Shown here: positions 1-64,000 of the stretch, piece after piece
Position numbering within the stretch: the stretch's first letter is position 1
How the letters are laid out: each line of letters starts with the position of its first letter
DNA from: Calcarisporiella thermophila CBS 279.70
Lineage: Eukaryota > Fungi > Calcarisporiellomycota
Length of the DNA: 64,000 nucleotides
Assembly: GCF_041956535.1 (NCBI RefSeq)
Contig: NW_027192194.1
Coordinates: forward strand, 1,050,976 to 1,114,975
Direction: 5' to 3'
The notes under the pieces: model-generated
What the model was told of the DNA's origin: nothing
What the model saw: only the letters and a program-made list of their open reading frames with translations
Database searches by the model: none
Program-made: the position numbers and the translations under genes

Positions 1-166
1 GAGGCAGGCCACCCTAGCCCTCTTCTCTTCTGAAGCAGCAGTTGTCTTCTGAAGGCATTTCGCAGCCGGCTAAGCCACCGCTGCGCTGAAACTCGGCCAA
101 GGTTGGGGGAGAGCAAATAGATTCCCTCTCTTCATCGTCCCTCTCCGCCAGCGAGCTCTTCCCGCC

Positions 167-2023
167 ATGCCTGACAGCCTCTTCGGATCGGACGCTTCCG
201 ATAACGAAGACCACCATACCTCCAAAATCGCTCAGACAAGAGACAATGCGCACGCCCCCGAACCATCGCCCAATAATGGCGATTTCCCCTCCGTAAACGA
301 TACTGATCGAATGGCGGCCGATCCTCAATCCGATGCCGAGGCCGCATCTCCACGCAGTGTACAAAGCAATCTTTTTGGATCCGAGGATTCAGACGTCGAA
401 GACGGGGCGCCCGCCCCAGCTGACGCCGCCTCTTTCGAGAATTCAAAATCGAATGATTTATTCGAGGGCAAAGAAAACGAGGACGATGCAAGTGCAAAAC
501 ATGCAGAAAGAAAACTGAGGGACGACTTGTTTGGAAGCGATGATGAAGATGAGAAAGAGGATGAGGATGACATGATGGAACGGAGAAGAGAAAAGGAGAA
601 GGAGAGATTCCAATACCCGATGGAGGACGAGGAGGATATGAGCGAGGAGGAGCAGGAGGAGGAAAAAGTGGGATATATCGAAATGGTGGATGGAAAGCCC
701 CCTAGATCGTCAGAAGACAAGGTTAGTGATTTAGTGAACATGTTGCTTGTAGGGCAGACCCACTTACTCACTAGGAGGCGCACAGTATTATTTTTGTAAA
801 TTGCCCAAATTCCTCTACACAGAAACGGCCCCCTTTGATTCTGACGCGTACGAGCCATACGAGCCCGAAGAGGAAGAGCGCATTAGCTCAGCGTCGCAAA
901 GAATTAAGTTACTGGTGGAAAATACAATTCGTTGGAGAGAGAGGATGGATGAGAACGGAAACATGGTAAGCGATTTGATAGCGCGGCACGACTTCACGAG
1001 CTATTAAGATCATGTTTTCTCATTTCTGGCGCTTTTGTAGGTCAAGCAATCCAATGCCCGGTTTGTTCGCTGGTCCGATGGTTCCACCTCGCTGCTTCTG
1101 GGCGACGAGCTCTTCCAAGTGACCACTGCAGAAACCACGAAGAATGACCACCTTTTCCTCGCCTCAGTGCGCCGCGCAAACGCACAGATCCTAGGAACCG
1201 ATGTTGCGCTGACCCACCACATGATGTTCAAACCCTATGGCACCAGCAGCCAAACCCATCTCAAACTAACGGCCGCGATTGCCGGAAAACATAGCAAAAG
1301 TGTCAAGGCCCGAATGCACAATTTACTTGAGGACCCAGAGAAGATCAAGCTGGAAATGGAAAAGGTAAAGGATCGACTTGCTCTCTATGTTTTTTTATTT
1401 AATTCGCCGACTCTTCATCTTTTATTCATACGTTTGGGGGTTTATTACAGAGAGAAGCAGAAAGGCTCAAGATGCTGCGAAAGCAGGAGAACCAGCAACG
1501 TGCTCGGGCAGCAAGGTATTCTGTTGGCATGCCAGGCTCTCGTGCCGACGTTTTCCGCGACTACGGCGATTTGCCATTGCGCCGTGTTGGCCGGTTTGCG
1601 ACCGAGGATGGCTATGACGAGGACGATTTTGTCGTGGGTGATGAAGAGGAAGAAGAGGACGAAGAGGCAGAGCGAAGAAAGGCAGATCGACTGAACCATC
1701 TGAAGAGGTCGGGAATGGAGCGATATAAGGAGCGTCGTGAAGCAGAGGAGGAAGAGGAGGAAGAGGAAGAGGACGATGAAGACTTTGTCGCAGGAGGAGA
1801 AGAGGAAGGGGATGAAGGGGGAGAAGAAGAAGAGGAGGAGGAGGAGGAGGAGGAACGAGTAGAAAGGAGGATGGATACGAGGAGAAGATCGCCGACCAAG
1901 AGGCGCACCCCCGAGCCTGAATTTGAGGCGGGAGAGGAGGTGGAGGAGGAGGATGAAGAGGAGAGGGTGATGATGCGAAAAGGAAAGCGGAGGCGTGTGC
2001 TTAGCGAAGACGAGGACGAATAG
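167..2023 (+). CDS. LEO1: Paf1 complex subunit Leo1 (4 exons; introns ~722-785, 966-1040, 1365-1450)
   Basis: Acidic N-terminus with repeated LFGS motifs. The spliced core reads KLPKFLYTETAPFD...VENTIRWR...SNARFVRWSDGSTSLLLGDE, the Leo1 signature. Acidic C-tail. Confidence 0.9.
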
Positions 2024-2338
2024 AATAAACAAAAACTACACTTTTTTCTTCCCTTTCAAAAATAGTTTTCAATTACTTTCACGTTTTATCATCGAGGATG
2101 TCTGTTACTTGTATTAATACATGCGGTTTTTTCTTTGCAGACTCGTCAATTCTGGCACTCCTGCGGATGCACGTGCTGGTCTATTTGGTATAAGCTTCGC
2201 CCAGGCCAATCAGCTCGCGAAATTAAAGTTGTCTTTAAGTTTTGTTGAGGGGACCCCTTTACTCTTTGCTTTGGTTCTCTTGACGAAAACTATTCTCCCA
2301 CCCCCTGCTCCTCATCCTCCCCGCACCTGCTTCTCAAA

Positions 2339-3725
2339 ATGGCCAACTCCTCTGAATATGTTCTCTTTGTGATGGGCAATCCTCTCCTGGATATTCAGGC
2401 CAAAGTCGATGAGGATTTTCTGAACAAGTGACTTTCCGTTGCTGTCCACATCAAAACACGCATACCATGCTTACTACTTTTCAAATCATCCTTCTATTTA
2501 CAGGTACTCGCTTAAGGCCAATGACGCCATCCTGGCTGCGGAGCACCACATGCCAATGTGAGTAGGATCTCAGCCTACATGGAATTCTCCCTCGAAAAGC
2601 ATGTTAACCTATTTTGGCTCTCTTCTCCTAATGTAAATATTAGCTATGATGAACTTGTGGAGAAATACGAAGTTGCGTATGTCGCTGGCGGTGCTGCTCA
2701 GAATGCCGCTCGTGGAGCTCAGGTATGTCTAGAAGGCGCTTGATATTGTAGATACTTCGATATAAATCGATCCATCTCTCTGCGTTCTAGTACTTGCTTC
2801 CCCCCAATTCCACTGTTTACGTCGGATGTGTCAGCAACGATTCCTACGGTGAACAGCTCCGCAAGGTCAGTAATGCAGCGGGTCTTCGTACCGAGTACAT
2901 GATTACCGAGGAAACCGCTACCGGAACTTGCGCTGTTCTGATCACCGGCCATCATCGCTCCATGGTCACTCGTCTTTGCGCGGCCGAGAAATTCTCCGTT
3001 GATCACCTCAAGAAGCCCGAGATCTGGAAGTTTGTAGAGGGAGCCAAGTATTATTACATCGAGGGATATTTCTTGACAGTATCGATCGAAAGTATTCTTA
3101 CTATTGCGGAACATGCCGCCGAGAACAACAAGGTAAGTTTAGGGTCGCTTTTCACTACTATATGTCGAGGACATCAACACGGATAATGGCATTACAACAC
3201 GTTTGGCATTGACTTTTATTCTCCCTATCGCTGTAGCTCTTTACTATGAACTTGTCCGCCCCCTTCCTTCCGACCTTTTTCAAGGAGCAGATGGAGCAAA
3301 CCATCCCCTACTGGGATATTGTGTTCGGTAACGAGAGTGAGGCCGAAGCCTTTGCCGCTTCGCAGGACTGGGAGACTCGCGATGTCCGCGAAATCGCGCT
3401 TCGCATTGCCAAGCTTCCCAAAAAGAACACTAGGCGGTCTCGCATCGTCGTCTTCACCCAGGGCACCCTACCCACCATTGTCGTCACCGGTGAGGGCGAG
3501 GTGAAGGAATACCCTATCCTGCCAGTTAAGCCCGAGGACATCGTCGACACGAACGGTGCTGGTGATGCCTTCTGTGGTGGCTTCTTGGGAGTCATCGGAG
3601 ACAAGACCGACATTGACATTTCCGAGTGCGTCAAGGCTGGACACTGGCTAGCTCATCACTGTGTGCAGCGGTTGGGACCCAAGTACCCAGAGCCGGAGGA
3701 GAACATCAAATACCAGCCATACTGA
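2339..3725 (+). CDS. ADO1: Adenosine kinase (PfkB family), multi-exon
   Basis: Motifs MGNPLLDI, AGGAAQNAARGAQ, MNLSAPF, FGNESEA and the PfkB signature DTNGAGDAFCGGF. Confidence 0.95.
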
Positions 3726-3983
3726 GTAAAAAGAGGCAACTAGGTGCTTGACAGGAAATGCGCAATAATCACTTCAAAAATCCAAAGTGTTTATTTTCTA
3801 ATTTTTAAGACAATAAAGAATCCTCCCACTTTCACTTGATTAAGCTGTTTTACGGGCTCGTTTTCGGGCCGAGCCTATTGAGATCGCTGCGCCCCCCAAA
3901 CGTTTCAGCAGCTATGAGTTGCACCTGAAAATGTTGGAGGATATCCAGTAATAGCTGAGTATTGGTTGATCAACATCGACAAT

Positions 3984-5550
3984 ATGCATCCTACGACTAA
4001 AAAATACGTCGCCGATGGTAGGTGTTCGCCATTTTCATCGACCTCTGCCTGTCCTATGGGCTGATGGATAAGAAGAGGGAGGTGGGATGGGCATAGGTTT
4101 CCTTTTAGGGATCTAGTTGGGATGCCAAGTGGATCTGTTTGGACCCCATTCCTAGCTAACATTCCCATTTGACACTGCTTTCTAGTGGCCCTATTCGCAA
4201 TCTCGCAGGTAGCCTTTTACTTTGCATTCAAGTATATTCTTTCAGCAGCCGATCCCATGCGAGGGAAGAAGAAGGATGCCAAAGTTAAAAGCAATAAGAT
4301 ACTAGGAAGACTTGGGGTACATGTTTCCGTTTAACCGCTCTGTATCTGACCCTTGCTAATTGGGAGTTATCATTCTGACTGAATTCTTTGCCATAGATCA
4401 AGGATCTCCGATTAAGCGAACACGAGGAGATTATTGCCTCTGAGGTGGTGCATCCTGATGACATTGGTGTCACTTTTGCCGGTATGTAGCTATTGATTCA
4501 CGTGCATGTCCCAAATCGATGGATCCATGACCTCTTGTGAATGTGGCTTTAGAAATCGGTGGGCTCGATCCTGTCATCCAAAACCTGAGAGAATCCGTCA
4601 TCTATCCCCTTTGCTACCCGCAGCTCTTTACGAATGCTTCTGGGTTGCTAGGCGCCCCCAAGGGTGTGCTACTGTATGGCCCCCCAGGTGAATAGGACTA
4701 GTGCCGAATGAGTGGTGTTGGTTTGATGTGGGCACTAAGCTGTCTGTCGATTTGCTTGATGGTTAGGATGTGGCAAAACCATGCTCGCCAAGGCCTTGGC
4801 TAAGGAGTCGGGCGCTACCTTCATCAATATGCGCGTCTCCACTCTCACGGACAAATGGTTTGGCGAGTCGAATAAGCTCGTGGCGGCCCTGTTCTCGCTT
4901 GCCCGCAAACTCCAGCCCAGCATCATCTTCATCGATGAGATTGACTCTTTTCTGCGCGAGCGCCGCTCGAGCGACCATGAGGTCACCAGCATGATGAAGG
5001 CCGAGTTCATGAGCTTGTGGGATGGGCTCATGACGGGAGAGGACTCGCGGATCATGGTACTTGGAGCCACCAACCGGCCCAACGATATCGACCAGGCTAT
5101 TCTGCGTCGGATGCCGAAACGCTTCGCCATCCCGCTCCCGAACGAGGAACAACGCAAGAAGATTCTTTTGCTGGTAAGTTCTTTCTCTGGGCATTCCCGT
5201 CCCCTTTCCACAGAATCCCGTAGTAATGCCTCCCTTATCATCTTATCCTAAAGCTCCTGAACGAGGTTCCGCTCGAGCCCGGATTTGATGTGGAGAAGCT
5301 TGTGCGCCTCACCGACCGCTTCTCGGGAAGCGATCTCAAGGAGATATGTCGGAATGCAGCCATGGTGCCCGTCAGGGAATATTTGCGTACCGCTGGGGAC
5401 GGCAGCGGTGACCTAAATAATGTTGACATTAAGGCAGGGGACATGCGGCCGCTTAAACTAGAAGATTTCTTCCATCACGACCCAAACTATGAGCACTCGT
5501 CAGCACATGTTCTGACACCGATCATGGATGATATGCCTGCGCTTGATTAG
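3984..5550 (+). CDS. MSP1: Mitochondrial/peroxisomal outer-membrane AAA+ dislocase Msp1/ATAD1, multi-exon
   Basis: N-terminal TM segment ([17 protein letters not shown]), then [14 protein letters not shown]. Walker A GPPGCGKT is split by an intron. Also [12 protein letters not shown], Walker B IIFIDEID and [10 protein letters not shown]. Confidence 0.93.
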
Positions 5551-5936
5551 ACATCCCTTTCTCCCTATATTATTTTTATTTTGTTTTATTAGCCTTTTTT
5601 TATTGGATTATACACATATATCCTCGATCTCTTAACTTTTTTCTTTTTCTTTTTTCTTTGTATGATTCAAATCCTTAGAGTTATCCTTTGAAGCTTTTTC
5701 ATGGATTTTAATTTTTTTTTATCTGATAATTTACGCATCATTGTAAAAGTGCTATTTTCTCTTTTCTTTTCTTTAAAAAAAAAATAGCAAAATAAAATAG
5801 AATGAAAAGTAAATTACGTATATTAAGCGGGGAAATGAAAAAATTAACATACATAGGGTTTTAGCATACAGATGAAAAGGAGGTAACAGATTAAGTATAT
5901 CTAAAAGCTACAATATAAAACTCCGTGGATCACCCA

Positions 5937-8900
5937 TTATTCTTCGTCATCCTCGTCGTCCTCTTCCTCGTCGTCATCGTCCTCCTCTCCTTCACTGCTC
6001 AACAGCTCCTCCATTTCTTCCTGTAGCTTTGCAATTGTCTCTGCCTTTTTACTTCTCGGAGTATGCCCCCGTTTATTGACCGCCTGCACCTCTCTATCAC
6101 GCTCTGCCTCTTCTTCCTCCTCATCCTCGTCAACTTCTTCTTCATCCTCCTCCTCTTCCTCACTCGACTCTTCAATGACACGTTTAATCCTATTGGATTT
6201 AGAACTTCTTGGAGGCTGCTGTCTCTGCGGTGTTTTCTCTTTAGCCTGGTTTTCGTTTGCCTCTTCCTCCTCTTCTTCCTCTTCTTCCTCCTCCTCGACA
6301 TCTTCCTCATCGCTCGACTCTCCTGATGGCTCCTCAACTACGCGGTTGATTTTATTCGATTTTGCGCTCCGAGGAGGTAGTTGTCGCGGAGGAGGGGGCG
6401 TCCTTTCTTCCATATCCGACTCACTCTCCTCTTCTTCCGAGGAAATCTCTTCTCTCACCTTCTTGGTTCTATTAGATTTTGCGCTTCGAGGAGGCTGCTG
6501 TTTGGGTGGCGGGGGCGTTTTGTCCTCATCCTCATCGGAGCTAGTATCCTCCTGTTCCGAGTCCGATAATGTCTGGAGGAAATTGCGGATCTCAAGGAAT
6601 TCTTCACTGCTCGCAAACGCATCTGTCATGTCAACACCAGAGTAGGAGGAGAGCTTAGCCATAAGTCGGTGGATTTGTGTCTCGAATTTGGTGAAGGCAT
6701 TGCGGGCAATAGAATCCGTTATTGGGCGTTTCTAGATCAAAAAAGTGAGTGCTAGATTAGTTTACCTTTGAAAGAAGGAAAAACAAGAAAGAAATACCCG
6801 TTTTAAAGAGGCTGATAAAAGAATAAGCTTTTGCAGCTGTAACATACTGGCTTCTTCTACCCATAGTCGGTTGAGAATCTGACATAGGATTTTTCGTGAC
6901 GCGGCTAAGCAATATAAGGTACAAGAAAATCGTATTCAGTGGAAGGGGCCGATTGAGTGAAAGTTGCAACGGGTACTCACCACCTTGCTCGACAAAAATT
7001 CCCTTCAATATCTCAATTGCAATGTCTGCCTGGAGGCCTTGGTTCCCATTCGCTTTCTGATTAAAACTATTGAATTTCCGTGACAGGGATAGCCCAGTCA
7101 ATAAAGATCGGGTCAAAATACTCTCCCCCAATAGTGGCCACTTACTTGATAAGCTTTCTTGGGTCTGTCCAGTCCACCAGCTGCGATCCTATTTGTAGCG
7201 GAGGCACCATGCTCTCTTTGTGATGCTTATGCAGCTTGAAGACATGAAGTAGTACGGGCACGAAGATTTCAGCCATGACTGTTTGGTTCTCCGCGGAGGA
7301 ATGGCAAAATACGGGCACGAAGTAAGATAGGCACTGGCGAAGACGGAGGTTGGAAGCAGTGCCGGGGTCAAAGTACAGGATCAACATGGTACGCAAAAGC
7401 TATTGCAGAGCATCGATTTTAGTGCATACAAGAATGTGCCGTTGGCGCGTCATTCGAACCTACCTTCTCCTCTCGCATCATTTTGGTAAGCATTAGCTTG
7501 GCGGTTCCCTCGACCGCAATTGCCTGGAGCTCAGGAGTACCTTGCTCGAGCACGAACTTTAGCATTTTGCGAATATCATTGGGCTAGAAAGCAATGGTGG
7601 GTCAGCTTTCACTTGGCTTGGGCAAGAAGATAAAAAAAAACACGAAGAGAAAAGAATACCTGGGCAGTTTGGGCGGTAATGGTGCTGTATCCGTAGGCCA
7701 TGATGATATCGAATACAACCTAAAATCATGAAACGTTAGCGAAAGAAAGCAATGAATGCACGAAATAAATCGGCACCTTGAGACATTTTAGTTGGAGATC
7801 GGCGTGCCCATTGAGAACACAGTATATAAACATCTGGATATTTTGGAATGCAAGCGTCTACATGGTAACAAATTTGTTTTAACACAGAGAACGCTCAATA
7901 CTGATGGAGGGCGAGGACACTCACCCTGTCTAGAATGCAGAAGAGTCCCAAGCAATAAAGGCCCTCCTCCCTCATGATGGGCTCCATGCTTCGAACTGCA
8001 GGAATCACCAGCTCGCTCAGCAATCCATAGAGGGTTGAGTTATCGCACAGAGGCTACAAGATGGCACTCAGTTAAAAACTCAGTTGCAAAATAGATTTAC
8101 ATTTTTTTGCTACCTCTTCACTTTTCTCCAACATCCTTCGAACGATCAGCAGGCACTTCAAATGTGCCAGCGCCGCCGTTGCAGCTTTCTCCTCCTTGGT
8201 TTTTTCATCCTCCTCCTCCTGGTCTCTATCGAGATCACTTGAAGCCTTTCGTTTATTCGAACCCGGGCTTATGTTTTCCTGGTCGTCTAACGTATCTTCA
8301 CTTGTTGATTCGACAATTTCCGATATAATTTCGACCATAAGTCTGCGTGAACTGTTAATAAAGCAACGAGAACTGGACACGAAAAATAAGCTTACCGAGT
8401 AAAATCCTGCTCTTTTGACGATAGTTTTCTCATAATATCAACGATGCTCTCGACATGATCATCGGGGGTGTCGGGTAAAACAAGAAGTTCCCCTATAGCG
8501 AAGAAGGAAAAGAAATATTTAACAAGAATCCTTATTCAAACTGGCATCAATGAGTAAACTTACGAAGTAAAATGAACATTTTACGCCGTCCTATCTCGTC
8601 CGAGTAGTCCAGCTGTTTCGCGATTTGTAGCAGTTGCCCTACGATAAATTCATAATCCTCATGCAAATCTTGGTCCGTCTCCTGCATCAGATTACTATAT
8701 TTCTGAATATAGAAGGCTTGGCGTGTTACTTCGGGCATCACCTGGTCCATTTTTTCCTCCATCTTGATATCAACACGCGTTAGATTGTAGATTCAGATCA
8801 AGAAAGACAAAAGTCATCCTCTATGGATAGTACCTTGTTATCCTTTAAGTGCTGGAATAATACGCGGACCAGGAATGCGCTTTCCGTTGTAAGGTTATCC

Positions 8901-10364
8901 CAGAAATTGACTATCAAGATTTGAGCCACTTAGCAAATCACATCTACCGAGAAGCACATAAAGAGCCTACAGTCCAACTCAAGTCCTTCAATGATATCTG
9001 GGCGTGATTCAAAGAACGCCAGCAAAACGGGCTCGGCAACCTCTTTATTCGTAACGTCTAAACGTTCCAAGAACTGAATGGTGGAAGAATCAAAAACGCA
9101 AAATGGAAGTATTTTAGGGCATTGGAGCATATGGTCCAAAGAGTCATTTCACAAACCTCAAGCAAATTACTATTTGCATGTTCGATCCAACTTGATGTCA
9201 ACATTTGGGCACATGCTTTCTTCACCGGCTGATCTCTGAAAACGTCATAAGCGATAAGTCAATTGGCTATAATACACTTTTTGTAAACTGTGAAAAACCT
9301 GTCTGTCAGCCCGTTGAGTAGCACCTGTTCTCGTTGAGATAGATTTAGCATTCTAAAGTCGACAAGTTCGCTCAGGGGGTGAAGAAATACAGCACGTCGA
9401 GTGATCGCATCAATGTCACGAGAACGTTCTACTATTGAGGGGATGGTGTCCTGGTTGACTTCAATATTATTGAGAACAGTACGACGGACCTCGCTAACGC
9501 AAAAGACCAAATAATATTAAAACGAATAGTCAAATCCAAAGTCAATACAAGAATCCCTACGCGCTCGGGTCAAAGCGAATCATATGTGTGAGCCGCTTCG
9601 TCACAATTTTATTCTCTAATGTGCCTTCTTCATCAGTTTCCTGTAGCCGCGTAAGTGCGATAGCAGCTTGTACACGAATAGCCGCCTCCTTGTCTCGCAC
9701 GCGTTCAACAAGAGCATTCTGGAGTTCTTGGAACAAATCTTCGCTATTGCAGATATACATATATATAACTACTGGAGGTAGCTCTATAATAGTAGTGACA
9801 CTCACTCTATCGCTCCCAACAAACTGACGCTTAGAGCTATTAGCTGACAGACCCGAAGTCGCACGTTTTTGTCTTTTGCATGCATACCCTTGAGCAGATG
9901 TCTGACCAAGAATTCAGCCGTGCGAGATGAAGGAGTCTCCTCCTCTTCATCGTCATCCATAGGCTCTTTCTCCACTTCATCACCATTTTCCTTCCCGTTC
10001 GTCTTGCTTTTTAGATCTACATAAACAAGAGAGTGTATACAATTCTACTGTTGGACTAAACATAAGCTGGCAGTGGTGGTTGCTCACCCTTCTCCCGGCT
10101 ATACTGCATGAAAATTCCCAAAAATTTTACAATCTTCTCCGCAAATGGATCACGCCGTTTGACAGCCAAAATTCTGTTAATGTTACGCACAAGCTCTGAA
10201 TGAAAAGCGTGCTCACCACGCTCACCAGATGCATTAAGGCATTGTTCCTGGATTTTGCGCAAGGCGACTGCGTAGTTACGTTGCGATGAAGCGCGTTGAC
10301 ACTCTTGAAAGATAACCGGAATGGATTGTGAGAGTGTGGGTAGGGGATCTTTTTTGGGCACCAT
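5937..10364 (-). CDS. YCG1: Condensin non-SMC HEAT subunit Ycg1/CAP-G/Cnd3, many exons
   Basis: Motifs ERVRDKEAAIRVQAAIAL, DPSAEVRR, LDYSDEIGRRKM and LILYFDPGTASNLRLRQCLSYF. Long acidic C-tail. Confidence 0.9.
6170..6530 (-). repeat. Three imperfect in-frame basic repeats (TPxxxxQxPPRS[A/S]KSN...EE) separated by acidic tracts in the Ycg1 tail
   Basis: KTPPPPKQQPPRSAKSNRTKKVREE / RTPPPPRQLPPRSAKSNKINRVVEE / KTPQRQQPPRSSKSNRIKRVIEE in ORF 5937..6662. Confidence 0.85.
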
Positions 10365-10404
10365 TACGATGATAGTAGCATTGAATCTTGATCTATTGGT
10401 TTTA

Positions 10405-10463
10405 ACGCGTCCTTTTTTTTTTAAAGACGAAGTGTGGCTTGTTGATTCTTTAAGAATACGCGT
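10405..10463. promoter_or_regulatory. Two MCB-like elements (ACGCGT) upstream of YCG1
   Basis: ACGCGT at 10405-10410 and 10458-10463, about 40-100 bp upstream of the start codon. Confidence 0.55.
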
Positions 10464-10869
10464 TTCTTCATATAATACAAAATCGATCGAACATCCAAAG
10501 TCTAAGTACTAAATTTTGAGTAATTGGAATCGATATAGACTAAGGAAAAAAAAAAAAGAAAATAAAGATAAAAACAAACAGCAAACAATAAAAGACCTAA
10601 ATAAAACACATGGAGAAATAGTATCGGAAAGAGAAACACAGTTTAGAACGAATACAATCCACATGAAAGCAGGATAGGGAAATATTTAGTGAATAGAGGT
10701 AATAAAATAAGAACTGACAAGGATAGGAGAAGTAGTATCACAAATAATATAGAACATCAGAGAGTAATAAACACAGTGTAGTTTTCTCGTTGCTTGCCGA
10801 AAAATTTCTTTTAGAGTAATAGATGGTAAATATAGGAACGATCCCGAAAAAGGCTCCTTTGAGCAGCCT

Positions 10870-13800
10870 TCACACTATCCAAATCTTCGTATTATTGGAC
10901 TTGGCCATACTCCCGCTCGCAAGGAAGTGTCGCCCACTTTCATCCCCACTCGAGCTACACGCCAGCGCAGCAACCACTCCCGTCTGGGCCTGCGGAACGG
11001 GAATGGGATCCGTACCTTCCTGTGAACCGGCCATTTTCCCGCCGGTTTGCCCGGCACCCTCGAAATTCCACACGTAGATCACCTCATAATCGCCGAAGGC
11101 AACGCGCGGCGAACCCGAAGCGCCTCCACCAAGGAATGCGCAGCTGCTAATTTTACCCGTCTGGGGCTGGTATTGATTGACAATCTTATAGTGGGTCGTT
11201 TCCCAGACACAGATGATATCATCTGATGATGTGACAAGATAGGTACCATCCGCTGACCAGTCGATCGAAGTGATATTTTTTAAGTGCGGTGCGGATATGA
11301 TACGTGTCGTGGTGTTTTCCGCCGCAATGCTCTCATCCTTACACGTATTGATATCCACTATGGACAAGGTCGTGGCGAATGCAGCGGCGACTACCGTACT
11401 CGACAGGGGGCGGAAACGCAACGGATTCGCTGGAAAACCGGATTTGGTGGTGGAGGACATGCGAATCGTTTTGACGCACTTAGCGGTTATCACGTTCCAG
11501 ACTTTAAGCTCTCCCTCCGCGTCTAGCGAGATGAATGTGTCGCTTCTCGCAATAGGGCAAAAATCAACCGCTTTGATCTCGGCATTTCCCGTAAAGACAG
11601 CCAGACAGGCCACCGTTGGCGCTCCGGATTTCAGAGCAGTGCCTAGGTCCCAGAGACGGATACTGCGATCATGCGATGCAGTGATCAACAAATGGCGTTC
11701 ATCGGGGCTGAATCGTACAGCAGTGATCTGCTGCGAGTGGTGCCCCTCTAAAGTGAACCGAATGGATTTCTCCTGGACCGACCAGATAAGAACCTAGGAG
11801 TCAACATGGACAAATCAGCACTGAACATCTCACATCCCGACGATTGAGCATTCAAACCTTTTTGTCTAGTCCAGCACTTGCAAGCCATTTGCCATCAAAG
11901 GAAAAGGCACACGCATTCACCTTGTTCGAATGTCCAGCGAGATCAGCGTATAGTTGCAGAGGAAGCTTGTCGCTACCCGAGAATTGGGATCCGTTGCCTC
12001 CCATACCAGCCATATTGGCGAGAAAACCCCCTCCTGACCCAAATATATCTACCTCTCCTAAACCATTGGAATCGTCGCCGCCCGTAAAAATATCAGAAAA
12101 ATCTCCCTCGCCCATCATTAATCGATCCAAATCCTCAACAGAAGAAAGTTTAAGCGCAGGGTTGGCTGCCGCAAAATTGGTAGCATTGTTTGCGACGGAG
12201 GGGTTTGCGTTAGCTCGGTCCAAATTTGGTGCATTGGGCACGGAAGCGATATTTTTTGTGGGCGATGTGTTCTATAATGCAAATAATATTTATCAATGAT
12301 ATATCATAGATCAATACCAATAGTGCATTCACTAAGCATCAATTCAATAAATACCTGGGGTGGTTCATTGGGCAATCTATCATATTTCTGCTGGTCTTGG
12401 CCGTGTGAAGTATTAAAGCTGGCTTTACGATTTTGCTTGGCTCCCTTCTTCTCCTCTTGTGGCTGACCTTGAGGATGAGGTGGTTGACGGGACTGCCCTA
12501 AATGGGGCTGTTGTTGAGGTTGAGATTGTTGCTGGGATTGTTGAGGAGAGGGGTGCTGGGCATTAGCTATCTGTTTCTGAAGAGCGATCTGCTGGTGCTG
12601 CTGGGCCAGCATCTGGGACTGCTGACGCTTAATCGCCATTTGTTGATTTGACATAGCAAACCTCTCATTCGCCATTGTTGCAGCATTAGCCTGTGGGTTT
12701 ATATTACCGGAATGGGGACCAGAAGTATCCGGCGAACGCATATCTGGCACAACCGCATTACCCCCTGAGTTCTGTCGCTCACGTATCATCTGGGCGTTTG
12801 CCATCGGTGATTGAGGTTGTAAATTGTTTCCTAATTATGCATCGTCATTATTAGTCGTAAGATCTTGAATTGAGTCGGGCGAATCACAAACCATTAGCCG
12901 CCGCTTGTGCCATTTGCATCATAATGTACTGCTGTTGTTGTGGCGGTAACCCAGCTGACATTTGCATTGCTGTTATTTGAGATTGACTCAAGCGTTGCTG
13001 TTTCTGCTGCTGGTGCTGTTGTTGTTGCGGCTGCTGCTGTTGCTGTTGCTGTAAATGCTGTTGTTGTTGTTGTAACTGCTGTTGTTGCCGCTGAAACATT
13101 GCCGCTTGGAATTCAGCAATGGCCTGGGGATTCATCTGGTTCGGCATTGGCTGGGGAATGCCTTGGGAGTTCGGTGGCATCATTCCCATTGCTGCCTGCT
13201 GTGGATTCATTCGAGGATTTGACATTGCTCGACGCATCTGCAATTGGTGCAGGTATTGTTGCTAATAAAAGAGTTTGCTCAGCAATAGTTAAAAAAAAAA
13301 CAGAAAGAGGTTTTCTTTTAAACCTGGATATTTTGCATGCTCTGCATGTTTTGAGGAGACTGCGGGTTGATGGGGTACCCTCTAGAGAGCATTTGTTGAT
13401 TCGGATTCATATTGGCTACACATCCAAAGATAAAAATGAAGAGGATACTCGCGGAAAAAAAATAAGAGCTAGAAATACATACGGTCAGCCATGAACTGCT
13501 GCATAGGATTGACAGGCATATTCGGAGTACTAGGCGTTCCAGGAACACCTGGGCTCATGGGTAAACCTGGTGTTGTTGGACCGTTCATTGGAGCGGGACT
13601 ATTCGCATTCGGCATTACAGGAGTATAAGGCACAGAGTTTATACGAGGGCGTTTTGACTCAGGGGGGGATGCACTAGGTTCGTTGTCAATACGTTCAGAA
13701 GACCGCCGTTTCTACAATTGGAAAAGCATGTTCATTAATAAGATTTTAATTTTCAGATGAATGTTTTTACTTACTGCTACCTGGGGCACTGGAACATCAC

Positions 13801-15245
13801 CTTGGTGGGAAGGATTACGAGACCGAACCTGTGCTCGTTGCATTTGTGCATGGTGTTGCTGAGCCTGCTGCTGAATTTGATGCTGTGCTTGCTGTTGCAC
13901 TTGTTGCTGTGACTGCATCACTGGTCTCTGAAATTGTTGCCCGGGCATACCACTAACGCTTTATATAAATTTAGAATACATACTTGATGAATTGTTTAAG
14001 GCTGGAGATGTTACCTGGCTCGTTGCTGCATGGTTTGCGCGTTTATTTGAGAAAATTTTTTCAGTTGAGCCATGAACATTTGCTTTGAGAGGAAAAAAAA
14101 AGGGTAAAATGGAAAATTAGATTGCGAGCACATCAATTGCGCGACAAAACTTACATTTTCTTCCATAGTTAAAGAGCCTGGGTCACGTCCCGCCAAACCA
14201 ACATCCTGTAGCGCCTGCTGAATCATTTGCTGATTAACAACAAACCCATTTTGTTGTGGCATTTGTGGTGTACCCATATGTGTCATTATATTTCCATCGT
14301 TGCCCTGCGCGGTTGGTACTCCTTGGTCAGTACTACTTCGAACCATCACTGGCGACGAGCTGATATTTGAAACTAGTTGCTGGGGAGGGTGAGATGAAGT
14401 TGGTGTTTGTGGGGTATTTGTAAATCCGCCGTCGGCTGATTGCATGGAGCGAGAAGTCTGAGAAGAGGGTTGTTGATGGAGTGATGTTGGTGGCTGAGTG
14501 GGTTGGGATGGCTGATGCTGCTGAGACGGAGGGGGTATTTGCTGGAGAGTTGAGGAAGGAGAAGATTGTGTTTGTTCCTGCTGCTGCTGTTGAACTTGTT
14601 GCTGCTGCTGCTGCTGCTGTTGCAGGAAAAATTGTTGCTGCTGTTGAAGCAGTAGTCGCTGCATATTCTGTTGTATTGCTTGCTGTTGCATTCGCTCCCG
14701 CTGTGTGCGCATGTTGCTAAACTATTTTGCAAAATTTCAAATTAATAGCTGCTCTAAATTTCAGATTTCAGCACTTACATCGACATATTGTTGTGCATCC
14801 CTGCTCCCTGTTTTAGTGACTTTGGCTGCGAACAAATCCCAGAACACTGACCACCATTCAAATAAGAAACTCTGAGGCATATCAAATGGCACATTTTCGT
14901 CGCGAATGTTTGCATCTTGCTTTAGGGCATTAGCAGCCGCCATAAAATTATGTTTTACACAGTAATCATAAATATACAACTGTAGAGCTTGGTGCGTCCG
15001 CAGATCTAGGCCTGTCGGTCGCGTTAATGATGAAGACTGCGACGTGGAAGGCACAGAAGATTGCGGTTGCCTAAATTTCAGAGTAAGCATCGAGCAAAGT
15101 CCAAATTAGTACGAGAAAAATGCAACAAGATATCAAATTATTTTCGGGTTATTTTTCTTAAAAATGTCGATGATCTGTTGACAAGCGGGAGATCGAGAAA
15201 AATGTACCCGAAAATAACAGAGGTGGCAATAGAAACTTACATCAT
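10870..15245 (-). CDS. LisH/LUFS + Q-rich + C-terminal WD40 transcriptional co-regulator (LEUNIG-like architecture; Flo8/SomA-type N-terminus), 11 exons
   Basis: LUFS: LQLYIYDYCVKHNF...DMPQSFLFEWWSVFWDLF. Long polyQ/NPM-rich middle. WD40s: GHSNKVNACAFSFDGKWLASAGLDKKVLIW and EGHHSQQITAVRFSPDERHLLITASHDRSIRLWD. In-frame GT-AG junctions can be traced throughout. The first coding exon is 5 nt (ATGAT, 15245-15241). Confidence 0.85.
12990..13095 (-). repeat. Imperfect CAG/CAA polyglutamine tract
   Basis: tgc/tgt runs on + encode RQQQQLQQQQQHLQQQQQQQPQQQQHQQQKQQ. A second tract lies at ~14575-14650. Confidence 0.9.
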
Positions 15246-15653
15246 TGCGAAAGCTAATTAGTAACGTAAAATATTACGATTAGGCCTAAGCGATTACAGC
15301 AATTGATCAATCATATATAGAGAGCTGTGATTTGGGAATAGACGACTGTCAGTTGATATTTGTGTAATTCTTTGCTGAACACGATTATTTAACTCGAAAT
15401 AGAAGAGGAACAGACGAAGTCTGGGGTCGTAGAAAAGGGTTCTCACAGTCCGGACGTCATAGATTTTCGTCACTAATTTTAGCGAAAATTCGAATTTCAA
15501 TAGGTGAATTTAAATCAGAAGGTATAGAAATACAGCAAAATAGAGAAAATCAACCAAATATATATATATGTATACGCATAGGATAGAATAAGTAAAAAAG
15601 AAAACAAATCTATAATACACAAGAGCAGAATGAAAAAGAGTTAAAAAACGCGT

Positions 15654-17792
15654 TCAAATTAACTCCTCTATGTCTCCATTTTCGCCTTGCTTTAGCACCT
15701 TTTTAGCCCATTCCTTCACAACTTTTACATCATCCCACCGCTCTCTTTCTCGTAAAAACCAGAGAAGTGTATATAAAGTTTTTCTATCCACCTTTACATT
15801 ATCATCCCCAACCATTTCTGTGGTCACTATATAGATAGCTTCGCTATAGCACCCATGCCTGCATAAGCACTCAATGTATGAACAGTAGTTATTCTCATTG
15901 CGCGGAAAATGGCTCTCCCTTAACTTTTTCCATATCTCGCGTGCGCGTTTCAGGTTATTATTGTGTCCGCACGAGTCAAGGACAATGGATATGCTTGCAT
16001 TGTCAACTGGAGCACCGGCGACCTCAAGCGAATCCCATAATTGAAGCACAGTCTCACCTCGACCACACCAGTTATAGGCATCCATTAATGCATTATAAAG
16101 GGGGATTTCCAATTCCACCCATGGATCCATTCGCAATTGCTCGTGAAGCGCCTGCACAGCCTCAATATCACGCACCTTGCCGCAAGCCGCAATAAGCGTC
16201 GTATAAAGATAGCTATCTGGTCGTAATCCGGTACGGCGCATCCCGGCAAAAACTTGGCGAGCCTCAAATAATCGTCCTCGTTTAATCAATAAAGAAAGCA
16301 TCGTCGTATACCCTTGCGGATTTAAATATATTTTTGAATATTTAAGATCGTAGTAAAACTGCAGCGCCTCGTCCACGTGTCCACTGCGAATGTAAGCGGC
16401 AATCAAAAAGGTGTAGGTGAAGGGATCAGGTTGTATCTCAAGTCTGAGCATGGTTTTATAAACCTCCAGAGACTTCTCGTACTTCCCGGCTTTACCAAAC
16501 GAATCAATTAGTGCATTACAAAGTATTGCGCTCGGCTTTTCGCCATTATCCAATATTAACTGAAATATAGAATAGGCACGGTCGATGCGGTCAAAATTAA
16601 GGAGGTTGTGCACGAGATGGGTATATATCTGGGTGTTTGGAGACACTCCATCATTCTGCATTTGTGTCAATATGTCGAGCGCGTCGTCCAGGTTACGCTG
16701 TTGTATATGTGCATCAATCAGCAAAAAATACGTAACAACATCCGCTCGCAAGCCAGCCTGTTGCAGCTGTTTAAAATAAGAAATCGCCAACTCTGGTTTA
16801 TTGCAGCGGAGACACGCATCCATCATTGAATTATAGGTGACACAGTTGGGAGGAATACCCTCACGCTGCATATTTTCAAAAGTTTCCTGGGCAGCTTTGT
16901 AATTACCTGACTTGCTGAACAAATTGATTAAACCGCTGTATGCATAGGAATCCAGCGCGAGACCAGAGGATTGAATGTCACGATAGATTTTGGATCCCAA
17001 TTCCGGATCACCAAATTTTGCACAGCCAGTGAGTAGCGTACTAAAGGTGAATACATCTGGTTTTAGTCCGGAATCCTTTAGCTGTGCATACAAACGCGTT
17101 GCCGTGTCTACATCACCCTTCTTCAAATATAGGTCGATCATAGTGTTGTATGTAGTTACACTGGGCTGTGATTCACTGACCATCAAACTAAAAATCTTCC
17201 ATGCCCCAGCAGTGTCTTGCGAACGCTTTAAGACGCTAAGCATAGTATTATAAGTTACGGTGTTTGGGACTATCCCAATTTTTCTCATACGATCGAATAT
17301 TTGCATCGCTTTGGCGGGTTGTTTATGCAATCCATACGCATAGATAAGTGCGTTATACTCTAGATGGCGCGGTTTCATCCCGAGTCTTTGCATATCCTCT
17401 ATTATCCTCTGAATCAATTCTAGATCGCGCTCATTTTTGCTTTTACGAAGTAATAACAAAACACCCCGATAATGGCCACGAGTAAGCAATTGCCTGTCGT
17501 CTGTTTTTTGGATGACAGAATATGCGGATCTAACTATTGCAATATCTCCCTTTGATAGCGCGTGCTCAAGTTTACAGATGGATTTTGAGCTTAATACATC
17601 ATGCGGCATAGATGCGATACTAGTTGCATGCGAATTGCACCTTCTAAGTATTAAGTTAGGAACATTGTTGGTGTTGAATTGCAACGGATTGAGGTAATAG
17701 GATGGCCGATAACAAATGTACGTAGTATTAAAATTTTGCCACGATGCGGTACACCATGCCGGTTTTATTAAGATGCGCAGAGATGCGCGCAT
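15654..17792 (-). CDS. Intronless P-type pentatricopeptide repeat (PPR) protein, probably a mitochondrial RNA-binding protein
   Basis: 712-aa ORF with about 14-16 tandem 35-aa repeats (e.g. VTYNTMLSVL...AWKIFSLM, GLKPDVFTFSTLLTGC, PNCVTYNSMMDAC). The basic N-terminus resembles a presequence. Confidence 0.92.
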   Translation of the reverse strand: MRASLRILIKPAWCTASWQNFNTTYICYRPSYYLNPLQFNTNNVPNLILRRCNSHATSIASMPHDVLSSKSICKLEHALSKGDIAIVRSAYSVIQKTDDRQLLTRGHYRGVLLLLRKSKNERDLELIQRIIEDMQRLGMKPRHLEYNALIYAYGLHKQPAKAMQIFDRMRKIGIVPNTVTYNTMLSVLKRSQDTAGAWKIFSLMVSESQPSVTTYNTMIDLYLKKGDVDTATRLYAQLKDSGLKPDVFTFSTLLTGCAKFGDPELGSKIYRDIQSSGLALDSYAYSGLINLFSKSGNYKAAQETFENMQREGIPPNCVTYNSMMDACLRCNKPELAISYFKQLQQAGLRADVVTYFLLIDAHIQQRNLDDALDILTQMQNDGVSPNTQIYTHLVHNLLNFDRIDRAYSIFQLILDNGEKPSAILCNALIDSFGKAGKYEKSLEVYKTMLRLEIQPDPFTYTFLIAAYIRSGHVDEALQFYYDLKYSKIYLNPQGYTTMLSLLIKRGRLFEARQVFAGMRRTGLRPDSYLYTTLIAACGKVRDIEAVQALHEQLRMDPWVELEIPLYNALMDAYNWCGRGETVLQLWDSLEVAGAPVDNASISIVLDSCGHNNNLKRAREIWKKLRESHFPRNENNYCSYIECLCRHGCYSEAIYIVTTEMVGDDNVKVDRKTLYTLLWFLRERERWDDVKVVKEWAKKVLKQGENGDIEELI

Positions 17793-18085
17793 TGTCTACT
17801 TATATTAAGTCTCTGGACTACCAAAATTACCGATGTGACTTTATCACTTGTGACTGCTAAGAATGCTACGCTTCAACACTTGTTTACTGTTTCGGGATCG
17901 TAAACACTTTTCGAATTGTGCTTCCACCTCCAAAGATCCTCAAATTCTTCATTAGATTTTAAGTGGATCCCAGAAAGGGGAGGCATGAGCAAATTATAAT
18001 TGTAGCATACTCTTAAATTCATACTCATTCAGTTTTCTGGTTTACTTGATTTTCTCTCTCGACACAAAAACGCAAAAATAATACT

Positions 18086-21000
18086 ATGCCGTCAACATTT
18101 CATACCCTAGAGCGGGAACGTTTGTTCCGCAATCCCCCGGATAAACACTACGGAGTACCTGCATTACAAGGAGTCGTTGCACCCCATATTGAATCGTTTA
18201 ATTCGCTCTTCGAAGACCACGATCGCGATGTACCTGGTCTGCTTGAGTTATCCATTAGAGACATTGGGAATAAGGTCGTTTTTGACAGTAGAGGGGAAGA
18301 TGGGACCGCACAAGGAAACAGAATGAAGAGTAAATTTTATTTTTTGAAGATTTTGAAATGAGTAATTGGTGCTGAAATGCTGATGATATCTAACCACAAC
18401 CATTTATTTTTACAGTTTGGCTTGAAGATTTACAAGTTGCGAAGCCTAGCTATTCAACGAAAAAATCAGTCATAAACAAAGTATTCCCTTCTGAATGCCG
18501 CGAGAGATTGACATCGTATACAGGAGCAATGAGAGTTAAGCTGTGCTGGAGCGTGAATGGAAATCCACCGTCACATGAATATAAGGACCTCGGTCAACTT
18601 CCTATCATGATAAAGGTAAATATTAAATGTGCCACGTGTAAGTGAAGGTTCTATGTGTTATAACTATGACACACCTATTTAGTCGTCTCGCTGTAATATT
18701 CAGAACTTCTCTTCTAAGGAGCTTGTTGCTCATAAAGAGGAATCTGAAGAGATGGGTGGCTATTTTATTGTAAATGGTATCGAGAAATTGGTGCGTCTAC
18801 TGATTGTTCCTCGTCGCAATCACATTACTGCACTGATTCGTCCCTCACTGGCGAACCGTGGTCCCTCGTACACCCATTATGCTGTCACAATGCGATGTGT
18901 TCGCGAAGACCAGACCTCACAGTCTATCACCCTACACTATCTTAACGATGGCAACTGCATGCTACGGTTTCACTGGCGCAAAGCTGAATACCTTATCCCT
19001 GTGATGCTCATTTTCAAATCGCTACTTGATGTGAATGACAAGGAAATTCTCGATGCAATCCTCCAAGGCGATTTTGAAAACACCTTCTACACTGATCGCG
19101 TTGAGATGCTTCTTCGAAGCTTTAAATCATTTTCACTGTATACACGTGAGCAGTGTCTTTCTTACTTAGGGGAAAAATTCCGAGTAGTTATGGGGTTCCC
19201 AGAGGATTGGAGCCACCGTCAGGTTGGAGAGGGTCTATTAAAACAAGTGGTACTCGTGCATCTGAGGGAGCCAGCAGACAAGTTCCGATTGCTGGTGCTT
19301 ATGATCCGGAAGTTATACGCCCTTGTTTCAGGAGAATGCTGTGCAGATAATCCTGATTCTCCACAACACCAGGAAATTCTGCTTGGTGGACACTTGATTG
19401 CGAACATTATCAAGGAGAAGCTCGATGATTATTTGAATACAATCCGAGGTGTCATTATGGGTGATGTGAGAAGGGGTACTCAAGGAGTAGATTTCTTTGA
19501 CAACAAATACATGTCAAAAGTTATCCAAAAGGTCCCCTCTGACATTGGTCAGAAGCTTCGTTATTTCCTTGCAACTGGTAATCTTGTCTCGAACACGGGT
19601 TTGGATTTGCTGCAAACAACAGGCTTTACTATTGTTGCTGAGAAGCTCAATTTCTACCGCTACCTTTCTCACTTCCGCTGTGTTCACCGTGGAGCCTTCT
19701 TTGCTGAACTCAAAACAACCTCTGTACGTAAACTCCTCCCAGATTCTTGGGGCTTCCTTTGCCCTGTCCATACCCCTGATGGTGCTCCATGCGGTCTCCT
19801 GAACCATCTCTCGCACACTTGCAAAATTATCACTAAGCCACTTAATGTCTCGAAGATTCCGGCCCTCCTTGCAACGCTCGGTGTCTCACAGCCAGTCACA
19901 AAATCAATGTCAATGAGCCGACCTGGTTATGTACCAGTAATGCTCGACGGTCGCGTAGTAGGTTGGTGTACTCCAAAGCAGGTGGAGCAAGTGGCCCGTA
20001 CCCTGCGACTTTGGAAAGTGGAAGGACATCCCAATATCCCGCTCGATCTTGAAATTGCACATGTTCCGCCATCACATGGAGGAGAATACCCAGGTCTTTA
20101 CATGTTCTCCGGCATGGCACGGATGATGCGCCCGGTTAAATATCTAGCCAATAACCGTACAGACATGGTTGGATCTTTCGAGCAAGTCTATATGAACATA
20201 GCTTGCTTGGACGAGGACGTTGTACCAGGCGTGACTTCTCATCAGGAGTTTGCTCCGACTGACATGCTTTCTGTGATTGCCAATTTGACACCTTTTAGTG
20301 ATTTCAATCAATCTCCGCGTAATATGTATCAGTGCCAGATGGGTAAACAATCCATGGGTACACCCTCTACTTCTATCATGTATCGCACGGACAACAAACT
20401 CTATCGCCTTCAAACTGGTCAAACACCCGTTGTGCGCCCAGCACTTCATGACCATTACGGCATGGACGGCTTCCCGAATGGCACAAATGCAATCGTCGCT
20501 GTCATCTCCTACACTGGCTATGATATGGAAGACGCTATGATTCTCAACAAATCTTCCCATGAGCGTGGTTTCGGGTATGGTACTGTGTACAAGTCGGAGA
20601 TTGTGGATCTAGGCGAACTGCGGGCTCGAAACGAGCCAATTACTAATCATTTTGGGCTCGGTCCTGATGCACCACGCACCTGGCGCGAGAAATTGGACCG
20701 AGATGGACTGCCTTATGTCGGCGTTCGTTTGCGTGAAGGCGATCCGATATGCGCCTACACGAACGATATTACGGGCAAGACTTCCATCAAGAAATACAAG
20801 GGTATGGAGGAGGGGATTGTAAGTGAAGTGCGCCTCATTGGGAGCGATCGCGGTGACACTGAGCTACAGAAGGTGCATATCATGTTGCGAATCACGCGCT
20901 CTCCCATCATTGGTGACAAGTTCTCTTCTCGGCACGGGCAAAAGGGTGTTTGTTCGCAAAAATTCCCAGCTGTGGATATGCCGTTCACAGAAAGTGGGAT

Positions 21001-21694
21001 GCAACCAGATGTGATCATTAACCCTCATGCGTTCCCCTCGCGTATGACTATCGGGATGTTTGTCGAGAGTATTGCAGGGAAAAGCGGAGCCTTGCATGGA
21101 ATGGCACAAGATGCCACCCCATTTAAATTCAGCGAGAAGTACTCCGCGGCCGACTTCTTTGGAGAGCAGCTATTGAAAGCCGGCTACAACTATTACGGAA
21201 ATGAGCCAATGTATAGTGGTGTGACTGGTGAAGAGCTGCGCGCAGACATCTATATTGGAGTTGTGTACTATCAACGCTTGCGTCACATGGTTTCTGATAA
21301 GTACCAAGTACGTACCACGGGTCCTGTGCACAATCTCACGATGCAACCTATCAAAGGCCGTAAGCGTGCAGGAGGTATTCGCTTTGGTGAAATGGAGCGT
21401 GATTCATTGCTTGCCCATGGTACTAGTTTCCTTCTTCAGGATCGCTTAATGAACTGTTCAGACTACACACAAAGCTATGTCTGCCGAAAATGCGGCTCGT
21501 TGCTCTCCCCAGTGACGGCGCAAGCTCAGACCAATGCACCTGGAGACCGGAATCCTCCAAGGAGAGAAATAGAGTGCAGAGTTTGCCGTACGGGTCAGTA
21601 TATCGATTTGGTAGCCATCCCATATGTATTCCGATATCTGGCTACAGAATTGATGAGTATGGGGATAAAGATGAAACTAGAGGTTGATCCATAA
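18086..21694 (+). CDS. RPA2: RNA polymerase I second-largest subunit (3 exons)
   Basis: N-terminus FHTLERERLFRNPP. Motifs GGYFIVNGIEK, SWGFLCPVHTPDG, GDKFSSRHGQKG, GGIRFGEMERD and a C-terminal Zn ribbon. RMTIGM is Pol I-type. Confidence 0.97.
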
Positions 21695-22180
21695 ATTTAT
21701 ATCTTTTTACCTCCTTTTATTTTTATCCTACTTTATTCGTGTTTTCTCCCCTGAAAATATTTCAATAAATTACTTATTTTTGTATAAAAAGCAAATACCG
21801 AATTCCAAGAATATAAAGTTGAATATACTGATCATTTGTGTTTGACATCATTATAATTTATTTTGCCACCACCACTACCCCCCTCCACATTCTAAGTATT
21901 TGTTGATATTAGGGAAGTCGGAAAATGACTAGGATAATCTACATAAATGCACTTTATTTAGACTGAAGAAAATATCCATTGTCTAGACCATAAGCTTGGT
22001 ACCCACATCAGCAATAATGCTGCCAGTTTCATTCTAGCTCTCAGTCCTGACTCTTGCCAAAATAATGTGGCTTAGCAACCCGCAATTCCCGTAGCACGCG
22101 TACAGTATATCGAACCCCTAAAGCTTCCCTAGACGAAGTTCTTTAAAATCATTTCAGATCTGTCGTAAAAAAATTACAAC

Positions 22181-23212
22181 ATGGCAAGCTTGATAGAGCA
22201 GATAACTCAATTTTCTTCTAAAGCAGAAGATTGGCTTGATACAATTGGGCAGCCGCTAAAGCCGTAAGCTCTCGCATTATTTTATGGTTATAATTTGGTT
22301 TATATATATTATCTAATTCTAGCCACATGCCCGCCATCGGCCGCACTCTTATTGTTATTACATTTTTTGAAGATGCTTTTCGCATCGTCAGTCAATGGTA
22401 GGTTCTTTAACTCTTGCTGTCATTTTCCTGTGTAGGCTCTTCACAATGCAATTTATTGTTAAAGGACCGACCAGATTTATTATCTCCAACGCGTTCGCCT
22501 TTTCCCTTGGGGACTTAGCCATTTGTTTTTACTACTAAATATTGTGGTTAGTGCATTTCACATAGACTTATTACTAAAATCATTCCTCAGCAATTATTGT
22601 TATTTTTTTGGGACATGACTTTAGACCATGCTCACATGCTCCATCTTAGTTATCGCAAAGAAGTATCCCGAAATTGCTGTTGGTGGTCTACTGGGCGTGG
22701 TGATTGCGCAAGCAATTGGTTATGGGCTTCTCTTTGACATCTCCTTCTTCCTCCGCAATATCTCCGTAATCGGTGGTTTGCTTATGGTTCTCTCAGATTC
22801 CCTCTCTCGCCGTCGTCGTATGTTTGCTGCTCTACCCTCTCTTTCCGAAACCGACCGACGCAAGTACTTCCAGCTCGCTGGACGAGTCTTTCTTATTTTC
22901 TTGTTCTTTGGGTTTGTTTTTAACGGTGAATTCACGATTCTCCGCATGGCGATTGTCAGTGTGAGCTTAATTGCCTGTGTGATGGTTGTGGTCGGATTTA
23001 AGGCTAGATACAGTGCCATGTTTTTGGTGCTATTCTTGTCGATATTCAACGTGTTAATCAACAATTGGTGGAGCCTGCATCACACTCACCCAGAACGTGA
23101 TTTCCTGAAGTATGATTTCTTCCAGACGCTTTCAATTGTTGGAGGGCTAATGCTGCTTGTTAATGTTGGACCCGGAGGAATTAGTCTTGATGCAATGAAA
23201 AAAGAGTTCTAA
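22181..23212 (+). CDS. ERV29: ER cargo receptor Erv29/SURF4, multi-exon
   Basis: PAIGRTLIVITFFEDAFRI, FFLRNISVIGGLLMVL, LAGRVFLIFLF, DFLKYDFFQTLSIVGG and a C-terminal KKxx retrieval motif (KKEF). Confidence 0.93.
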
Positions 23213-24329
23213 GTCTTAAGCCTTGTATTTTTTTTTTTTTCTTCAAACCAAATTTCAATTCAACTGTGCAAACTAGTTGCTTCTGTGCAATACAAACTAT
23301 TTCCTATTTGCCTGTGAGTAATAGATAAAAGAGACAAATAAAAGGAAGTGTCGACGAAGTGAAGACCAACAAATACAGCGGACAAAAGAAGTCGAACATA
23401 TAGGTCAAGTTTTCAACGCTATACTGGTCCCCGCTAGAGTGACCGCCACTCAATTCTCGCGGGAGAAAACCGGGTCTATATTGTTATTGAAACGAGTTTA
23501 TTAATATGACCCTTTGCTGTTAGGACCCGAATCTCTTGAGGCTTAACCAGCGGGCCCCCGCAAAAGAGAAGTTTTCGCTTCGACCCGATAAGGAAGAAAG
23601 ACAATACATTTCAAAGGCATCCTTTTATGAAGAGTGACTAAGCATTAGAGAGTAATTAAGAAGCCTTATCTTAGACTCCGGCCTTTTCGAACCTTCCTCT
23701 CGAGGATCAACCACAGGACTCACATGGAATGGTCCATGTAACACTGTCGACGACTGCTCGCGTGACTTTACTCCGAGCCACGAATGGGAGCAAGTGCCAC
23801 AGCAAACAAACAGCTTATTACGTTGTAGAAGACTATTTGGAAACAGCGGGCAGATTCGGACATGGCAATTGGAGATGGATTTGAACACTGATAGAGAATG
23901 ATTTGGCTGACAATATGTGAAAAGGCTCGGATCCAGAACAACTAAATGAACACTGAAACCGTCAAATCCTGAGGATATAGAAAACTAGCTTAGCAATAGG
24001 CTTCATTGCACACTAGATCGTTTACAATTGTCTACGAGAATGAGCATCAAAACAGACGAGTATAAGATCTGAATGGCAGGCATTTTCGATATCAAAATTT
24101 TGTCACGTGCAATACTTAATGGCTGATCGTGATGTTTTACTTGCGGGTGATATCGCTTGTTTAACACTGGCCATTCAACAATTTATCTTATCTACTGGTT
24201 CCGAAAAAAGAGATATAATATCTCTATATCTTGTCTTAAATACCCCTTATTTTTACCCCTATTATCGCACCTCTATTCTAATTCTTTAACTTTTCGTTTT
24301 ATCCTCTCATCAAACCATAATACACAAAA

Positions 24330-26139
24330 ATGGTAGACTTGCCACCTGCTGTCAATAATGGAGACGTCGCTTGGGTTATCGTTGCAACAGCGTTCGTTTT
24401 TGCTATGGTATGCTACCACCTCTCCTCCCACCTGGGATACTTTTCTCGGCCTATCTTTACTAATTTTTGACCTTGCTGTTCTTCTCTCGCCAGCATATTG
24501 GACTTGGATTTTTCTATGCGGGTTTAGCAAGGGCCAAACATGCATTATCTCTCATGTTTCTCATGCTCCTATCGGTTGCTGTCGTATCTCTTCAGGTAAA
24601 ATATTATTATTGATGCTTCGATCGACCAGTGCTTTGTGTCTGAAAGTATCCACCCTATTTTTAGTGGTACCTTCTCGGCTACTCATTGACTTTCTCAGAG
24701 ACTGGCTCTCGCTTTATTGGAGATCTAACTAATGCAGTGGGCCGGGGTATTGGCATGAAGCCGAATTCACTCGCACCGTCCATACCCTCGTCGATGTTCT
24801 TCGTCTTCCAGCTCATGTTTGCATCTATCACTCCTGCGCTAGCGTTCGGTAGTAGTGCGGAAAGAATGCGTATTGCTCCTGCTATTGTATTCTTATTTGT
24901 CTGGGAGACACTTGTCTATGGTAAGCCTAAATAGGTTAACAATAAGAAAACTTATATGGTTTAAATAAGAGCCACCCCATAGATGTCATTACTTCGTGGG
25001 TATGGGGACCCAACGGGTGGCTGAAAGCACTAGGAGTGATGGACTTTGCGGGAGGAACACCTGTCCATATTGCATCGGGTCTTGCCGCCGTCGCCTATGC
25101 GATTGGTATATATCTCAACACTTATTCTTTCAAGAATTCCATCTAACTTTTTTCTGTTTCTGTTTTCAGTGGTTGGCAAACGTCGTGACTATGTAGACTT
25201 CAACGTCCCACATTCCCCGTCTTTCGTCTTCCTCGGAACCGGTTTTCTTTGGTTTGGTTGGTTCGGGTTTAACGGTGGCAGTAGCCTTACGGCGGACGCA
25301 AGAGGTGTTCAGGCTCTTATTTCAACCCACCTTTCCGGCTGCGTTGGAGGACTTGCCTGGATATTGATGGACTATCGTCTTAAACGCAAATGGTCTATGA
25401 TTGGATTTTGCACGGGCGCCGTAGCTGGCCTTGCCACCATTACTCCTGCTTCCGGCTATGTCACATCCGCATCCTCCCTTGCTTTTGGATTTTTGGGCGG
25501 GATCATCTGCAATCTAGCCGTCACTTATAAGCACAAATACAACTTCGATGATGCATTGGATGTGTTTGCAGTTCATTACGTAGGAGGAATCGTTGGACTG
25601 ATTTTGACAGGAGTATTCGCTCAACGCGACATAGTTAGTCTATCATATCCACCCGGTGCAGAGGTTCCTTTGGGTGGTTGGCTTGACGGAAACTGGATGG
25701 CTGTGCCTATCCAGCTTGCTGCCATAGCCAGTGTCTCGGCTTGGTCATTTGTCGTTACGTAAGTCGAACAGATTCAAAGTGTTATTTTCGTGGTTTACTT
25801 GAATTGATGAGATGTGCTTCTTCTTTATACAGATACATTATTCTTTTTGTCATGAACAAGATCCCTGGACTACATCTTCGTCTCTGTGATCAGGAAGAAG
25901 CCATGGGAACAGACGAAGTAGAAATCGGAGAGAAATGCTACAACTTCTCCCCTGCTGATCTTACCTTACTGCAAGAGAAACTTTTGGAGACTGGAGTCCT
26001 CAAACAGTTGTTATCAGCAGGGCCGCACTCCATGCAGAGTGTCAGCAGCCAGGAAGACGCAGATACAATGGCTAGCGAGAAGGAAAAACATCATGCTACC
26101 CATATTGAGGAGGTGAAAAAAGAAAACGGAGATGTTTAA
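24330..26139 (+). CDS. Ammonium transporter (Amt/Mep), multi-exon
   Basis: [68 protein letters not shown]. Both pore histidines are present. Confidence 0.95.
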
Positions 26140-26515
26140 ATTATTCCCGACATTTACTTGTAATTACTTTTATTTATTAATATTTTTTATTTCAACTGCA
26201 TGGATTTTTTTTCTTCTTTCCCCACTCTTTTATTTGCCTTTTTCGTGCGGCTCAGTCTTGCGTAGTGTCCATCAGCATAGGAAAGAACACGAAAATGGAA
26301 ATAAAGCATTATCATTAGACACTAGACAGTATCTCTAAAAATAATTGGACCTTAGGGAATGATCATTGTAAGGCGGGACCGCTATTTGGTTTTTATTTAT
26401 AATTCAATCCAAATATACAAGGAGGGTTATAAACAGTGGAGATATGAAAAATACCAGAGAATACAGAAGTAGCCTCTCTCTTCACAACATAAACAACCAG
26501 TAAAACTAAAGACAT

Positions 26516-29388
26516 TCAACCAAGACGAGAAGGCACGGACACGCGTGCATAATCCAGTAGCAAATTTGTTCGGGAATGTTCAAAGATACATTGTAGTTCC
26601 ACCTCGAACTCAGGGATCGCATTGCTCCTGCTTCCATTGTCCTCTCCATCCTCCACTACGGAATCTTCACTCTTTATCCACTCCATCACACGCTCCTGCA
26701 TCGTTTCCAATCGCGCTCGAAGTCCACCATAGCGCAACTCCAATACCTCCCACCCAAAGGGTTTATATGTTTCCATCCATATTTTTCTATGATACTTCCA
26801 TAGTCGTTCAACTATTTCCCTTAATTTTGACAACCGGCCCTCTACTAGCTCATACGCAAGCGCTTTATCCTTCGCCAAGTATGCCTGTGCCAACCGATCA
26901 CGCAGGCAGCACTTGAGTGCAAGAGCGGAGGCAATTAAGGCAGGGAACTCTAAGCGGGAGTTTAGAGGATTTATGGAGGATTTAGATTCTATCGATTTAT
27001 AAAGATAGGTCGAAAGGGAATTGTAGTGTGACTCGAGGTCCAAGTGAGCATATTGAGGAGACATAAAGCTGAGGAAAGGATCTAACAAAATTGCATTTGA
27101 ATTGAGTAAAAAAAGTGGGAGGGAGGCAAATAGTCTATTTTGTAATCATCACCTTCCCATAAGAGCCATTTTGACATGTTCTGGGCAAAATGAGCTCTGT
27201 TATCAAGTGGTAGGTTTTGTGGGTTAACATCATCCAGCTACGGTGCGTGATATCAATAAAGGATGAGCATACATCTAGATCTAAAGTTGGAAAACGTTTA
27301 TCTAATCTACCTTGCTCGCATGCACGTAGTCATTGAAATCTCCTCCGAAAATACCCTCGAATCCAAAACGCACTGCCGTCATATCCACCTCGTCTTCTAA
27401 AGTGTACCCATGCTCAGCAAAGTACACCAAACTTGGGAAAGAGGAAAATATATCGAATTCATTCCCTTCATCTCCCCAAATGGTAATCATGAAGTTGTCT
27501 ATTCCCTCCTTCTTATCTTTCGCAGGAAGTGCGGCGGCTCGAATAGTTTCAAATGAGAATGGAAGGGCAGTCCAAAAACGGCTCCATGTCCAACTGCCGG
27601 CTATTTGGAAAATTATTAATTAATGTCACGAGCATGGATAACCTGAGGAACTATTGTGGCCCGATGACTCACTTGCAACCCATGGATTCGAGCAGCCAAG
27701 TTCTTTATGTTGCTGAATCTTTTGCGCGTAAATCTCAGGAATGGTATGATAATAATCCCAATATACAAGCTCGATTTCCTTTGGTATTTCGCACATTTCA
27801 ATGTCTGCCGGATTGATTGTATTTTCATAATAGCCTTGAAGACTGTTATTTTTGGCAGCTTGAAGAAAAGAACGGACAGTGCGATTAGATTACGACAATA
27901 CAATATTAGTAAGGTCTGCCATTTTTTCTTACCTAAACAGAAGAGCACTATAATACGATTATCCCAAACAAAATATTAGTCGCAATAGAAATAGTGGCGT
28001 TCCAAATGTTTTTATCCTTACTGTCGGACCAAATCATCGCCCGCAATCCCATTCTTTGGCAAATATCATTAACGCGTTGAAGATGTTCACAGAATATCTG
28101 GATCGGATCCCGTGGACCAAATATGTTTTTGAAACGACCCTCCCCTATACCATGAGCCTAATAACAAAGTAAATGCACGAGTACATGTCAAAGATATTCA
28201 GGTCCTGTAAATTAACCTCATCCATGCCAATATGAATTCGCTTGGAGCGAAATGGTGCCGATGCCTGTCGGATAATTTTTTCAAGGAAATCATATGTTTC
28301 TTCCGACTTGGCCAGCAATACCTCGTGCGTGTCTTTGAGGTAAGTGTAACTTGGCCACTGTAAAATTTGCCCCAAGTGACCAAGAGTCTGAATACAAGGA
28401 ACGACTTCGATGCCTCTAAAAAGAACCACAGAAATGAATGATAAAATCTTTATCCGGTGTTATTAGTGTTAGATAGATTTACAAATCATATGCATAATCG
28501 TCTATTGCCGCCAGTTCTTTTTGCGTATATCGTCCTAGAAGATGCCAAAATAGCATATTTCAAAACCCGGTGTCAAGTACAATTAGTAGCAATAGATTGC
28601 CCACCTCTCAAATACCCAAAGAAAGGCTCCCCTTCAACCTCGAAGGTATCCTCCGTATACAACTGAAGCATATTGATACCAATCAATGCCATCCTGCGAA
28701 GTAGAAAAAAGGCAACATCTAACTTTAGCACGCCGTTGCGGCTACAATCGATCATAAGACTAGTCAATCAAAAAGTTGATTAGTGGGTCAAACTTGACCA
28801 AATCATCAGAAGAATATATCAATGAACCCTAGCGTTTCGAATTGAGCCTCTTCCACGAAATTAAGTATCTCCTCAACGTTTCCGGAATCGTCGATATTGT
28901 CGGTGTCGTCAATTCTTCGCACGATACTAAGAAGTTTTCCCACGCCGCGAAACGCTAGAAAAGATAGCCATACTTGTTAAAGATAAAAGAATGAGGTTTT
29001 CAAAATGATCACATAATACCCTCAATTTTTCGTTTATACCGAATAATGACCTCAAATTTCTCGTGTTCTAACAAAGATTTATAATTCGAGTGGGAGGCAT
29101 TGACTATTAGCTGACGAGGACGAAGGCTTTCATCGTATACAAATCTGTTATGTGAAATTGAAAAATAGATGCAAGGCACATTATAATCAGTAATTTCGCG
29201 GTAATTCGCCTGGGGGTATGTAGAATCTATATGTACTTTAGATTCCATTTGTACTCTCCGTCAAAATCAAGCATATCCTCCTCTGAAACCAAATTTCTAT
29301 GCGGAGTGTCCTGAATAAGCTCGGCTACACCATCTTGTAGTTCAACTGGTGTATTCTCCTTGCTAACTACCAAACTCACGCTCAACAT
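26516..29388 (-). CDS. Beta-N-acetylhexosaminidase, GH20, GcnA-like (bacterial-type) subfamily, many exons
   Basis: MIDCSRNGVL...NMLQLYTEDTFEVEGEPFFGYLRG, VPCIQTLGHL, catalytic RIHIGMDE, ITIWGDEGNE, KPFGWEVLELRYGGL. Confidence 0.85.
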
Positions 29389-29760
29389 GGTGGGTAGAGG
29401 CTGATGATAGTAAAAAAAAATAAATGCTATAGATTTGCCGCCTTTTTAGGGCTAGGTTTAAGCAGTCACAAAGATTTTATGAGAAAACGGCTAAATTAGA
29501 GAGGGTTTAAACTAAATAGAACCTAACTTGTCAGCTAAATGAAACGCTACCCGATAAATATAGTTAGAAGACATTTACTTGATACTCCATTCCACGTAGT
29601 CGCCCGTATATTGAATACGCAATAATGCCTACAGACTAGAGCATAATTCGTCACAGCCGGCGTTTTATTTCCTTGAACAGATCGGTTTTTGATTATTGAT
29701 TATCATGATAGGTCAATATGCATTTTCTGGTGTGCTATAGAGTTCGAACCGTTGTTCCAT

Positions 29761-29774
29761 CCCCCCCCCCCCCC
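29761..29774 (+). repeat. C14 homopolymer in the GH20/DED1 divergent intergenic region
   Basis: Run of 14 C seen directly. Confidence 0.9.
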
Positions 29775-30726
29775 TTATTTCAGCACTTTCTCAAAGTGAG
29801 TGCTTGAATGTATCGAAATGGGCTATTACGAGGCATTTTGCATGGTGGACACCGGATAGAGTTGCAATTAACGGTATATTCAAGTTTAATTTAGATTGTA
29901 TACTTTTCACTTTCATGGCAATACACCATGCAGTCTCAATAGATTCCGCATCGATCCCTACCCATTCTTACACTTCACGAAATCTCCACTCAGGCGGAGA
30001 ATAGCCTATTACTCATATCACTCCCCCTTAAAGTATCCTTAATTCTTTAATTTAGCCCAAAAAAGTGCGGATAATTTTAATGGCCTAAGATGAAAAAATC
30101 GCTTGCGTAGGGAGAATCGAAATCGGAAGCCTGGCTTCTTCATAATAGGCAAAAGTGACAGCTCTTGTCTCTTAGTTGGGATGGTCAGGCTGCTGTGCCA
30201 AGGCCAGTTTTCACACCCTGTTAACTTGTCTTTTCAGCATACATATCCAATTTGCCGCCAAGGCCTGATTTCTTTCTCCAATCATTTTTCATGATCGGGC
30301 CAGAGCAAGGACCAGATTCTTTTACGTAAAATCCGATTAAGAAGCAAGAATGTTAGAATCTATACATTGGAACCTGAGAATAGTCGCGGCGTAGGGGCGG
30401 GAAAAGCAAGAGGTAAGTATCTCACAATACATTTATGTGCAATAAACCTCTCTTCGTCTCATGGACAATGGTTAGTTTCCACTTATCAAGAAGAAGCTCT
30501 TCCCTTTGTCTTGTTCCAATACTTTCTCTGGTACTAGACCAAAGGGGAGTTTGTAAACGAAACCAGTTCCGAATCGGCTAAAATCGAGTGGCTTAGCCGA
30601 TTTTATATTGGATTTCTTTAGTCCTCTTACTCCACTGCTTCCTTTGCGACACTTTTTTTCCAGACATTTTTTTCCCCTTAATTTTCTTTTATAAAAATAT
30701 ACAGTACTTAATAGTATATTATTAGT

Positions 30727-32828
<2,102 letters not shown>

Positions 32829-33319
32829 AGTAGGAACGAAATGATTTTTTTCATTGCTCTTTATGTAGAAAGGAGAATGAAAAAAGATGAAAAAGACTGA
32901 TTATTATCTTGTTTAGATAGAGATTAGGATTATATATAATTATATACTTATTTTGTGATGACGGTGATTATGATGATGGATCAAGGGCCGGTACCTTTAT
33001 TCCCTCTTCAACATGGCTTGTGAATATACTCTTTTTTCCGTTTGCTTCTGTTATTATCATTTTCAATGTTTAGAGTGTATTCTTATTGCTTTTTCCCATT
33101 ATCCATACCTTTTTTCCTTTTGTAGTTGGAGGGAATATATCTGGTCCTTATGTTCTTTTATGTCTTTTTCTCTTTTTCACTTCTTTCAGTTTTGCATCAA
33201 TTACATTCTTATTAACACTATTATTTTATATTAATGCCTATTTTTTTTTATTTTTTTATTATGTATAGAGAAGTTTGGTTGAATGAGTGAATGAATAAAT
33301 ATAGCAATCCTCCGAACCA

Positions 33320-35164
33320 TCATTTCTTTGCAAAAAATTGTCTAATATCTTTAGATTTTTTGAATTTTGACTTGCTTTTGACCATGGTATCCATTGCCTT
33401 TAAACATTTTTTCATCCCAGTTGGGATGGCTGCTTCATTGAGCTCCTCACGTGTCAACCAACGTGTCTCACGACGCTCCTGCTTGTCCACATTCTTGCCC
33501 TCCTCCACTACTATCTCAACATCTCCTGTGGGATCCTCGATGATTACCCATTCAACATGGTAAACTTTCCGGATGTGTGAGAAGAGGTGCAGCACGCTGC
33601 CAATCTCTTGCCGTGCGCAATTATTCATTATATTATAGCCAAAGAGAGATGAGAGCATATCCCCAATCAATTGTGCGCGAGCCTCAGGTCCATTTTCCGA
33701 CTTCTTTTTACAATCTAAGGAATCAGTGCGCCTTCGCCTCTTAGCGGGTGGAGGAGGGGAGTCTGTAGCGGTACCTAGTGAAAGTTCGACCGAAGGAAAT
33801 TCCCAAAGTCCAGCCCATAACCCTTGGGCGGGGCGTTTTATCAGGAGAAAGCTTGAGCTGTTTTCTCTTCGACGCTCCAAAATACAGACGGCGCATTCTA
33901 ATTTCCGAGAGTGTAAATTGATCACCACTCCACATCTTAGAGTATCCTCTGTACAAGTGTATTACCTTCATCTCTTGGTGGTTTCTTCACGTTTTTACGC
34001 GGATATCTCGTTACCTCCCAACCCTCACATCCCGAAGCCTCGCAAAAATTACAAATATTTTCTTCAGTTTCCTCGTTTTCGATTTGGCCACCAGCGTTTT
34101 TTTCGCGTAAGGCGATACACTGATACTTTATGGGGCATGCATTGCATTGGGGATTAAGTGGTGTGCAAACAAGTGCACCTAATTCCATGAGAGCTTGGTT
34201 GAAATCCCCTGGACGATCAGCCGGAACTAAGTCTTCTGCCAATTTCCTACATACCAAAAGGGCATTAAGTTCGAGATCATTCATAAGGACAAAAGGTTGA
34301 CATCAACCATATCAAATCTATCACTCCTTTGCTCTTGGTATCTCCACCCACTGCTCTCACTCTTGCCAGCACTCGCATCACATTCCCATCAACTAGTGCA
34401 GCTTTCTTGTTGTATGCAATTGATGCTATTGCGCCAGCTGTATATCTCCCAATTCCTGGGATATCTTTTTCGAGCGTAGCAGCGTCAGGTGGAAGAACTC
34501 CAGAGAAGAATGCCGTTACTTTCTGAGCGCCTTCAAGAAGTCGTTTAGCACGAGAGTAATAACCAAGGCCGGCCCAGATCTGATTTACTTCCTGAAGAAA
34601 AACAGCTTTAGCAACGAGATAATCTATATAAAGGTACACTTGGTATATGTACTTCGAGAGAGGCTTTAGCAAGATCGTGTATTGTTGGCCATTTCTCCAT
34701 CCAAGTGTTATAATACCTAATAACGGTGGCCACTTGTGTCTAAAAATAAAAAGTTGAATTTCTGTAAGGAGGAGCTAAATTTTGAAAGTGATTACCTGCT
34801 GGAGCATGATTTCGCTCACCCAAACTTAACAATTGTGTTAAACATTAGTTGATATCAGGGCAGAAAATTTTTGCAAAATCCTCACCTTCATATGCACGCT
34901 GGGCAAACTGTTCTTTGGTCATCTCAGGCTAATCAATATATAGTATACTAGTTAGAATTTCCTTGAAATGTTCGAGATTAGAGCCACAATTACATCGAAC
35001 GGTTTTCTCCAGGGCATTTCGCGCTTTTCTTGATCGAACCAACATAATAAGTTTTTGCGCACGGCATCTCGTTCTTCAGCAGAGAAATAATGATATGAGA
35101 CGGGATGGGAAATCGTGAGATCTTCTATATCCGAAAGCAATGATTCGGAATTAACTGGTGGCAT
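33320..35164 (-). CDS. MUTYH: A/G-specific adenine DNA glycosylase MutY/MUTYH, multi-exon
   Basis: [23 protein letters not shown], Hh[16 protein letters not shown] and VDGNVMRV. [4Fe-4S] motif [22 protein letters not shown]-like domain GLWEFP...HLFSHI. PIP-like tail DIRQFF. Confidence 0.95.
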
Positions 35165-35199
35165 CACGTTGGAGGATGCGTGTCTAGAATTATATTTTA

Positions 35200-35205
35200 A
35201 CGCGT
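35200..35205. promoter_or_regulatory. MCB-like element upstream of MUTYH
   Basis: ACGCGT about 36 bp upstream of the ATG. Confidence 0.4.
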
Positions 35206-35614
35206 CCCAGAGCTTTATTGGGAATTTAATATAAATCGCTGCTATATAATTTTAGACCAGTTAATAAAAGAATACGGGATATTTAGATTTGGCTTAAGCA
35301 GGATAGAACGACCAAACATATATGTAGAGTGTGTAGGAAAAATATCTCAACGGATCCATTTGTCGTATACATGCAACTATTGGAAAGATTTATTCTAATT
35401 GAATACTAAATCTCAAATATGAATTCGGATAAAATTCGCGGCATAAATTGATTGTTCTAGGAGTTGCTCTAGACTTCGCTCTCCAAGGTTAAAGGGGCTT
35501 CAATTTCCTAAAGCTGGGTAGCTTTAATAACTTTTATCAGAAAATACAATACGTAAAATTGGTAATATTTCAGTAATAAATAATCATAGAGAAATATATT
35601 CTAGCGAGTCTTTC

Positions 35615-36474
35615 TCATGGAGTTTCTCGTGATGGAATGGATAAATGTCCAACTGCATTCCATGTCTCTATCTCACCCGTTTGTGAATTTTTAACCAATA
35701 TCCGAGATACCGAGCAATTCTTCGGACTTCGTAATAGTTTCACATTTAACCCTACTGGGATCCTGAAGCCCTCCACGTTTACCAGGTGTCTTACTAACTC
35801 CACGATAGGCCCGCCATGACTTATTAATAGGATGTGTTGGTCACCATGATGATGCTGGTCTATGAGGAATTGGAAGAAGTTGTAGATGCGACCGCGTAGG
35901 TTGGCGACAGACTCTCCACCGGATTGTGTGATAAGTTCGTCAAACGCCTCGTCGGTTGGTAGATTAGGATTAAATTTAGCACGGGCTTCGGAGAAAGGTC
36001 GACCTGTATAGCGTGGCCCCACATCCTAGAAGGATAAATAAACATTATATGGATTGAATATATTCTCACTCTATAGTATTGTTTAACCTGTTCACGTAGC
36101 CGTTCATCGTAATGCAGGAAAGTATTGGTGTGGTATATCCTGATTGCATTCAGGGTCTACAACCACAAAGGGAGATGAAATTTGACAAATAAAACGATGT
36201 TCTTTTTAATAATCTTAGTATATTACCTCTTTTGCACGATTAAGATCACTACAATAAATAGCATCGAATTCTTCCTTTTTTAAATACTCCGCAATTTGAA
36301 GTGCCTGCTCTTTTCCTTGATCGTTTAAAGAAGTATCTAGATTCGATGTTAAAAGAGTCTTTCTATGTTGATATTGAATGGGGCCTACTTACTCCAATGA
36401 CCCTGGAGAATTTTCAGATTGGACGCATTTGCAGATGTTTCACCATGTCTAACGAGCGTTATCCTCAACACCAT
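35615..36474 (-). CDS. Histidine phosphatase (phosphoglycerate mutase-like, TIGAR-type), multi-exon
   Basis: Start MVLRITLVRHGET, then SDLNRA, DERLREQ, GGES and ILLISHGG; C-terminal NCSVSRI...WNAVGHL. Confidence 0.85.
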
Positions 36475-36601
36475 CTCAGTTTCGTTATGAAAAAAAAACT
36501 AACTGTAATTTGACAGGCTTATTTTGTGACTTCTTACTATATTTAAAATCCGTAGAAATTGCACTTTATCTTTTTATTGAGGAGCGAGTTTTTAAAATCA
36601 C

Positions 36602-37377
36602 ATGAAAGAAAATCTGGTGAGTAGATCAATTTTTTTTTTGAAATGTATCCTCAAATTATTGAGGATATAAATGGCATCAGAAAGAATTCGTTTGGCAATT
36701 TGAAACCACATTTTTGCACTTGATCAATCTAATAATCAAAGTTAATAGGAAAATGAGAGATCGCTGTTAGCAACCCCTCCACCTAAGAAAAGAAGACTTG
36801 GAACAAGGCCGTTTGCTCAATCGCCTTTCAAGTCGCCCATTTCTACTAAAGAGGCTATTGATACGCATACATCGCCAACTTGCACCCCTAAACAGCATAA
36901 GTTTGCTTCCCCTGCGTCGCGCAGAAAATTCACCTCACCTTTTACGCCTAAAATCAAGGAATATTCGGAAGTTGACGTATTGAGGGCGCGAAAACAAGAG
37001 CTTGAAAAGAATATAGAGCAGACCAAAGATTGTATTCGTAAAGCACAGTTGGCTAAACTTTACTTGGAAAAGGTGATTATGATAAGTTTACTGAAGAATT
37101 GACATTATTCCAAAATATTCTACCACGAAAAAACGATTAATAGAATGAGAGTGAAACACTGGATGGACTGATAGATAAATGGCGAAACGCGAGTAGGGAA
37201 GCTGCGGAACTACTGTTCACACATTATAGGGAGCGTATGATTGCAACTCCATTCGAATCGCATGAGGATAGTGACGAAGGAGGCAAAATTTCCCACGGCG
37301 GAGCCCCTACGCTCCCAAGAATGCTCTGGAGCCTGGGAATAGATCCCAAAATCCTTGGATACAATGAGGAAGAATAA
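36602..37377 (+). CDS. SFR1: Swi5-partner recombination mediator Sfr1/Mei5 (3 exons; absent from the ORF track)
   Basis: Spliced translation MKENL|ENERSLL...SPFKSP...FTSPFTP...LAKLYLEK|NESETLDGLIDKWRNASREAAELLF...TLPRMLWSLGIDPKILGYNEEE*. The LI.KWR and ML..LGID..LGY motifs fit Mei5/Sfr1. Confidence 0.8.
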
Positions 37378-37899
37378 TAAGATGATATTTTGGCTTGGGT
37401 TGGGATCGTTGAAATTGCAGATGGTGTACGTGTATATTTCTTATATTCCCCTCGATTTGTAAGATAGCTTGTTTCTCTTTACAATTGCTAAATTCCCCCT
37501 GTGTTTTTTACACGTGGAGTGGGTAGAAATAAATCCTACGAACCTCGAAATTATTGATTCTCGGAGCTCGCGTCAAATTCAAATACCCCTGTGCCACGAG
37601 TGTAAAAAAGAAATCTATAATACTAAAATAAAAGCCGTCCGCTTTCTTTTGTTTATAAATACATATATATTCCCATCCGTTTATACTCCATTCATTTCTG
37701 CCAGCCTAGGGACATCTCCAAGGTAATTATTTATAATTTCGGCCGTGTTTTCAACATTGCCTCGAGATGTTCACGTAAGATGGTCTAGTTTGTACGAGCC
37801 AGACCTATTTTTGCTCGTTTCAAAAACAAAGATTATCCTCGAGACTGTGTTGAAATTTCCAGATGAGGACCACTTACAACATTATATTTACATCTATAG

Positions 37900-39436
37900 A
37901 TGGCGGATAGTAACGAAGTGAAACAGTATTCTGGCGTGTGGAAATCATCATTCCCCGCAGAAGGCGCGGGCAACCAGACTTTTGATAACCGCCTATTTTT
38001 CGGAACACTCTTTGGTGTCCCTCTCGCTGTTATAATCCTCCTCCGATGGTCGCTTTGGACATATCCGTTCTTGCTCATCATTCTCGCTCTGCCAACACTT
38101 GCTACCTATTTCTATTTCGTTTCTCGTCTCGCTCAACCCTATAACAACCGGGTCAAGCTCCCTGGACAACCGCTCGAGAATTATATGACCATCAAAGACC
38201 AAGAGCTTGCTGCACAATATCGCGGACGGAACAAAATTCCCATGGAACTCTTTTTTGAGGCCTACTTCGACGGAAAGATCGACCTCAAGGGAGATTGCCT
38301 CGAAATTTTTGAGAAACGCCATGACTGGGCCGCTTTCAACTTTTCACTTGGGCAATTCCAATTCTTTTTGACCCAGTGGATTCCCGAATTGCTGTGGCAC
38401 TCGAAAAAACAGGACGAGGATCAGGTGCGAGACCACTACGATCGCGGTGATGACTTCTACAGTGCTTTCCTCGGTCCCCGTATGATCTACACCTCCGGAA
38501 TCGTCTCGGATCCCGACAAATGTGAAACACTTGAGGAACTACAGGACAACAAGCTGAAGCTCGTCTGCGATAAGATGCAATTGAAGAAGGGTGAGCGTCA
38601 TTTGGATATCGGCTGTGGGTGGGGCACACTTGTTGCTTATGCTGCGAAAAACTACGGCACTGACTCGACTGGAATCACACTCGGCAAAAACCAGTGCGCT
38701 TGGGGAAATCGCCAGATTCAAGAGAAAGGTGTTCCGGAAAGCCAAGCTCGTGTTCTATGCATGGATTATCGTGATATTCCTGCTTCGCCTCGTTACAACA
38801 AAATTACCTGCTTGGAGATGGCTGAGCACGTCGGTGTTCTTCGCTTCCAGACGTTCCTTCTCCAGGTAAACCAATAGATTCCAAACTGAATTTCTTTGGA
38901 AGCATATCTAAGCCCAATTCTCATCAGGTCCGCGAGATGCTTGAAGATGATGGTCTATTCTTCCTTCAGATTGCTGGCTTGCGTAACACATGGCAGTACG
39001 AGGACTTTATTTGGGGCTTGTTCATGGCTAAATATGTTTTCCCTGGAGCCGACGCAAGCTGCCCGCTCTACTGGGTCATCAATCAGCTAGAGAAAGCCGG
39101 GTTCGAGGTCCAGAGCTCTGAGACCATTGGAACCCATTACTCTGCAACCATTTACCGATGGTATCAGAACTGGATGAAGAACAGAGACAAAATCGAAAAC
39201 AAGTATGGAAAGAGATGGTTCCGGTGAGTATCCCCTAGTGTCGTTTTACCAGCATCCAAGCTTGATTCTATATACTCCTCCCTTGTTCTTTTAGCATCTG
39301 GGAAATCTTCCTTGCTTGGTCAACCATTATCTCTCAGCAAGGCTCTGCCACCTGTTATCAAATCATTGCTCACAAGAACCGCAACGGTTTTGACCGCGTT
39401 TCTTTCATGCGTCATCATGCAAAACAACTTGCATAA
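37900..39436 (+). CDS. Sphingolipid C9-methyltransferase (cyclopropane-FA-synthase family), 3 exons
   Basis: Two N-terminal TMs after GAGNQTF. Motifs HSKKQDEDQVRDHYDRGDDFY, SAM-binding LDIGCGWG, KITCLEMAEHVG and KYVFPGADAS. Confidence 0.92.
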
Positions 39437-39680
39437 AGAACAAATGCTTTCGAACGACAAGGGGATAGAAAGTGAACAGAAAATGCTCTGTGGATAAAAA
39501 AACTGACTTGTTTATTAAAGTAAAAGTCATAAAAAAATTGAGTATATGTTTGAGGTATAAAATGAGTGTGTTTTTTTCTTTTGGTATTCATATCCCTTTT
39601 AATAAAATTTGAAGTTTGACGTTTAAACACGTCCTCCGTTCAATTTAATTTCAAATTTTTTCATCGAGAAAATAGATTCC

Positions 39681-39704
39681 ACGCGTTACAGTCAAAACAC
39701 GCGT
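39681..39704. promoter_or_regulatory. Tandem MCB-like elements upstream of MSH2
   Basis: ACGCGT at 39681-39686 and 39699-39704, about 70-95 bp before the ATG. Confidence 0.6.
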
Positions 39705-39775
39705 TCAGATTTTTCATTATTTTTCAAAACGTTTTTCATTTTTCTTAAGTTACCAAAATCTTTTCATACAACGTA

Positions 39776-42700
39776 ATGGATAACATATTAAAAGATCGGC
39801 CCGATCTCGATCTCGGTACATTTATACAGTTTTCTACTTTGATCATAAGGCCCATTCTCACTTCGCGAATTTCCTTACAGATAATCAGACACAACAAGGA
39901 TTTTGTGCTTTCTTTAGAGGTTTACCACAGGTAGAGTGCTATAATATCGATAAGCACTGCATGATCAAAGACTGACGCGAGATTTATACTATTTTTACGG
40001 TATTATCCACCCCAGAAACCGGAAAACACCATACGATTATTCGAGCGAAATTCGGGGGTAACTCGATTACTTTAGACTTTGTTACAAAAATACTTATACT
40101 GTGAGTAAATTTAAGGATTTCTATAGTTTTCACGGAGAAGATGCAAAATATATAGCGCAAAATGTCTACAAAACCAACTCTGCAATTAAGTATCTTGGTG
40201 GTAATTATACTTATACAACACCTTATCGACTCATATTTCTAAAGCATGCTTTTGCTTAACTAAGGTGATATGAAAACGGGAATCCCAAGCTGTACCCTTT
40301 CACGCTCCAATACCGAATCATTTTTACGAGATGCACTACTGAAGAAGCAGCTTCGAGTGGAAATATTCGCTGCTGAACCACGGAAAAATAACGCCTGGAA
40401 GGTCATCAAGCGGGTGCGTATTAATCACAGGATGTTTTTTTTAAACGAATTTTGTCGAAAAGCTGAATTTTGTTTTCAGGCTTCTCCCGGTAATCTTCAG
40501 GACATGGAAGATCTCCTCTTTACCAATTCGGATATGCAAACTTCCCCGATTGTATTAGCAGTCAAACTTGGAACTAGTGGAGATCAAAAGGTAAATGCTC
40601 CTTGCTTTGTAAAACTAATGAATTTCACTTATTTGCATTACACTGTCTAAATAGGTGGTGGGAGTGGCGTTTGCTGATGCTTCTATCCGCGAGTTTGGTG
40701 TAGCGGAATTCATCGATAATGAGCTTTACTCGAACTTTGAATCACTTGTAATACAGCTTGGTGTAAAAGAGTGTATCATACCTCTGGATGAATCGCACAA
40801 AGACTATGAACTCACAAAACTAAAAGGTGTGCTTGAGCGGTGCGGGATTGTGATCACTGAGAGAAAAAAGGGTATAAACGATTTCCTAGTATATTTATTT
40901 TATAAACAAAATATTTAGAAGGCCTTGTTATTATTTTAGGGGATTTTAATGTGAAGGACATTGAGCAGGACCTCAACCGACTCTTGGAGGGTGATACGCC
41001 TGCTAATACCTTGCGTAAGTAGTTGGGCTGAAATTTGTTTATTCAACTAATCATTAATTTCTTTATATCATCGGGTAGCGGAATATGAGCTCAAGAATGC
41101 AATGGCAGCCACTGCCTGCCTTATTAAATATCTCTCCGTAAGTGACTGATGTTTATAGTTAAAAGGCTTTTTCCTGCCAACTTTTATACCCATAGCTTAT
41201 GAGTGATGAAACGAATTTCGGACATTTCACACTTATACATCATGACCTTTCTCAATATATGAAACTGGATGCATCTGCATTACGTGCGCTGAACTTAATG
41301 CCGAGCCCACAAGATGGGGCTCACAGGACGATGAGTCTATTTGGACTATTAAACAAATGTAAAACTGCCCAAGGCACACGTCTCCTTGGGCAATGGTTGA
41401 AGCAACCATTGGTTAGAGTTGAGGATATAGGTAAGCATTGCATCAATATCGAGGAGCTTTTTTTGGTTCTAAGCACTTCCACCTTAACAGAAAAAAGGCA
41501 AAATTTGGTGGAAGCATTTACCGAAGACACTGAAATGCGCCAGTCACTGCAGGTAGAATCTGGCTTGCTTGAAATTGTGCAGCTCTTTATTAAAAGATGT
41601 AAACCTAATTTTATAGGAAGATAACCTCAAGGCCATACCTGATCTTCATCGCCTTGCTAAGCGTTTTCAACGCGGCATAGCCTCTCTCCAAGATATCGTA
41701 CGTATCTACCAGGTCGTTATCCGCCTACCTGGACTGCAGGCAACTCTGGAAGCATGTAGCACTGGAAACGACTCTCATCGCAAGCTGATTGATGAAGTTT
41801 ACTGTTCGAACCTCCGCGATTACATGAAAAACTTAGAAAAACTGCAGGAGTTAGTGGAAACGACCATTGATCTGCAGGCAGTAGAAGATCATGAATTTCT
41901 GATAAAAGCAGATTTCGACGATTCGCTGAAAGGTAGAGCGAACGTACACCATTTAAAAAAAACGTCCCAAAATAGATTTATTTTTATGCTAACATGCAAT
42001 CACTTTAATATAGAATTGAAATCCAAGATTGATGAAATAAGATCCATGATGACCGATGAACACGAGCGGGTACATGACTCGATCACCAAATCCTAGCATT
42101 GGCTGATTTTACTCATATTTTTTTAATGCCACAGGTTGGCCGAAGACTAGGGATGGACACCGAGAAGAAACTCAAACTTGAAAAGCAAAATGTTTACGGG
42201 TTCTGTTTCCGAGTGTCACGTCAGGTATGAATCTTACTAGAAACTTTTTTAGGACAACATAATTAATGGCTTCCATCATAGGATGCTGGAATCATTCGCA
42301 ATACGAGTGGCTATTTGGAGTTGGCAACACAGAAAGCGGGTGTTTATTTTGCGACACCGCGCCTTCGTGAGCTCAGCAGCGATTTTAACGATTATTCTGC
42401 ACAATACGAAAAGAAACAGGCTGATTTGGTGAAAGAGGTGATCAATATTGTTGGTGAGTATAACTAACCAGATTTCGTGAACCTCTGGTATTTCTAATTT
42501 CATATTTTTCAGCTTCATACTGTCCTATCTTGGAGACACTTGGCAATCTAATTGCACACTTGGACGTGATTGTGAGGTAGAGAACCCTGCCATCGGTTAA
42601 AATTTTTCACATAATGAATTGATTTCTATTTTAAATAGCTTTGCCCATGTTGCTGTCCATGCGCCTATTCCCTATGTGAGGCCAAAAATGCACCCGAAGG

Positions 42701-43599
42701 GCGAGGGGGATGTAATCTTGAAGTCAGCCCGTCACCCTTGTCTGGAAGTACAAGATGACGTCTCGTTTATTCCCAACGACGTCCAGATTGAACGTAATAA
42801 ATCCGAGTTCCAGATTATCACTGGCCCCAATATGGGTGGTAAATCCACCTATATTCGTCAAATTGGGGTAATTGCTCTTATGGCCCAGACTGGATGCTTC
42901 GTCCCGTGCTCGGAGGCATCGCTTTGTGTATTCGACTGCATCCTAGCTCGAGTTGGCGCCGGAGACAGTCAATTGAAAGGAGTATCCACTTTTATGGCCG
43001 AAATGCTGGAAACGGCCACCATCCTGAAGTCTGCAACAGCAAACTCGTTAATTATCATTGATGAGCTCGGTCGCGGAACTAGTACCTATGATGGGTTTGG
43101 GCTCGCCTGGGCCATCTCGGAATACATTGCCACCCAAATTGGCGCAATATGCCTCTTCGCTACCCATTTCCATGAACTAACAACTCTTAACCAAAAAGTA
43201 CCACACGTGCGCAACTTGCATGTGGCAGTCCATGTCCAAGAGGGACGGGAGATCACCCTTTTATATCGCGTGCAAGATGGCGTGTGCGATCAGAGCTTTG
43301 GTATTCATGTGGCAGAGCTTGCAAATTTCCCTGAGACAGTGGTAAAACTGGCAAAACGTAAAGCAAGTGAATTGGAAGATTTCACTGGAGAAGGTGTGCA
43401 GCCCACGAAATGCTCAGCGGAGGAGATCACGGCCGGCGAAGAAGTGATAAAGAAGTGTCTAAGCGACTTCACAAACACTCCCGGATTGGATTCGATGGGG
43501 CATGGGGAGCTATTAGAGGTGGTGCGAAGAGTTAAGCGAAAATATGAGCGAGATATTGGAGAGAGTGCTTATGTGCAGGAGATTTTGGGCGCACTCTAG
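39776..43599 (+). CDS. MSH2: DNA mismatch repair protein Msh2, many exons
   Basis: [86 protein letters not shown]. Confidence 0.97.
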
Positions 43600-43858
43600 A
43601 ACAGCCATTTCATTCATCTTCCCCTCTAACCCTCTTCCTCATCCCCTTTTCATTTTTTTGTACTTCCACCTACTACCCAGTATCCATCCAGTAAAAAGGA
43701 GCTAAATTTTCTTCATACAGGACTCTCAAATATATTAAAAACATTTTTATAACATTTTTGATTTGTACCCGAACTAAGTGATTAAGATTGGATCCCAAAA
43801 TATTTACAAGAAAGGAGAAAAGTAGCTTCGTGCATTCTTCACGTACATTTCGGTACTC

Positions 43859-44834
43859 TCAAAGATCAACTGTAGGTTTGGATTTGAATTTCTTTGCAGA
43901 GCGGTCACCTGCCCGGTAGCAAAACTGGTTCCCGTGCAGTGTGAAAATGGAATCCCGAACTTGAAAAGTGAATTGGTTATTTGCCTTTGGAATACCTGAT
44001 GCATCAAAGATATTAGCAAAGTAAACAAGTGTAGAATGAACAAGTATTAAACAATTACTTTTTAGCTGGTTTTTCTTGGTGATGATTTGGAATATGTTTT
44101 CGGTTTCCTTGACCACGATACCGCTAACACCGAGATAGCTGGGACACTTCGATTTTGAAACTAAAACATAAAAACAAGAAAAACAAGGTTGAGATCTTAG
44201 CTCTTTTTAACCGGAATACAAGCAAACCTGTCAGACAAGCCCCGTGAAAATCCATCTTGACCACCTTTTGTGCAAACGCTTGTGCACCACCTGAGCCATA
44301 AAGCTCCTCTACGTATCCTTTCCACAATTCATGAAGGGGGACAAAGAGATCGTAATTCCTTGCCTCCTTGGGTATTTCATAAATCTTCGTCTTGCGTCGC
44401 TCTTTTGCGGACATTTGAGCTAGAAGGCGTTTATTCTTATTGCGCTGTTTTGTCTCTGAAGCTGATTTGAGTGGATTGTCCAGCATGACAGTTTTGTTGT
44501 GCACCTTGTCGTAATAGTGCTTGTCTTGTCCCATCTGGGAAGGAACTTGCGATTTGACAAAGGAGGGAGCGAATGTACGGGTAAGCGGATCAACGGGAGG
44601 AGGCCCCTAAGTTTAATTATTAGAGTGTTTGGTCATTAATTGCAGCATATTTACATTTTAAATCGGTCAATTACCGCATCAACGATTGCGGGATCACGCT
44701 TTATATAATCTGGGAGCGGGGTATAGAATGAGCTGCCCGAGGGAGTTTCTGCATCTATGAGGAAATCAAACTTAATTCAATTCATCTGTGCTTCCATTTC
44801 ATATAGAGCGGATTTATGTACCTCGATTCGACAT
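43859..44834 (-). CDS. POP4: RNase P/MRP subunit Pop4/Rpp29, multi-exon
   Basis: FVPLHELWKGY, KVVKMDFHGA, SKCPSYLGVSGIVVKETENIFQIIT, LHGNQFCYRAGDRSAKKFK. Confidence 0.88.
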
Positions 44835-45022
44835 TTTGGAGAGAAATTGCTTCTATGCTCAATTGTCTCCGATATTCGAAGGATGAAGTAAACAATCTGA
44901 TACGTCATTAATTTTAATCCACGGGCATATGAAATATCGCCCATATTTGATATGGTGCTTACGCCTTTTGATTTTTTGTTAAATAACTCGAGCGAAAATG
45001 CCCCCTCTTATACCAGTTGAAA

Positions 45023-46410
45023 ATGAGCACTCTTCTCAAAATTAAAAGGCTTCTCACAAAAAGTGGCCAGCCAAATGATTTCAAGCTCAACTCAGTAAGA
45101 AGCATACAATCAAGTGACATCGACGATGTGGAAAAGACTAGATCAACATCTCCGCCAAATGAAGATGCCTCTCACAGAGTCGACATACCTCGAGCAGAGA
45201 GCAGGAAAGAAGACTCTGCTGTCTCTGAGAATCACAGAGAAAGGAATCATGGTGAAACGGAAGGTGAAAATCCTCCCGTGCGCGAGCGCCTCGACGATGC
45301 AAAGATTCGATTTTTACACCCCGCAGGAGTTAAGCGGAAGCATCGCACTGCGCTGGCGATTATAGGCAGAATTGGATTTGTGGCTAAAGGCTTGGTCTAC
45401 GCCATCATTGGCGGGCTCACTTGTGCAACTGCAGTACGCTATAGCATGGCACCTGAAGAGCTGGAAGTATATGATGAATCGCCCCAGGTAAATTTCACAT
45501 CTTCTACTCAATATTGTCCATTAAGGTGGCATAGCAAAAAAGGTGAGATAATAATCTCTTAAGACAGGGAGCTTTTATATTTGTAGGCGGTCTTCCTATT
45601 GGCGTTGCTCTCTTGTGTGTCATGTTTTTAGGTGTGCTCATGTACGCCATTTGGCGGTTTTGGGAGGCATTTACGGGACAAGGGGCAGACGCTAAATTCT
45701 CTCGCAAAAAGATCTTTTTCAGAACACGACTTGCTCCATTCGTGTCGGGATTGGTTTACACCGCATATCTAATCTTTCTCGGGAAGCTCATCATTAATGC
45801 CAAGCAATTTCAGGAGAAATCCAAGGAGGAAAAAACCCAGATTGCATCACAAGGCTGCTTTCCAACTTGTTGGCGAGAGAGTGCCATAGGCATTGTGGGA
45901 TTATTACTTTTCGGCACAGCGTTTGGTATTGCAACTTTGACACAAATTATCAATGCGGTAACCAAACAATGGCATCGCGACCTAGATATGAGTCGCGTGC
46001 CCCGGTGGGTCGCTTTGATGGTATTTGCGGCCGGGCACATTGGATTTGCGGGGCGAGCGGGAGTTTTTCTTTTCACATGCATTCTAATGTTCAAAGCCAT
46101 TTCCACTCCCGTTGACACGAGCCATTCTACGTTTGCGAATGCGCTCAACCAAAGCTTTCAGATCGGTATAGGAGGACAGATAGTGTTGTTCATAGTGGGA
46201 TTTTTTGTGGTTATATATGGAGCATTTGCCGTATCGAACGCCTACTTCAAAATTTTCCCTACCCCTCCCCCTAGCCGACTCCCGGAGAGAGTACGTACCG
46301 AGACCGCCAATGAGTTTGGAGTGGACCCTGAAGACCCCCATGGCCCAAAGGTGGTAGAAAGCCCCAATGCCCAAAACTCCTCCCAAATGCAAGAGAGGAC
46401 GCCTGGCTGA
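45023..46410 (+). CDS. DUF1206-like multi-pass membrane protein (2 exons)
   Basis: Repeated helix-pair motifs IGRIGFVAKGLVYAIIGGL, GVLMYAIWRFWEAF, AGHIGFAGRAGVF and GFFVVIYGAF...YFK, recalling bacterial DUF1206. Intron ~45488-45566. Confidence 0.7.
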
Positions 46411-46837
46411 GCTAGCAAGAGGAATTAGTCAAGAAAATTAAAGAGAAAGAAGAAAATCAGGACTATCTTCGATTTTTATTTATAGGGGAGAGAGCATGGT
46501 TATTTCACACGACATTCCTCTTAAATTATTTTTTCAAGCCTTCATTGGCGAGTATACACATGCGTAGTTTCCAATGTATTATTTGTACCCTTTGTATGTT
46601 ATGTAATGGCTTTGCTTTAGATCTAGAATACTCTATTATTACAGATTTCTTCTCAACAATAACCTAATTGACCGTCGGCTATACCTCAAGGAGGTTAATT
46701 AGAAATTTATAAAAAAGCAATTATACAAAATATACCGCCAAAAATAGTGTATATACAAAAAGTTTAAATAACTGTGAATCTTAATTAAAATATAAGTTTA
46801 AAAATAAATGACAAAGCTGCAAGTATAAAATTAGCAG

Positions 46838-47683
46838 CTAAAGGGTAATTTCCTCCATCTGACCACTTAGCTCCGTCAATGAATCCATCACTGAAGCGCT
46901 ATTCTTTTTCAAATTCTCCCCTTCGCGAGTCTCCTCCATAAAACGCTTGTGCAAATTCGTGCTCATCTCCTCCAGGTGTTCCATTTCTAGTTGCAGCTTA
47001 ACTCGGCGCTCAGTAATTTCGAGGATTTGTTGTTCCAGGCTATTGGTCTTATTGCCGCCTCCCTCTTCGCAAAGGTGGAAGTCATGGTCTATCAAACTTG
47101 TTTCTCCGGTATGAGTGGAATGAATCTCGCTGGTGCTGGAGGTAAACGATGACACAGTGCTTCCACAATCGTCCTCACTAGAGAAGGAAACTCTCCTCAC
47201 CTCGCTGGGCTTTGATGCAGCCGTGGGATTAGGCTCCCCGTACCGAGTACGAACGAGGCGAGAAATTTCTTTGTTTGCGAGGTGCAGAGCCTCTTCAAGT
47301 TCTGAAATGCGCTGATTTTGGCGTGAACGCTCTGCGAGATATTCTTCATTGAGTATAGAGCGATCCTGTTGCACCTGCGTAATTAACCTTTCCTGCCATG
47401 TCTTGAACCGTTCATCCATACTCGAAATTTGCTCCGCCATCCCTCTCATTTCGCTCCGCAACTGTGCGTTTTCATCCTCCAGATCTAATAATTTTTCCTC
47501 ACGCTCTGTGAGCTTTCCCGATATTAAGCCCAAAGTAACGTCCTTCTCTCTGTAAGCGCTATGTAGCTTTATAAGAAAATCCCGTGTGGCCTCAGGATCT
47601 TGTCTCTGCAGAACTGCATTATATTCGTCAGGAGAAATGAGGTCAGCATTGCTAGACGGTGCAGCTTTGCCTACCAGCCTCAT
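46838..47683 (-). CDS. Uncharacterised coiled-coil protein
   Basis: Single open frame of ~281 aa from the ATG at 47683. Heptad-rich E/L/Q/R segments flank an S/T-rich linker with RRVSF. Confidence 0.65.
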   Translation of the reverse strand: MRLVGKAAPSSNADLISPDEYNAVLQRQDPEATRDFLIKLHSAYREKDVTLGLISGKLTEREEKLLDLEDENAQLRSEMRGMAEQISSMDERFKTWQERLITQVQQDRSILNEEYLAERSRQNQRISELEEALHLANKEISRLVRTRYGEPNPTAASKPSEVRRVSFSSEDDCGSTVSSFTSSTSEIHSTHTGETSLIDHDFHLCEEGGGNKTNSLEQQILEITERRVKLQLEMEHLEEMSTNLHKRFMEETREGENLKKNSASVMDSLTELSGQMEEITL

Positions 47684-49214
47684 ATTGGAGAAAGAAAACA
47701 TTATATAGTGGGTTCAAATACAAAAGTCGAAACAAAGGGATATCGCCCGCCTGGAGCAAACCAAAAAAAAAAATTACGAGCAATTGAAAAAAAAAAAGAA
47801 AAGATAACAAGTTTATGAGCCGAGCAGAAAGGAGAATTATTTAGTTGATCTTAGGATGATTTTCAGTTATAATCCCTTTGGTGGAGAGAAGGAAGCTCAA
47901 GAAGACCCACGGCAATAAAAGGGAGAAAGGGAAACAAAATCAGAGAAACATTATTACACTATATTTTGCCCCCTTTGTTTGAAGATCGAACATAAGCAGA
48001 AAAATTAAGGCAATCAGTTTTGAATTGCACTGACTTGGACCGTTAGAGCAAATGATCCCAACCCTCGAGCGATGGTGGCAAATTGTGTTGATGCGGCAGT
48101 TCACCACATTTTCACCCACCCATCTTCCTGAGCATGTTTCGAGTTAGCCCAAAATCAGCTGGCTAGTGCGTATAAGTAGTTGTTGGCGAATCTTGGGTTT
48201 TTCATTTTTTGAAACCTCGGAAGCACGGGCAGCCTAGTTTGAAAGACGGCTGATGGCCACCCTTACATTTCTCCTCTATAAGGCAACCACTGCAATCAAA
48301 ACGTCGTTGTTGTTTCGGGTGGGTTCCTTCTACACAGGATCCCTCTATTCATGAGATTGGCTCTTTAAACGAACACGAAAAATTATCCCACGTAGATTCA
48401 TATATATTAAAGCACAAACTCTACCTACCGCAGCTGATATTTTTGTCGTCCTTTATTCATGCTTCTCCTGGCTTCTAATCTTATTGAAATGAAAGGATTT
48501 TGAAAAAGTACAAGGAAAAGCGGTCGAGTATAAGAGTGAGAGATAACCCTGCCTATCCAGTAATCTGAGATGAGTGAGATGATATATAATCTTTCTTTTA
48601 AAAACGGAATAAAATCTTCTTCAATAACAAAACTTCTGACCTGACCTGTTTAATATACTCTCCTAAGATATCAATTCCCCATCAGTCTGTTTGTCATGAT
48701 ATCAGTGCTGTGGCTAGGTTTTGTGGAATTCATGCTGCGTAGAAGCTATTAATAGAGAGACTTCGGAAGGACACTCTTTATACGCTGTAGAACATGTGTG
48801 GTCTATATTTTTGTAATTGGCAGGATATTAATGACATTGATCGCAACAAGACCACCAGAGTATTCTTTCTCTCTCTATAACCACAATTCAATCTCTCATG
48901 AAAAAGTATATCTAATAAAATCGTTGTGGCCCTTGAGTGAAAATTTTTAAAACGGAGTTGGGGCCGGAATTGTTCCAGCGCCTCATTTTCAAACAGAATA
49001 TGCCTCCTTTTCCTAGTCGTGGATATTGGCATAATACAAGTCGTGTAAAAATGTGTGATAATTAAGGATGATTGCATTGAGTGATGGGAAGGTTTTGGTG
49101 GAGGGTGTTATTCATAATGATACAAAATGCTCTCTTTTCTACTTCTTCTACTAGTGAGATTGAAATCTTGGATATATTTGTCAAAATATAGAATTATATA
49201 TAGGAATATAAGTG

Positions 49215-50121
49215 TCAAGCATAGCAGGTAAGTGACACATCCTTCACGACAGCTTGGATGCCACCCGCTTTATCCCATCGGATTGGTCCGTTAGCCCACT
49301 CTGCTGTCCCTGGTGAATCGCTCCCATCCCATAGTCCAAATTGTAAAAATGCAGGCTGTTCAGGAAAACTGCACTCGTCTTTTCCCCGTTTTTCTACCCC
49401 ACTCTTCTTCTTTTTACACGTTTCTTCGCGAGTCGTCACGCGAATGAGCTTTTCATCTATATACCAAGCTATATACTGTGGCGTTCTCACAATCTTATAT
49501 CGATGGAATCCATCGTGGACGGGAATACCCTCAACGCGGTGCTTTCCGGAATTCACATTATATAAAGGCACGCCTTTGGAGAAAAAGTTCGTCTGAGCCT
49601 CTAAGGGGCGGCCACCCACCCACTCATAGTCTATCTCATCCCCATTGGGGGCCATTAACTAATAGAGTCAAAAAATAGAGTAGAGTAAAGCAAAATAGTT
49701 TTTAGCTCAGTTTACAGAGGGGGTCAAAAGGAGAATGAATACATACAATAAAGGCCGTCACTGCTCCTCCAGGCTCTGCAGTTTTAAGTGTGATCTCTAC
49801 GCTTCCATATTGCAGCATAAACTTTGACTTGAAAGTCGGTCCTCCCCCCACAAATTTGTTATATGGTCCCTCTTCATTCTTTGCAGGCGCATACTTTTTA
49901 GGGGGTGTTAGATGTAATACCAGACCCTCCTTCGTATAGGAATAACGAGCATCGTTCTCCTCGGTGAGGACATCAGTGCCACGAGCCTTGGTAAAATCTA
50001 CGTAGAAGGACTTGCAATTTACTGGCAACTTTGCACCCTTATTAGAGTGTGGAGGTGCGCCAGCTGAGGCGTATATAATAAACAGGCATAGAAAGAAGAA
50101 AAATAAATCTATACGAAGCAT
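49215..50121 (-). CDS. Secreted GH16 glycoside hydrolase/transglycosylase (Crh-like), 2 exons
   Basis: Signal peptide MLRIDLFFFFLCLFIIYASA. Motifs YGSVEITLKTA..GAVTAFI, catalytic DEIDYEW, FHRYKI, WYIDEK, LQFGLWDG and EWANG. Confidence 0.88.
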
Positions 50122-51558
50122 GCTGGGCCTGAACAAAAATAAAACGAAAATCAGAATAAAATATAAAGAGAAACGAGAAAAGAAGCTGGAGAGAAAAGAG
50201 ACAAAAAGAAATACTTCTCTCACTAAGATACATAAACGCAACTCTTGCAAGTTTCCATTTTCACGGTTGAGGAGAATGTTAACGTGCAAATTGCAGGCGC
50301 ACGGTTTACCTGTGCAGTGGCGATCATCTCTCTACTATTGAATCTGCTTGAAAAGAATTTGGCGATCAAAACAACAGGAATTCCAAAAATTTTCTCCATT
50401 AATTTGAGCCAAACGAAGAAGCACCCAGAGCTCTTCTAGAGAATTAAACATATACTCCCAGGAAAATGCTTACTATCGCTTAAAAATTCCCTTATTGGAT
50501 CGTAGGCTGTGCGCTCGTAGAATATGTTCCGCCAAAGTCTCGCTTTCTCTATTTTCTTCGATGCATGGTCAACGCAACCTTGATACTTGAGCTCGCAGGT
50601 ATTTCCGAAAAAGCCAGAGATGAAAGTTAGCCCAATAAAACAAGGTTAATTCGGGACCACCACCTATATTCAATGCTCACAACGTGCTATATTGAGAAAG
50701 ATGAGGGCAGAATGCACTGGAATAACACGAGGAGTGAGGAATACTCATGCTGACTTGTCAAGCTGCCACTATTTGAGGACTGTTTAAAGAATGAGAAATG
50801 GAAAAGGATCAAAAAGGGCCAATATCCTGGCAAGAATTACACTTTCAATTCGGCCAAACTCAATGTGTGGGCAGGCTAGGAATATTGCAATAAGCAGCTC
50901 TTGAGCATTTTGAACTCTGATATTCCAACATATCAAAAGACGATCTAACAATGAAATTATAATATACCTTTTGAGGGGATTTCTTCGTTAATAAACTGTG
51001 GAGATTTTAACTGTCTAATTGGCATCAAGTTTCTCAGAAAGAACTCAAATCTGGCCTCCCAGGGTAAAATAAGCAATCTAATATAGCTTTATATTATGAT
51101 GATTTTTTTATAATTAACGATCGATATAATGACCAAGTATGATATTTTGGCATCACCAGTGTCAAATACAAAGTTGATTGAAAATTTTCTCATTTCACAT
51201 CTGCAATGTGTGTCTATTTTCAGGTGAAGAAAAATTATAGTCGATATTGCTCTGTGCTGACAATGGCCCGCGTGGAACTTAATGATTCATCTATATATCG
51301 GTACTTGTGACTGTTTAAGATTCACGAAATCTAGTTCCAGAGCGATATTTCCTCTTTAAAATATTCTGTACTCTTGCCTACATACCCCTTTGGCTTAATT
51401 ACGATGTATTAAGCTGGCATATTTTTTCACTAATCAATTATAATGCGCCATTTTCTTTCCAACATCTTATTGTTTGCTAGCTTTTCACTGCAGCGCACTT
51501 TTTGTTGCACTTGATTTCACTAATTTGAGAGGATTCGATTGAAATACAAAATATAGAG

Positions 51559-51566
51559 TGACGTCA
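51559..51566. promoter_or_regulatory. CRE/ATF palindrome upstream of NDUFS2
   Basis: TGACGTCA about 90 bp before the ATG. Confidence 0.4.
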
Positions 51567-51654
51567 TCCCCTGTATTTTGGTATCGAAACTACCCCCCCT
51601 CACTGTACACTTTGTGAGTTGAATTCCTACACTTAGATTCCAACCACATCTAAA

Positions 51655-53259
51655 ATGTCGTTGGCTGCGCGATTATTCTCACGTCGCATCTTGTCGTCTC
51701 GGGTCTTCACCCCAAAGCGCACTTCATTGCGCATTCCTTCCCTCCTCTCCCGAGGCATGGCTACTGAAGCGACTTCTTCGATGCAGCTTCTCGAGGATGA
51801 AAAGCACCACACCGAATCTGAATCCGGCACCATTTCACGCCATTTCACAGTCAATTTTGGTATGTCCGATCAGCTAGTGTCAAGATCTATATTGATATTT
51901 CTCGATTCCTTGTTCCTAAATTATTTATATTTTTGAGTCTAAATATTTATACATTTGATGTATTAATTTTTTTTCTCTTCACGTTTAGGCCCTCAGCATC
52001 CTGCTGCCCACGGTGTGCTTCGGCTGATTCTCGAGCTCGAAGGTGAGGAGATCATCCGCGCTGATCCTCATATTGGTCTGCTTCATCGTGGCACGGAGAA
52101 GCTTATCGAGTACAAGACCTATGTGCAAGCTCTTCCTTATTTCGATCGCCTCGACTACTGCTCCATGATGACAAACGAGCAGGCATACTCCCTTGCGGTT
52201 GAGAAGTTGCTGAACATTGATATCCCCATCAGAGCTAAATTCATCCGCACGATGTTTGCGGAGATCACTCGAATCTTGAATCATAACATGGCTGTGATGA
52301 CGCATATCATGGGTAACAATACGATATTCTGCAATAGAGTATGCGGTGTGTTCTGACATTATTTCCACCATTTAGACGTTGGTGCCTTGACCCCTTTCCT
52401 TTGGATGTTCGAGGAGCGTGAGAAGGTATGGTTGCGTCTATTACTATGCTATTTTTTTTTCGTTTTCCTCATTCCATACTCCACTTCAACATAGCTAATG
52501 GAATTTTATGAGCGTGTGTCTGGTGCTCGTATGCATGCTGCCTGGGTTCGTCCTGGTGGGGTTGCTTCCGATCTTCCTCTTGGACTACTTGATGATATCT
52601 ACGCCTGGGCGCAGCAGTTTGGCGATCGTATCGACGAAGTTGAAGAGGTTGTCACCGCAAACCGTATCTGGAAGGCACGTACGGTCGGAATCGGCAAGGT
52701 TACCGCCCAGAAGGCTTTAGATTGGGGATTCACTGGGGTGATGCTGCGTGGCTCAGGTGTGGCCTGGGATTTGCGCAAGACGCAGCCTTATGACGCCTAC
52801 GACCAGGTAGAGTTTGATGTCCCAGTTGGAACCAACGGTGATTGCTATGACCGCTACCTGTGCCGTGTAGAGGAGATGCGCCAATCCCTGCGTATCATTC
52901 AACAGTGTTTGAACAAGATGCCTCCTGGCCCAGTCAAGGTTGACGACTGGAAGATTTCCCCTCCTCCCCGAGCCGCGATGAAGCATGACATGGAGGCCCT
53001 CATCCACCACTTCAAGCTCTTCTCAGAAGGATACTCCCCCGCCGCCGGTGAGACATACACGGTTATCGAGGCACCAAAGGGTGAATTTGGTGTGTATCTC
53101 GTTTCGGATGGAACCAACCGCCCCTACCGATGCAAAATCCGCCCCCCTTGCTATGTGCATCTGTCGGGCGTAGATTTCATGGCACGCGGCCACCAGCTCG
53201 CAGACATGGTTGCAATTATCGGCACATGTGATGTTGTGTTCGGCGAGGTGGATCGTTAG
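51655..53259 (+). CDS. NDUFS2: NADH:ubiquinone oxidoreductase 49-kDa subunit, multi-exon
   Basis: Mitochondrial presequence. Motifs [45 protein letters not shown] and terminal DVVFGEVDR. Confidence 0.97.
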
Positions 53260-53613
53260 AAATGGATGTGTTTTTTTTTTTTGTTTTTATATAATTCTTC
53301 TTTTTCTTCTCCCTCTTCTCCTTTCTTCTTTTCTTTTTATTGTTCGTTTCATTATCCTCAAACGATCGAAAACTGATTCTTAAATAGAATAAATATTCCA
53401 TGACTCTGATACATTTATCCAACTGAACCCGAGTTTTTTGCCAACTTACAATGTCTTGCTAATGATGGGTATGAAGGGGAGAGGAAATTTGATAAAAACA
53501 ATTCTCCCTTTCGCAAGGAAAAAAAAAATGGATGATATTAATAAAATGATATAAGCGAAGGAATGTCTACAAGTAAAGGATTGGTATATACACGAAGAAA
53601 ACATGCGTAGCCT

Positions 53614-54099
53614 CTAAGTAAAATGTAACAGCACACCAATCACCATGCTGGCCATCCCTATCAATACCTGCATCCCTCTGCTTCTCTTATTATCGGTTGA
53701 TGCAGCATAGATACCCTCATTCGGCCGCAGGACTATTACCTGGGTTGGGGTGGTTGTACTCTGGAGAAGCGAGCTGTTGAATCCCGATGTATGATGCAAA
53801 GATGGCAGAGAGCGGCAGGGATCGCATTCTTTGTCTTTCTCCCGATCTTCATCGTCACTTAGTAGATACGACTTTATGTAGTCAAGACGTGGAAGAGATG
53901 GCTGGTCACCGTTTTCGATGGGTGGAGCACCTGGATCAGAGACGCGTTGGCGTAAAAAAAAGAGATCGTCCCTGCACCGGTCGGGACAGTGAGATGGCGA
54001 CAAACTAGATTCTAAAGCATCGAGGTATGAGTTTACACCGTTTAAGCCGAGAGATAAACTAGAGCTTACCTTTGATTTCGATGGCATTGACCATTGCAT
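53614..54099 (-). CDS. Hypothetical protein with a C-terminal TM helix (tail-anchored); 5' end uncertain
   Basis: 161-aa ORF ending in KRSRGMQVLIGMASMVIGVLLHFT. No recognisable family. Confidence 0.5.
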   Translation of the reverse strand: MQWSMPSKSKVSSSLSLGLNGVNSYLDALESSLSPSHCPDRCRDDLFFLRQRVSDPGAPPIENGDQPSLPRLDYIKSYLLSDDEDREKDKECDPCRSLPSLHHTSGFNSSLLQSTTTPTQVIVLRPNEGIYAASTDNKRSRGMQVLIGMASMVIGVLLHFT

Positions 54100-54726
54100 C
54101 TCTTTCTATAGTTGGGGAGCAAATGGACACCAGAAGCATTAAGGAGAATACCCAAGACACGACGCAGAAGATATGCATATGATACGGAAGGACGGGCTGT
54201 ATTTCATATGAGACCAAGAGCAAAAATGACGTGAATTGAGATAGGCTGGCCGGAGGTAAAATGGAATTAATAGCGAAGGATAAAAATAAAATGTAGCGGA
54301 ACTAAGTTATGGTTTAGTTTGCTTCAAATCCGAGTCCGAAAAGCTGGAAATACATTTTTGGGTTCAGAGGGAAGCCGAAAGCCCAACGGCAATGATCTTG
54401 ACACCCGAGTTTTCTTTCGAACTTTGAACTTTTCCAAGGTGGGACAATCCTCGTGAATCTTGCGTGCGAACAAGTCTACTAGCGAATAGAGACTAAATCC
54501 ACTTCAAAGCGTGAAGGAAACACGGGAAAAGGGCAGGAGTAAACCCTCATGTCCATAACATTGGTAAACTTGTATTCAGGATCTGGATTAAGAATAAAAG
54601 GGCTGCAAGAAAAAGGGGACGGACACAATAATAAAAACTTAGTAGATGATAATTGAGGTGATATATAAACTACTTCGACCATTATTACTAGCAATAATAA
54701 TGAGGCTAATAACAAAATAAGCTTGC

Positions 54727-57027
54727 TCAATTCTCCTTCTCCTCCCCGAACAAATGCACCATATTCTTCACAAGGTTTCCCTTCGGGCGAGCTGGTGATT
54801 CTCCATTTTCCGACTTGGGTGTATCAGGGACATGCTTTTCGTCGTGCTCCTTTCTCGGTGGTTCCACGACTATTTTCACGTCAGAAACGGTTTTGGAGGG
54901 GGGCTCCTTTTTCACTCCCTCCGTCTTTACAGCTTTTCCCTCCTTTTTATGCTCTGGAATCGACCCCGAAGTAACTTGTTTATCGGCTGCTTTAACTGTT
55001 TTCTTCACTTCTGATACTCTTTTGGTGGTTTGTTCTTTCTGCAAAGGCGGTTTGGTGGGTTCTCCTGAAGAGGGTTTATTTGGCTTTTTCACGATGTTTG
55101 TGGCCCCAGCGGTCGGCTTCGCGGCCGCATTTATTGTAGGGAGAGGGTTTTTCGCTGTGCTTGTTTTTGCAGCGGTAGGCCGTGCACTTGTTGACACACT
55201 ACGAGACGCGCCTGTGGATATAGAGGTAGATGGAGGTACCTTGGCCGCTGCAGCACTAGCAGCGGTAGGCCTCATCAACGAAGCAGAGACTGATCGCACA
55301 TTTGGGCTTTTTGCTCCTGCACTAGTTGTGGATGGTTTACGAAACGCGCCCACGTTAGAAGAGCGCTTGGCATCGACGGAGTCAGTAGCACCTTCTTTTT
55401 TAGCAGAAGAGAGGCTGGGGGTGTTTAGCTTCGTCGTACTAACAACTGACTTTTTCAAAACACGACCTGGAGCACTGACACTAGAAATGGGGCCAGTGGG
55501 CACAGTAGGCTTCTTTGGACTAGCGGAGGCTGAGGGTTTACTTGTTACTGAAGTGGTACCTCCCTTCGATGTCACGGGTCTTGATGCTGTTGTCTTGGCA
55601 GTTGCAGACGACGTTGCTTTGGCTGCAGGTTTAGTAGTAGCTTTGCCAGCATCGCCAAGCTTGACCTCCGTCTTTTTCAAAACTCCAGAAGTCTTTTTTG
55701 CATTCCCAGCTGGTCCGCCAACGCATTTCTTTTCTTCTGGCCTTTTCAATTCCTTCGTGGAGTTTTCTACAATTTCATTGGCATCCTTTGGACTTTGCAC
55801 CTCTTCTTTCTCCTTTTTAAGGGATTTCAGTTCTGGAAAGACAATCGTGATTTCCCGGAGCGCACTCTTCTCCGAATCACTGCCATGCCCGGCATTCTGC
55901 GAGCCATCAGTTCCGAATAATGCACGAATACTCCCAGGGGATTCTACCCGTGCTTTAATGGAGTCTGTAGGCCCTAGAAGAGCGCGCCAACTGGAAATGG
56001 CATCTTCCTTTTCGAGGATGAGAGCATATACTGGGGCACTAAAACAGCAAATGAGTGGTAAGCATCGATAGGTAGGGAGAGGGATGTGTAACCATCCTAC
56101 AAAGATAGCACAAATACTACCTGCTCATCCATGTTGTCAAAGTCTCATAAAAGGCCTTTCCTTCGTGCTCTTTGTAAAACTCACGTGTCTGTTCGAGAGT
56201 CAGTGTTAGCTCCTTCTCGGATACTATCTCAAACCCATTTTCTTTGATCATCTTTAGAATTTCGTCCTTGCGCCCAACACTGTATGCATCTGGTTTAATG
56301 AGCGCGAGGGTTCGCTGAGTGGTGTTGAGAGGATTGGATTCGAGATTTTCAGTAGCTGCAGTGGCAGGAGCAAGCTCAGACTGCTCTTTTGATACAGTAG
56401 CTTGGTGATCTCCTGTAATACTAGTTAAAGTGGCTGGTTCAGAGGAAACTAAAAGCCGTCCCAAGTAGTTAGCTCTCCCAGTTTTTACAACCTCTGAGAC
56501 TTTATTTTTCTTACTTGGGGACTCTTCATGTTGAGCCTCCTCTACCTCCAGTGCCTTTTCATGAAGTATCACATTGTTCTCTGTTCCAGTAGTATTTTCC
56601 GAGGAAAGTTTAATATGTTCCCCTTCCTGGAGTCCATCGGCTGTATTATCACTAGCCTGCTTCCCTTGTTGGAAATTGTCCACGTTTACAACTTCGTTTT
56701 GCAATTTGGCATCCTCTTCGAGAGCTGACGACTCAATAACTACAAGTATTTCCCAGGATATAACCAAAACAGGTTAGAGCTTATCGCTCGAGAGTAAAAA
56801 GGCCAAGGGCATTTTCCAAAGACTTGGAAGGGAGAGTTTTTTCTTCCTACCTTCCTGTGCTCCTTCACCCCCGAGATCAGAACCATTCTCTTTTGAGGTA
56901 TTTTCCTGTTCACCAAGTCATGTATAGTAAACCCGATAAGTTAAAACTATGCTCTCAAGAGGAAGAGTCGAGCAAAATATACCCCTGCTTCGTTGGCTGG
57001 CTGAGGTATCTCTAAGTGATCCGACAT
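54727..57027 (-). CDS. Group II-type nucleoside diphosphate kinase domain protein with an acidic N-terminus and a long basic K/S/T/A/P-rich tail, ~4 exons
   Basis: Spliced NDK domain QRTLALIKPDA...FYKEHEGKAFYETLTTWMS|SAPVYALILEKEDAISSWRALLGP...SIRALFGTDGSQNAGHGSDS..SALREI. The frame continues into ORF 54727..55800. Confidence 0.85.
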
Positions 57028-57365
57028 GGGGACGTTGCAGCTGATGAGAAGTAAAGATGGTTTTGTGAAGAAAACGAAAGTGAGGCAATAATGGAGAAAT
57101 GGAAATTTAACGCGTTTTCAACTCCTGTGAACATCGGAGTCCAGAAATAAATTCAGGATTAGCCTCTGCGTGCTTAAAAGGAAAAGAAAATTTATATTAT
57201 ACACTTATGAAAAGGTAGGAAGAAAAGAGTTGAAAAGCGATGAGAGAAGAGACCATATCTAATGGATTTAATGGAACAAAAGGAGTACAGGGAAAAAGGA
57301 GTGAAAAAGACAACGAAGAAAAAAGAAGCAGTAACAATATATTCCAGCAGAAAATATAAGCATAC

Positions 57366-58170
57366 TCATTCAGAGGGGGGAGGAGGTGGAGTTGGGCTCC
57401 TAGATACCCTGCGCGCAGACGAATATTCCCTCCTAGCATGCCGCATTCCCGTCAGTCTTGGAACAGACATGCGCCTATCCAATCGGATAGGACTGTGCGG
57501 TGTAGGCAAGTCTCCGAGGGCAGGAAGGAAACCGTCATAGCAGGGTTCAGGCAAGAGCCAGTCACGCAAAGACCCACGCCTAGCCGCAAGACGCTCCAGA
57601 ACCCGTTCAGGCCATCGGTCCGACGAGTTACGGCTGCTTCTGCCTCCAGACGCAGTGGCTGGAGGTGAGAACAAAGGATGTTCGATCCATGCCGTCTCAT
57701 TCCCACTGCTACTGCTACTCCCGGGAGTATCATCATAATTGGCCCCTCCGACATAGTTCGCATTATTCCCCAGCAAGGTGTGCAAAAGAGCACGATGGCG
57801 AACTTGGGTCTCAGCACTTTGGTTGTAAGGGTGCTGGCGAGAGTGTTTGTGGGCAGTTTCCTATATTTCAGAATGGCAACATGAAAATCAAGAACATTTA
57901 CAATTTTGCAGCATCGCCTACTCACTTTTATCATGATCTCGAAGAGCTTCCTCACGGTTCTGTCATTGATATCTAACGCATCCGCGAATTCATCGAAAGT
58001 GATAATGTTTTCATCCTAAACCAGAATGGTTAAAATAAATAATATCTTCTAAATCCTGTGCCATTATGTAACACCACCTTCTCCTTGATTTTCTCCAAAA
58101 CTTGTTCAAACAGCTGTCTAAATTTCTGCTTCAAGAGGTTGTCGTAGTGTTCGTGACACCATTTTCCCAT
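57366..58170 (-). CDS. Uncharacterised protein, 3 exons
   Basis: Spliced translation MGKWCHEHYDNLLKQKFRQLFEQVLEKIKEK|DENIITFDEFADALDINDRTVRKLFEIMIK|ETAHKHSRQ... joins ORF 57366..57785 through GT-AG introns. Confidence 0.65.
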
Positions 58171-58537
58171 GATACAGTAACGCTCAACAAAGTGAAACGA
58201 TTAGAACAGAAAATTGGAAAAATATAAAATCGTTAAGCAGAAATAAAGAGAGCAGAGAAAAAGCGTGGAGAAAATAGAGTCAAGGGGGGCAGAATGAATG
58301 AAAACAGATTGACTGGTTTTGCAGCGTATACTAGAGAAGAGAGCGAGACTTTGAGCAGGATCGTGACAGGGAGGATCGGAGAGAATGAGTAAAAAAGTTA
58401 ATAAAGAAAACGAAAAATAAAGTGCGCAGCTTGAAAATTTTATGATTGGCTGGCTATTAATGACATCATTATCCTTTTCATTTAGCCCTCTTCCTTTTCG
58501 TTTTTTTTTTCATGATCATTTATTGATTTGAAAAAAA

Positions 58538-59263
58538 ATGCGTGGCCGCCGTATCTTATACGTTACAGGCTTTGCTTCAGACGTACGAGCTAGAGATTTG
58601 GCATATGAATTCGAGAGGTATAGTTCGAATTAAACGCACAATTTTGCTCAAATTAATACATACCTATTATTTTCAGATATGGACCCTTAGTGCGCTGCGA
58701 TATCTCCAGGTCCTATAAGGATGATCGCCCAATTGCCTTCGTTGAGTTCGAAGATCCGAGAGATGCGCAGGATGCATGGCATCAATTGCATGGCCGAAGG
58801 TACCCATTCAAATTATTCAAAACAATCTTAGTTATATGCTCATTTACACTGAATTCGTAGAGTCGGAGAATATCGCATTCGGCTTCAATGGGCAAGGAAT
58901 CCTCCTCGATATGACCGTAGACGTAGCCGCAGTCCTCCTCGACGAAGGCGCTACTCTCTTTCACCACGTCGACGCTACTCGCCTTCACCACGTCGACGCT
59001 ATCGTTCCCCCTCTCCTCGAAAATACTCCCGCTCACCTAGGCGCCACGAATCGCGCTCACCCCAAAAACGTGAATCACTCTCTCCGAGAGAGCGATCTCG
59101 CAGCCCCCGCTCTCGTAGCCCGCGCTCACTTAGCCCACGTTCTCGAAGCCCATCTCGGTCTCCATCCTCCCGCCGCGATTCCCGTTATTCTCGCTCTCCC
59201 AAACAGAAGTCCCCCTCTCTTTCCCCTCGCCCTCAAGAAGATAGAGAGGAAGAATCCATTTGA
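58538..59263 (+). CDS. SR splicing factor (RRM + RS domain, Srp1-like), 3 exons; not in the ORF track
   Basis: [63 protein letters not shown], followed by RS/SP repeats (RRRYSLSPRRRYSPSPRRRY). Confidence 0.9.
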
Positions 59264-60648
59264 GTCGATATGGATTTTCACAGTGCAAATATAAATAAAG
59301 ATGACTGAGGAAAAGGGTAGATAGTTTACCCATTTTGGAACTAGTCCCTCGATCGCTTCATTCCTTTCATACATTTTTTTTTTGCATCCAATTTTTTTTC
59401 ATTTTACTTAACATATTCTCTCCACGTTATTTTGCACCGTGTGCTTTCTTCACTCACAAGTAAAATAAAAAATAGAAGTGAAGCGGATTGATCACGGATA
59501 TTTTAAGCTAATTCGACATGGCCTAGTTAGCCGCAAGAATGTTTGAATTAAGGTTTTTAAACTCGAATTTCTCCCTAACTACTTTGTATATGTGATATGA
59601 AGCAAGCAAAGCTGTCGACTGATGGGAGACACGTGGGACCAAGACTACCCCTCCTCTCAAGATTTGCACCAGAAAGATGGAGGAGCATGTAGAGCCATTA
59701 AGAAATGTTCGCGTTTCTTTATAATTCGATAAATTTTTACCAGTAATTGAAAAGAAGATATAATGTCTTATATCTCGTTTATAAACAAAAAAAATGAGTA
59801 AATAGCAGTTAAAAATAATATATAAAAATGTCATTATCTATTATCCAAGCTTTCATCTTTTATAAGGTTTCACATAAAAGTAGTAGTGAGCAGCCGAGCA
59901 CTATGTGGACCATGCATAGGGAAGACTTTCGAAGTCTATACTGCTATAACACATTGATATATGCGCCAAGCTTTACTTTTTTCAATGAACCCAGGTATCC
60001 ATTTTGGACTCGATGCCCTGGTACCCAGAAGCATCGCTACTTTGACAAGGCGACTCAATAATAAGTACAACTGGATCCATCAGAGCATCCGTCGGAATCT
60101 CTTTATTACCTTGAAAGCATAATGCCAAGCTATTGGGCCTTCGCTAGGAGAGCTGCACCACGAAGTTGCTTAAAAGAAAACACTGCAAAAACTCTTAGAA
60201 ACTGCTCTGGTATCCCATATTTGCAAATGGAGACTTCCTCAGGATCCTTCTAAATTTCACAGCCACTCGATATTAATTGCATGTTACTAAATTATTGAAA
60301 GCTACTGAGTTCTGGGAAAAACCCTGATGAATGGTTTTTATTTAAATATTTTTTTTTAAACTTTTAGAGAAGTTTGAGACAACTTGAATATTTCATAATT
60401 TATTAATAAAAAGGCATTTGGCCAAATAAATATAAGGAACGTGTAATTTTCATCAAGTTATAGATTTAGCAATTTTATAATACTTATAGCCATAAACTTC
60501 TACTACATAAGTTACTATGTAATTAAGAAGCTCGTATGTTTACAAGATAACTTTTTTTAACCAATTCAACAATAAAATAGACACCGTCCACCTTAACTGA
60601 ATATTCGTGCATACAGCTCGAACTAATTAAGAGCCTTCAGTTAGTGGA

Positions 60649-60852
60649 TCAATGATCACCAGAGCAATCCACTTCACAATCGCGAGTCTGGCAGCACACG
60701 CCGTGAGCTCCATTCCTCCAGCACCTTGGGGTACACACGCGACTTGCTATTTGAACATCATCACCGTTTGCAGCTGGCGCTGCTACTGTGGATGGTACAG
60801 CCAAGCATACCAGCATCAAAAAAAGTAGCTGAATAACTGCCTTCAATTGCAT
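60649..60852 (-). CDS. Small secreted cysteine-rich peptide precursor (67 aa)
   Basis: Signal peptide MQLKAVIQLLFLMLVCLAVPSTVA, a short acidic pro-segment ending in R, then VCTPRCWRNGAHGVCCQTRDCEVDCSGDH. The ORF is GC-richer than its AT-rich flanks. Confidence 0.75.
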   Translation of the reverse strand: MQLKAVIQLLFLMLVCLAVPSTVAAPAANGDDVQIASRVCTPRCWRNGAHGVCCQTRDCEVDCSGDH

Positions 60853-61218
60853 TTGGGATAAGGTAACTTTTCTTTTTGGTCAAGAATGAATAGTGTTGGG
60901 GTAGATCTTTTGGCTGCTCTTATGGTTGAAATATCGAACTTTTTATAATGAAGCTAATGTATCACATCGGGAAAACATAGACAATACAAGTTAAACACAA
61001 TAATACTATCAAAATATTATAAAGTTATCATATAATAAGGTTGGTGTAATGACCGAATCTTATAACAATAAATATTCTCACAATGGAATCAGTTAAATAA
61101 TAAAGATTAAGAAATGATCAAAGCTATGAGCTCCAAGGCCTCCTCCCTCGTTACTGCGCCATTGAACAATATAGTGCCAAGTTGACACTGCCAAGAATAC
61201 GGATAAGCCGTGTTCGGA

Positions 61219-61587
61219 GATTAGAGTAGAGCAATAAGCCTACGGATAGTTACCGCTTTGTGGGTAATATTTTACTTAGGCTGCCAATTGCTGGGCTATT
61301 CGGCATCTCCTTTTTTCTTATAGATTAATACGTTGTCTCTTTCTTCGAGAAATCTGTCGGTTTGTCCGTAATGAGGGGCGCATTGAAAACCGGTTGAAAC
61401 ATTAAGATTAGAGTAAGAAATAAGCCTACGGATGGTTACCGCTTTGTGGATAATATTTTACTTAAGCTGCCAATTGCTGGGCAAAACGGCATCTCTTTTT
61501 TTCTTATGGATTAATATGTTGCCTCTTTCTTCGAGAAATCTGTCGGTATGTCCGTCATGAGGGGGCTCGTTAAAAAACGGCTGAAGT
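61219..61587. repeat. Tandem direct duplication, period 187 bp, two diverged copies
   Basis: GATTAGAGTA...AATAAGCCTACGGAT.GTTACCGCTTTGTGG.TAATATTTTACTTA.GCTGCCAATTGCTGGGC...TCTTTCTTCGAGAAATCTGTCGGT.TGTCCGT.ATGAGGGG starts at 61219 and again at 61406. Confidence 0.95.
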
Positions 61588-63500
61588 GTAAGGGGTAATC
61601 TCGGTTTCGAAAGCTCGGTAGAATTCCGCCGTCAGTCCATTCGGGCCAGGTGACTTTATCGGGACCTACCGAACGTCTTTCCTCACGTAGGTGAAGTATT
61701 ATGGTTAATTTTTTTAAAAAAAAAATCAGTGGAAACTCTTTGAAAAGATTGTATTTTCCCTTTGGATGTGAGTACTTGCGTCCTGTGGTTTATATACAAA
61801 ATATCGTAAAAGCGAAAGGAGCTTCTTAGCAATATTATTAAATACAAGTGCTAAATCTTGAAAAGCTAAATACTTGGAATGGATTATCTAGGTATTTTAT
61901 GCTTTCTCGAGATTGAAGGTGATTTCTTGATAATTGTCGATCTGGATTGATGAGTTCTTTTATCATTCCTTCTTGGATCTTTTTTCATCTTTTTTCATCT
62001 TTTTCCCTATATGCCTGTTGTCATTGCCCTATGATAGAAATAAATAAATCATATAGAAATTTATCTTTGATTGTAAATTATGTTCTGGTCATTAGCTTAC
62101 TTTTTTTTTCCTTTTAGGACGCGAGATCTTGCTACTTATTTTTGTAGCCGCTTAATATTACTTGCTTGTTGGTATACTATTGATAGCGGTTGAGTCCTGA
62201 GAAAAAACGGCAAACTCTCACGGATGAGTGTCGCCTACGACTAATGCAGTTCCCGATTTTTTTTAAAGAAAGACCTTTATTGAAAAGTACCCTATCCTGT
62301 TAAAAAGGTAAGGTAGCTTCTATGTCAAAATCTCCCAGGTAATGCTCCTGGCCTACCTTGCAGAATCTGGAAGATAGAAGGAAAAGTAAGAAAGAGAGAA
62401 AGAAAAAGATATAAGTGGAAGAGAGAAAAGGTGATGAGGAAAGAGTTAGGAAAGTATGGAAACAGAAATTAGCTTAATAAAGAAGGGGAAAGGAATAAAT
62501 GTGAGAGGGAGGGATAAAAAGTTGTGTGCAACGGTATTAAGATAGGCTGCTTATGTACATGAAATAATGAAGAGAAGGGAAGGATTGAAAAAGTAAAGGA
62601 AAGAAGAGAAAAAAAAAGAAAAAAGGAAAAATATGGAAAAGGATGATAGAGGGAGTGGTATTAATATACAGCGGTGAAGGGTTGGGTGCAGTTCTCAAGC
62701 CGGAGTTGGGACTGGGATTTGATCTTCAGAGGTGTCCTGGGTGAGAATCACAGAATCATCTATGATGTTCACCCAGTTTCCCCTTGACCATTTATCGATA
62801 AAGTCTTTTTTCCGATCCTGTTTCATTGCCATCGCCCACTTGGACTTTATTCCTCGCTTCAGTTCATGGTCAAATTTTTTGGTTATGGCTACCGGGTTGG
62901 GTTGGGCATCGTCCAGCACTAATTCAAGTCTCGAGCGGTATATTATCCACAGGGCTATGTCGTGGCCCAGAGCAACCACTTTGTTGAAGCGTTGGTCTAT
63001 TTGTTTGTCTTGTCCAAACAGTATGTCTTCTTTCGTGGATTCGTGTGGCAGTATTCCAATTATTCGGCAGTTTGTCTCGTCAACTCTTTGCCAGAGTTGT
63101 GCGATAGCTGGGCAGTCTAGAAAGGCATGGGCAATTGTTTCGGGTATTCCTAAGGAACACCTTTTGCAAGTATTTGGATCTCCAGTCCATTTGCTAGTGA
63201 TGATTCCGGTAACTATTTTATGCTTTATAAGTCTCCAGCGAAGGATTCTGTGCTTGGGTTCTGACGGACGACTTTTCCACCTAGCTCATGCCTTCATCCA
63301 TCTGTCAACGTCACAGGAAACGTCTTTCCATTCCTCGGTGATTATGGTTGGCGTATCCTGCTTGTATAGTCTCCCAGCTTTGGTGGTGTAAGCGGTGGTC
63401 TCAAACCCTGCAATAGAACATTTTGTTAAAGGAAAATTGTGTTCGTTACCGACAAGGGGGATACGCTGTGTGGGAGTTTCGGCGCGTGCTACCCTCCCGA

Positions 63501-63906
63501 TTTTTTTTTTTTGTTAAGGGAATTCATTTTATTTTAAAAATAAGATTCCATATAAAGTGATAAAGTCGACAAAAATAAAATATTTCTGCGATAAGCTTAA
63601 TTATATTTGGGCTTTAGTTCTTCGACAAGCTTAATGTATTCTGCTTGAGCATCTTCCTTACTCATTCTTTTAAGATCATTCCAAGCATTCCATTTATATT
63701 TGGCTTTGAAATCAAACATGCCAGGCGCAGCAGTGTCATTATCACCATTAATACCTTGTTTGAAGAGAGCGTACAACTTCAAGAGCTCATCATCTGTAGG
63801 TTTAGAAGTAAACTTTTTAACATCTTCAGATGCTTTAATAAAAGTGGCATTTCCAGTAGATTGAGCGTCAGTCATTTTGAGAAGTTCTAGTGCTTAATCG
63901 ATTCTT
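63501..63906 (-). mobile_element. Processed (retroposed) ACBP mRNA copy flanked by a 19-bp target-site duplication
   Basis: 31-nt 5'UTR, intronless CDS, 84-nt 3'UTR with AATAAA (63533-63528) and A12 (63512-63501). Direct repeats gcgcgtgctaccctcccga (63482-63500) and gtgcgtgctatcctcccga (63907-63925). Confidence 0.9.
63597..63875 (-). CDS. ACB1: Acyl-CoA-binding protein (ACBP), retrocopy with an intact ORF
   Basis: KPTDDELLKLYALFKQ..GDN...PGMFDFKAKYKWNAW...MSKEDA..EYIKLVEELK. Confidence 0.93.
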   Translation of the reverse strand: MTDAQSTGNATFIKASEDVKKFTSKPTDDELLKLYALFKQGINGDNDTAAPGMFDFKAKYKWNAWNDLKRMSKEDAQAEYIKLVEELKPKYN

Positions 63907-64000
63907 GTGCGTGCTATCCTCCCGAGTGACTTGTGACTGTCAAGGTGACTTGCCCGTACCAAAAACCAATTTTCTCGTAACAAAGATGTTACGGGCGAAA

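Follow-up and report, generated by a model that had tools for sequence, protein, structure and literature searches.

A 391-nt cDNA-like ACBP cassette without introns lies on the minus strand, at positions 63513–63903, of a 64,000-nt stretch of Calcarisporiella thermophila CBS 279.70 DNA (the window; contig NW_027192194.1), and it is a processed, polyadenylated retrocopy of a mature cellular ACBP mRNA. We consider it very probable that this copy arose by LINE-driven target-primed retroposition, in trans, into the junction between a LINE and an LTR retroelement. LINE-type retroposition is a known mechanism and, on this reading, the one that applies to the ACBP copy. The locus would then be a textbook-clean and datable case of recent trans-mobilisation of a host mRNA by a LINE of this genome, which implies a recently active LINE enzyme. 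The idea of a gene inside a LINE, put forward in an initial annotation, is replaced here by that of a nested landing pad, with an LTR at tRNA genes and with SINEs and LINEs inside the LTR.

The parent ACBP gene was located on contig C18 (C18:492111-492707) and consists of four exons separated by three GT-AG introns of 65, 77 and 64 nt. When parent and copy were compared exon by exon, 388 of the 391 cassette bases were identical to the four parental exons and all three introns were precisely absent. The copy is very young because only 3 differences are found in 391 nt. Its match to the parent has one defined parental base as its start and stops where the mRNA was polyadenylated, 15–20 nt past the AATAAA; the A-run that follows is untemplated, since the parent reads T-rich past the last base of the cassette. 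The encoded protein is single-domain and matches the Pfam ACBP family (PF00887) with an E value of 3.8e-30 and 104.3 bits (cut-off 28.3), and its closest solved relatives are ACBPs of 86–87 residues. An exact-protein look-up returned no matching record, and an Rfam search at the locus gave a chance-level match only. In a protein search of the whole assembly, the cassette was found together with the exon-wise match on C18 and one distant paralogue, and no second intronless ACBP-like copy, LINE-associated or otherwise, was detected. The initial annotation had described an intronless cassette with both UTRs, a coding sequence, an AATAAA and an A12 tail, and these features and their coordinates are all correct (Table 1). 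It had also proposed a comparison with a parental locus, which the C18 gene now provides, with its three introns and with UTRs that match those of the copy save for one base in the 3′ UTR.

Table 1. Coordinates of the ACBP retrocopy and of the sequences that flank it in the window.
Feature	Position	Strand	Remarks
Dispersed repeat, ~110 nt, left of the LINE	62129..62239		85–88% identical to five other copies
LINE poly(A), A9 (T9 on the + strand)	62258..62266	-	Abuts TCCCGA on the + strand
5′-truncated LINE: C-terminal zf-RVT part of ORF2 and 3′ UTR	62267..63487	-	One in-frame stop; 89–94% identical to sister copies
Target-site duplication at the poly(A) side	63482..63500	-	Spans the LINE/LTR join
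ACBP poly(A), A12 (T12 on the + strand)	63501..63512	-	Untemplated; parent continues T-rich
3′ UTR of the ACBP cassette, 84 nt	63513..63596	-	AATAAA at 63528-63533; A-to-T relative to the parent at 63562
ACBP ORF, 92 codons and stop, intron-free	63597..63875	-	Intact; Ala11Thr (63845) and Gly70Arg (63668) relative to the parent
5′ UTR of the ACBP cassette, 28 nt	63876..63903	-	Identical to parent exon 1
Three added bases (AAG on the sense strand) separating the first parental base from the duplication	63904..63906	-	Not in the parent locus
Target-site duplication at the cDNA 5′ end	63907..63925	-	LTR-derived over at least 16 nt (63910-63925)
LTR 3′ half, positions 74–146 of ~146	63910..63982	+	By alignment to LTR copies elsewhere
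Start of the leader that comes after the LTR in full and miniature elements	63983..64000	+	Continues past the window end

The cassette and its tail stand between two 19-bp direct repeats that differ at two C/T positions, as had been reported at the outset. The certain LTR content of the repeat is 16 nt, and of the outer 3 nt two agree with the LINE end; from the sequence, the duplication may be 16 instead of 19 nt long. Genome-wide, the 19-mer is present as these two copies and as one match elsewhere with a single mismatch. That 18/19 match (L066:1501-1519, equal to G000:C10:833534-833552) was set aside as chance, its context being unrelated and ~0.2 such matches being expected by our estimate. 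What defines LINE-made processed retrocopies was thus found at this locus and in this genome: the parental introns are absent, the poly(A) is untemplated, a duplication of 16–19 bp with 1–2 mismatches flanks the insert, and a LINE with reverse transcriptase and endonuclease is present in the genome (86 RVT_1 matches, along with matches to APE-type endonucleases). Target-primed retroposition of a cellular mRNA in trans, the mechanism that had been proposed from the first reading of the sequence, is upheld by the intron-containing parent, the untemplated tail and the duplication.

In the mechanism we favor, a mature capped and polyadenylated mRNA transcribed from the intron-containing C18 gene would have been the template. 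The target would have been the point at which an older, 5′-truncated LINE copy meets the 3′ half of a Ty3/gypsy-type LTR, and there the + strand would have been nicked after a sequence ending in TCCCGA. The free 3′-OH would then have primed on the poly(A) of the mRNA, with a LINE enzyme carrying out reverse transcription in trans, and a second nick staggered by 16–19 nt would have produced the flanking duplication. As most copies of the window's LINE family have unrelated flanks, neither the responsible enzyme nor any true site specificity is established.

The nature of the target follows from its two flanks. The 75 bases to the right of the repeat occur ~28 times genome-wide. In a dozen loci examined, this unit ends 10–15 nt before tRNA genes of many identities, and at other loci it is followed by a common leader. 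At one of the latter (L051), an ORF with a Retrotrans_gag domain and a zinc knuckle comes after the leader, and a same-strand reverse transcriptase match lies 2.3 kb downstream. Leftward, the unit reaches a TGT start with a purine-rich tract before it at three loci (L043, L045 and L008), and at L043 and L045 it measures 146 nt, has TGT...ACA ends and is preceded by a purine-rich tract common to both. Because of these ends, the purine-rich tract before them and the leader and gag after them, the right-flank unit is, on sequence features, a ~146-nt LTR of Ty3/gypsy type that exists in solo, full and miniature forms, an LTR pair on one element not having been seen. A reading of this unit as a conserved tRNA promoter element was considered and dropped in view of the gag downstream at L051 and the purine-rich tract upstream at L043, L045 and L008. 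LTR positions 1–73 are absent from the whole window, and the missing left half makes the earlier history of the site a complicated one. No tRNA gene was found in the window by ARAGORN.

To the left lies a member of a LINE family with >40 copies at 82–95% identity, the longer of which carry RVT_1 followed by zf-RVT. All copies end in a poly(A) tract and their 5′ ends vary, a classical LINE pattern. The copy in the window retains only the last 1.2 kb and lacks the 5′ 3–4 kb; of its own duplication, only TCCCGA (6 nt) is clearly shared in a repeat search. The initial annotation had placed the insertion within ORF2 of this LINE, with the frame restored once the insert and one repeat are removed and with the gene possibly expressed from the LINE or carried by it. 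The left flank is indeed a true LINE ORF2 C-terminus, and an open minus-strand frame with the quoted residues does run over the join, with one stop later on. The uninterrupted, collinear sister copies that were expected to span the junction do not exist: none spans it and all diverge at window position 63487. Past the equivalent of that position, eight sister LINEs (L002-L007, L018 and L024) are collinear with one another and unrelated to window 63926-64000, and the sister ORF reads on into other residues. Because the sisters carry different sequence there, the open frame over the join, which extends for 25 codons to the right, is not LINE ORF2 and is a matter of chance. In place of ORF2, the right flank holds the LTR and leader that are found elsewhere by tRNA genes and gag ORFs. 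The LINE remnant cannot act as a promoter for ACBP because it is 5′-truncated and lies downstream of (3′ to) the cassette on the same strand, and a role of ACBP as LINE cargo is at odds with the single intron-free ACBP copy in the genome. Insertion into a LINE ORF2 is therefore extremely improbable, and we retain the LINE/LTR junction as the target.

The same flanks bear on whether the LINE and the ACBP copy arrived together. Both are adjacent and co-oriented, and a single reverse transcriptase could have copied 1.2 kb of LINE RNA and then jumped to the ACBP mRNA; chimeras of this kind have been described in a fungus, Magnaporthe (PMC2104539). Such a jump would join the two parts directly. In this window, however, the ACBP poly(A) is separated from the LINE 5′ end by 13–16 nt of native LTR sequence, which recur at the ACBP 5′ end, and the duplication flanks ACBP alone. 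Divergence likewise speaks against a common arrival, the LINE differing by 6–11% from its sisters and the ACBP copy by 0.8% from its parent. A single-event chimera is accordingly very unlikely, and we treat the LINE and the ACBP copy as two events because a target sequence and a duplication stand between them. The left repeat spans the LINE/LTR join, which, together with the divergence values above, suggests an order of LTR, then LINE, then ACBP; we infer the order of the last two partly from divergence.

The contact between the cassette and an LTR raises another route, namely Ty1-type retroposition mediated by an LTR retrotransposon, in which the mRNA would have been copied in a virus-like particle and would have entered with an LTR element or by recombination into one. 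Retrocopies mediated by LTR elements do have LTR-sequence flanks (PMC5470649). The cassette is, however, antisense to the LTR, its poly(A) stands directly against the 16–19-bp duplication, and beyond that duplication there is no LTR sequence on its other side. The signature is moreover the same as that of SINE and LINE inserts in the same part of the LTR (see below). We regard an LTR-mediated origin as highly improbable, and LINE-driven retroposition remains our preferred explanation.

One feature of the duplication is less tidy. Differences amount to 2 of 19 positions between the repeat copies as against 3 of 391 between cDNA and parent (Fisher p ~0.01, calculated with 2/393, before the third cDNA difference was counted), and the repeat is less clean than expected from the youth of the insert. 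If the left repeat is assumed to be ancestral, which the sister LINE copies support at only one of the two sites, then C-to-T changes on the + strand, the strand that corresponds to first-strand cDNA, account for four of the five differences: two lie within the cDNA and two within the repeat copy that adjoins the cDNA end. Two of these four lie in CpG. The C-to-T excess would fit deamination or an enzyme error at the time of insertion, or CpG decay afterwards, and given the five sites it is no more than a lead.

With respect to its fate, the ACBP copy is most likely a newborn processed pseudogene. Relative to the parent, the coding differences are two non-synonymous and zero synonymous, and residue 70 is Arg in the copy, where the parent and the three best solved ACBPs aligned all have Gly. 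Both coding changes thus alter the protein, one of them at a conserved glycine, and the copy gives no hint of purifying selection, as judged from three changes only, too few for a test. The alternative is a newborn functional retrogene, i.e., an expressed second ACBP. Its ORF is intact and the start, stop and poly(A) signal are all kept, as such a gene would need. On the other hand, both substitutions are non-synonymous, the conserved Gly70 has been replaced, the copy brought no promoter with it and what lies upstream is an inverted LTR. From these sequence features we judge a functional retrogene to be unlikely and would expect the copy to lack function as a pseudogene.

The ACBP copy is not the only insert in this part of the LTR. 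Insertion points were measured from the conserved CTGTCAA motif of the LTR, relative to which the first-strand nick for ACBP falls 11 nt to the left. At three loci (L039, L046 and L054), a 336-nt SINE-A with a tRNA-like head is flanked by a 16-bp duplication, with the nick 8–9 nt left of the motif, and at L003 a 5-nt SINE-A stub with T9 has a 17-bp duplication and a nick 8 nt left of it. The window's own LINE family is represented by a 31-nt stub with T11 at L051 (18-bp duplication, nick 17 nt left of the motif), and a 1.2-kb LINE copy with a short duplication is found at L008 (nick ~13 nt left). In every zone insert, the poly(T) is on the LTR strand, i.e., the insert is antisense to the LTR, and ACBP is no exception. 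Genome-wide, 15 of ~102 SINE-A heads lie 21–27 nt from the LTR motif, as compared with ~0.1 expected by chance (an estimate). The zone in the LTR is a real hot spot; it is not an exclusive target, because most copies of the window's LINE family have unrelated flanks. For SINE-A, all seven resolvable cases at the loci examined are at an LTR with a tRNA gene, while the LINE, SINE-B and ACBP cases are at an LTR with a leader and with no adjacent tRNA detected (for ACBP, up to the window end). It is conceivable, and we offer it tentatively as something less probable than not, that the genome houses a LINE/SINE system with regional specificity for a ~10-nt zone in short Ty3-like LTRs at tRNA genes, a system that would also deliver cellular mRNAs to a predictable ‘safe harbour’. 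The C-to-T bias would then reflect editing or enzyme error at insertion.

Several known systems can be compared with this locus. The copy resembles L1-type processed pseudogenes and retrocopies of mammals and dicots in its full-length spliced cDNA, untemplated poly(A) and AATAAA, and further in its 16–19 bp duplication, its intron-containing parent and the extra bases at the 5′ join. It differs from them in its target, which is a retroelement junction and not an AT-rich consensus site. Processed retrocopies of this kind are little documented in fungi (PMC5470649, a 2017 review). Dictyostelium TRE5-A and further LINEs with position-specific insertion upstream of tRNA genes (PMC5006619; PMC3159450) appear to share with the zone described here a narrow pile-up in one orientation, at a set spacing upstream of Pol III genes; at LTRs that abut a tRNA gene, the zone is ~65 nt upstream of the tRNA. 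In contrast to TRE5-A, the zone here is inside an LTR and is used also at leader-followed LTRs without an adjacent tRNA detected in the sequence examined, and the window's LINE family is mostly dispersed. Integration at Pol III start sites is known for Ty3 in budding yeast and for DGLT-A in Dictyostelium, and the LTRs related to the right flank, which stand 10–15 nt before tRNA genes and have a Ty3-type gag as predicted from sequence, appear similar to these; this likeness is about the target LTR and not about the ACBP copy. The MINE and WEIRD template-switch chimeras of Magnaporthe (PMC2104539) are alike in that co-oriented retro-sequences, among them a LINE 3′ part, stand side by side, while target sequence and duplication separate the parts in the present case.

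Further observations were made on the elements involved. On the + strand, at window 62258-62266 and 63495-63512, the LINE poly(T) and the ACBP poly(T) both come after TCCCGA, and the poly(T) of the sister copy L015 comes after TCTCGA; the common TCCCGA may reflect a nick preference or one bond that was cut twice. The ~110-nt repeat to the left of the LINE adjoins a tRNA-like SINE head at L063. Left of this repeat, window 62100-62130 holds a T10 tract and then CCTTTTAGG, which may be the tail of an even older retro-insertion in the stack. Elsewhere in the genome, a single open frame of 1372 aa with APE-type endonuclease and RVT_1 (G000:C3:773114-777719, minus strand) may, from its domains, represent the intact ORF2 of a different LINE family, and further LINE families with open frames of 1246–1456 aa occur on C2, C7 and C34.

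In SINE-A (L039:1148-1499, L046 and L054), ARAGORN sees no proper anticodon in the tRNA-like head, and the tail ends in TTGATTGATC followed by poly(A). This tail is unlike that of the window's LINE family, and because the tails differ, the partner LINE of SINE-A probably belongs to another family. A second tRNA-like SINE head, starting with GCCGTC, abuts the same LTR zone at L014, L041, L058 and L063, including LTRs that are followed by the leader and not by a tRNA. LTRs of ~146 nt, in several subfamilies, lie 10–15 nt before Ala, Pro, Leu, Arg, Glu and Ser tRNA genes (L037-L063, e.g., L039:1501-1654, L044, L047, L054 and L060), and this spacing is what Ty3-like integration at Pol III start sites produces. 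A miniature LTR-leader-LTR form is present at L008. At L052/L056 (G000:C2:556455-556571), two LTRs of different subfamilies stand head to head, their ACA ends only 4–5 nt apart, and together make up a long, imperfect palindrome.
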